From contig OX597836.1 of NCBI GenBank assembly GCA_951406725.2, positions 6,262,001 through 6,326,000 on the forward strand: a stretch of 64,000 nucleotides of DNA, written 5' to 3'. Source of the stretch: Octopus vulgaris (taxonomy: Eukaryota). A model generated the notes under the pieces. The model was not told where the DNA came from. It made no database searches and saw only the letters and a list, made by a program, of their open reading frames with translations. This document shows, piece by piece, positions 1 through 64,000 of this stretch; position 1 is the stretch's first letter; each line of letters opens with the position of its first letter. Position numbers and translations under genes: made by a program.

Positions 1-600
1 GGGTCGATTTGCTCCACTAAAGGCGATGCTCCAGCATGGTCGCAGATAAATGATAAAGAATATGTATATACATATGTGTGTATGTATATATATTTATGCA
101 TACGTATATGTGTGTACATGCATGTATATATATATATACATACATACACACGTTCGCATACATACACGCGCGTACGCATACATACACGCGCGTACGCATA
201 CATACACGCACGTACGCATACATACATACACATATGTGTGTGTGTGTTTTGATTTATTTGCATATTATATTTGAAATTTTTTACTTATATCTCTTTATCT
301 TTTTACTATTACTGTATATCTCATTTCATTTTATATATTGCCTTTACTCATATGTAATGGTGTATTAAAGTATGGATTGAGTATCATCGGATAGTTGATG
401 TTTTACTGATTTAAGTATGTTCCTCCATTCTCTAATTTTGTAGTATATATATATATATACATGTTTGTGTATATTTGCATACATAATTACATTTGTGTGT
501 ATATATACATATATACTTATGCATACATGCATATTTATTAATAAATAAATACTGCGTGTGTGTACGCGCGTGCATACATATATACATCTTAATATACATG

Positions 601-644
<44 letters not shown>

Positions 645-1269
645 TGAAATTTCTACACGCACAATACACACAAACATGTTTTGATATACATCTCTAAACA
701 CACACATACAAACAGTAACACACACGCTCCCAAGATGTCTAAATACATGTATCTTTTCATGCACCATGCCTTGAGGCGTCGGCGTTCACAGGTCTCCGCG
801 CGCTCCTTTCACGCACCGACCCTCCCTCCATTTCTGCCGTTGAATCTAAGATAAAAAAAATCACTTGAATATTCATGATTTTTCTTTGGAAAGATCAAGC
901 AAGGTCTCCCGCCACTTGCTGCCGATTCTTTTTTTACAGTTCCCGCTGATGGTTTCTTATTCTTTCTTTTGATGATGAGGGCAAGGGTCAGGAAGAGGGA
1001 GTGCTTCCCTTTATATGAAGGCATTCATATACACCGCTGGTTTATGTGTCTTGGGTCTAGGCCTTCTCTGAAACCTAATATGGTAGTAATCATTTATTAA
1101 ATCAAGCTTACGGATGCAGGCGTGTCTGCGTTAAGAATTTTGCTTGCCAAATACATGGTTCAGGGTTCAACCACTGCATGGCATTTGAGATAAGTATCAT
1201 TATAATATAGCTCTGGGTCGACCAAAACCTTACCAGTCGACTTGGCAAACGGAAACTGAAAGAATTTCA

Positions 1270-1348
<79 letters not shown>

Positions 1349-2469
1349 GTGATCCACTAGGCTATCAGATGCTACAGATCGCTGGTCACAATGCGCTTTT
1401 GCGTTGTTTTAGCCTACAAATTGACGCCAATATTTCCCCCATCCCCCGGTCGAAAGGGGAACTGGAGTAACGTGAAATGAAGTGTTTTGCTCAAGATCTC
1501 AAAGCGTCACCCAGGCAGGGAATCGAACCTACTATCTAGCAATGGTGAGTGTAACAGCCTAACCACTAGGCCACAAGTGTATGTACGTGGGTGTGTGTGT
1601 GTGTTCGTTATCACCGCCTGACAACTGGTGCTGGTTTATTTATGTCCACGTAACTTGCCCTTCGGCCAAAAAGAGCCCGAGACGATATGTACCAGACTTA
1701 AAGAGTAATTTGTTTAATTATGCGGTGCTCCAGCATAGCCACATTCTAATAACTGAAACGAAAGATACACACGTCTCTTATATTTATATCTATATGTGAC
1801 AGAGAGAGGGGGGAGTATGCTTAGTAACATCTCGTCAATCTTTGCGTCTTGCGTTCAAATTCCGCTGAGGTCGACTCTGCCTTGCATTAAATAGCGTCGA
1901 TAAAATAAGTACCAGTTGGGGACTGAGGGTCAACGTAATGGACTTATCCTCTCCGACCGAACTTGTTGGCCTTGTGCCAAAAAATTGAAACCAATATTTA
2001 CTTGGAAACATTATTTTATAGTTTTTATTTATTTCAGGCGTTTGACTGAGGTCATGCTGGAGTACCGCCTTAAAGGGTTTTTTAGTCGAAGAAATCGACC
2101 CCAGCACTTATTTTATCGGTCTCCTTGGCTGAACTGCTGTTACGGGGACGTAAACACACCAACATCAGGTATCAAGAGATGCTGGGAGAACAGACAGATA
2201 CACGCGTGTATGTATATATGTATATACATACATACACACGCTGGGCTTCTTTCAGTTTCTGTCTACCAAATCCACTCACAAGGCTTTGGTCGACCCGATG
2301 CTATAGCAGAAGACACTTGCCCAAGGTTCCGCACAGTGGCATTGAACACAGAACCATGTGGTTGGGAAGGATATTTTAAACATCAAATGGCTGTCTTTTG
2401 GTCCACCTGAGTAAAACAGGAATCAAACGAGTCCATAGGTAGAAAAATGGTTGAGAATCGCTGAACTAC

Positions 2470-2870
2470 GATGTTCAGGTTAAGAGCACGTTGGAGTACT
2501 GTACCTACATCCGATACGCTGCTGTTGCTACGCAAAGTGCCATCTTGGACCGCATCCAAAGAAGGGTCACTTAGCTGACCGACACACTCAACTCTGACCC
2601 AATGGCGTGCCGTCTCCTCTGTCGCTTCCGTAACGGGTTCTAGCTTCGGAGCTAGCTGGTCACGTGCCTCTACACGACTCAGGCATCCCCTACTCACTCG
2701 TCTCTCGTCACCCTTGTTGCATCGCATCCAACCCCCACTCTCCCCTTACTATCATTATCCTTAATCCTTCTTCCACAGAACCTATCTCCCTCTGGAATCC
2801 TGTTCCCGCTCATTCCTTTCTGGCAGGTGGTGAATTGTAACAGTTTGAACGGAATATTAATGGAATCACT
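2470..2870 (+). mobile_element. Highly decayed LINE 3' remnant (CR1/L2/Jockey-like)
   Basis: Residual motifs QV..TLEYC, LDRIQRR and FFHRT..LWN..P across broken frames. Confidence 0.55.
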
Positions 2871-3406
2871 CAGTTTGGATGGGCTCAGCTCCTTCCTCCA
2901 CTCACAAGTTAGATTATGTTAAACACATTTGTTTAAGAATACATACACGCCCATTCATGCAATAATATATATATATATATATATATACATACACACACAC
3001 ATGTATGAATGATGAATATATGTGTATATAAACATTTGTATACATATATATATGCACAAACATACATACAATTTTATATATATACAGATTTATACACGTT
3101 TAGGAATGCATTTATTATATATACACGCGTTTACACATACATTTATACATAATATATACACATACATTATGCACACATGATTATGTACATAGACATTTTC
3201 ACATGATTAGACGTCTACGTCTATACATATACATTCGTAGATATACACACCTATACATACACCTATATGTAAACAACTGTGTGTGTATACATACACGATA
3301 GTTATATATTTTAGACATGTATAACAAATATATAATATACATATAAACCTATATAATATATTCATTCTTAACATATGATACTTAAACATGACATACATAT
3401 GCACAA

Positions 3407-3448
<42 letters not shown>

Positions 3449-6109
3449 GCAATATAGCTACTGTGCTGGTTATATATATATTTATATATATATTATACAC
3501 CCACACACAAATATGGGCTTGCGTATCAATGCACTTTCGAATATATAAGCACACTTTGAAATCTTAAAAAATACCATACACAAAATATTTTAACTATCTT
3601 ACATACGAAATATTCTACAGAAACATGTATCTATCTATCTATAATTATATACATACATACATACATACATGCAAATATTTTTTTTTAAATGTACTCACAC
3701 ACACACAACAAAAACACTCATTCACACTTGAAAAAAAAAAAGAAAAGAGATTCTAATAGCAACTCTCCCATCATGCTCTTTGTTAGTGGAACATTATGAG
3801 GCGCCATTATTATCGTCTGCTAGTTTAATCGCCAACAGCAAGAAGAGCTTTTCTTCAGTGAAATAGCAGAAAGAAGAGAGCAAATGGGAAACATTTCAAG
3901 AAAAAAATATCATAGCAAACATCTCTATCTATAACAATGTGAGAAATATTTCCATTTTTGTTTTTTACCCTTTTATTATTAACATTATTATTATCATCAT
4001 TATTATCATTATTATCATTATTATTATTATTATTATTATTTCGCTCCGCTCCTGTAATTTTCTTCCTGCCTCTCTTTACTATACCGTCGTGTGTCTATGA
4101 GTGTGTTACAAAGTACAGTTTGCTATGCAAAGTATGCAGTGTATGTATACGTGTGCGTGTACGAAAGTGTGTAACAAAACTGCGTAGTCTTTGAGTAACA
4201 AGAGTAAATATGTGGTGGAGCGGGGTACGATTTTAAGCAAGCAATTTTGTGTGTATACAAAAGTACTTCGTATGTATGTGAGTGATTGTATAAGATTAAA
4301 AAAAAGCTGTGTATAGAATAATAAGAGCCTGTAGAATGAATGCGCGTATGTAGAATAAAGTGTGTAGTGACGGTACGTACAAAAAAAAGTGGTATATTTG
4401 TGTACGTGTGTATAATAGTGTGTTCATACATCTGTGTGTGTATGTGTTTATGTATGAAAAGTTTGTATGTATATGAAAAAGTATGCAGTCTTCTGTGTGT
4501 GTGTAGATTGAAACAGAACACGAGATAATGGATGAACTCCAGGTTATAGGAGTAAAAGAAGAATTTTGCGGTAGAAACACGTTCTCATTTATGCATTGAT
4601 GTGCACAGGAAATCAATTTTATTCCAGACAGATATTATATAAAAGTTCACAAAGTAGAACAGATGACTCCTCAGTCACAAAGCGGTAGGGCGGTAAATAT
4701 AACGTTACAGGTATGGCTCTTCGTAGGAGTCAAAGTGCCTCTCCAGAAACATCACGTTTGGCCTGGCTTCTTCACAGCATTATAACTTGCGACTACCTTG
4801 TGAACGCGTCATATTTATTGTACGACCACACAAACTAACAGTTTGTTTGTGTATTCTTTTACTTGTTTTAGTCATTTGACTGCGGCCATGCTGGAGTACC
4901 GCCTTTAGTTTAACAACTCAACTCGAGAATTTATTCTTTGTAAGCCTAATACTTTATCGGACACTTTTGCCGAACCGCTAAGTAATGGGGACGTAAACAC
5001 ACCAACATCTATTGTCAAGCGATGGTGGAGGTACAAGCAGACACACAACTAATACACACACACACATATATATATATCCGACGGGCTTTCAGTTTCCATC
5101 TACCAAATCCACTCACAAGACTTTGGTCAGCCCAAAACTATAGCAGAAGGCACCTGCCCAAGGTGACACGCAGTGGGACTGAACCCGGAACCATGTGGTT
5201 GGGAAGCAAGCTTATTACCACATCGCGTGCGTGCGTGCGATGACGAAACTCTCGGATGCTATATATCGCTGGTCACAATGCACTTCGCATCGTTTTAGCT
5301 TTCCAACGATGCCATCCCGCTCGCTAAGAGAGCAGACCAACATTTCTCCCGATCGGAAGGCTAATCTGTAAGAAGGTTACATATTTACAGCCGAGTGGAC
5401 GAGAACAGAGGAACCTGAAGTGTTTTGCTCAAGAAACACAATGCACAGCTGATTTGAGAGACGAAAGAGTGTTGTTATCCATGCATGGTAATCTCTGATC
5501 TTCCTCTCTTCATGCTTCTTGCGTCTTGTGTGAGAAAGGAAAGGACTGATGCAACTTTGAGCCAGTTACATCAAGATGTTGCCCTCAGTATGCAGAGATC
5601 CGGAACAGATATTCCAATCGCTAACGAAGGGGGACTTGTGGAATTAAAAGAAAGAAAAAAAGCGGCTAAGAAATAAAAGGGACAGAGCGACGAAGAGAAT
5701 TGAAGAAAGAAAAGATAGGGGCAAGTGAGATGGGGGGGGGAACAGTGGTGGGAAGAGAAAGGGTGTGAAAGAGTAGAGGACTTAGGAAGGGTATCAATAC
5801 GAGCATGAGTGAGAGTGGGAGTTTGAAATGGGGGAGAATTAAGGAAAATGTGAGGAAGAAAGAAAACGCAGGGCAAAGTAAGAAGATGAGCATAGATTAG
5901 GCTCTGACAATGCAGATTTAAGACGAAATGCATTTCGGTTCTGACGGTCCACAATCAGAAAACAAAACTGGTATTTGTGAACACATCATCTATTGTTTCC
6001 TTCCCTTTGATGTATATATATGCATATGTATGTATAAGATATATATGCATATCTATGCGTATAGGGTATTTGCATCTGCACGCAGATATACAGAAACTTG
6101 TGTGTGTGC

Positions 6110-6146
<37 letters not shown>

Positions 6147-6486
6147 CACACACACAGTTGAAATACTCCTGTCAGAACCTGGGACCTTGAAGACTACTTT
6201 AATGCAAGAAAGTATACTAGTCCCTTAATATTTGATATTCAATAAGACAATCAATACTTCATTTCATTATACTATATATTCTTTTTAAACTATATAGTCT
6301 ATATTCTACATTAATATTATAAAGAATATAAATAAAACATTAAAAAAAACAGAGTTGGAATTCCTTTGAATAATATATATATACATTCCTTTGAATATAT
6401 ATATATATATACACACACACTCAGGTACATATGTATGCAGATATACAGGAGCACATGCGTTTATTTTATAAATAGAGAGGTAGAGA

Positions 6487-6542
<56 letters not shown>

Positions 6543-7934
6543 GGGAGAGAGAGAGATGCGGTATGTATACGGCATATTTATGCATCTGTAGTATCAATGC
6601 ACACATGTACCTAGATATCTGCATATGTATATGCAGCAAGCATATGCGTATGCAGATATATGCATATGCACATGGCGTGCATGCTGATATGAAACATGTA
6701 TTTATATGAATATATGCGCATAAACATGTGAATGCAGATATGTTCATAGTAACACGTGACTAAAAACACATTCATTTGCACATGTGTTGTTGGTCAAAGT
6801 ACTGAATGGTGGAACCAAACTGTTGGGTCGTGGGTGGTTCCCAGTGTGGAACAGAAGCATTGCAAAGTTCTTGGGCTGGTTCCATACGTTGGTCTCCGTC
6901 CATGTTGGGACACCACTCGCAATAATTCTTTTGTTTTGTTTGGTTTTCTTGGATTTTGTCCCACTAAGTGGCACCTTGAGCAAGTGTATTCGACTATAGC
7001 TTCGGCTCGACCAAAAGCCTTATGATTAAATTTTGTAGACGGAAACTCAAAGAAGCTTTTGTGTGTACGTGTATGAATGAGTGGACAAACGGAAGAAAAT
7101 GGGCACTCAGAACTTTTAGGGGTTACATGTATTATTTAAACCGGTTTGATTCGGTACCATGTGACCCAGAGAATCAAAAGCCTGGAAGAGATGGGCTTCT
7201 GTTAGAGGCCTGCCATACTTCGAGTAGCATGGAACCTAATCAAACTGTTTTAATTAATGTGTGTGACAACCACAGTTCGTGTGTTTATGTCACCGTAACT
7301 TAGCAGTTCGGCAAAAAAGACTGATAGAATAAGTACTGGGGGGCGATTCGGCTAAAAATTCTCCAAGGCGGTGCCCCAGCATAGCCGCAGTCTAACGACT
7401 GAAACAAGTAAAAGATAAACCATCCTAGTATTTTACCCTCTACTTATTGGCCTCGGAGTAAAACGAAAGCCGAAGATGTAAACGAAAACCAGAATAACCC
7501 TTAGTTATTTCCGTATCATGCGTTTATTTTTTGCTATATATCTATACACAGACACACACAGCAACACCCTTACACACGTGTATGTGTCTGTGTGTGTTTG
7601 TTGCCTGGTTTGGGGTCGTTCACGGCTAAACTGGTAAATCCACCAAGCCCGCTTAGTAAACAGGGTGGTTGTAGTCGTTTGACCAAATTGTCACGCGGTA
7701 GGATCGAACACTGAACTACGCAACTGGAAACGATTCTTAATCCCGCCTAGTTCAAGTAGGAAACTTGCAGTCATGTTGACATCCTAAAACGAAAAGTAGG
7801 ATATAAAGAAATGTGGAAACCCTAATATCGGTTTCAAATTTCGATACAAGACTTGGAATTTGGGGAGAGGGTGCTATTACATCGACCCCAGTGTTCAGCT
7901 AGTACTTAATTTATCGACTCCTGAAAGGATACGA

Positions 7935-7990
<56 letters not shown>

Positions 7991-8222
7991 CTTTATTACC
8001 CACAAGGGGCTAAACACAGAGAGGACAAACAAGGACAGACAAACGGATTAAGTCGATTACATCGACCCCAGGGCGTAACTGGTACTTAATTTATCGACCC
8101 CGAAAAGATGAAAGGCAAAGTCGACCTCAGTGGAATTTGAACTCAGAACGTAGCGGCAGACGAAATACGGCTACGCATTCATTTCGCCCGGCGTGCTAAC
8201 GATTCTGCCAGCTCGCCGCCTG

Positions 8223-8268
<46 letters not shown>

Positions 8269-8416
8269 CCGTGTTACAACAATAAAGAGTCCAGGGTTGG
8301 GGTATTGGACAAGCTTAGGAATAGATGGTGTGCAAGGTCACAATGAAGTATTGTTCTGGGTTGCAAAAAGCCGACACTTACCAGTGTGTGCGGGAGTGCA
8401 CGTATGTATATGCATG

Positions 8417-8463
<47 letters not shown>

Positions 8464-8792
8464 TAAAAGTAGATAACTATTTCTGTTCATCGCTCAGTCT
8501 AAAAGGGATCATTTAATGGTTTCTGTGAGAGGAAATTGGTAAATTGTTCTGTGGAAGCCATATTTACATTCTACTCAATTCCCGAAATGTGCACTTTGTT
8601 ACTCTACCAGGCAACCACCACCACCAATCTCCCCATTTTGCTGTCGAATCCACTCTAGAAGCTGAAAATAAATTTAATTAATAGGTCTTACCCACCAGTG
8701 CTTCTTATACATATATATATATATATATATATGTATACACACATACACACACTCACATATATAATGACCTTGTAAACATAAGTGTGTGTGAG

Positions 8793-8831
<39 letters not shown>

Positions 8832-10859
8832 CGATCTTTGTGTTTGTGTGTGTAAACGATCTTGGTTATGTGGTAAGTGTCTTGCTTCCCAACCACATGG
8901 CTCCAGGTTCAGCCCCACTGCGTAGCCGACCAAGCCTTGTGAATGGATTTGGTAGACGGAAACTGAAAGCCCGTCGTATGTGTGTCTGTGTTTGTCCCCC
9001 CTACCATCACTTACTTGACAGCTGATGTTGGTGTCTTTACTTCTCCGTGACTTAGCGGTTCGGTAAAATTGACCGATGGAATAAGTACTAGGCTTACAAA
9101 GAATAAGACCTGTAGTCGATTTGTTTGACTAAAGGCTGTGCTGCAGCATGGCCGCAGTTAAAATATCAACCTTCCAGGCTTGATATTTTAAGTACCAGTG
9201 CAATACTGGTATCGATGTAATCAACTAGTCCCTTTCCCCAAAAATTCTAGGCCTTGTGCCTATAGTAGAAAGGGTGATTATTATTATTATCATTATTATT
9301 ATTATTATTATCATTATTATTATTATTATTATTATCATTATTAAGGCGGTGAACAAGCAGAATCGTTACCACACTGGAACAATGCTTAGTGGGATTTCGT
9401 TCCGAATTCAAATTCTGCCGAGGTCGACTTTGCCTTTGATCCTTTCGAGGTCGATTAAATAAGTACCAGTTACGCACTGGGGGTTGATGTAGTTGACATA
9501 ATCCATTTGTTTGTCCTTGTTTGTTCCCTCTATGTTTAGTCCCCTGTAGGCAATAAAAAATAAATAATACATAGGTGCCGGCATGTTGCTTCCCAACCAC
9601 ATATTGTCGGGTTCAGTCCCACTGTGTGAAACCTTGGGTCAATGTCATCTAATATTACTCCGTGTCGACCATGCCTTGTGAGCACATTTGGTAGACGGAA
9701 ACTGAAAGAAGCCTGTCGTGTACATATATGCGTACGTGAGTATCCCGCTAGACTGCTTGACAACCCCTGTTGGTGTGTTAAGGCACCCGTAACCTAGCGG
9801 TTCGGCAAAAGAAGACCAATAGATTAAATACCAGGCCTTAAAAATACTTTCGCCAAGGTGGTGCTCCAGCATGGCCACGATCTAATGACTGAAACAAGAT
9901 AAACAAGAAATGGCCCAAGAACCTGACGGGTTGTATGTTTATTGACTCGGAAGAACTAAAGGCAGAGTTGACCTCAGCAGGTTTTGAACTCGGGACACTA
10001 CGACACGAAACAATTAGCCCGAGGACAAGGCATTTGGCCGACACTGTAAATATTCTGCCTTTTATAATAAGAAATCATAATTATCAAATTGTTGAGTAAT
10101 TGAATTCTTTGTAGCCCGATCGATCGATCGAACAATCAATCATTCAATTACCAAAAAAAATGGTGTCGAGCCAACGAGAGGGCCTGGACTTGTTTACTCG
10201 CCCAGCTAGAAACAGCAGCCAAACCTCCATCAAATAACAATAATACTTTAATGTGTTTTAAAGAAAAACATTGGTTCAAATCGTCCTAATCCTCCATTCT
10301 TCTTTATGTTTTGATTATATAATCCAACGGAGCGATCCCAGGATTTCCTTATCAAATGGATGTACTGTCTACTTTAGACGATTCTGAATATTGCCTGTCA
10401 TTCGGTGGGGTTAGCCAAATCTGAATTATATCAGAGCGAGGATAAGGGGCCCTTTCGTATATATGTGTATATATGTGTGTGTGTTTGTGTGTCTGTCTCC
10501 CCAACATCGTTTGACAACCGATGCTGGTGTGTTTACGTCCGCGTAACTTAGCGGTTCGGCAAAACAGACCGATAGAATAAGTACTAGGCTTACAAAGAAT
10601 AAGTCTTGGGGGTCAATTTGCTCGACTACGCAAAACTTAATTTCGATCAACGCATCTCATGGTTATGAGCCCAGAACTCTTTCTCAACGAGAAAGTATAT
10701 ATAATGAGTCGGTTATCTTATGTCCACAATTATCTTTACAATATGAAGTATTTAGAAGAAATGGGGATCACTTCGAGTGTACTGGAAAACATAGCCAAAT
10801 AAACCCACATTAGGTTGCATTGGGTGCTGAGTTAGCGTTTTTTTCCGAATTTTGCAGAC

Positions 10860-11325
10860 TGTAAAGACAGATGGACAGATTGTAAAGGTAATTTATGGAC
10901 ACTTTGTAAAGGTAATTTATGGACACTTTGTAAAGACAATTTATGGACACTTTGTAAAGACAATTTATGGACACTTTGTAAAGACAATTTATGGACACTT
11001 TGTAAAGACAATTTATGGACCTTTGTAAAGACAATTTATGGACACTTTGTAAAGACAATTTATGGACACTTTGTAAAGACAATTTATGGACACTTTGTAA
11101 AGACAATTTATGGACACTTTGTAAAGACAATTTATGGACAACATATATCTTATCTATGCATTGGACTGTGTCAAACGTATGAAATATTGTAACTCCACAA
11201 TATTAGTCCAAGAGTCACAATTTATGGACACTTTGTAAAGACAATTTATGGACAACATATCTATGCATTGGACTGTGTCAAACGTATGAAATATTGTAAC
11301 TCCACAATATTAGTCCAAGAGTCAC
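10860..11325. repeat. 24-bp minisatellite (GGACACTTTGTAAAGACAATTTAT, about 11 copies) plus a tandem duplication of about 110 bp
   Basis: Unit visible from about 10870 to 11140. The block tctatgcattggactgtgtcaaacg...agagtcaca occurs twice (about 11150-11219 and 11260-11326). Confidence 0.95.
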
Positions 11326-11435
11326 ATTTTACAAATCCCATGCGAAAATTTCTTCACTTTTCTCTCTCTTCATTATCTCTCTTATCAGAGAGCAATCGAT
11401 CTCGCTAGTCTGTTCTTAAAATTATAGAACCTTAC

Positions 11436-11646
11436 CTTAGTGACACTGTGAGCAAATATCTTGTTGCACTTGGCCAGTTTCCTTATGTCCCAGATGTTCA
11501 CCACACCGTCGTCGCCACCACTAGCGAGGTAGTATTCGCTCGGTGAGAACTTCAAGTTGAGGACTGATCTGTGTCGCCCTACGTAGGTAACCAGCTCTGT
11601 CGGTTGTCGCTCGTCGTGCAAACAAATGTTGCCAGCCATTGAACCA
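11436..11646 (-). CDS. Cdc20-like exon 5 (WD40 repeats 3-4); the gene should continue toward lower coordinates
   Basis: tttcctctcag|T...CTAAG|GTAAGG, 211 nt, phase 2 to 0. SGSMAGNICLHDERQ...HRSVLNLKFSPSEYYLASGGDDGVVNIWD...HSVTK aligns with SGSRSG.I..HDVR...LASGGNDN.V.VW...H..AVK. Confidence 0.93.
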
Positions 11647-12615
11647 CTGAGAGGAAAAACAAAAAGCAAATATTTTATTGTTCAATCGTTTCGGTTACTG
11701 GACTGCGGCCATGCTGGGGCACCGCTTTGAAGGGTTTAGTCAAACTAATTGACCCCAATACATATTTCCAGTTTAAGTCAGATTCTTGTAGGGCCCTTTT
11801 GAGGAACCACTAAGGTATGGGACAAGAAAACACTAACACCAGTTGTTGTCGTAGGGATGGGGTGTAAATACACACAAGTGTATATATATGTGTGTGTGTG
11901 TGTGTGCTTGCAAGTAATAGACATGCATACTTACGTTACGTATTCGGTAATCAGACAGTTGTTTGATAAAATGGTAAACCGTAGAACAGACATAACATAC
12001 TCTAACCCAAGTATATCCATGTGTGTGTGTGTGTGTATGTGTGTGAGCTTATGAACGTGTGTGATCGTATGTGTGAACGTGTGTGTGAACGTGTGTGAAC
12101 GCGTGAGCGTGTGCGCCCGAGTGCGTGCGCCCGAATGCGTGTGTACACAAATGAAAAATTGTTTCTGTGCCAAATATGTGCAGTCACATTGTGCGTCTTC
12201 CAAACCTTTACAAAGTGTCCATAAATTTCCTTTACAAAGGGTCTTTGCAGAGAAGCACAAGCACACCTTTGATGCATGTCTGAGAAAATGCCTCTCTAAT
12301 GTCTAAAACAGTTGGTACAGAAACACCTGTAATGAATCATTAAAGACGATTCGGGGTCGATAAATTAAGTACCAATGAAACATTGGGGTCAATGTAATCC
12401 GTTAGCTCCCTCCCCACGAATTTCTGGACTTGTTATCTCTACCTTTATTTTAATACGGATCGGTGGTAGAGATAAAATTACTTCTGCGGTCGATGAATTT
12501 GGTACCAGTTTTATACTGGGGTCGACTAAATCATCTAAACCTCCTCCTCTACTAAACGTGCGTGACCTTGTATCCCATACTAGAAATCATTACTGGTTGT
12601 TTCCCTTATCTTTTT

Positions 12616-12665
<50 letters not shown>

Positions 12666-12848
12666 ATATATGTATATAATTACCACTTAAATTGCTCTCT
12701 CTCTGATTAAGTTAAACACTTGTCCTATTGCCCTCGAGATATTCCCGCTAAGAAGTTAAACCGAAAAGCACGCAGAACCTTGAAATTTAAACTTCGACAA
12801 TTAACAAATTAAAAAATTAAAAAAAGAAATCAAATACATACACACACG

Positions 12849-12900
<52 letters not shown>

Positions 12901-14238
12901 GGTAAAATGCGTGCATCTAATTTGAAAGCGCGATTTGTTTATTAAAGTGTGTAGCGAGAGCAGCTAGCTAGAAGTTAATTGATTAAAAGAACGGCGCATG
13001 GCAACTAACCATTCATTCGTGGCTCTTGTGTTATTTTGCAGAAGGAATTAAACCTTACCATAGCCAGATAGATGCATACATACATACATACGTAGATGGA
13101 GGTTTTACTGCATGTTGTTATTGTAATTAAATTTATAGGTATTGTAGTTCTTACAGTTGAAATTGTTCGTGTTGTTGTTGTTGTTGTTACATTTTGATTT
13201 CGTAAATTTGCCAAAGAAACCGCTGTACTTGAACTCAACGACACACCAATTTAAATTTAATTAAATTGATATTGTTTTAAAGGCTGTACGAAGTATGTGT
13301 GGTTTAAGGCAGAGTAATTTATACATAAACAGCAGCGCTAGCACTGTTTGTCCCTTACCGAAGACGCAGTCTTTGAATTCACTTATTCTGGAAATATATA
13401 CATTTTAACTCCCTCAAGGCTTTCTTTTGTCGCTCCTCCTTCGTGAAATTAACTACAAATGATGATCATTAGAATGGATGAATTAAACCATCACTTTGTT
13501 TAACGCCATCTTATTCTGAAGTATTCCACTCTAGCGCAAGCATTGAGCGGAACGAGAAGTAGAGCGCGTCAGCCATCTTGAAAAAGAAACTAGACAATGT
13601 GGATGATGGGATCTTGGGTTCCCTGCGCTTTAAATGAAAGGGGATGGTCACGGTTGAAATGCCCTTTATCAGTTTTGTGCTTAATCAGGACTGATCAGAT
13701 GCTAACCAACAACAACAAAGGAGAGCTTGACAGGAATCGAACTCAAAGGAGCTGTTACTAAATGCTATAAGCCACTTTGTTCGACGCACCGTTAATTAAT
13801 TCTTACGTTAATATATGTGAGAGAGAGAGAGGGGGAGGAAATAGGCGCAGGTGTAGGTGAGGGGTAAGAAACTTACTTCCCAACCAAATGGTTCAGGGTT
13901 CAGTCCCACAGCGTGGCTCGTTGGACAAGTGTCTTCTATTATAGCCTTGGGTCGACCAAAACCTTGCGAGTGACGGAAACTGAAAGAAGACCTTCGTGCG
14001 TGTGCGCGTCTGTCTGTGTGGCTACCGGTTGATAACTGCTGTTGACTTATTTATGTCCCCATCACTTAGCAGTTCGGCGTAAGGGACCGATAGAATAAGT
14101 ATCAGGATTTAAAACTAAGTAGCCGAATAAGTAACTCATTCGGCTAAAAAGTTTTCAAGGCGGTGCCCCAGCATGGGCTGCAGTTAGTGAACGAAACATG
14201 TAAAAAGGCATAAAAGAAAATGTCGATAGTCAACCGAC

Positions 14239-14336
14239 CTACAGAAACTGGTGTTATTCCAAGCAAGGCTCGCGATGTGACTTCTTTCACTGCTGCGAAA
14301 ACTTATGATTAGTTTCGTTCTTTCGGCATCCAGAAG
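14239..14336 (-). CDS. Cdc20-like exon 4 (absent from the ORF track)
   Basis: catttgtag|CTT...TGTAG|GTCGGT, 98 nt, phase 0 to 2. LLDAERTKLIISFRSSERSHIASLAWNNTSFC(S) aligns with Cdc20 LWD....KRLR....H..RV.SLSWN...LSS. Confidence 0.88.
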
Positions 14337-15417
14337 CTACAAATGTAAGATGGCAGAGAGTTAAATGAAGAATTAAAAAAAAAAAAACATTCGTTAAGCT
14401 TTAAAAAAAATAAATAAACACTAAAAAGGTTTAGATGCTGTAACAACCAAATTGAGATAGAAAAGAAAAACAGGAAGGACATTGATGGAATTCGAACCCT
14501 GTATCGATTGATTAATAGGTGGAAACTTTACTGAATACTTTTCAGAACAAGTGCTATGTCGTTTCTCTAAATCAGTGGTTCCCAAAATGTTTCGATTCTA
14601 CCAGCTTGCCGCCTTAATAATAATAATCTCTACTATAGGCACAAAGCCTGGATTTTGTGAGAAGGGAGACAGTCGATCACATCGACCCCAGTATGCAACT
14701 GGTACTTAGTTCATTGATCCCGAAAGGAATTTGGTTGACGGAAACTGAAAGAAGCTCGTCGAGCGTGTGCGTGTATATGCACGTACATACATACCTATTT
14801 CTTTACTACCCGCAAGGGGCTAAACAGAGAGAGGACAAACAAGGACAGACAAACGGATTAAGTCGATTTCATTGACCCCAGTGCGTAACTGGTACTTATT
14901 TAATCGACCCCAAAAGGATGAAAGGCAAAGTCAACCTCGGCAGAATTTGAACACAGAACGTAGCGGCAGACGAAATGCAGCTAAGCATTTCGTCCGGCGT
15001 GCTAACGTTTCTGCCAGCTCGCCGCACGTGCATACATACAGGCGTGGCTATATAGTAAGAAGCTTGCTTCCCAACCACATGGTTCTGGGTTCAGTCCCAC
15101 TGCGTAGCACCCTGCGCAAGTGTCTTCCTCTATAGCCTCGGGCCAACCAAAGCCTTGTGAGTCAAATTGGTAAACGGAAACTAAAAGAAGCCCATCGCAT
15201 ATGTCTATGTGTCATCATCGCTTGACATCAGGTGTTGGCATGTTTACATCTCCGTAACCTCGCGCTTCAGCAAAAGAGACCGAAAAAATGTACTAGGCTT
15301 AAGAATAAGGCCTGGGGTAGAATTATTCGACAAAAACACTTCAAAGTGGTGCTCCTGTGTGGCCGCAGTCACATGACTAAAGCAAGAAGAAAATAAAATA
15401 TTGAACTGTTCACTTAC

Positions 15418-15620
15418 CAGTACTTCGCCGCCATTCGTACCAACGGCTAAAGATTTCCCGCTCAAGTTCCAAGACAAAGCTGTTAGAAACGCGCGCTCGT
15501 ATTCGGAGAAATTGACGCGAATCCGCCGACAGGTGCCCTTCTCGGCACACCACACGTACACCGTTTGTTTCAGAGTTACAGCGAGGTAATTACTGCAGTT
15601 CCAATCCAATATATTGGTAT
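15418..15620 (-). CDS. Cdc20-like exon 3 (WD40 repeats 1-2)
   Basis: ttttttatag|AT...CTG|GTAAGT, 203 nt, phase 1 to 0. YTNILDWNCSNYLAVTLKQTVYVWCAEKG...LTALSWNLSGKSLAVGTNGGEVL aligns with Cdc20 YLNLVDWS..NVLAVAL..SVYLW...LAVGTS.AEVQ. Confidence 0.93.
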
Positions 15621-15816
15621 CTATAAAAAAATATAAAATATATATAATGTGCAGGACTGGCTGTGTGGTAAGTAGCTTGCTTCCCAACCACATGGTTCCA
15701 GGTTCAGTCCCACCGCGTGGCACCTTGGGCAAACTATAAGCTCGTGTCCGTCGTGTATGTGTGTGTGTGTGTGTATATATATATATGTGTGTGTATATAT
15801 GTGTCCGTCGTGTATG

Positions 15817-15896
<80 letters not shown>

Positions 15897-16057
15897 TTAC
15901 ACACAAAATTTAAAGGACTGACCACTAAAAGTGGACGGTCAACATGCTAGATATAGACGTCAAAATCGCTATTTTCCACGAAGAATGTGGAAGACGTCTA
16001 TATCTAGCATGTTGACCGTCCACTTTTAGTGGTCAGTCCTTTAAATTTTGTATGTAA
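15897..16057. repeat. Inverted repeat with 59-bp perfect arms and a 31-nt spacer
   Basis: 15903-15961 is the reverse complement of 15993-16051. Confidence 0.92.
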
Positions 16058-16599
16058 AAATATTTTAATCTTCGGATTTCTTTAATATGCTAGGCCACTG
16101 GTTTTAATTTATTAATATCAATTTCAACCCTTATTCAATGTTATATATATATATATATGTATGTTATATATATATATATATAAAATCCCCATATCCCCCC
16201 CACACACACACCACACCTACACACACTAACCACTTCCCAGCACCAACAGCATGCACCATCATCTGCACACCCACACGCCATCATCCACACATCCACACGT
16301 TACAGACGCACACACATACACACATCCACACACATTCGTTTTGGGATCACCAATACTTTATCGACCGGAAGGATATTCCGTCGCAGTTGTACCCAAAATG
16401 AGTAACGTGAAATGAATTGTTTTGCTCAAGAACACAACGCGCTACCTGCTCTTGGAATCGAACCCACGATCAAGCAACAGTGAGTGCAATAGCTTGACCA
16501 CTAAGCCATGCACCGTCATCCTAAAATCCTTATACTGAAAGAAAAAAGATATGAGAGAGAAAGAGACTAAAATATAACCGCTGTATTGATTTATTCAAG

Positions 16600-16718
16600 G
16601 CTTGCGTGTTCGTTACTCGAGACACCGTTCGTCACCCGAGACGCTTAATGTTCTAAAAACTGTTCGTAAACCGATTTGTTCGTTGTGAGAGGCGTTCGTA
16701 AACCGAGGTTCCACTGTA
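16600..16718. mobile_element. Tigger/pogo-like TIR remnant
   Basis: Ends GTTCGTAAACCGAGGTTCCACTG|TA (reverse complement CAGTGGAACCTCGG) with subterminal gttcgta repeats. Partner TIR not seen. Confidence 0.5.
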
Positions 16719-18269
16719 GCAAAATTCTACTTTTGTTTTTGACCTTTTAGTATTTTTAATCCGTTAATCTTATATTCCAAAACACGTTTCGTCAATTCTT
16801 GCTAGAAATATTAAATTTTTCTAAGTTAAAAGTTATTTAACACTTTTATTTTTCCGTTTGTTTTTGGGGTGTTTTTGTGTTGTTTTTTTTTTTCATGAGA
16901 ATCGTGGCGGTAGAGTGTGATGCAGAATAGAAGAATGATATTTTCATTTATTAGAACAGTGAAAACAAAACAAAACAAATGACCACAATAATTGTAAGAC
17001 ACCATACTTGTTGATTAGCAAAGAAGTGAAAGCCGAGAGACTGGAAGCTTCCTGATAGCGACATAGGATCAAAGCCTTTCTCACAGAAACCTCCGAAAGC
17101 ATGGAATGAAACCGCATTCGCTAATCGTAGAACGTGGAGGAGATTCACAAATAATTAACCGCATTGTCTCTGGCTACTCAGTCTTTTTGTCTTTTGGGGG
17201 TGGGGTGAGCTGTTCGCCATTGGATTGCGGCCATGCTGGGGCACCGCCTTGAAGAATTTTTAGTCGAATGAATCGATCCAAATATTTGTCTGATTTTTTT
17301 TGCTTTGTTTTAGTCTTTGTTTTATATTATTTCAAGCCCGGTACTTTTTCTATCGATCCTTTTGCCGAACCGCTACCTTACGGGGACATAAACACAGCAA
17401 CACAGAGCGTCAAACGGTGGTGAGGCCCAAAGACACAAAGACACACAAACAGAGAGAGAAAGAGAGAGAGAAGACAGACAAGACGGGCTTCTTTCAGTTT
17501 CCGTCTACCAAATCCACTCACAAGGCTTTGGTCGGCCCGAGGCTATATTAGGAGACACTTGCCCAAGGTATCACGCTGTGGGACTGAACCCGGAACCATG
17601 TGGTTGCGAAGCAATCCTCTTACTACACAAATACGTCTGCGCCGAACAACAGAATAAAGAGTTTACGTGCATGGCAAAGTCGGGGGTTTTCATACACTAG
17701 AAATTAAACTGGTATTTTGAAATACCAATTCCAAGCCTCACAATTGCCTGGCCCAGCCCTTCCCCTCCAGATTGTCAGTCCTCTATAATATTCCTTCTGG
17801 TCAAGGATATGAGACATTTTGGCGCCGCCTATGTGGCGTCGCTGATTTGATATTGACTTGTAATCAGACTGGAGTAAAGATTGTTTGCCAACATAACATG
17901 ACAGTCCAGGTTTAGGACGAATGTTGCTGTAATTTTAGCCCCAGGAGACATCGTCTACAGCTGTCTATACGACACGATCTGTGTCCTTATATTTTCGAAC
18001 AAGGGAATCTAGCGCCCCCACTCAGTTCAAAACAATATCTGTGTATCGCCATTTCCGGGTTATTTCCCTTCATCAGACGTTTTACTGTTTCTCTCTCTCT
18101 CTCTCTATGAGCTTCTAGTCATGCTCGAATGCACGTGAGCATCTAGTTATACTCGCATGTGTGAGTGTGTGCATGTGTCTCTCCCTCCCTCACATTTCCT
18201 CTATCCGTACGCGTATACTACTTGGTGCGTGCACGTGTATGTACGTTTTTAGGTGTTTGCCTTTAATGT

Positions 18270-18575
18270 ACTGCAGCCGTGCCAAATTTCCAACGTCCAA
18301 ACAGCTGCGCCAAACTGCCAGCGCCCACATGCCTTATTCCACTGATCGTGCTCTTCCTACAGCCATCATCTTGGAGCTGCTCAAACTGACCAGCCACCAT
18401 CTTGATTTCTTTGGTCTCGATGGGATTATGAAGGCTACGAGCACAACACCTTCCGCCAGATCATATATGCGCACGTGCACGATTATCAACTGTGGCAATA
18501 AATCTATCCCGAATAAGTGGAAGTTGACATAAAAAATACACGATTTATCATCAACACCCACCAAACTTATCTAGA
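18270..18575 (+). mobile_element. Possible Penelope-like reverse transcriptase remnant
   Basis: PTAIILELLKLT...F.FFG...ATSTTPSARSY...PNKWK resembles the Penelope RT pattern ILELL...N.F.F...AMG...APSY...W.RY.DD, but is very degenerate. Confidence 0.4.
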
Positions 18576-19829
18576 ACAAGCTTGAGTAACACTTATATAA
18601 TAACAGACTCATTTCGAACAAAAAACCCTGCTTTTGTATTCCATCCTAGATTAAGGAAGCAAAAAGCAACGCACAAAGGAGAATTCAACATAAATAAAAC
18701 TATCAATACCTCGTGTTGTGAGCGAGTTAAACGATTTCCTCTACGCATGTATAGCCACAATAATAGAAGAATGCAGAGCTAAATAAACATCGTATTATTG
18801 CGAAGCATAGGAGTCACTAAGATAAAATAGACAAGTGGAAGAGTAGATTAAAGTGCAGAATATGCATTCGAGGTTACGGCGCAAGTAAAGCAATACAGAT
18901 GGCAGTTAATAAGCTTTCCAGAAGAATAAAGAAAGTATACATATATACCACGTGTGGAAAGTAAAAAAGGAAGATAATAAAGAAGCAAAATGGCTGCAAA
19001 CAACACTCGAATATTAAAAGACCAAAAAAAAAAAAAGAAAGAAAATCCGCGTTAAATAATAGATTAAAAAGGTAAAGCGTTAGGGAAAATTGGCTCACTA
19101 GAACAACAAGAATAGAGAAATATTGCCTTTGATAATAACCGCCAAAAAGATCTATACGACAATACGCGGTAGCAACATGGATGATAAGAACCCTCGATAA
19201 ACAAAAAGTGGAAATATTTGGGAAAGGTGGGTTTTTTTGGGGTTTTTTTTTTGAAAATGAAGAATACCGAAAAGCGATATTGGACAGAAAACTATACGGC
19301 ACGTTTGCGGCAGCTCTACATTAGCCGCCCCAACCGCCACCACAGTACAGCAATGGTTCCTGAATTGATCCAGCTTTACGTTAATGTATCTAGTTTCGGT
19401 CATTGAAATGCGGCCATGCTGGGGCACTATTTTGAAGTTTTTTTTTTTAAGTCGATGAGATCTACACCTGTACTTGTCTTTACAATTCTGATACTTATTC
19501 TATCGGACTATGTTGTCAGTCCGCTAAGTTACGGAGTTTGAAAACGAACCAGCACCGGTGGCCGAATGCCGACCCGTGACAGACAGGCGCAAAGGCACAC
19601 ATTCGTATATAAACATATACTCTCACACACACACATTCAAACGAACAAGTTTCCACAGTTTGTTTACCAAACACGCTCACAAAGCATTGGTTCGCTTGGA
19701 ACTATGACAGAATGCACTTGCTCAAGTTGACGCGCAGTGGGATTGAACCCGAAACTGTGTGGTTGCAAAACGTGCATCTTAAACACACAGCCACACCCGA
19801 GCCTATTAGGCCATGCCTGCGCCGCGCCT

Positions 19830-20130
19830 GTGTGGGAAAATCTGAAACGAAGATCCAGTCTTCCCCATCGAGAATAAGAACACAGTACTGCAATAATCTG
19901 GGTTTCAAGAGCCCGCAATTGTTCAACATCCTTCCAGACAACCTTAGAGATCTGCATGATGTTGATGTGGAAGTTTTCAAGGAATGTCTGGACAGGTTTC
20001 TATCTGAGATACCAGATGAACCCACATCGCGGCAGGAGACGGAAAGAGCAGCTCCGTCCAACTCGCTACCTCACCAAAAGCAATACCGGTAACAACACCG
20101 AGTAACTACTGGTGGGGCACCAGCATGACC
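19830..20130 (+). mobile_element. LINE ORF2 3' end remnant (CR1/L2/Crack-like)
   Basis: PQLFNILPDNLRDL...FKECLDRFLSEIPDEP...RAAPSNSL is a typical C-terminal LINE motif. Confidence 0.7.
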
Positions 20131-21652
20131 TCAGTAAAATATATATACCTCCTAATATAAATTTGAATGATGTTTCTCTGTTCGTTGCGTTTTTATGTCA
20201 GTTACCTCCTAGACCGTTGGTGCAAGGACTACGAAACTCAAACCAGCAACTCCCCTAACCCCAGGGAATGTCCTAAGGGGGTCTATTTTTTCAAGGACCG
20301 CCTAATTAGTATTCCACTACTCCCACCTATTTTTACTGAATTTTAAACTAAATACGTGGCACTGGCGACCAAATCGAAGCAATGACAATGAATTTCATAC
20401 CATGAACTCCCAGGGAGTATCGTAAGGAGGTTCAATTTCTGAAGGGCCGCTTAAATGGGGACCTACTGACTCCCTTATTTTTACTGCATTTACCTCGCCC
20501 CTACGCTTATTGATTAAACAATGGTCAGCATCAGTGCTTAGCACATTTGCAGAAATAAGTTTGAGCATTCTAAATACCTTCACGTACATTCAAATCGAGA
20601 TAAAGAGTTATAACAGGTACGTTTCAGGTGTGTCAGTGTGGATATTTATATTTGGTAGTTTATGAAACTTCGGTCTAATATAGAGTTGCCATGACTGATC
20701 GCTAAATCCACAAGTTTTTTTTTTTTTATTGTCTGTTCATTTTCTCGTATTCCTGTCTAAAGAGCGTAGGCTCGAAACATAAAAAACTTTCATTTTCCCA
20801 AGCATCAAACTAAAACACCTGCTTGTTATTCATACCCCTGTCTTCGTCTTTTGCTTTTCTGTAAATTTCTAGTGCATGTATGTATGTATGTATGTATGTA
20901 TGTATGTATGTATGTATGTATGTATGTATGTATATATACACACATACACACACACACACACGGAGGTATGTCTGTGTCATCTACCACCACTGCTTAACAT
21001 CCCCGTAACTTGGCTGTTCGGTAAAAACGACAAATAAAGTAAATACCAGGCTTCTTAAACGATAGGTGCTGGGATCGATTCGTTCAGCCAAAAATTCAAG
21101 GCGGTGCCCCAGCATGGTCGCAGTCTAATGACCGAAACAGGTAAACGTCAGTGTAATATTGGTTTGAAATTTTGGCACAGGTTCGGGGGAGGTGGTAAGT
21201 CAATTGTATCGACCCCAGTAGTTAAATGGTACTTATTTTATCGACCTCGATAGGACGAACGACTAAGTCGACCACGGCGGAATTTGAGCTTAGAATGTGA
21301 GACGGGTGAAATCCAGCTAAATAAAAGAGAACGTAGTATTGGTTTCAAATTTTGGAACAAGGCCAGCAATTTTGAGAGGAGGGGGTAAGTCAATTACATC
21401 GACCCCGGTAAGCAACTGGTACTTAATTTATCGACCTCGAAAGGACGAAAGGCAAAGTCGACCTCGGCGGAATTTGAACTCGGAGCGTAAAGACCGATGA
21501 AATGCTGCCAAGTAAAACAGACTGTAGAAATCTTGAGTGCACCGTGCCTAGAAACAATATGTATGGTCATGGGTGGAACGTCTTTGATCGTAAGATCTGA
21601 CAGTTCAGTGCTGGCCTGGAGCTAAGCAACAACAAGTGCTCGGCTATTTAAC

Positions 21653-21691
<39 letters not shown>

Positions 21692-23018
21692 AAACCCATT
21701 AAGACGGCCACAAACAACACAGCCGAATCTATAACAGCTAATTCCAAGCCATTGCTGCTGCCACTGCCGCTGCTGCTGCTATGGCAAGTTTCAGTTATTG
21801 ATCAATCTATGTAGACACCAGATCGAACAAAAAATCAATTTTTTCTATGGACAGTAAACCCGCTATCGGCATTCATGCTCATCTTCTAGGCCTTTATGTA
21901 AACTTCATTATTTACCAAAGTGCCAATACACAACGAGGGTTGTGAATAAATAAATATACCATCAACATATGGATCTGGTCTCGCTGAAAACAGTTTTTTC
22001 TTTGTTTCTCTCTCTCTCTCTCTCCATAAAGTCCTTTACTAAAATTAGTTTACCAAAAACAAAAAACTAGCACCAATTTTGTGCTGATGGTACACAAATT
22101 AAGGCAAGACATCTGTTATTATTTTCAACATTGTTTTCCCCTCCAAAACTCTTTTTCTTTCTTTCTTTCTTGTGATAATGTTTCTATTATTTTTATGCTA
22201 TATTTATAGCTGTTTTTTTTTTATAAGATTTTCTTTATAATTTTATATTTTTAAACATGATATCGTTATAATATTTTTATATACACGATTATTATTTATA
22301 TAAGATTGTATTTTCATATTTTTATACTTTTGTTTTTATTTTATACTTTATGTATTTAGTATTTTTTATAAATGCAATTTTTATATAAATTTATATTTAT
22401 AATTTTACCTATGTATTACATGCTATTTTTATACTTTTATATACAGTATATTTTTTATACATTTTTTATATATTTTTATATAGTATTTTATATTTGTATA
22501 TATGTTATATATATATATACACACACATATATCCTATATTTGTAAATGTGCTATTTTTATTTATAAGATTTTTATATTTTTATTTCCTAAGATTTTTATT
22601 TATGGTATTTACGTTTTTATAAACGCTATTTGTATTTTATAAGTATTTTATAAGATTTTTTATATATTTTTTTCATAAGACATTTATAAGAATATAGTTT
22701 TCTTATATTTTATACAATTGTTTTATATTTCTATCAATAGAATACGATCGAACTGTACAAGACAAAAAAAAAATCACTATGTATTTTCTGGAGGCTTTTT
22801 TGTTATTTTTTCCTTTATTCATCCGATATCAATTGTTTGTTTTGTCTTTTGTTTGCTTTTCTTTATTGTTGCTTAATGTTTTAAACATTTCCCAGTTATA
22901 CAGCAACAGATATCTTTTTAAGAAAGTCCTGCACTTAATCCATCCGTAATTTTATTCATCTACGGTCCATAGACGAAACGATTTCAACAAACCCTGACAA
23001 TAAAACGAAACTGAAGAC

Positions 23019-23074
<56 letters not shown>

Positions 23075-23504
23075 GATAACCAAAGCCTTATGCGTGAATT
23101 TGGTAGACGGAAACTGAAAGAAGCCCGTCGTATAAATTACTCTTTTACTCTTTTACTTGTTTCAGTCATTTGACTGCGGCCATGCTGGAGCACCGCCTTT
23201 AGTCGAGCAAATCGACCCCGAGACTTATTCTTTGTAAGACTAGTACTTTTTCTATCGGTCTCTTTTGCCTTGCCGCTAAGTGACGGGGACGTAAACACAC
23301 CAGCATCAGTTGTCAAGCAATGCTAGGGGGACAAACACAGACACACATATATACGACAGGCTTCTTTCAGTTTCCGTCTACCAAATCCACTCACAAGGCA
23401 TTGGTCGGCCCGGAGCTATAACAGAAGACACTCAGTGGGACTGATCCCGGAACCATGTGGTTGGTTAGCAAGCTACTTACCACACAGCCACTCCTGCGCA
23501 TATA

Positions 23505-23565
<61 letters not shown>

Positions 23566-23953
23566 ATGTTTGTATGTCTGTTTGTCCCCCTCCCCCAACA
23601 TCGCTTGACAACCGATGCTGGTGTGTTTACGTCTCCGTAACTTAGCGGTTCGGCAAAACAGACCGATGGAATAAGTACTAGGCTTACAAAGAAATAAGCT
23701 CTGGGGTCGATTTGCTCGACTAAAGGCGGTGCTCCAGCATGGCCACAGTCACATGACTGAAACAAAGTATATATGTGTGTTTGTGTGCATTTTTATTTAT
23801 ATATATATATATATACAGACATATACATATATATATATATATATATATACCGGAGTAAACACATAAATGTGAAACAAGGTGGAAAAAAGAGTACTCAAAT
23901 ACCAGGGGTAGAGTAATATGCTTTATTTAAAGCAGCAGAAAATTCAACAAAAT

Positions 23954-23991
23954 CTGTTACTCTGAGTTTCTCGTTGCCGTTCATCAGACAG
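23954..23991 (-). ncRNA. Minimal type I hammerhead ribozyme motif, minus-strand copy (sense to the Cdc20-like pre-mRNA)
   Basis: Exact reverse complement of 24003-24040. Followed on the minus strand by AATAAA (23927-23922). Confidence 0.7.
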
Positions 23992-24002
23992 TTTAGCAAA
24001 AA

Positions 24003-24040
24003 CTGTCTGATGAACGGCAACGAGAAACTCAGAGTAACAG
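24003..24040 (+). ncRNA. Minimal type I hammerhead ribozyme motif (Penelope-associated type), plus-strand copy
   Basis: CTGT (stem I), CTGATGA, a-CG-GCAA-CG-a (short stem II), GAAA, palindromic stem III ACTC-A-GAGT, GTA cleavage triplet (24034-24036), ACAG (stem I partner). Confidence 0.7.
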
Positions 24041-24147
24041 ATTTTGTTAACTTTTCTGCTGCTTTAAATATATATATATATACACACACACACGCCTATA
24101 TACACGAATATATACACGCATATATAATGATGTACTATAATACTTAC

Positions 24148-24285
24148 AGATGTCATCTCGTAGGCCAGGCATGTCTAAGACCCGTGACGGACTTGTAATT
24201 AACTTTCGCTTTTTTCGTTTTGGTGATGAGAAGAAAACGTCATCGACATCGACTTGCCATGGCGGGGAACTGACGGAGCTTCTTC
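24148..24285 (-). CDS. Cdc20-like exon 2 (absent from the ORF track)
   Basis: Acceptor ttttttatag|GA, donor ATCT|GTAAGT, 138 nt, phase 1 to 1. Translates RRSSVSSPPWQVDVDDVFFSSPKRKKRKLITSPSRVLDMPGLRDDI(Y), matching the Cdc20 motif P.RILDAP.l.dDYY. Confidence 0.92.
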
Positions 24286-24399
24286 CTATAAAAAAAAAAT
24301 AATAATAATAAATGCAGATTTATTCAATCGGGAGTTATATTGTTTAACAAACGGAAAGGAGTGAGGACGAGGGTTTTTTGCCCCACAAATCAGTCCTAC

Positions 24400-24792
24400 T
24401 TGAGGAAACGTTTGTTTGTTTGTTTGTTTGTTGAGCGAAGCGGTCTTCGTCGCAGAGTGGGAGAAGTCCGAAACGTGGTCCTTTGCCATTCGTAAGACCC
24501 GCAGAAGAGAAAGCAGGTCAACCCCCGACACCGAGAGCATCGACGGATGGATGAGTGCGCATCCAGGCTCAGCGATTGCGTAGCGTAAGAAGTCGGGGAC
24601 AAGAAACAGGAAGAAAGAGTGAGAGAATGTTGGAGCGACAGAGTACAACAGGGGTCGCCACCACCCATTGCCGGAGCCCCGTGGAGCTTTAGGTGTTTTT
24701 GCTCAATAAACACACAACGCCCGGTCTGGGAATCGAAACTGCGATCCTCCGACCGCGAGTCCGCTACCCTAACCACTGGGCCATTGCGCCTC
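24400..24792 (-). mobile_element. tRNA-derived SINE family C
   Basis: Minus strand ggcgcaatggcccagtggttagggtagcggactcgcggtcgg...gtttcgattcccagaccgg with an (AAAC)n tail. Related copies at 32478-32770(+), 33380-33520(-) and 51525-51800(+). Confidence 0.8.
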
Positions 24793-24899
24793 ATTGAGGA
24801 AACCTTTCAAACGCAAGCGTTCTAGTAATGAAACTCCAAATGATGAACCCTAAAACTCAACAACAAATGATAACTACGGCATCCGCGCTATCCAATGTG

Positions 24900-25085
24900 C
24901 TTGCTCTTCCAATGGGACATTGGACAAATTTGCGATCTGGATTTCTGGGCCGCAAGCAAGGACATCACTTTGCCTGTTGGAACGTCAAAAGCGACCGACG
25001 TATGTGGTCTGCATTCGGGAAGGACCTGGTGAACTCGTTGGCAGGAGCCGGTTCAACCCATTCCGAGTAAATGCCACTGCAAGGA
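24900..25085 (+). mobile_element. RTE-like LINE 3' end remnant
   Basis: Degenerate W...L...A..R..W pattern followed by gccggttcaaccc...gagtaaatgcc, resembling RTE 3' termini. Confidence 0.45.
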
Positions 25086-26155
25086 CGAGTATTTTACCCA
25101 TGACCACCCGATATCCTCAGACTGCTACCCACCCACCCATCCTTGCCTCCTAAATTATGTCTGTTTTTTTTCTTTTGTATCACTGATTTGATTCTGAATT
25201 CCTATCCCTCGCGAATTGAATATTCTCGGAGAAGCTCTTCATTGATTAGGCGAAGGTGGTTGTTTAAACCCATGGCGGCCCTAAACGAGTAAATTTATAA
25301 TTTAAATCTTAGTCATGAACATGATTCTATATTTTTCGTTTTTAGTCAATGTGTCCCGTTTTTTGAAAGATAATAACGTAAGATTTTAGTGATGGCCGTG
25401 TGGGAAGAAGCTTGCTTCCCAACCACATTTGTTCTGGGTTCAGTACTACTGCGTGGCACCTTGGACAAGGCTGGAGGGTATATCAGCCGAAACGTTGTGT
25501 TAACAACAAACGAGAACAAATATCCGCCAAAATGTAAATAATGTAAATGTTATTGTCCTGGTTAAACCAACAAACCCCGTCTGCAGTGATACGATAGTGC
25601 AAATAACTTCACCTTGGCTCTAAAATGCGTAACAGGGGAATGTAGCCAATTGAGCTAAACCCCAAAATATGTCCGGTAATTTCCAAAAACTACAGCCGTC
25701 ACTCGCAAGCGAGTAAGGCTTAACAGCATGTGAAACAGTTCCGTTAATTGTATTAGATCTCTGTAATCGAAAGCAGACAGACACCACCACCCCCTCCCCT
25801 CTGCCAACCCACTCTTCCACTTAATGGGGCATCTAGGATACGAACCGTATGGAGAGCTGCACCAGGACTAGAATGAGGTTCGATTTAATAGAGTGGAGCA
25901 AAGTAAAATGAAAAGCCCTCCTGAAAGATAGAACGCGCCGCCCGGTTCAGGAATCGAAATACGACTTTATGGTTGTGAATCCAACACCCTAACCACAAAC
26001 CCACGATCCTTCCCCTGCCTAATACCACTTGTTTCATAGACCCTGAAATGCTTACATTTCAAGTCAGCACCAGTAAAGTGCAAGTTGAACCATAGAAAAC
26101 AGAGGGCCCAACTACCGGGCCGCAGACAGGAATCCAGTCCTACAGAAAAAATGCA

Positions 26156-27743
26156 AGATCTTTTTTCGGTTTGAACGGCAGTTTTTAACATCATTTCGGT
26201 ACTAGTCGCGTAGACTGGACCCGGTTTGTGCACACGCGCAGACGCGCATCCGAGCTAACCAGTCGTAGGTAGTCGATCCTACAGCGACTTGCGTATGCAA
26301 ATGAGCTGATTAGAAGCATTGAAAAAAAAAAAAGCAAAACAACCTTAAGGACAGTCAAACATTTCGTTTTTTCAAAGTAGACCACTACAGGGGACAATTC
26401 ACTTGTGTTTCCTTTGAATAGCTACGGCAAACTTCGTTAACCTTTCAGCTATGCTCGTTCTCTTTCAACAGGAATTTAATCCCTGACCAACTCTAAATTA
26501 TTAGACATTCTGGTCGTGGCCATCCCGCTTTGTTGTAAATCCAATACTGCATTGTTCAGTTTGACTTTAAAAAAAAATTCGGCTGCTATTTCTAACAGCT
26601 CAGTGGAAGATATCTCTTGACCGAAGTTGTCCAAGGTCTGTGTTTGCTCCTTGTTTTCAGTTTCTCCAAAGACCCAACTGAACTCTCGTCTTTAACTTCA
26701 GCTGAACAGTTCCCAGTCCCAACACTGCCCTGGTCGTGCAGACCTGATCAAAGGAGTTTATTTGTAACCAGACGTAAAGTAACCCTTTACTTCATAGAAA
26801 TGTTTTATTTCTACGTGGGGGAAATTTGGTTACTATAAGTTTACATTGAAGAGACTTGGTCGTTGACAGGAGCCTCATAAGTTAACGCAGGGAACCATTT
26901 CATAGGAGGCAACTAAATTCTGACCCCACGATGTTGTTGGCTTGTCACCAGGAACCGAGTTCCCTGTTGAAGCCTACAGTAAAATTACCTTGTTGGGGAG
27001 GGGTTAAGCCAATTTTTTAAAACTTTTTTTTCAATTTTCATGCTGCAGTTTGCCGTAGCTATTCAAAGGAAACACAAGTGAATTGTTGCCTGTAGGGGTC
27101 TACTTAGAAAAACAAAATGTTTTTCAATGCTTCTAATTGTTTTGTAACGAAAAAAAACGCAATTGTCTTTAAAATAATATACACCGTATATCGTTGAAAA
27201 ATATTTCCTAAGCTCCAGTAGGGGCTCGCTATTAACTTAGGTTTTGCAATGTTGCGCCAATCAGCTCATTTGCATACGCAAGTCGCTGTAGGATCGACTA
27301 CCAACGACTGGCTAGCGCGGATGCGCGTGTGCGCAAACCGGGTCCAGTCTACGCGACTAGTACCCATAATTTCTACGCGACTAGTACCCAAAATTTTTAA
27401 CTTCGTATACTGGTAGAATGTTTATAAAACATCTTTTTCTCTTGGCTTTGAGGAAATTCTATAGTTTGTAAGATATTTGTTGATTTTTTTTTCTTCAATT
27501 TCTGCAATTTCAACCAATCACTGACGTCTATTGAGGTAAAAAAACATTCTGTGCCCTATGAATATGACCCTCGTTTAAGAAACAGATAGGGTTTATTTAC
27601 ATTTATGAAGAAAAAAAAAAATATCCTTCCCCCCACCCCTAACCCAGATTGAAATGCAATAGATCGATACTAGGGTCATAATTATGGGTGACAATTTCAC
27701 ATGACACCGCTAGAAAAAACTGCCGTTCAAACCGAAAAGATCC
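26156..27743. mobile_element. Non-autonomous TIR DNA element (outer element of a nested pair)
   Basis: TIRs gatctttt(tt)cggtttgaacggcagttttt and aaaaaactgccgttcaaaccgaaaagatc. The flanking 8-mer AAAATGCA is duplicated (26148-26155 and 27744-27751). Confidence 0.8.
26198..27364. mobile_element. MULE-like long-TIR element inserted in the outer element
   Basis: GGTACTAGTCGCGTAGACTGGACCCGG...CCGGGTCCAGTCTACGCGACTAGTACC. Inverted homology extends, with indels, to about 26433 and 27049. 9-bp TSD CATCATTTC/CATAATTTC (1 mismatch). Confidence 0.8.
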
Positions 27744-28819
27744 AAAATGCATTTTTCAATTTTACTAAACTGCCCGTGACGCGTTGGGTCACCAATAGTT
27801 CGAAGTACCTGGAAAAAAAATAGTAAACTGCATAACTTGTGTTATTGTGTTTGTATTCACATTTCAATGGTACCTTACTTCCAAAGCATATTTCCCCCAT
27901 TACAAACCGGTTTGGCTATTTATAAAGGTACCCGGGGAAAAAAAAAACGCGTATCTCGGTAACCCGTGTATGGAGAGCAGCACTAGGACTAGAAAGGGGT
28001 TCGATTTAATAGAGTGGAGCAAAGTAAAATGAAAAGCCCTCCTCAAAGATAGGAACGCGCCGCCCGGTTCAGGAATCGAAATACGACTTTATGGTTGTGA
28101 ATCCAACACCCTAAACCACAAAGCCACGATCCTTCCCCTGCCTAATACCACTTGTTTCATAGACCCTGAAATTTCATTTGAGGAGGGCTTTTCAATTTAC
28201 GCGAAACTTGTTTTATTCAGGTTGTATTCACATGAACATCAATCAACGATTTTGACTCGTTCGTACTTCGGTGTCAGGTAATTTACTTCCACAAGATTTT
28301 TCGGGTGCATTCAACATGTCTCACCTCCAAACCCGCCGCAAGCCATTTTCTTCCGGAAAAGAAGGGGGGGAGTGTGCGGACATTAAACTTTCCCAGGAAG
28401 CTCCGTGTTTCCCCACCAACGGAGTTTTGTTTCGCGGGGGGGTTTCTCTTTTCCAGATTATTTCACATGCTTTCAACGAATGTAACATCGAAACAATGCA
28501 TAAACGGCTCCTTTCTCCCAGAAAAAGAAAGCTGTGGCTGCTATTTTTAGCACTCCCTGGTATCGCGTAACAGCTATTTCGGGTTCTTTATCGCAAATAA
28601 CTATTACGTGGTAGTAGGGCGTGCTAGAAATAGCAGCCAAATCTGCCCTTGTACCAGTCAAGTGGGGATGTTTTGACTAATAATTCTTAGTTGGTCGAAC
28701 AACGGCATAGATATATTCTTCGATAGGGTAAGATTTAGCTGCTATTTCTAGATGAGTTGTATAACCATGTGGAGACTCCTTCGTTGCATAGGGAGAGAGG
28801 CGTGTGTTATTTCTACATA

Positions 28820-29225
28820 AGGCGCAGGAGTGGTTGTGTGGTAAGTAGCTTGCTTACCAACCACATGGTTCCGGGTTCAGTCCCAAAGCGTGGCATCTTG
28901 GGCAAGTGTCTTCTGCTATAGCCTCGGGCCGACCAATGCCTTGTGAGTGGATTTGGTAGACGGAAACTGAAAGAAGCCTGTCGTATATATGTATATATAT
29001 GTGTGTGTGTGTATATGTTTGTGTGTCAGTGTTTGTCCCCCTAGCATTGCTTGACAACCGATGCTGGTGTGTTTACGTCCCCGTCACTTAGCGGTTCGGC
29101 AAAAGAGACCGATAGAATAAGTACTGGGCTTACAAAGAATAAGTCCCGGGGTCGATTTGCTCGACTAAAGGTGGTGCTCCAGCATGGCCGCAGTCAAATG
29201 ACTGAAACAAGTAAAAGAGTAAAGA
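28820..29225 (+). mobile_element. tRNA-derived SINE family A (CORE-like, internal microsatellite); representative of more than 25 full or partial copies
   Basis: aggcgcaggagtgg.tgtgtggtaag...ggttcagtccca...ttgggcaagtg...ggaaactgaaagaag-(TA/TG)n-...gaaacaagtaaaagag. Other copies include 31825-32236(-), 46915-47333(-), 47900-48275(+), 50110-50445(+), 53835-54165(-), 56694-57115(+) and 23140-23500(-). Confidence 0.9.
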
Positions 29226-29914
29226 GGTGTTGTTATGCTAAAATAAATACTAACTCACACGGAAGTAAAAGACTGCGTTGCGGTTTCGAATCTGGAGTAA
29301 AAAAAAAACACTTATACTTCACTTTCAAAGCGAAGACGTGAACGTCACATTTCCCCCCTTCAACTGTGTGTGTGTGTGCGTAAGCGAGAGAAAACCAATG
29401 TTCAATTTTCTAAGTGTTTTAGAACACGTGAAGGGTTCGTTTTACCCCTCCCCCCATTGCTTCCCCGAGTTTTTTTTATGGGACTCGGAATATCGATAGG
29501 TGAACTTGTATATAACCTTTGGACCAAAGGAAAATGTAACCAGTATATGAATTCATTCATAAAGTTTATAGTACGACCACGTGGGTTCGAGTTCAGTACC
29601 ATTGCTCAGGGCTTCTGCTATAGATGTGAGCCGACAAATACCTTGGGAGTTGACCGGGGTCACGGAAAGTATGTGGAGCCTCTCAAATATGTGTGTGTGT
29701 TTCACTTCACCCCCATGACTTGGTAACAGCTGTTGGTTTGTTTGCATTACTTGTAACTTAGTAACCGATAGAATAAGTACAAGACTTTATAAAACAAAAA
29801 CATGTACTAGAGTAAATGTGTCAGATTAAAACTACTTAAGTCGCTGCTTCGGAAGGGCACCCTTCAATGACTAAAACAACTACAAAAATATTTTGTGTTT
29901 GTATGTGTGTGTAA

Positions 29915-29951
<37 letters not shown>

Positions 29952-30002
29952 GATTTAGCGCCTCGTCAAAAAAAAAACTAATATTCTAAAATTCGGACTT
30001 AC

Positions 30003-30321
30003 GGTTTTTAATCCCGTTTTTCGTCGTTAATGGAAGCACGTTTTCGTTATTGTTTTCCAAAGCGGCATTCAAGTAAATCTGGTAATTTTCGGCATCACTA
30101 TGTCCCAGACAGGGTGTACTGTGACGACGCACTCCACTGCCATTTTGGTTCCCCTTGTTGCTAGAAATTACTTTCAAATGTGCATGGTCTACGTTTAAAT
30201 TCGGTCGGAAGGGAATATAACGATCAAATGAAAACGTGTGAAACGACCTCTCTAACAAAGTTGGACTGCCTTGCAAGGAATCTTCGAAACTTTCGTATAT
30301 TGCTATGGCTCTGTCAGCCAT
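30003..30321 (-). CDS. Cdc20/Fizzy-family APC/C co-activator (divergent), coding exon 1
   Basis: ATG at 30321-30319. Encodes MADRAIAIYES...SFDRYIPFRPNL...; DRYIPxR is the C-box of Cdc20/Cdh1 proteins. Ends AAAAACC|GTAAGT (donor, phase 1, 319 nt). Confidence 0.9.
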
Positions 30322-30560
30322 TGTCTCTTATTTCTTGGAATTCTACAACAAATTCTCAGAAGGATTTCGGTCGCAGAGTGTTATTTTTCACTGTATTTTT
30401 CAAAGTTTTCAATTTATAAGTCATTCAATAACTCTAATCTAGCGAGGACGGTGAAACGTTAAATTATATTATCGATACGCCTCGTTTGTTGTGGTCGCCG
30501 CACCTGTTATTTGACGCATGCGCATCACAAGATGTGAGCTAGCAAAGGTATTTTGCATTT
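30322..30560 (-). promoter_or_regulatory. Putative 5' UTR and promoter of the Cdc20-like gene
   Basis: Repeat-free, CpG-containing segment upstream of the ATG. It has a CHR-like TTTGAA (30404-30399, minus strand) and an NRF1-like GCGCATGCG (about 30515-30523). Both motifs are short and could be chance. Confidence 0.4.
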
Positions 30561-30619
30561 GGTAGAGAGAATACGAAATTAGCATATTTCATATTCTAAT
30601 AATTATTTCAACTTTTTGC

Positions 30620-31676
30620 CACCAGGACAGTTTGGAGGAGGGGACGATTCGATTAGAGGGATCTCCAGTGTTCAACTGGTACTTATTTTATCGACCCCGA
30701 AAGGATGAAAGGCAAAGTCGACCGCGGTGGAATTTGAACTCAGAACGTGGCGACAAGCAAAATGTCGCATTTCGTCCAGCGTTCTAATGATTCTTTTGTA
30801 CTACAGACACAAGGCCTGAAATTTGGCGGGGAGGGCGCCAGTCGATTAGATCGACTCCAGTACGCAACTGGTACTTAATTTATCGACCCCGAAAGGATGA
30901 AAGGCAAAGTTGACCTCGGCGGAATTTGAACTCAGAATGTAAAGACAGACGAAATAGCCCTTTCTACTATAGGCACAAGGCCTGAAATTGGGGGGGGGTC
31001 TAGTTAATTACATCGACCGCAGTGTTTCATCGGTACTTTATTTATCGACCCCGATAGGCTGAAAGGCAAAGTTGACCTCGGCGGAATTCGAACTCAGAAT
31101 GTAAAGACAGACGAAATAGCCCTTTCTACTATAGGCACAAGGCCTGAAATTTGGGGGAGAGGGATAGTTAATTACATCGACCCCAGTCTTTCATCGGTAC
31201 TTTATTTATCGACCCCGAAAGGATGAAAGGCAAAGTTGACCTCGGCGGAATTTGAACTCAGAATGTAAAGACAGACGAAATAGCCCTTTCTACTATAGGC
31301 ACAAGGCCTGAAATTTTTTTTTGGGGGGGGGGGATAGTTAATTACATCGACCCCAGTGTTTCATCGGTACTTAATTTATCGACCCCGAAAGGATGAAAGG
31401 CAAAGTTGACCTCGGCGGAATTTGAACTCAGAATGTAAAGACAGACGAAATAACCCTTTCTACTATAGGCACAAGGCCTGAAATTTTTTTGGTGGGGGGG
31501 GGGGATAGTTAATTACATCGACCCGAGTGCGTGACTGGTACTTAATTTATCGACCTTGAAAGGATGAAAGGCAAAGTTGACCTCGGCGGAATTTGAACTC
31601 AGAATGTAAAGACAGACGAAATAGCGCTAAGCATTTCGCCCGGCGTGCTAACCTTTCTTCCAGCCCACTGCCTTAT
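30620..31676 (-). repeat. Tandem array of about 6 SINE-B-derived units of 160-170 bp
   Basis: Repeated ctactataggcacaaggcctgaaatt-Gn-...tcgaccccgaaaggatgaaaggcaaagttgacctcggcggaatttgaactcagaatgtaaagacagacgaaata. Confidence 0.9.
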
Positions 31677-32767
31677 AATGATGAATTATTATATAACTTG
31701 TTCTTCTGTATCCCACCAGGTCTTGTATAGCCCCAGGTCAGCGTTGGTCCAGCTCCAAACATATTGTTCTTTCTTCTTTTTTTTGTTGCTCTTGTTGTTT
31801 TGTGACATCGTTTTTGCAGTTACTCTTTACTCTTTTACTCTTTTACTTGTTTCAGTCATTTGACTGCGGCCATGCTGGAGCACCGCCTTTAATCGAGCAA
31901 CTCGACCCCGACTCTTATTCTTTTGTAAGCCCAGTACTTATTCTATCGGTCTCTTTTGCCGAACCGCTAAGTGACGGGGACATAAACACACCAGCATCGG
32001 TTGTCAAGCAATGCTACGGGGACAAACACAGACGCACAAACACACACACGCATATATATATATACATATATACGAGGGGCTTCTTTCAGTTTCCGTCTAC
32101 CAAATCCACTCACAAGGCTTTGATCGGCCCGAGACTATAGTAGAAGACACTTGCCCAAGGTGCCACGCAGTGGGACTGAACCCGGAACCATGTGGTTGAT
32201 AAACAAGCTACTTACCACACAGCCACTCCTGCGCCTTAATTACGATTTCTAATTTATCTTTAAGGCATCAGGCAAACGGAATCGTCAACAAGCTAAGCAT
32301 TTCGCCCGGCGTATTAACGATTACGTTTGCTTAGCAACATTTCGCCAGTGTGCGACGTTCTGAGTTCAATTTCCGGCGAGGTCAACTTTGTCTTTCATCC
32401 TTTCGAGGTCGATAAATTAAGTTACAGCTGCATACTGGAGTCAATCTAATAGACTGGCTCCCTCCCCCAAAATTTCAGGCCCAGTGGTTAGGGTAGCAAA
32501 CACGCGGTTGTAGGATCGCGGTTTCGATTCCCAGACCGGGCGTTGTGTGTGTTTATTGAGGAAAAACACCTAAAGCTCCACGAGGCTCCGGCAGGGGGGG
32601 TGGCGATCCCTGCTGTACTTTTTCACCACAACTTTCTCTCACTCTTTTTTCTATTGGCCTGCTCGCTGAGAGAGCGGGGGGGCGGGGGGGCGTCATTTAA
32701 AGGTTAAAACAATGCGAAGCGCATTGTGGCCAGCGATGTGTAGCATCTGATAGCCTGGTCGATCACG

Positions 32768-32814
<47 letters not shown>

Positions 32815-32832
32815 ATTTATATATAAAGCTGG

Positions 32833-33090
32833 TATTCTACAGAAAATTAAAGAATTCTCGAACGCAGGATGGTTGTGAAGAGAACTTAGAAAATCTAGTA
32901 AATACCTTTCAGAAGACAGAAAAAAAGCGGTAAGCCAGCCTCTACAAGGGATCGAACTCCGTACCTCTGATTCTCTGTAAATGGTTACAGGCCACTTTTT
33001 CCCTGTCTTCGAAAGGGTGCTTACTCGATTTTCTAAACTGACGTCACAGCCATCCTGCGTTCGAGAATTCCCTTTATTTTCTATAGAATA
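32833..33090. repeat. Imperfect foldback (about 100-bp arms) between (TA)n tracts
   Basis: tattctacagaaaatt...gaattctcgaacgcaggatggttgtga pairs with tcacagccatcctgcgttcgagaattc...ttttctatagaata. Confidence 0.85.
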
Positions 33091-33246
33091 TATATATATA
33101 TATATATATAAGTTCAGCAAAATTTAGATTCAGATGAATCTAAATTTTTACAGTGTTTAATAAAATGAAGTAGCATGAAACAATTGTACCACTCTACCTT
33201 GGATATACTTGTTGCTTATTTTGATTATATATATATATATATATAC

Positions 33247-33330
<84 letters not shown>

Positions 33331-33518
33331 GTACTTGTTTCAGTCATTTGACTGCGGCCATGCTGGAGCACCGCCTTTAGAGTGGTGAAAGAGTACAGCA
33401 GGGATCACCACCTCCTGCCGGAGCCTCGTGGAGCTTTTAGGTGTTTTTCGCTCAATAAACACACACAACGCGATCCTCCGACCGCAAGTCCGCTGCCCTA
33501 ACCACTAGGCCATTGCGC

Positions 33519-33600
<82 letters not shown>

Positions 33601-34137
33601 GGGCTTCTTTTAGTTTCCATCTTCGCTCTACGACGCACAAGGTAGGGGTCAGCTCGGGGCTATAGTATAGATGACACTTGCCCAAGGTCACTGTTTTCAA
33701 CAAGTTTTCTATGTATATATAATTAGTAGATTAAGGGATGATATTCGTAATGAAGCCAGAACGATATCATTAATTAATGAAGACTAATGACTCTATCTTA
33801 ATGAGCTCTGCATTGGTGAACGCTGCTGAAAAAAAAAAAAGAGGAGGAAAAAGAAGAACTAAGAGCAAATGCAAAAAGAAGGGAGATAATTCAAAATAAA
33901 AATAAACTATCTGTTAATTAACTGATAGTTAATTAAAATTGGACAGACAATTAATTAAGCTGTTAATGTTTAGCTTCAGGTCAGCCAAGACTGAACGAAC
34001 ACGAGACAGAAAGCCTTCCAGGCCCCTTTCGAGACTGTCAGATGTTAATTTTAGCGAGAGGTGAGAGTTGGCTGTTATTTCTAGCACTTTGAACGACTAC
34101 TCGCAAGCTTTCTCTTCGTGAACGGAAACACTGCGTA

Positions 34138-34195
<58 letters not shown>

Positions 34196-34294
34196 GCTGT
34201 TGCTGCTGCTGCTGCTGCAGTTTAACTCGATGCCGCCCGCTTTGATTGAGAAGACCTATGATCAAGGGTGCTCCAGCCGTGACCATTCTGTCTT

Positions 34295-34645
34295 ATTAAG
34301 GGTACTTGAGACTTAAGGGCATTTTGGGGCTTATTACGGGAATTTGGGACTTGTTACGGATATTTGGGACTTATTAAAGGTATTTTAGACTTATTAAGGG
34401 CATTATTAAGAGTATTTTGAACTTATTGAGGGCATTAGGGACTTATTACAGGTATTTTGAACTGATTGCGGGTATTTGGGACACAGTAAAGGTATTTTTG
34501 ACTTATTACGGGTATTTTGGACTTATTAACGGGTATTTTGGACTTATTAAGAGTATTTTGAACTTATTGAGGGTATTTGGGACTTATCATGGGTATTTGG
34601 GACTTATTACGGGTATTTTGGACTTATTTAGGGTATTTAGGACTA
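34295..34645. repeat. Degenerate minisatellite of about 20-21 bp (gggtattttggacttattac)
   Basis: About 15 diverged copies visible. Confidence 0.85.
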
Positions 34646-35321
34646 CATTATCCAGTATGACTTTTCGTAAAGTGTGATTTAAAGGAAGATTTGACTGCTG
34701 TTTCTAACAGCTCCATCGACCACATAGAGTCTTGTGAAATCGCTTGTGCAGATTCTCCATGTTTTTGCTGCTGATGTTGTTCGATCATGTTCGAGCAAAT
34801 CTATGAACAAAAGCGTTCCAGCCGTGACCATCCCATATTGTATTCAAGCACTGTATATCTAAGACTATACATTATCGTATACGTTCTTTCTTTCAAACGG
34901 TAAACGGTTGGGTACGATTAGCAAAACGTTTGACTGCTCTTTCTAGCAGGTCAAGCAACCACACAGTGACTCGTTATTGTTGTTGTTGTTATTGTTGTGG
35001 CCGCTGCGGATGCTATTGTTTAATTTCGGATCAGCCTTTCTCGCGTTAACCTATGACCAAAGGCGTTCCAGCTGTGACCATCCCGTATTTTTGGGGGGTT
35101 TTTTTTTTCGCTGTGCAGAGAGAATCCACCGCCACATTATGCAAGAGGAGCAGGCGCGGCTGTGGTGTTACGAAGCTCGCTTTGCGACCGTGGGGTTTCG
35201 GGTTCGGATTCAGTCCCGCAGGGTAACACCTTGGGCCAGTGGCCCCTGTTATAGCTTCGGACCGACCCAGGGCCATGTGAGTGGATTTGGTAGACTGAAA
35301 CCCTGTGCAATCATGTTATGC

Positions 35322-35560
35322 ACACATACATACATACATACATATACATACATACATACATACATACATACATACATGCATACATACATACATACATACA
35401 TACATACATACATACATACATACATACATACATACATACATACATACATACATACATACATACATACATACATACATACATACATACATACATACATACA
35501 TACATACATACATACATACATACATACATACATACATACATACATACATACATACATACA

Positions 35561-35592
<32 letters not shown>

Positions 35593-35660
35593 CATATACA
35601 TACATACATACATACATACATACATACACACACACATACATACATACATACATACATACA

Positions 35661-35692
<32 letters not shown>

Positions 35693-36018
35693 CATACATA
35701 CATACATACATACATACAAACATATATACATACATACATACATACATACATACATACATACATACATACATACATACATACATACATACACACATACATA
35801 CATACATACATACATACATACATACATACATACATACATACATACATACATACATACACACATACATACATACATACATGCATACATACATACATACATA
35901 CATACATACACACATACATACATACATACATACATACATACATACATACATACATACACACATACATACATACATACACACATACATACATACATACATA
36001 CATACATACATACATACA

Positions 36019-36050
<32 letters not shown>

Positions 36051-36272
36051 CATACATACATACATACATACACACATACATACATACATACATACATACA
36101 TACATACATACATACATACATACATACATACATACATACATACATACATACATACAAACATATATACATACATACATACATACATACATACATACATACA
36201 TACATACATACATACATACATACATACACACATACATACATACATACATACATACATACATACATACATACA

Positions 36273-36304
<32 letters not shown>

Positions 36305-36334
36305 CATACATACATACATACATACATACATACA

Positions 36335-36366
<32 letters not shown>

Positions 36367-36695
36367 CATACATACATACATACATACATACATACATACA
36401 TACATACATACATACATACATACATACATACATACATACACACATACATACATACATACATGCATACATACATAATACATACATACATGCATACATACAT
36501 ACATACATACATACATACATACATACATACATACATACATACATACATACATACATACATACATACATACATACATACATACATACATACATACATACAT
36601 ACATACATACATACATACATACATACATACATACATACATACATACATACATACATACATACATACACACACACATACATACATACATACATACA

Positions 36696-36727
<32 letters not shown>

Positions 36728-37075
36728 CATACATACATACATACATACATACAAACATATATACATACATACATACATACATACATATACATACATACAT
36801 ACATACATACATACATACACACATACATACATACATACATACATACATACATACATACATACATACATACATACATACATACATACATACATACATACAT
36901 ACATACATACATACATACATACATACACACATACATACATACATACACACATACATACATACATACATACATACATACATACATACATACATACATACAT
37001 ACATACACACATACATACATACATACATACATACATACATACATACATACATACATACATACATACATGCATACA

Positions 37076-37107
<32 letters not shown>

Positions 37108-38185
37108 CATACATACATACATACATACATACATACATACATACATACATACATACATACATACATACATACATACATACATACATACATACATACATAC
37201 ATACATACATACATACATACATACATACATACATACATACATACATACATACATACATACATACATACATACATACATACATACATACATACATACATAC
37301 ATACATACATACATACATACATACATACATACATACATACATACATACATACATACATACATACATACATACATACATACATACATACATACATACATAC
37401 ATACATACATACATACATACATACATACATACATACATACATACATACATACATACATACATACATACATACATACATACATACATACATACATACATAC
37501 ATACATACATACATACATACATACATACATACATACATACATACATACATACATACATACATACATACATACATACATACATACATACATACATACACAC
37601 ATACATACATACATACATACATACATACATACATACATACATACATACATACATACACACATACATACATACATACATACATACATACATACATACATAC
37701 ATACATACATACATACATACATACATACATACATACATACATACATACATACATACATACATACATACATACATACATACATACATACATACATACATAC
37801 ATACATACATACATACATACATACATACATACATACATACATACATACATACATACATACATACATACATACATACATACATACATACATACACACATAC
37901 ATACATACATACATACATACATACATACATACATACATACATACATACATACATACATACATACATACATACATACATACACACATTCATACATACATAC
38001 ATACATACATACATACATACATACATACATACATACATACATACATACATGCATACATACATACACACATACATACATACATACATACATACATACATAC
38101 ATACATACATACATACATACATACATACATACATACATACATACATACATACATACATACATACATACATACATACATACATACA

Positions 38186-38217
<32 letters not shown>

Positions 38218-38303
38218 CATACATACATACATACATACATACATACATACATACATACATACACACATACATACATACATACATACATACATACATACAA
38301 ACA

Positions 38304-38335
<32 letters not shown>

Positions 38336-38604
38336 CATACATACATACATACATACATACATACATACATACATACATACATACATACATACATACATAC
38401 ATACATACATACATACATACATACATACATACATACATACATACATACATACATACATACATACATACATACATACACACATACATACATACATACATAC
38501 ATACATACATACATACATACATACAAACATACATACATACATACATACATACATACATAATACATACATACATACATACATACATACATACATACATACA
38601 TACG
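35322..38604. repeat. (TACA)n tetranucleotide array, about 3.3 kb
   Basis: Directly visible. It produces the spurious HTYI/MYVC ORFs of more than 1000 aa. Confidence 0.98.
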
Positions 38605-40082
38605 TACCCTGTTGCTGATGTTGAAATTCCAATGATAAATTAAGTACCAGTTGCGTACTGGGGGTTGATTCAATCAACTGACCCCCCACTCCCCAACAAA
38701 TCTCAGGCCTTGGGGCCGGAGTAGAAAAGAACATTTCAGTCAGTGCAAATCAGGCAGGGGAGACAACTTCAAATTTTCAGCTGGTGATTAATAAAAAAAA
38801 TCAAAAATCACTCCACGGAAATTTCACATAATTAACTCTGGAAATAAACATATGGTGAAGAAGTAATTAATGTCTTAACGATCTGTTTCTGTGATTATAT
38901 ATAAAATATAATAACATGTTTTGTCTCATGTGCTACCGTTGTGTCGTTACTGTGACGTAGTAATACTACGGAGCCAAATCTCTCGGACTTAGCCACGATA
39001 CGACGGATCCAGGTTTCACTGTCCACACGTTATGTAACGAGACAACGAGAGAGGAAGAATAGCACCGCTCCAAAAGCTAGAAATAATAGTGAAATTGCTA
39101 TCGAATCACGACCTGCTATACTTAAAAGCCATACGGATGGTCACGGCTGGAATGCGTCTACTGGATCTGAACTGCTTTGGAGTTAAGAAAGAATATATAG
39201 ATACACGAGACATTGTGCGAGCCGCTAAACGCTAGAAATAGCAAACAATTTCCCTCAAATTCAGACTGTTCATTTTATTTATTTTTATTTATTTAGGTTT
39301 TGGGAGGTCTTTTGCTTGTTTTGGGGGTCTTGTTTTGCGTCGCCGTGCGGCAAGAAGTTTGCCTCACAACTAACCACATGGTTCCAGGTTCAGTCCCACT
39401 TGGTTGTACCTTGGGCAAGTCTCTCCTTCTATAGTGATGGGCTGACGAAAGCCTGTGAGTGGATTTGGTATAAGGAAAGTGAAAGAATTCTACATAAACA
39501 CACACTCATACATACATACGTACATACATACATACATACATACATACATACAAACATACATACATACATACATACATACATACATACATACATACATACG
39601 GACGCATGTATGTGTTTGTCCACAACCACCAGCCGGTGCTGGTTTGTTTGCATCCTCGTAACCTAGCAGTGCGACGAAAGTGACCGATAGAATAAGTACC
39701 AGACTTTATGAACAAAATTAACTACTCGGGGGGGGGGGGCGACTTGTTCGACTAAACCTTTCAATGCGGTGCCCCAGCATGGCCGCAGACCGAAACAAGC
39801 CAAAGATAAACGATGGGATAAAATACAACTCGAACGATAAGCTCATTAGATAATTAACAACATCTTTTTTAATTAGTATGCGACTGGATCTTGGCGGACT
39901 TTGTAGTTGCTCGGTCTGCTAGACAGAATAGCCAGATTTCCCTCAAAATACATATCACTTGAGTTTAGAGTAAATAATAACAACAACAACAACGACGACG
40001 ACGACGTAGTATGGTGGTGGTGGTGGTGGTGGTGGTGGTGGTGGTGGTAGTAGTGGTGGTGGTTGTAGTTGTAGTAGTAATG

Positions 40083-40114
<32 letters not shown>

Positions 40115-40431
40115 TAATAATCATAATCATAAGGCGGAGTAGTCACAGTTGGATCGCCTCTGAGCACAGGTCTGTTCGATCTGGAGTGACCTGGAGTTAA
40201 AGAATAACATAAATACGTTAAGACATCGAAGGGAAACCTTTACATGGTCACTCGATCTGTTAGAATTGGCAGCCAAACTTCTATCAGATCCAACGCCATC
40301 ATATAAATAAATAAATAAATAAATAAATAAGCCAAACACTGGATTATAGAATTTAACGTACGTTAGGCCAGAAAACTTTTGGAATGGTCATGGTTGGAGT
40401 GCCTTCCATCAACTATTAGATACATGTCCAT

Positions 40432-40670
40432 GTTATAAGGCGGCGAGCTGGCAGACACGTTAGCACGCCGGGCGAAATGCGTAGCCGTATTTCGTCTGCC
40501 GCTACGTTCTGAGTTCAAATTCCGCCGAGGTCGACTTTGCCTTTCATCCTTTCGTGGGTCGATAAATTAAGTACCAGTTACGCATTGGGGTCGATATAAT
40601 CGACTTAGACCGTTTGTCTGTCCTTGTTTGTCCCCTCTGTGTTTAGCCCCTTGTGGGTAGTAGAGAAATA
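40432..40670 (+). mobile_element. tRNA-derived SINE family B (Nin-domain-like), full-length young copy
   Basis: Head ggcggcgagctggcag..., B box gagttcaaattcc, core gcctttcatcctttcg.gggtcgataaattaagtaccag. Perfect 18-bp TSD TATTAGATACATGTCCAT (40414-40431 and 40671-40688). Other copies at 7990-8222(-) and 14795-15025(-). Confidence 0.88.
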
Positions 40671-41122
40671 TATTAGATACATGTCCATCAGGGCCGACAT
40701 GGATACAACAGGGAAAGATTCGATCGATTAATCGAACTCCAATGTTTTATGTAACTAATTCGTCCGTGAGTTACATATATGTCGCATATTGTGAAGAATA
40801 ACGTCGTTACGACGACGACATCGACAAGGGAGAAGTTTATGCCATTCAAGCGGAAGAAATATCACGAGGGATTTTTAATTCGAAGGAACCGGTTCTTCTT
40901 ATTACAACGATGTGCAGGTCTTTCTCTCACAAACACACATACACATTTATGTGTCCATATATAAATGTATTGCGGGCTTCTGCACAATTTCTATCGACTA
41001 AGGCCACGCACAAAGCATTAAGCAACCCGCGAGGCTACATTGCCCAACGTAACACGCAAAGTCTGCCATCCAAAATATTCCTCACGCTTGCGAAGCGATC
41101 ATTTTAACCATACAACTATTCC

Positions 41123-41416
41123 GGTACTACTAGCGAACAGTGGTCCCGGTGCGCGCAATCGCGCATCCGTGCTAGCTAGTCGTAAGTAGTCGATCCTAAA
41201 ACGACTTTTTAACCCTAACCCTAACCTTAGTTTGTTCATAAAAATAATTTACTTAGGTTAAAAAATTATTTACTTTGCGTTTTATTTACTTTGTTCGAAA
41301 AATATTATTCTCTTTTCTTTGAAATACAAACATTCGCGCAAGTCGTTGTAGGATCGACTACTTACGACTAGCTGGCGCGAGTGCGCGCACCGGGACCACT
41401 GTTCGCTAGTAGTACC
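41123..41416. mobile_element. MULE-like MITE related to the 26198-27364 element
   Basis: About 80-bp TIRs GGTACTACTAGCGAACAGTGGTCCCGG. Perfect 9-bp TSD AACTATTCC (41114-41122 and 41417-41425). Shares the agtcgta.gtagtcgatccta core with the larger element. Confidence 0.85.
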
Positions 41417-42829
41417 AACTATTCCTTCATTATTTGTGTGTTTATGTTATCGATCCAGGAGAGACGAAATCTTTGTGGGCAGGCTTCGAGCTTACATATC
41501 CTAAGACACATTTTGGGAAGAATATAAAGATAGGAAAAAAAAAATATGTAAGATAAAGGGAGGAAACCTAGAAAAAAGTTACTTCCCTTGGCCAAAAGCA
41601 AAACGGCATTAAAAATATAATATACTTGGTTCCGAATTTTGGCACAAGGGGCTAGGTCGATTAAATCGACCCCAGTGCTCAAATGGTACTTATTTTATCA
41701 ACCCCGAAAGGATGAGAGATAAGGTGGAACCTGGTGGCATTTGACCATAAAACGTAAAGACGGATGAAATGCCGCTAAGCATTTTGCCGGGCGTGCTAAC
41801 GATTCTTTTCTATTCTAGGCACAAGGCCCGAAATTTTGGGGGAGGAGGCTAGTCGATTAGATCGAGTCCAGTAGGCAACTGGTATTTAATTTGTCGGCCT
41901 CCGAAAGGATGAAAGGCAAAGTCAACCGCAGCGTAAAGATGGATGAAGTGTCGCTAAGCGTTTCGCCCGGCGTGTTAACGATTCTTATTTCTGTATTGTC
42001 CAAAAAGAGCTAAACATAGAGGGGACAAACAAGGACAGACAAAGGGATTAAGTCTATTACATCGTATCCAGTAGGTCACTGGTACTTAATTTATCGACCC
42101 CGAAAGGATGAAAGGCAAAGTCGATCTCAGCGGAATTTGAACTCAGAACATAAAGACAGACGAAATACCGCTAAGCGTTTCGCCCGGCGTGTTAACGATT
42201 CTGCCAGCTCGCCGCCTTCGATTTAACGTTGTGTAATAATGACAATATTTGTGAAATTTTTTTAACTATTCGTCATAGTAGAGGTGCGTGATGAGTTAAT
42301 AGCAGCGATCGAATAGTACTTGACTAAGCTCGGTCAGAATGTAAAGACTCGGAACGAATACCGTAAAGAACTCCTTCCAACGCTCCAACGATTCTGCCAG
42401 CTCATTGCCCATACCATTCCAGTAGAAGTATTTTTGATTTAGGCATGAAGCCAGCAATTTTGAGAAAATAGAAAGAGAGAAAGAAAGAGTACTGTCTCTA
42501 TTACCGTCAATCCCAGCACTTGACTGGTGTTTCTTGCTTTTTTTTTTACTCCAGAATGAGAAACGGTCAAGTCGACCGACAAGTAGAATCAACACACGCG
42601 ACGTAATAGCCTCTATGTGGTCGTTAGAACAGCTAGAAACAGCAAGCGAATCTTCCTTAAAATCTTCCGAAAAAACTTATATTGGATATATGGTCCAAGA
42701 TAACCGTAATAAGACAGGATGGGCATGGCTGGATCACTTTTGATCATAAGTGTATCCAATCAAGGAGGCCATTGAGCTAAACGGCAGCAGCGGCAAGAGA
42801 TCTGTAGAAAGAAGTTATTTCACAAGGAA

Positions 42830-43220
42830 TCTCTATAAATATAAAGCTGAAGTTGTCTGTGTATGGCAGGTTTGGTAGCCTTCAACTAACACAATCTCCT
42901 CCGAGACCCTGCAGCGCAAGTTGACCAAATTGAGAGTATGATAGAAGAAGGCTTGCTCTTCCTTCCATAGAAGAAAAAATTCAAATCGGACCATGTTAAC
43001 ACCAATAATTATTTACATCAAAAAGGTGCTTTTTCTCTATGAAAATCCATATTTTTTACGATTTTTTTATTGCTGTGTTGCCATTTTTCGGTGTATTTCA
43101 ACCAGAAAAATGTTCACTTAAAGAGAATAACAAGATACATAATGCAAAATTTTTACTTTTCAAAAATTCCAATTCTAAAGGGTCAAAACAAACCCGAGCA
43201 ACGCCGGGTGATACTGCTAG
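42830..43220 (+). mobile_element. Non-autonomous Helitron
   Basis: 5' TC after an A, 3' hairpin ACCCGagcaacgcCGGGT followed by CTAG and then T (A|T insertion site), no TSD. Confidence 0.75.
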
Positions 43221-43938
43221 TATTTTTATAATGTTCTAATGAATTTTATATACATCATCTCATAGCTTCTTCATTTCGATGATGTAATTGTTTAGTTCTA
43301 GAATGACATTGTAGGGCAAGTGTGAAAGGCTGGATCTTGCCAGTTTGAACTTAAACTAGTAGACTATTTCAGCTAGATATGGTTGGATTAAATGCTAAAG
43401 GATTAACAACCCTTTGAACAGAAAACTTGCCTAAGGCTGTCATGTTTCCAGAAGGCAAGGGTTACAGTCCCATCTGCAGCCTTCAACTTCACCCTGCAAC
43501 CCAATACTAGCACACTATTCTTGATAGCCTTATTTGCTTCAAGATTCACCACTCCAAAAAAAGAATTATATCTAATAGCTGTAGTTGTCATGACACAAAC
43601 ACTGTCAAGGTTGTTTTGCCCTTGGCAAAACTATCTATCTACCTAAATATATATATGTGTGTGTGTGTGTGTGTATGTATGTATGCATGTATGTATATGT
43701 ATATATATATATATATATTGTCAATGTATCCTAGATCAGGAAAAGAAGCACATTCTAAAGCATAGAGCAGTAATGTATTTACATGTAGTTAAGTCTACGT
43801 CCAGTCATAGAGTGACCAATGGTTTTGCATCCATTGGTTACTCTGTGACTAGACTTAGGCTTAACTGCATATGAATGTGTGTGTGTGTGTGTGTCTGTGT
43901 ATCTATGTGTGTGTATCTATATATACATACATATATAT

Positions 43939-43987
<49 letters not shown>

Positions 43988-44080
43988 TATATGTGTGTGT
44001 TTGTAAGGAACAAAATATTTTAAATGACACAACAATGGACTATAATAACTTTTGTAATTTAATCATCCACAGTCTGATAT

Positions 44081-44140
<60 letters not shown>

Positions 44141-44178
44141 AGTTTGTATGTATGTATGTATGTATGTATGTATGTATG

Positions 44179-44246
<68 letters not shown>

Positions 44247-44264
44247 CATGGTAGTTAGTCTAAT

Positions 44265-44775
44265 TAGGATGCCATTTGGCTTTGTGCCAGGGAGGAGTAC
44301 CACTGATGCTATATTTCTGGTAAGGCAGCTGCAGAAGAAATACATAGCCAAAGATAAACCTCTGTACTTGGCTTTTGCTGCCTTGGAGAAAGCCTTTGAC
44401 AGGGTCTTCTGATTCCTTATCTGGTAGTCAATGCTGAGATTAGGGATAGACAAGTGATTGGTGAGAGGTGCACAAGCCATGTACAGGGACGCTGTCAGTA
44501 AAATGAGGGTTGGCAATGAGTTCAGCGAAGCATTCATGGTACAAGCAGGAGTTCACCAAGGATCAGTCCTCAGCACCCCTCTTGTTCATCATAGTCCTTC
44601 AGGCAATAACAGAGGAATTCAAGATAGCCTACCCCCAGGAGCTCCTCTATGATGATGACCTTGCTCTTATAGCTGAATCACAACTGGAACTAGAGAATTT
44701 TCAGACATGGAAGCAAGGTCTAGAATTGAAGGACCTTAGAGTTAACCTCCTAGCAAAAACTAGTCTTAGTAAGTA
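44265..44775 (+). mobile_element. Decayed RTE-clade LINE reverse transcriptase fragment
   Basis: [21 protein letters not shown]...[22 protein letters not shown] and LLYDDDLAL (the YADD position), broken by stops and frameshifts. Confidence 0.9.
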
Positions 44776-44845
44776 GGAAGGTAGATAAATCACTAATCCC
44801 TTCAGACACAAAGACACACACACATAAACATATATATATACATAC

Positions 44846-45010
<165 letters not shown>

Positions 45011-45339
45011 ACAGGTTTCTTTCAGTTTCTGTCTATCAGATCCACTCACAAGGCTCTGATAAACACGAAGCTATAGTAGAAAAAGACACTTGCCCAAGGT
45101 GCCCTGTAGTGGGACTGAACCAGGAACCATGTGGTTGGGAAGCAAGCTTCTTAGCACACGGCCACACCTGCACCTATGTATATTTCCCCCTGCTTTTAAT
45201 TATTTGCATTTTTCCTCAGATGAAAGATTTGTTTTTTTAATAAAGATACAAAACTTTCGCCATTGGAATGTAGTTAACTAAAACAAATCCACATTTTAAA
45301 CTTGAGAAAAACTTTATGCCCATGTGTGTATGAATGTCT

Positions 45340-45950
<611 letters not shown>

Positions 45951-46118
45951 TATATAGATTGTACTGTCTCCCTGGCTTTTATGTGCTAGGCCACTTGGTG
46001 TTAAACTGATGGTATTATTAAATTAATATCTAATTTTTCACCCTCATTTATGAATATATATATATATATATATATGCATACATATATACATATATATATA
46101 TATGTGTGTGTATGTGTG

Positions 46119-46155
<37 letters not shown>

Positions 46156-46282
46156 TGTATGTACACATACACACATACACATACATATATATAGAGGGAC
46201 AGTGTACATACGTACGTGCACTTATGTACATACAGATACATACATACATTCGTATATACATTGAAAATGTATGTATGCATAC

Positions 46283-46374
<92 letters not shown>

Positions 46375-47539
46375 ATAAAACTATACTCAAATCCCATTTA
46401 AGAGGCATCAAAATAGCTATTCCCAGACTTTCTGCTTTTTCTTTGAACATTTTTTTTACTTACATTTTTGTCCGTCCACATGCATGTGTGAGCGTATGTT
46501 CATATGCATGTCTGTGCATGTATGTGCATATGCATGTGTCAGAATTTCCTTGATGGTTTAATAGCAACCATAACAACTAACAGGACCCACAGAAGAACTA
46601 TATAACTTACTTCGACTTCAATGCATAAATTCATATTATATCTTCATAACAACTGTTTCATTCTGTCAAGAATTTTTATGATAATGAAGCTTGAAACGAA
46701 TTGTGGTTATTGGAAAATTGGAATTTAGATAACTAATAATGTAATAGATTCTGAACTCATTTTGCTGTCAGGCATTTCATCATTCCATCCATTGTGGTGT
46801 TTAACTACAAGTTGAGTTCAGTGGCCGAACGCAAACTGTGAATGGCATCCTTCAGCCCTTAATAGATGCATAAGTGCTTGATGGTTTTCAAAAAGACCTT
46901 TTTTTGATTTACTCTCTTTTACTCTCTTTTACTTGTTTCAGTCATTTGACTGCGGCCATGCTGGAGCACCGCCTTTAGTCGAGCAACTCGACCCCGGGAC
47001 TTATTCTTTTTGTAAGCCCAGTACTTATTCTATCGGTCTCGTTTTGCCAAACCGCTAAGTGACGGGGACGTAAACACACCAGCATCGGTTGTCAAGCAAT
47101 GCTAGGGGGAATAAACACAGACACACAAACATATACACACACATACATATATATATATATACATATATACGACAGGCCTCTTTCAGTTTCCGTCTACCAA
47201 ATCCACTCACAAGGCATTGGTCGGCCCGGGGCTATAGCAGAAGACACTTGCCCAAGATGCCATGCAGTGGGACTGAACCCGGAACCATGTGGTTGGTTAG
47301 CAAGCTACTTACCACACAGCCACTCCTGCGCCTATTTGTAAATGAAACTAAGACTATATCTGCATGCAAGACAATAAATGCTAGAACTCTAAATTCTAGC
47401 ATAGTCACCATATTTCAAATATGAGTTCATTGTTCTTTAAACCTGTTGCTTACCATTTTATCTTTTAATCTCAGCATCATCATCGTTCAACACCTGTTTT
47501 CCATGTTGACGTGGGTTGGACGGTTTGACATGAGCTGCA

Positions 47540-47665
47540 AGGACAGGAACAGCTTGACCAGGAACAGCAAGGCCAGAAGCAGCAAGGCCAGAAGCAGCAA
47601 GGACAAGAGCAGCAAGGCCAGGAACAGCAAGGCCAGGAACCACAAGGCCAGGTGCAGCAAGGCCA
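47540..47665. repeat. 15-bp tandem repeat (aggccaggaacagca)
   Basis: About 7-8 imperfect copies. They produce the spurious KARSS ORF. Confidence 0.85.
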
Positions 47666-48290
47666 CTACTTCTGCTCGTGGTCAGAGATACACATATCGT
47701 CAGCCACTAAGGGACATGCTCAACTGGTTAAAATCAAACAACTGACAAGCAAATCTGTGGTATTGAGCAGAATATTTGCTGTAGCCCATCTTTTATACCA
47801 AGACAAAACAATGTACATGATAACACTTCCAATCAGTTAAGATCAGAAGCCATGAGAGCCACTGTCTGGTACTGCATCAGGGCATTTATTAACATTTTCA
47901 TTGGCTGTGTGGTAAGTAGCTTGCTTATCAACCACATGGCTCTGGGTTCAGTCCTACTGCATGGCACCTTGGGCAAGTGTTTTCTACTATAGCTTCAGGT
48001 TGACCAAAGCCTTGTGACTGGATTTGGTAGACGGAAACTGAAAGAAGCCTGTTGTATATATGTATATATATGTATGTGTGTGTATATGTTTGTCTCCCCA
48101 TCTTCGCCTGACAACCGATGCTGGTGTGTTTACATCCCTGTAACTTAGCAGTTCAGCAAAAGAGACCGACAGAATAAGTACTAGGCTTACAAAGAATAAG
48201 TCCTGGGGTCACTTTGCTCGACTAAAGGCAGTGCTCCAGCATGGCCACAGTCACATGACTGATACAAGTAAAAGATTATTATTATTATTA

Positions 48291-48336
<46 letters not shown>

Positions 48337-48554
48337 TAGCAAGCCAGACAAAATGGCTGAAACAAATAAAAGAGTAAAAGAGAGTATATGTACATATATA
48401 TGCAATGGGCTTCTTTCAGTTTCCGTCTACCAAAATGCACTTCATAAGGCTTTGGTTGGCCAGAGTCTATTGTAGAAGACAATTTCCCAAAGTGTCACAA
48501 AGTGGGACTGAACCCGGAACCATGTGGTTGAGAAGCAAACTTCTTACCACACGG

Positions 48555-48558
48555 ATGT

Positions 48559-48611
<53 letters not shown>

Positions 48612-48615
48612 TGTA

Positions 48616-48665
<50 letters not shown>

Positions 48666-48668
48666 GTG

Positions 48669-48761
<93 letters not shown>

Positions 48762-48769
48762 GTGTGTGT

Positions 48770-48834
<65 letters not shown>

Positions 48835-48838
48835 TGTG
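48555..48838. repeat. (TG)n array
   Basis: Directly visible, about 280 bp. Confidence 0.95.
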
Positions 48839-49359
48839 CCATTTTGAGGTTAATACCGATGTGACTGTTGTTTCTCCACTTGTCTTATCAATATTGTTTT
48901 TGTTTCAGGATGTGTTACATGCCCTAATTTCTTCCTCAATTATGTTATTTGTAAATGTGTAACTTTGTTGAAGTTCCTCTTAAAAGTCGAGTGTTTATTG
49001 TCAAAGGTTTGTCTCTGGACATCAATGACAGTGTTGTCATCAAAAGGTTCCTATTCGCAACCATCCTGATATATTTTTTTCACTCTCAGTACACTTATTT
49101 ATATTCTTTTCAAAATTCAGCAGCACATCTGAACTAAAACTATAACTAAAAGCATAGGGGAAAATGTTATACCCAGGTTACACCATGGCACACCTAGCAT
49201 TGTATTGTGGGACATCAGTGTGCGGCAGCACTCCAGTTGTGGAGTGCTGGATTAGTCCCTAATCCAACATATGAAACCAGTTATAAGCCGGTTATATGTA
49301 GTTGGTAGGGCCCATGGTTAAATATCATTTCAGGATTGAAGGTGTTGACAAAACAAGTA

Positions 49360-49872
49360 CCGTAAATCCTCGAGTATAGTCCACCCTTGAGTATAATACG
49401 CAGGGGATTTTTAGGGGGATGTGCCTCTGAAAAACCTAAACCTTGTGTATAATACGCACCCCTTCTCTAACTTGAGTCAAGGAGGTCTGTATAATGTCCT
49501 TGGTTTGTCAAAATGTATACGGTAATGTCCTTAATTATTATTGTATATATAACATAATGCAAACGTGTAGCCTTTTTATGCATTTTGTTTGTAGAAAATA
49601 AAGAAATAACAGTAATAACGTTTAATGAATGTTGCTTACTGTAAGTTATGGATGATTCTTTTATAACTTCATTGCTTTCAGGCTTAGCTTAAGGTATTTT
49701 CGCGCCCAACATCACAAAATGCGTCTGAATAAACATTGCCTGACAGCAAATAAGAGACTCGGACATTGTTTAGAAAATAATTTTTATTTTTAACCTCATA
49801 TATAGTACGCACTAGGGATTTTGACCTTTAAATTTTGGGAAAAAAATGTGGATTATACTCGAGGATATACGG
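49360..49872. mobile_element. Tc1/mariner-pogo (Tc2-like) MITE
   Basis: TA|CCGTAAATCCTCGAGTATAGTCCAC...GTGGATTATACTCGAGGATATACGG|TA, with a TA target duplication. Confidence 0.8.
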
Positions 49873-50676
49873 TATTTCCTTTTTATTTTTTCCCCCGTCA
49901 CTGTCACCATTTTCATTCTTTTCTTCTCCCCCTATTTACGTTTCACTTACCTTGCTTTTAAAAGTACCTACTCGACTGGTTAACTAACTTGGTCACCGAC
50001 TGATATATCCTCTGCTTTGTTTTCTTTGGGGATTATCTTGAATGCTTCTGTTGCTATTGTTATGTCATGACCTATTTATGTTCAATTGGTATTTGTGATA
50101 TCTAAATACACAGGTGCAGGAGTGGCTTGCTTATGAACTACATGGTTCCGGGTTCAGTCCCCCTGCATGGCACCTTGGGCAAGTGTCTTCTACTATAGCC
50201 TCGGGCTGACCAAAGCCTTGTGAGTGGATTTGGTATACGGAAACTGAAAGAAGCCCATCGTATATATGTATATATGTGTGTGTATGTGAGTATATGTCTG
50301 TGTGTCTGTGTTTGTCCCCCCAACATCGCTTGACAACCGATGCTGGTGTGTTTACGTCCCCGTAACTTAGTGGTTCGGCAAAAGAGACCAATAGAATAAG
50401 TTCTAGGCTCACAAAGAATAAATCCTGGGGTCAATTTGATTGACTCCACCACACTGTTTCTGCCTGGTAAGGAAGTCTCAGAAAAGAAGTCACAGGTAAA
50501 AGTCACAATTTTGGCTTGGAAAAAAATTCAGGTAACCAAACAAGTACAATTTATTAAAGTACCAAAAACGATGAAGGTAATAAAACAGAAAATATTTTAA
50601 ATCAGTTTTTAATTGGCAATACATGATTTGTACAAACTGGCCAACCCATGCCAACATGGAAAAGAGGATGTTAAAT

Positions 50677-51025
50677 GATGTATGTATGTATGTATGTATG
50701 TATGTATGTATGTATGTACGTATGTACGTACATATGTATGGATGTATGTATGCATGCATGTTTGTATGTATGTATGTACGTATGTATGCATGTATGTATG
50801 TATGTATGTACGTATGTATATATGTATGTATGTACATATGCATGTATGTATGTATGTATATATGTATGTATGTACATATGCATGCATGTATGCATGTATG
50901 TATTCATGTATGTATGTATGCATACATGTATGTATGTATGTATGTATGTATTTATGTATGTATGTATGTACATACGTATGTATGTATGTATATATGTATG
51001 CATGTATGTACATATGTATGTATAT
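50677..51025. repeat. Degenerate (TATG)n array
   Basis: Directly visible. Confidence 0.95.
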
Positions 51026-52957
51026 TGTTGCTTGAATTTAACCCAAATCCTCCTGCATGACATCCAGAAAGACACGCCTGATAATTCACAAAATATATTC
51101 TTCAAAAATGGAAAAATTCAAAAAACAAATCCCAGGTGTGTTAATTGACTTATGAACATATCAAACAAATTTCTTTTATAGACCAACATAATTGTGTACA
51201 GACGTGATTTAGTTCATCTGCTGGCTACCGATTGTCCACAAGGCTTGCTGATGTTCCATCTACCTGTGCAGGTATACAGAATTACTGTAATCTCTTGATT
51301 ACCTCCATACCCAACTAATCTCAAGTATTTATTCTGGATTTCAATAGTGCATCCAACATAGAGAAGGAAAGAAAGAAAGAAGGGAAGGAAGAAGGAAGGA
51401 AGGCGAGAGACAAGGAAAGAAGGAAGGAAATCAATGAATGGATGGAGGGGTGGAGAGATGGATAAATAGATAGATGAATAAATAGATAGATAGATCGATT
51501 GATAGACAAAGATACACCAATGTAGAGGCACATGGCCCAGTGGTTAGAGCAGCAGACTCGCGATCGATGGATTGCGGGTTCGAATCTCAGACCGGGTGAT
51601 GTGTGTGTTTATGAGCGAAACACCTAAGCTCCATGCGGCTCTGGCAGAAGGTAATGGTGAACTTCTGCTGACTCTTTCGCCACGACTTTCTCTCACTTTT
51701 TCCTCCTGTGACAGACTGGCGTCCTGTCCAGGTGGGGAACCTATACGCCAAGGAAACTAGGAAACTGGTCTTTATGAGTCAGGCGTGGCTCAAGAAGGAA
51801 CAAATACACAAATGGACAGATGGATAGACAGGTGAACAGATGAACAGACAGATTGGTTTGTGGAAGGAGGGACGATGGACAGATGGACGGATGGACCAAC
51901 AGACAGAAGGACAGACAGACAGGCAGAGAGATAGATAGGATGGATGAATGAATAGATGGTAAGATGGATAGGCAGATAGAGAGATAGATGGATTGAGAGA
52001 TAAAGAGAAAGATAGAAAGATAGATAGATGGATGGATGTAGAGTATGTGAGTGTGTGTGTGAGTGTGTGTGTGTGTATGTGTGTGTGTGTGCGTGCACAT
52101 GTGTGTGAAAATAGCATCTTTTTACCTGAGAATTAATCTTTAAGGTGAAATACATTTTTTAAAGGATGATGTCCCAGACGGCTAACGACCTTATATTTAG
52201 TTTAAAGTCTTTAGATCTAACGACTATTAACACCTGAGTCATTACTGATTATCTCTACGACTCCCAAAGCTGCTTGCTGGTTCTGGTTCCACCATGCTAT
52301 CATCATCAGGCGGGAGAAGTGAGTCCTCAATGCCAGCAGACCATTCCTGAATGCCCATTTTCTGAATTCTTTGCTGCTTTTGAAATGTCTGTAATTTTTA
52401 CTACAAAACCTCAATGGCTTCCCTCATTGACCTGGCTCTGCACTGCAACTCTTTTCAGTCCCTTTGTTGAGATTACCAACTCCCAAGCTGTCGTTCGTGG
52501 GATTTACTCTTCTCACATAAAGTACTTCAATGGTTTGGTTGATCAGATACACTCGTGGCCGGGTGGTAAGAAGTTTGCTTCCCAACCACATGGTTCGGTG
52601 GTTCAGTCCCACTGCGTGGCAACTTGGGCAAATGTCTTCTACTACAGTTTCTGGCCAACCAAAGCCTTGCAAGTGGGTTTCATAAATGGAAACTGAAAGA
52701 AACCTGTCATATATGTTCGTTTTTAGTTAAGATAAATTATTTCAATGATTTCTAAATGTATAATTCATCATGCCTTTATAAAGGGTGTAAATTGTAAAAT
52801 AGTTTTATATAATCAAGACCTAAAGAATGGCAGTATAGTCGGATCAATAAATCCTGAGGTCGATTTCTTTAACTAAAGGCGGTGCTCCAGCATGGCCACA
52901 GTCAAATGACTAAAACAAGTAAAAGAATAAAAGAATATACATACATACATACATATA

Positions 52958-53017
<60 letters not shown>

Positions 53018-53196
53018 CATATATACAAATTGAGATAGGGGTTGTAAATGCAACCCTCCATGGGATAACGTATATCCAATATACTGCTAGTGAAGTACCC
53101 AAGAAAGTTAATACATAAATGTTAATGATTGCGATGCAATCAATTCATTTACAGTATTATATGGGCAAAGGTAAAATGTTTTACCACAAATTACTA

Positions 53197-53499
53197 ATAC
53201 AAGATAAGAAAATGGAGAAATACATCTAAATCAAATATCGATTACCAGATAATACTCAATCACATACTTTATTAAACCACCACATAAGAGACTGTAGGGT
53301 TAAACATAAAAAAGCAGAACAAATCAGTGTACATAAAGGAATGTACATAAAAAAGTGTACATAAAAGACTGATTTGTTCTGCTTTTTTATATTTAACCCT
53401 ACAGTCTCTTATGTGGTGGTTTAATAAAGTATGTGATTGAGTATTATCTGATAATTGATATTTGATTTAGATGTATTTCTCCATTTTCTTATCTTGTAT
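53197..53499. repeat. Inverted repeat with 132-bp arms (about 3 mismatches) and a 39-nt spacer
   Basis: 53197-53328 pairs with 53368-53499. The spacer holds three GTACATAAA copies. Confidence 0.92.
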
Positions 53500-54616
53500 A
53501 TACATATATATATACATATATATAAAACAAAGTTATTTTATTCCACCAGGGTAGAAATATAGAAAAAAGAAGTTGAAACTGCACTGGGATTTGGTTATAA
53601 TTAGTATTTTGTTTTGAGATGTTTAAAGATTTAACCAATTCCACAGATTTCCCTGGTTTTCAAAGGCTGAGACAGAAAGACATGGAGCCATGCTGCAACT
53701 GATTGGAGTTCAAAATTTGTTTTTGTAGAGAAAACAAGGCTAAAATTCATATCCGCTCTGGATGCAGTTTGATTGGCTGAGGGTGACCAGGTGACTAGGT
53801 TTAGAAATCTTTGGAAGTTCCTGTTTGCTTATGCAAATTGACACCCAGGACTTATTCTTTGTAAGCCTAGTACTTATTCTATCGGTCCCTTTTGCCAAAC
53901 TGCCAAGTTACGGGGACGTAAACACACCAGCATTGGTTGTCAAGCGATGTTGGGGGGACAAACACAGACACACAAACATACACACATACACACAGATATA
54001 TATATACACATATATACGACGGGCTTCTTTCAGTTTCCGTCTCCCAAATCCACTCACAAGGCTTTGGTTGGCCCAAGGCTATAGTAGAAGACACTTGCCC
54101 AAGGTGCCACGCAGTGGGACTGAAGCCGGAACCAAGCTACTTACCACACAGCCACTCCTATACCTATAGATAATTGTGTAAGAAAACTTATTGCGGACAT
54201 GCACACAAATATTTATCAAAATACATTTGCCTTTTGCTAGACAAAAGTTGTTTTATGAAATCACTAAACGTGTCCTCAAATACCTGTTGCCCTGTATACG
54301 TAGAATTAAAAGTATGTGTTTACAGGCCCACCTCTCGATCCACACATTCCTCTATTCTGTCAGGCCTGTTGTGAAATAGTTTCGGCTTAATTAAGCATTG
54401 AGGTTGACGAAAACTTGTTTTCACATCCTGCGACTGCTGTTACTTTTAATAATGTCCTTAAAAGAAGGTCTATTGTAATTTGTACATTGTAGTTTGTGTT
54501 TTATTTTCTTCTTTAGGGGGAGAGGATTTTTGGTGACTGATTTTGGAAAATCCCGTAAAACACCACCATCGCCATCATCATCATCATCATCATCATTATC
54601 ATCAATAATAATAATG

Positions 54617-54653
<37 letters not shown>

Positions 54654-54661
54654 TAATAATG

Positions 54662-54706
<45 letters not shown>

Positions 54707-54720
54707 TAATAAAAGTAATA

Positions 54721-55290
54721 GATGCCCTGATGCAATACCAGGTAGTGGCCCTCATGGTTTTCCATCTTAACTGATTGGAAGTGTTATCATGTACACTGTT
54801 TTGTCTTAGTATAAAAGATGGGCTGCAGCAAATATTCTGCTCAATACCACAGATTTGCTTGTCAGTTGTTTGACCTTAACCAGTTGAGCATGTCCCTTAG
54901 TGGCTGACGATATGTGCATCTCTGATCACGAGCAGAAGTAGTGGGGGAGCATCATAACCATGTGTTGAGAGGGATTCTATGGGGTTTGAATAATTCACCT
55001 CTGGAAACATGTGTGTTTCGTTTAACATCCTTAAACAACCCTTATTCAGTGACCTTTTGAGCAGGATGGGTTACTCGACCAGAAGAAAATTCTAACTGGG
55101 CCCCACCTGCAAGGTCATGCGCTGTTTATCTTGATATGAGATCACCATGTTGCGCACATATGGTTGTGATGCATGTGCCTAGTGTACCCTTATCAGATGG
55201 GTAGTCATGATGGGTATACTGGGCTTTGTATATTTTACCCCAGTGTCACTTTGATGGCATGCACTGCTCTCTCACTGAGTAATAATAATT
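54721..55290 (+). mobile_element. About 560-bp non-coding retroelement embedded in (AAT)n; other copies at 62640-63090 (-) and 47675-47886 (-)
   Basis: Three near-identical copies in the window. The 3' end is ctctctcactsaATAATAAT and the copies abut AAT/TTA repeats. Confidence 0.75.
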
Positions 55291-55297
55291 ATAATAG

Positions 55298-55668
55298 TAA
55301 CATGAGCACTCAGAGAGCGCAAACTTCTGCCAAAGCAACACCAACGTCCTCTCAACAATTAGCCAGAGATGATTTTTAAAATGAGAATATCTGAAATAAA
55401 CTCAACTGTCCTCACAAATGAGAATACTAAAAATGAACCCGACCACTCACAAAAATTAAGTAACAAAACAGGAACAAAAATCCCGTATCCTTGTCCGGTA
55501 CTGGATCAATCCCAAAATCTAATCCGTTTGTGCTAGTCACGAGGCCAAACATCCCTGAAAGTTTCATCTGAATCCATCCAGCGGTTCTTGAGATACGTTG
55601 CCCACGGACAAACAAACAAACACAACTGAAAACAATATCTCTGCCATAGCGAAGGCGGAGGTAATTAT
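55298..55668 (-). mobile_element. Helentron/DINE-1-like non-autonomous element
   Basis: On the minus strand it begins ATTACCTCCGCCTTCG, then a (GTTT)n/ctgtcc microsatellite and ATCTCAAGAACCGCTGGATGGATTCAGATGAAACTT, typical of this class. Confidence 0.55.
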
Positions 55669-56864
55669 AATCTAAGACTAACCCCAATTGTTCAAAATGG
55701 TTTAATTAATTTACGTGGGTTAAGGTAAGATGAATTATTATTTTTTAATTCTGTTGTGCCACTACGTCGTATTTTTACGCTTCTGCTAATGTTATCACTG
55801 TGGCATGCTTAATAAAATTCCCAATCGATCAAGGGAAATCAATATCCGGTTTGTTTTGCTAAAGTTTCAATCTGACGGATTCCAAGAAAAAATATTTCAT
55901 CATTTTATTTTACCAAGAAATCAAAGTGAAAACGAAACTACTGGTACCAGAAGTGGTGGTGGTGGTGGTGGTTTTGGTGTTTGTTGGATGACGATGGGGG
56001 AGAGGAAGGTAGTGACGTGGTGAGGGTGGCGATGGTGATGGGGTTTATAACGACTTGAAATATTTATTTCATTACTTTATTAATATTCAAGAGTGTTTAA
56101 AGATGGTGAGCTGCCCCAACCACTGGGCCATTGCGCCTCCACACACATATATAGACAAGACTTTCACCTGTCCCCACCAAACCACCCTTTAAAAAACTTT
56201 TTTTTTTTTCGGCACAATCCCCGTTTTTCGGCGGTGGATTTGGTAGACGGAAACTGAAAGAAGCCCGTCGTATATATGTATATGTATATATATGTATGTG
56301 TGTGTGAGTGTGTGTGCGTATGTTTATGTGTCTGTTTGTCTCCCCCCCACCCACCCAACATCGCTTGACAACCGATACTGGTGTGTTTACGTCCCTGTAA
56401 CTTAGTGGTTCAGCAAAAAAAAACCAATAGAATAAGTACTAGGCTTACAAAGAATACAGAATACGTCCTGGGGTTCGATTTGCCCGACTAAAGGCGGTGC
56501 TCCAGCATGGCCGCAGTCAGATGACTGAAACAAGTAAAAGGGTAATGAAATAAAATAAAATAAAGAAGTCCTGGCGGGGACGGGGTCCATTTATTCGAGT
56601 AAAAAACACTTCAAGGCGGTGCTCCAGCGTGGCCGCACTCAACTGACTGCAACAAACAAAAGAATACGTGTTCACCCAGAAAAATATATATATAGGCGCA
56701 GGAGTGGCTGTGTGGTAAGTAGCTTGCTTATGAACTACATGGTTCCGGGTTCAGTCCCACTGCGTGGCATCTTGGGCAAGTGTCTTCTGCTATAGCCCCG
56801 GGCCGACCAATGCCTTGTGAGTGGATTTGGTAGACGGAAACTGAAAGAAGCCTGTCGTATATAT

Positions 56865-56900
<36 letters not shown>

Positions 56901-57166
56901 TTGTGTGTCTGTGTTTGTCCCCCTAGCATTGCTTGACAACCGATGCTGGCTGGTGTGTTTACGTCCCCGTCACTTAGTGGTTCAGCAAAAAAAAACCAAT
57001 AGAATAAGTACTAGGCTTACAAAGAATACAGAATACGTCCTGGGGTTCGATTTGCCCGACTAAAGGCGGTGCTCCAGCATGGCCGCAGTCAAATGACTGA
57101 AACAAGTAAAAGAGTATATGAGTGAGTGCTTATACTGGTCTGTCTATTTATATATAAAGACTGCAG

Positions 57167-57200
<34 letters not shown>

Positions 57201-57479
57201 GTGTGTGTGACTGTCAGATGCTTAGAAACCAAAAGTGAAACAATTTCTGCCGGCAAAACCTAGAATTGACGCGTAAAATTCTTGGAAATAACTCCTACTT
57301 CACTTTCTCTTTGCCCTCTGCTTCGTCAGTCCCTCCCCTTCACTTCCTTTTACCCTATCCCCCTCTCTCATTCATTATTTACTCTCTTTTCCCCCTCCTT
57401 TCTTCCAATATATATATAGCTATAACTATTTCTGCTCTTTATCTTCCGCTCTTCCCTTTCTCTCTCTCTCTCTACTCTT

Positions 57480-57510
<31 letters not shown>

Positions 57511-57770
57511 TCTCCCCTACCTTTATTCCTTCCTTTCAAACTTTTTGGTTCCTCTATAACTCCTCCTCTCACCCTGTTACTCCGTCCCTCTCTTTTCTTA
57601 ACAAACCCCCTTCTCTCTCTTATTTTCTCCCTCCTTACCACTTTCCCTCTCACTTCTCTCTTCACTCTTTCCCTCTTTACAACACTCCCTTTCTCCACTT
57701 CTCTCCCCTTCCCTCTCTCTTACTTACGTTCCCATAACTCCTTCACCTTATCTATCTATCTGTCCGTCTT

Positions 57771-57803
<33 letters not shown>

Positions 57804-58018
57804 ACCCAACTTACCCCCTTTTCCTTCTCCACATCTCTCTAACTTTCTATGCACCCTCTCCTTCTTAGCCTCTCCTCACATAACCCCCCTCCTTCTACAC
57901 ATCTTTCTATCTATCTGTCCACTTTTACCCTCTCTTTCTCTGTCTATTCCCAACTTTCTATTCGTCCCCTCCTTACATAACCTCCCCCTTCTACACATCT
58001 TTCTACCTATCTATCTAC

Positions 58019-58127
<109 letters not shown>

Positions 58128-58945
58128 CGTCTCTCCCTCAACACCCTCTCTCTCTATATATATATATCTCACTCACTCTCTCCTCTTCCCCCAAGTCCAA
58201 TCACTGATCGCAGCTCTTTAAAAAAAGAAGGTATATATATAGCATAACCGCTAATTTACTTTCACATCGTTAAACTCTTACATAATTCGCGCACGATCGC
58301 GTGTATATATCATATATATATTATATATATATACACACGTATGATACATATAGACTGTCGCTGGAAAAAAAAAAGTTAATTGCTGCTGGGTTTGTCTTGT
58401 TGAACGTTAGTCTATCTTTATATATATTTCTCTCTCCCAAACTCTCTTAATTGCCCCAAAAAAAGTTTTTTCTATCCTACGTTGATCCACACCTAAATAC
58501 ACACGTGCGTACACGCTGTCTGTCACACATCTCAGACCTTACATATATATATATACACACACACGCGCAAACACACGTATATATGAGACAAAACGTGTGT
58601 GTGTGTGTGCGCACACGTTTTTGTATTTAATCTTTAATCTCTTCTGTTTCTGTTTTCGTCGTCGTAAACTGTTATCATAACACGCGCACGCGCGCTCTCA
58701 CACACGCACTCTCATGTCATATATCTTTGTGACACAGTCGCATCTTAAAGATACAGTGTAAACACACACACACACACGTTACACACACGTTACACACACC
58801 ACACACATGCTCACGCGTGTATATACGCTCGCACATTCATAGAAACGCATCTTTCACTTTATATCTCTCACTGCTACACACACACACACACACATACACA
58901 CACACATCGCAACAGACGCAGAGATACTGATACAAACATCACAAG

Positions 58946-58992
<47 letters not shown>

Positions 58993-59317
58993 TACATACA
59001 CTCGCTGACATCCACCAACGGACGCCGTTAACATACAACATATTGTCTTTCTCTCTTTCTCCCTCACACACACACACACACACACATAGACACATACACA
59101 TACATGTACCATTAGCAATCTAATACATACACACGCACACACACACACACAATACGATAAGGTGGACGCAGACAAGGACGCTCTTAAACAAATATACACA
59201 CAGCAGAGAAAAGAATATATATTTATATACACACACATACACACGTGCTCACATCTATATACACGCGTAGATATACACACACATATATACACACACGTAT
59301 ACACAGATACATACACA

Positions 59318-60094
59318 ATGAATCGTTTAGGAAGAAGATTGTGGCGGTTTAGTGTGGTCTACAGTAGAGACTATTGTAGTAGTAGTAGTAGAGGAGGTGG
59401 CGGCGGTGGTGGTGGTAGTGGTAGTAGTAGTAGTAGTAGTAGCAGTGGAGGTGGTGGCCGTGGAAGTCGAGGTGGTGTAGTGCTCACTGGTGTGTCGTTA
59501 GTGATGCTTGGTAGTACTAGTATCACACTGATGGCCTCAAATAAACAAGAGAAGGAACCAGTTTTATCCTCCGCAGAACCAAAGTTAACCTCCACAGTAC
59601 CAAAGCCATCCCCTACAGAGCCAAGCAAACCCGACACAAACCCAAACTTAGCTCCCACAGAACCAAACTTACCCTCCACAGAAACAAATTTACTCCCCAC
59701 AGAACTAGATTCACCCTCCACAGAACCAAATTTACCAGAACAGTTATGCTATGAGCCAGACTTATCCGAAGAGGACCTAGTCCCACGCAAGGAGAACCCT
59801 CTCGTTGCCTGTATCTCCCGCTTGCTGTGTAGGTTCAAAGTGGAGTCGAGCAGCCAATTCAGCGAGGACCAAAAGCCGTTGACTAAATCAAAGTTAGCTG
59901 GAAAGTTACCTACCTGTTGCGAGACTGATATTTCTAAAACTACCAAACAAGGCCCCACCAAAAACTGCATCACCCATGGTACTGCTGAGAAGTCGCAACA
60001 ATGCCCCCCTCCAGGACTTGTCCTCAAGAAGGCCCTTGTCATTTTCCGACACGGAGCGCGAACCCCCATTCTGACTATTCCCAACATCGAACAG
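59318..60094 (+). CDS. ACP6: Histidine acid phosphatase, most like lysophosphatidic acid phosphatase type 6; first coding exon
   Basis: ATG at 59318 after a CA-rich leader. Arg-rich N-terminus MNRLGRRLWRFS. Ends LVLKKALVIFRHGARTPILTIPNIEQ|gtttgt, containing the RHGxRxP catalytic motif and resembling ACP6 LK.VQV.FRHGARSP..P..EQ. 777 nt, phase 0. The ORF runs on into intronic microsatellite. Confidence 0.82.
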
Positions 60095-62603
60095 GTTTGT
60101 CCTCTTATTAATATTATTATTATTATTATTACACATTCTTTATTTTGTCATGCACTGCCCGTAATGTTTTCCTTAATGTTAACCCTTGTGGTTAATAAAG
60201 AAATCATCATCATCATTATTATTATTATTATCATCATTATTATTATTATTATCATCATCATCATCATATATACGTGTGTGTACTCCTACTTATTTTTCGT
60301 GTTCTACATCATCAATGGATTGGGAAGGATCATTGGATTGGCAGAACCGACAGAGCGTCGGACTTGTAGCCTGATGCCATGTAGTTACGTCCCCTTACGT
60401 TTCGAGTTCAAATCACGCCGTGGCCAACTTGGCTTTGCCATTTCTTTTTCTTTCCGTAAGGCGAGCGTAGTAGTGTTGGTGTTAACAGCTGTAGTGATCG
60501 ATAAAATGGTAAGATTTCTAGAAAGATATATACCGGGTGTTGATTTATCATTTCTATAAAGTATTTCGAAGATTTGAATCGAGTTGTGTAACATAACATC
60601 GTCAGACACGTCTGTCGATGTTACGAGATTCTTTGGCGTTATTAATTCAATTTTTATTATTTATTTTCCCCCTAAACTGGAATTGAAAAAAATTAGAATG
60701 TGGAATAGAGAGAAGGGGGTTCTTGACCCACGTCCCTTAGAAGACCCACAATTACCACGACGACAAAAAAAGGGAGATCTGTAAACAAACGACTGTCAGT
60801 TGTACTGACAACATGACAACGAAGTGACGTATTAGATATAGCAGCTGAACCTCCCTCAAATCACAAAACCTACTGATTTTACTACATTCAGTCCTAAATA
60901 AATAAAGATTCCAAGTTTTGGCACAAGGCCAGCAATTTCGAGGGAGGGGTGTAGTAGTAGTAGTAGTAGTAGTAGCAATAATTCATAATGGTTAATGTTT
61001 ATAATCTTTTCTAGTAAAAGCACGAGGCCTGCAATTTGGTTTGAGGGCGTGGTCGATTATATCGACCCCGGTGTTTCACTGGTACTTGATTTATCGAACA
61101 CCTCGAAAGGATGACGGGCAAAGTCGACCTCGGCGGATTTCGAAATCAGGACGAGGAATAATAATAATTATAATTATAATAATAATGACACTAATGGTTT
61201 CAAATTTTTGGATCAAGGCCCGCAATTTCGGAGGAGGAGGTAAGTAGTAGTAGTAGTAGTAGTAGGCAGCTGGCATATTGGATAATTTACAAAAGACCGG
61301 CTGGATGGCCACGACTGAAACGGACAGACTTTAAGCAGCATGAGAATCGGGGGAGTTGGGGTGGGATTCGACTAGAGCAGGGATGACTGAGGGCTATACA
61401 CCATCATCAGCATCATCATCATCATCAACAACAATGGCATATGCCTAATTTCATCCCCCCTCTTCGCTCCTTTATCATCATCATCATCATCGTCAACATC
61501 ATCGTATTCTTGTGTTTCTATCTAATTTTATTTATTGGACTATATAGTCATTAGGGTAATGATGTACTGAAGCAGATCCTATGATCAAAGCCTTCCACAC
61601 GTGACCACTACGTCTTCTGTTCAGTCATAGTTTATCTAGGACTACATTGTCTGATGTGTCAATGCCCACCTCTCTCAATACAAGATGGTGTGATGCGATA
61701 TATGATTTGGGGGGAGGTTAGGCTGCTGTTTCTAGCAGTTGGATTGACCGCCTTGATGATTATCTCATTGGCTAGTGCTTATGTTGTGGGCATATGTGTG
61801 TGTGTGTGTGTATGTTGTGTGTGTTGTGTGTGGATGTGTGTGAGAGGGAGAAAGAGAGAGACTGAAGTAGAGAGAGAGGTGTGTTACCACGTTCATAGCG
61901 GCGTGATAACAACAGATAGGAGCTAATCCACAATAATGAGAGAAGAAAAAAAAAGCCCTCATCAATATCTGTGTCATGTCCATACGCACCACCATCAACA
62001 ACAATGCCGTCATCGACCCTGCCACCATCACCGATAACACCATCATTATCAGAAACAGCATTGCCGCTATCAACACCATCATCATCAACAAACAGTTACA
62101 TCACTACCGCCACAATTAGCGGCACCGCCTCCACCATCACCACCAACATTCAACATTAACACCGCCATCATCATCATCATCACCACCACCACCGCCACCC
62201 TCACCAACACTCCTAGCATTAACACCACTGGCACCATCGGCACCACCACTACCTCTCCATAATCCTGCTCACCATCATCAAGAACAATACCATCATCACC
62301 ACCACCGCCACCACCACAATCAGCAGCTCCGCCACCACCAACATTCAACATCAACATTGCCATCACCATCACCACCACCACCACCACCATTAACATCGCT
62401 ACTATCATCAAAATCTGCCCACACCCCACCTCTATTCATGATATCCTCGTTAACCAAGGTGGTGCACTGGCAGAATCGTTAGTACACCAGGTAAAAATGC
62501 TTGGTGGCATTTCATCTGTCTTTAAAATAAGGACCTGTCAAGCATTTAACTGACTTACTCCATCCCCCAAAATTGCTGGCCTTGTGCCAAAATTTGAAAC
62601 CAA

Positions 62604-62637
<34 letters not shown>

Positions 62638-63226
62638 GAGTGAGAGAGCAGTGTGTGCCATCAAAGTGACACCGGGGTAAAATATACGAAGCCCAGTATA
62701 CCCATCATAACTACCTGTCTGATAAGGGTACACTCGGCACCTGCATCACAGCCATGTGTGCGCGACATGGTGATCCCATATCAAGATAAACAGCGCATGA
62801 CTTTGCAGGTGGGACCCAGTTAGAATTTTCTTCTGGTCGAGTAACCCATCCCGCTCAAAAGTTCCTTGAATAAGGGTTGTTTAAGGATGTTGAATGAACA
62901 ACCCATGTTTCCAAAGGTGAATTATTCAGAGATGCACATATCGTCAGCCACTAAGGGACATGCTCAACTGGTTAAGGTCAAACAACTGACAAGCAAATCT
63001 GAGGTATTGAGCAGAATATTTGCTGTAGCCCATCTTTCATACCAAGACAAAACAATGTACATGATAACACTTCCAATCGGTTAAGATTTATTATTATTAT
63101 TATTCAGTAGTCTTTGCCTTTCGTCCTTTCAGGATCAATAAATTAAGTACCAGTGAAACACTGGGGTCAGTGTCATAGACTACTCTCCTCCCCAAAATTT
63201 CAGGCCCTGTGCCTATAGTAGAAAGG

Positions 63227-63263
<37 letters not shown>

Positions 63264-63364
63264 TTTTCTATTCTAGGCTCAAGGCCCCAAATTTTGGGTG
63301 AGGGGGCCTGTTGATTAGATTGATCCAGTATGCAAATGTTTGTGTGAAAGATAGGGATTTTATT

Positions 63365-63620
63365 TAGCTTGACACGTCTTACCAAATACAGCAAATCTCC
63401 TCATCTCCAATCCCTTATCATTTCTTCAGTGAGGCCCAGTCTCCAAAGATCCATTTTCACCACTTTGTCCCACATCTACCTGGCTCTACCCCTTCCACAG
63501 GTACCCTCCACAGTTAAAGCTCAGCACTTCTTTACACATCTGTCCTCATCCATACGCATCACATGACCATACCAGCACATTCTTCTCTCTTGCACACAAC
63601 ATCTGATGCTTTTTATACCC
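63365..63620 (-). mobile_element. RTE LINE fragment
   Basis: The minus strand encodes VQERRMCWYGHVMRMDED...G...RGRAR, the RTE C-terminal W.GHV.RM motif. Confidence 0.7.
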
Positions 63621-64000
63621 CTCTTATGTCCCCCTACCTTTCTATACTCCTTTCCCTGAAATTGCTGGCCTTGTGCCAAAATATAAAATTAATATATGTG
63701 TCCTTGTTTGTCCCCTCTATGTTTAACCCCTTGTGGGCAATAAAGAAATAAGGAACATTAGGAAGCTGGGCGAAGTGCTTAGCTGTATTTCATCTGTCGC
63801 TATGTTCTGAGGTTGACTTTGCCTTTGATCCTTTCGTGGTTCATAAATTAAGTACTAGTCATATACTGGGGTCGATGTGATCAATTGTCCCTCTCCCCTA
63901 AGAATTCCTGGCCTTGTGCCTATAGTAGAAAGGATTACAACTACTATGTATCTGCATAGGGGCAGACGTTTTGAAGGTAATGACCATGGGCTCTGGGATT

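Follow-up and report, generated by a model that had tools for sequence, protein, structure and literature searches.

Two hammerhead motifs that face each other in opposite orientations just inside intron 2 of an Octopus vulgaris gene belong, together with the AATAAA beside them, to a Penelope-like element (PLE) of the Hydra clade. We propose that they are what remains of a dead-end insertion of 221 bp, in which two ribozyme-bearing ends of the element lie head to head in a (TA)n tract, and that the insertion is likely neutral for its Cdc20-family host gene, a reading to which we assign a probability of roughly 0.87. For the host gene the hairpin is thus most likely of no consequence, and the wider interest lies in the element, as hundreds of near-identical head-to-head stumps in the genome record where reverse transcription started and stopped in vivo. 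Throughout the text, the window is the whole stretch of 64,000 nucleotides that was analyzed, and positions without a contig name are counted from its first letter.

The intron-2 hairpin and its host intron

The features discussed below are the following.

24148..24285, minus strand: 138-nt coding exon of the host gene (Cdc20 family), followed by the donor GTAAGT at 24147
15621..24147, minus strand: 8,527-nt host intron that holds 14 AATAAA in sense orientation and 10 pairs of inverted repeats, the intron-2 hairpin among them
23850..23994, minus strand: tailed arm of 145 nt, a pLTR 3' end that begins 3 nt ahead of helix I and runs to the second fixed end, 99% identity to other genomic copies
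23994..24070, plus strand: inverted short arm, from 9 nt before helix I to inside the AATAAA at (TA)n, with private substitutions at 24049 and 24051
23954..23991, minus strand: minimal type I hammerhead core on the gene sense strand, predicted cut between 23958 and 23957
24003..24040, plus strand: the same hammerhead core on the other strand, with its predicted cut between 24036 and 24037
23995..23999, no strand: head-to-head junction, which is the 5-nt loop, with 1-nt microhomology at 23994
23922..23927, minus strand: AATAAA carried by the PLE, 4 of 6 bases paired in the duplex end
23850..23915, minus strand: 'tail' of the PLE between its two fixed 3' ends, 66 nt, leading into the ORF in full-length copies
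23796..23849, no strand: left half of the (TA)n target tract, judged from sequence; the tract is empty in the exon-2 duplicate
24069..24082, no strand: right half of the (TA)n target tract, on the same grounds

The host gene lies on the minus strand and encodes a Cdc20/Fizzy WD40 protein, as two exon-bearing frames match Pfam WD40_CDC20-Fz and one exon shows 87% identity to a cuttlefish protein named CDC20. Splicing from 24148 to 15620 is in frame and gives DDIYTNILDW, and the numbering of 'exon 2' is consistent with a single C-box-like exon upstream, near 30273-30130 (a weak match, E 0.16). The last exons were located to the left of the window, and a genome search found the gene to be single-copy. 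More distant WD40 matches to cuttlefish CDC20, with 32-35% identity, lie at C28:28275318-28279438 and C28:12384828-12385127 and are probably other genes of the Cdc20/Cdh1 family. The window also holds a (TACA)n microsatellite array of 3.3 kb with long spurious open frames (about 35300-38640), and a tandem array of ~31-nt units near the WD40 exon 11433-11648, visible as repeated peptides (10810-11200 and 11930-12300).

The two arms of the hairpin, 23924-23994 and 24000-24070, are 71 nt long each and complementary at 69 of 71 positions, and the structure sits 77-225 nt inside the intron from the donor, so the sequence-only reading had placed it correctly just inside intron 2 of a Cdc20-like gene and had rightly noted an AATAAA on the gene sense strand. 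For the gene-sense strand, the computed fold has -120.5 kcal/mol (z -23.6), and none of 200 shuffles folded as well. Both differences between the arms are private to the short arm, neither being an A-to-G change on either strand, and a 31-mer private to the locus exists at the hairpin. Beside it, at 23072-23765, nested inverted pairs of another, SINE-like repeat are 84-92% complementary over up to ~200 nt and add further double-stranded RNA within the same intron.

A scan for type I hammerheads across all 64 kb returned exactly two matches, at 24003 on the plus strand and at 23991 on the minus strand, and the two copies lie 11 nt apart. Both read CTGT-CTGATGA-ACGGCAACGA-GAAA-CTCAGAG-TA-ACAG, with the CUGANGA and GAAA boxes, the UH cleavage site and helix I all present. 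The helix III palindrome is computed to form an intermolecular duplex of -7.4 kcal/mol, in keeping with the minimal type I motif with palindromic stem III that had been read from the letters, and the predicted cut at 23958 also stands. The description of the core as complete holds only in part: it does occur twice in inverted orientation, one copy per strand, but helix II consists of only 2 bp with a GCAA loop, and positions 10.1/11.1 form an A-A mismatch. Both copies thus lack the G10.1-C11.1 pair and the stable helix II of a minimal type I hammerhead, and an Rfam scan of the hairpin at E up to 10 gave no match to any hammerhead family; what it did list were look-alikes, hairpins and microsatellites that stayed under the gathering scores.

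Exon 2 has an inverted duplicate ~0.7 kb to the left of the window (24065-24792 against C23:6260616-6261333, 91% over 738 nt), with an uninterrupted (TA)n tract where the window carries the element. The far flank of the duplicate was compared with the left flank of the window, and only 2 of 1,559 control flanks matched as well. This flank is of low complexity, so the comparison is good but not perfect evidence that the duplicate retains the empty site. Because the duplicate appears to keep this empty (TA)n target, the insertion is probably young. At 0.0036 substitutions per site per million years, a rate quoted in PMC13282606, the two differences between the arms correspond to ~2.6 million years (95% range 0.3-9), giving a rough age of a few million years. 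The same source describes recently active Penelope families in Octopus vulgaris, its main text mentioning neither hammerheads nor Hydra. Contigs of other organisms and individuals stop short of bridging the microsatellites around the insertion.

The duplicate sits in a later intron of the same gene, ~25 kb away and inverted, and could pair with exon 2 in the pre-mRNA as an editing-complementary sequence or as an aid to back-splicing. Its exon differs at five sites, all of them third codon positions, and neither splice site is damaged, a pattern unexpected of a dead fragment. Alternatively, it is a misplaced haplotype, and a low-depth contig in one sequencing run (X2) may be this duplicate.

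The element family and the origin of its head-to-head ends

The tailed arm matches a dispersed repeat, with 548 candidates at first look and the best other copies 99% identical. The genome count proposed by the sequence-only reading gave 3,422 occurrences of the exact 38-nt hammerhead core (1,731 and 1,691; control 0), and older core variants with C at core position 4 gave another 1,781 matches. We rejected CpG decay as an origin of the intact core, since thousands of exact copies share it. Copies of the family are inserted in (TA)n and have two fixed 3' ends, one directly after AATAAAG and the other 66 nt beyond. AATAAA is present in every copy that was closely examined, and genomic copies end at or past it without poly(A).

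Full-length copies identify the element. L073 carries an inverted piece, a pLTR with tail, the ORF and a second pLTR, and pseudo-LTRs in partial tandem surround the ORF in L073, L143 and L144. The spacing of tandem cores gives a unit of 3,352 bp, with a 3' UTR of ~1.1 kb and an ORF that begins ~200 nt downstream of helix I. Open ORFs of ~710 aa in L143, L144 and L145 contain reverse transcriptase (RT) motifs and a GIY-YIG-like region, with an RWK motif and DKT instead of DKG. The CxCx5C linker is intact in L144, and its second C is replaced by F in L143 and L145. Read by eye, the endonuclease has no cysteines between the halves of the GIY-YIG core (no CCHH) and has CxxC and CxH near its C-terminus. 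Among protein-atlas neighbours of the ORF, a minority of members carry GIY-YIG and RVT_1, and the homolog P0023 carries PF01541. Of 7,992 candidates that were scored, 1,938 are relatives of the ORF, the top 120 of them having 43-58% identity, and a Pfam search with six ORF fragments gave no match. The Penelope-like origin suggested earlier is borne out by these coding copies. We placed the family in the Hydra clade by motif diagnostics and the published hammerhead table; the unit length exceeds the size described for this clade (<3 kb), which is a tendency and no diagnostic. The Neptune clade, suggested by the cysteine linker, was dropped once the Hydra diagnostics matched. A metazoan non-LTR retrozyme was also rejected, as the two hammerheads lie on opposite strands with no tandem same-strand units, and the family has coding full-length members.

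The three open-ORF copies among the 60 loci described below lie on contig C1 at 63-67 Mb, and the family may still be mobile. One of them, L144, consists of two full-length partial tandems arranged as a large palindrome. In older subfamilies core position 4 is C, not U, and 11.1 is T or G, and the youngest subfamily has the canonical U and the A-A mismatch; this drift of the core between successful subfamilies suggests weak selection on catalysis. We found no paper on the element family or on hairpin counts, and Repbase, Dfam or the library of PMC13282606 may name the family otherwise. The available text of a 2026 retrozyme preprint leaves cephalopods unmentioned.

Sister hairpins are abundant. 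A two-strand pattern, anchored downstream of the predicted cut on both arms, had 43 matches with gaps of 0-30 nt, 140 with 31-60, 669 with 61-90 and 239 with 91-120, and reversed controls had 0; on this scale, the gap of the intron-2 hairpin is 79. The short-loop form, with gaps of 61-120, accounts for 908 genome matches. We also inspected 60 consecutive insertion loci on contig C1 (the 2nd to the 61st of ~68 there, from the listing of exact cores) and found 23 tight hairpins and 15 longer inverted pairs, or 19 and 17 with stricter anchors. The hairpin layout of intron 2 is therefore the commonest insertion class of the family, its share of 23 in 60 being an upper estimate because selection by intact core favours two-armed, unedited copies. 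The idea that the locus is special did not survive these counts and the young age of the insertion, and the neutral insertion that had been named as a fallback is supported by the common layout and by the empty site in the duplicate. Future hammerhead searches in octopus should be read in this light, as they return thousands of transposon ends, many of them self-silenced by their own antisense arm.

Diverging pairs have a consistent makeup. One arm is tailed and the other short in 33 of 36 pairs (p 1e-7), as in the inverted pLTR copy at intron 2, where a tailed arm meets an inverted short arm. All of the 38 pairs carry the same lineage variant on both arms (25 A/A and 13 T/T), and because this variant is shared throughout, both arms appear to come from one source element. 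An older pair, L014:1501-1734, has arms that differ at several subfamily-diagnostic core positions, unlike young pairs, which could reflect two templates or later conversion.

The positions of the arm ends are also uneven. Of 99 ends, 25 fall 9-13 nt before helix I and only 2 fall at 14-17 nt. A further 28 arms ending at -18 and 19 ending at -40 or beyond were set aside, as these are long arms halted by differences from the reference copy and not true ends. Among the common ends, the one furthest out is the A of CCATTCT, which we take to fit an initiator consensus. A self-complementary CTAG lies inside this zone, and 17 of the first 50 loci of the 61-90 gap class are centred there (gap 84). 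There is no large pile-up at the predicted cut: by eye, an arm ends there in ~10 of the 43 loci of the 0-30 gap class, against the 908 matches at or upstream of helix I. These ~10 loci leave room for a minor class of hairpins made from cleaved template. That ends accumulate just before the ribozyme and away from the cut is in line with a template that is mainly uncleaved RNA.

Together, the tail-plus-short pairing, the common variants and the ends before the ribozyme point to run-off cDNAs made in pairs from a single source. We propose that the PLE endonuclease would cut both strands of a (TA)n tract, and that reverse transcription primed by each cut end would begin at either of two internal sites, after AATAAAG or after the 66-nt tail, with the RNA of one source element as template for both cDNAs. 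Both would then run through the uncleaved ribozyme and off the template near the RNA 5' end, ~13 nt before helix I, and be joined at microhomologies. The RNA 5' end at -13 is drawn from the junctions alone, and CTAG by itself could attract junctions.

A second arm could instead arise by fold-back, the first cDNA (or an antisense RNA) priming itself at the quasi-palindrome before helix I. This concerns only the origin step and would leave the element and the neutrality of the insertion as proposed. Copying of one arm from the other predicts the common variants in all 38 pairs, the junctions show a preference for the self-complementary CTAG, and palindromes of this kind at junctions were read as self-priming by Arkhipova et al. 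2013 (PMC3846280). However, fold-back alone gives no reason for the second arm to stop, in 33 of 36 pairs, at the other of the two fixed RT start sites, and it sits poorly with asymmetric junctions found in both tail/short orientations (L114 against L121, L123 against L140) and with long pairs of very unequal arm lengths. We hold it to be a possible but clearly less favoured route.

The junction of the intron-2 hairpin recurs at three other loci with unrelated flanks, and the orientation of tail and short arm is the same at 4 of 4. This, along with recurring gap lengths, is what one would expect if the hairpin were a non-autonomous mini-element (MITE-like or retrozyme-like) that propagates as a unit from a master hairpin. 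However, the window copy carries on both arms a lineage variant that differs from that of the other three loci, junctions are otherwise diverse and occur in both orientations, and there are no tandem hammerhead units as in retrozymes, making a self-propagating hairpin very improbable. Paired run-off cDNAs joined at microhomologies remain the origin that we prefer.

Consequences for the host gene

The duplex between the arms is computed at -116.7 kcal/mol and leaves helix I a probability of 6e-51 in unedited RNA, so the earlier prediction that the ribozyme would be locked in a 71-bp duplex agrees with the folding model. In either transcript of a head-to-head pair the antisense arm is transcribed first, and the ribozyme would thus be paired while it emerges. 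Because the hammerheads are predicted to stay locked in the duplex, the insertion is likely neutral. We propose that the 71-bp duplex forms in the pre-mRNA, that ADAR probably edits it as it does other repeat duplexes, and that it departs with the intron. Editing of the intron-2 duplex is plausible, and inverted Alu pairs are a familiar case of intronic inverted-repeat duplexes edited by ADAR. A search for A-to-G or T-to-C hypermutated copies flagged one weak case in 508 alignments from 157 loci, a sample chosen for intact cores and therefore of little weight for the genome as a whole.

The proposal that editing or unwinding gates cleavage fared badly. As a switch, it would free the hammerhead to cut the pre-mRNA at 23958, and it can point to intact catalytic nucleotides, helix I and palindromic helix III, which match a coral Hydra-clade hammerhead, to the pairing of helix III between two molecules (-7.4 kcal/mol), and to the 15 of 26 published Hydra-clade rows that also lack a Watson-Crick 10.1-11.1 pair. 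In simulations, however, helix I never forms: if each A in the antisense arm is treated as G its probability is 2e-44, and if these positions are unpaired it is at most 1e-29. Editing would also strike five core adenosines, and the one-nucleotide loop III requires a second ribozyme, with no other same-strand copy in the window. Even the isolated arm forms helix I at only ~1% and helix II with a probability of 0.08 (computed), and by this fold computation the motif does not fold as a monomer, as a co-opted intronic ribozyme of the CPEB3 type would. Helix II has 2 bp against 3 or more in the published Hydra-clade rows, metazoan minimal PLE hammerheads are described as inactive as monomers and weak as dimers (PMC4209133), and the anole hammerhead needed the protein of its element (PMC11167929). 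A ribozyme switch in the host pre-mRNA is thus extremely improbable. The motif may still function in the element's own RNA with the help of protein, because the 15 Hydra-clade rows also do without the Watson-Crick pair.

Polyadenylation within the intron at the AATAAA of the element, with the ribozyme uninvolved and with ADAR or opening of the duplex end as possible modulators, would weaken the gene by another route. The signal lies on the sense strand 220 nt past the donor (23927-23922) with U-rich sequence downstream, four of its bases are paired in the duplex end, and squid non-neuronal editing falls mostly in repeats of introns and 3' UTRs, as described in PMC9068888. Some premature polyadenylation there is possible, the signal being the first of its kind in the intron and followed by the U-rich stretch. 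However, the same intron contains 13 more AATAAA (7 expected by composition), the event would delete the whole WD40 domain of a single-copy gene, and the insertion is young and one of hundreds alike. The strong donor is close by, and such donors usually suppress proximal poly(A) sites (U1 telescripting). Copies also end at or past AATAAA without poly(A), so its use by the element itself is only putative. We therefore regard a weakening of the host gene in this manner as improbable, and the suggested gating of intronic polyadenylation loses its footing with a signal that the element brought along and that is one of 14.

A bolder version would make the young stump an editing-sensitive attenuator of the Cdc20-like gene, its half-buried AATAAA used or destroyed according to ADAR activity, with the ~900 sister hairpins as a standing supply of switches and double-stranded RNA; we consider this a long shot, somewhat less probable still. 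Gating of the host gene by the hairpin is unlikely overall, and a neutral dead-end insertion remains our reading of the locus.

Comparison with known systems

The closest relatives are the EN+ PLEs of the Hydra clade described in the text and tables of Craig et al. 2021 (PMC8557442), namely Hydra-2_Amil, Hydra-1_Obim and Penelope-13_HM, which have in common with the octopus element RWK, DKT, the CxCx5C linker and, at the C-terminus, a GIY-YIG. They likewise have CxxC and CxH around the final E and N with no CCHH, (TA)n targets, and a hammerhead near the 3' end (PMC8557442). In the hammerhead table of that paper, Hydra-2_aMil equals the window element in helix I, core, helix III arms and cleavage base, and Penelope-13_HM has an inverted copy with a hammerhead on both strands, like the intron-2 hairpin. 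The octopus element Hydra-1_Obim has a different hammerhead sequence; judged by sequence, the window element is a different family from it, and the hairpin layout as such has already been published for PLEs in general, where inverted copies truncated at their 5' end may or may not have a tail and paired minimal hammerheads lie on opposite strands. The window element further departs from the described elements in its unit (3.35 kb against <3 kb), its tail (66 nt against 30-40) and a helix II eroded to 2 bp; rows of the same table that lack the Watson-Crick 10.1-11.1 pair, as here, have longer stems (PMC8557442).

Minimal PLE hammerheads as described by Cervera and de la Pena 2014 (PMC4209133) are of type I with a short helix I and a palindromic helix III suited to dimers, as here. 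Close opposite-strand pairs in Schistosoma lie 100-700 bp apart, in contrast to 11 nt at the intron-2 hairpin, and have a helix II of 7-8 bp (PMC4209133), whereas the octopus motif has 2 bp and no G10.1-C11.1. The Schistosoma minimal hammerhead is reported there to be inactive as a monomer and weak as a dimer.

In squid, intronic inverted-repeat duplexes are edited by ADAR, and the text of PMC9068888 places ubiquitous editing mainly in introns and 3' UTRs overlapping repeats. The intron-2 hairpin is likewise a long, near-perfect intronic repeat duplex; its DNA copy in the window has no A-to-G footprint.

Penelope of Adineta vaga, as presented in Arkhipova et al. 2013 (PMC3846280), offers a precedent for the layout, with a head-to-head inverted pLTR, a tail on one end and a palindromic junction. 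There, few copies with target-site duplications are described (PMC3846280), whereas octopus has hundreds of ORF-less stumps in microsatellites, where duplications are unreadable.

For the mechanism, the best parallel is the Poseidon element PAc of Anolis (Frangieh et al. 2024, PMC11167929), for which the text reports in vitro that both strands are cut and extended, that two internal RT start sites bound the tail, and that uncleaved RNA is the main template. Its AT-rich targets and two start sites fit the tail-plus-short pairing seen in octopus (PMC11167929). PAc belongs to another clade and its ORF starts inside the hammerhead, not ~200 nt downstream of helix I, and its two-site priming was shown in vitro (PMC11167929), whereas that of the window element is read from DNA only. 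The tail-plus-short pairing (33 of 36) and the common variants (38 of 38) would be the expected trace of two-site, both-strand priming as in the anole element, and an open step of the PLE cycle thereby becomes testable.
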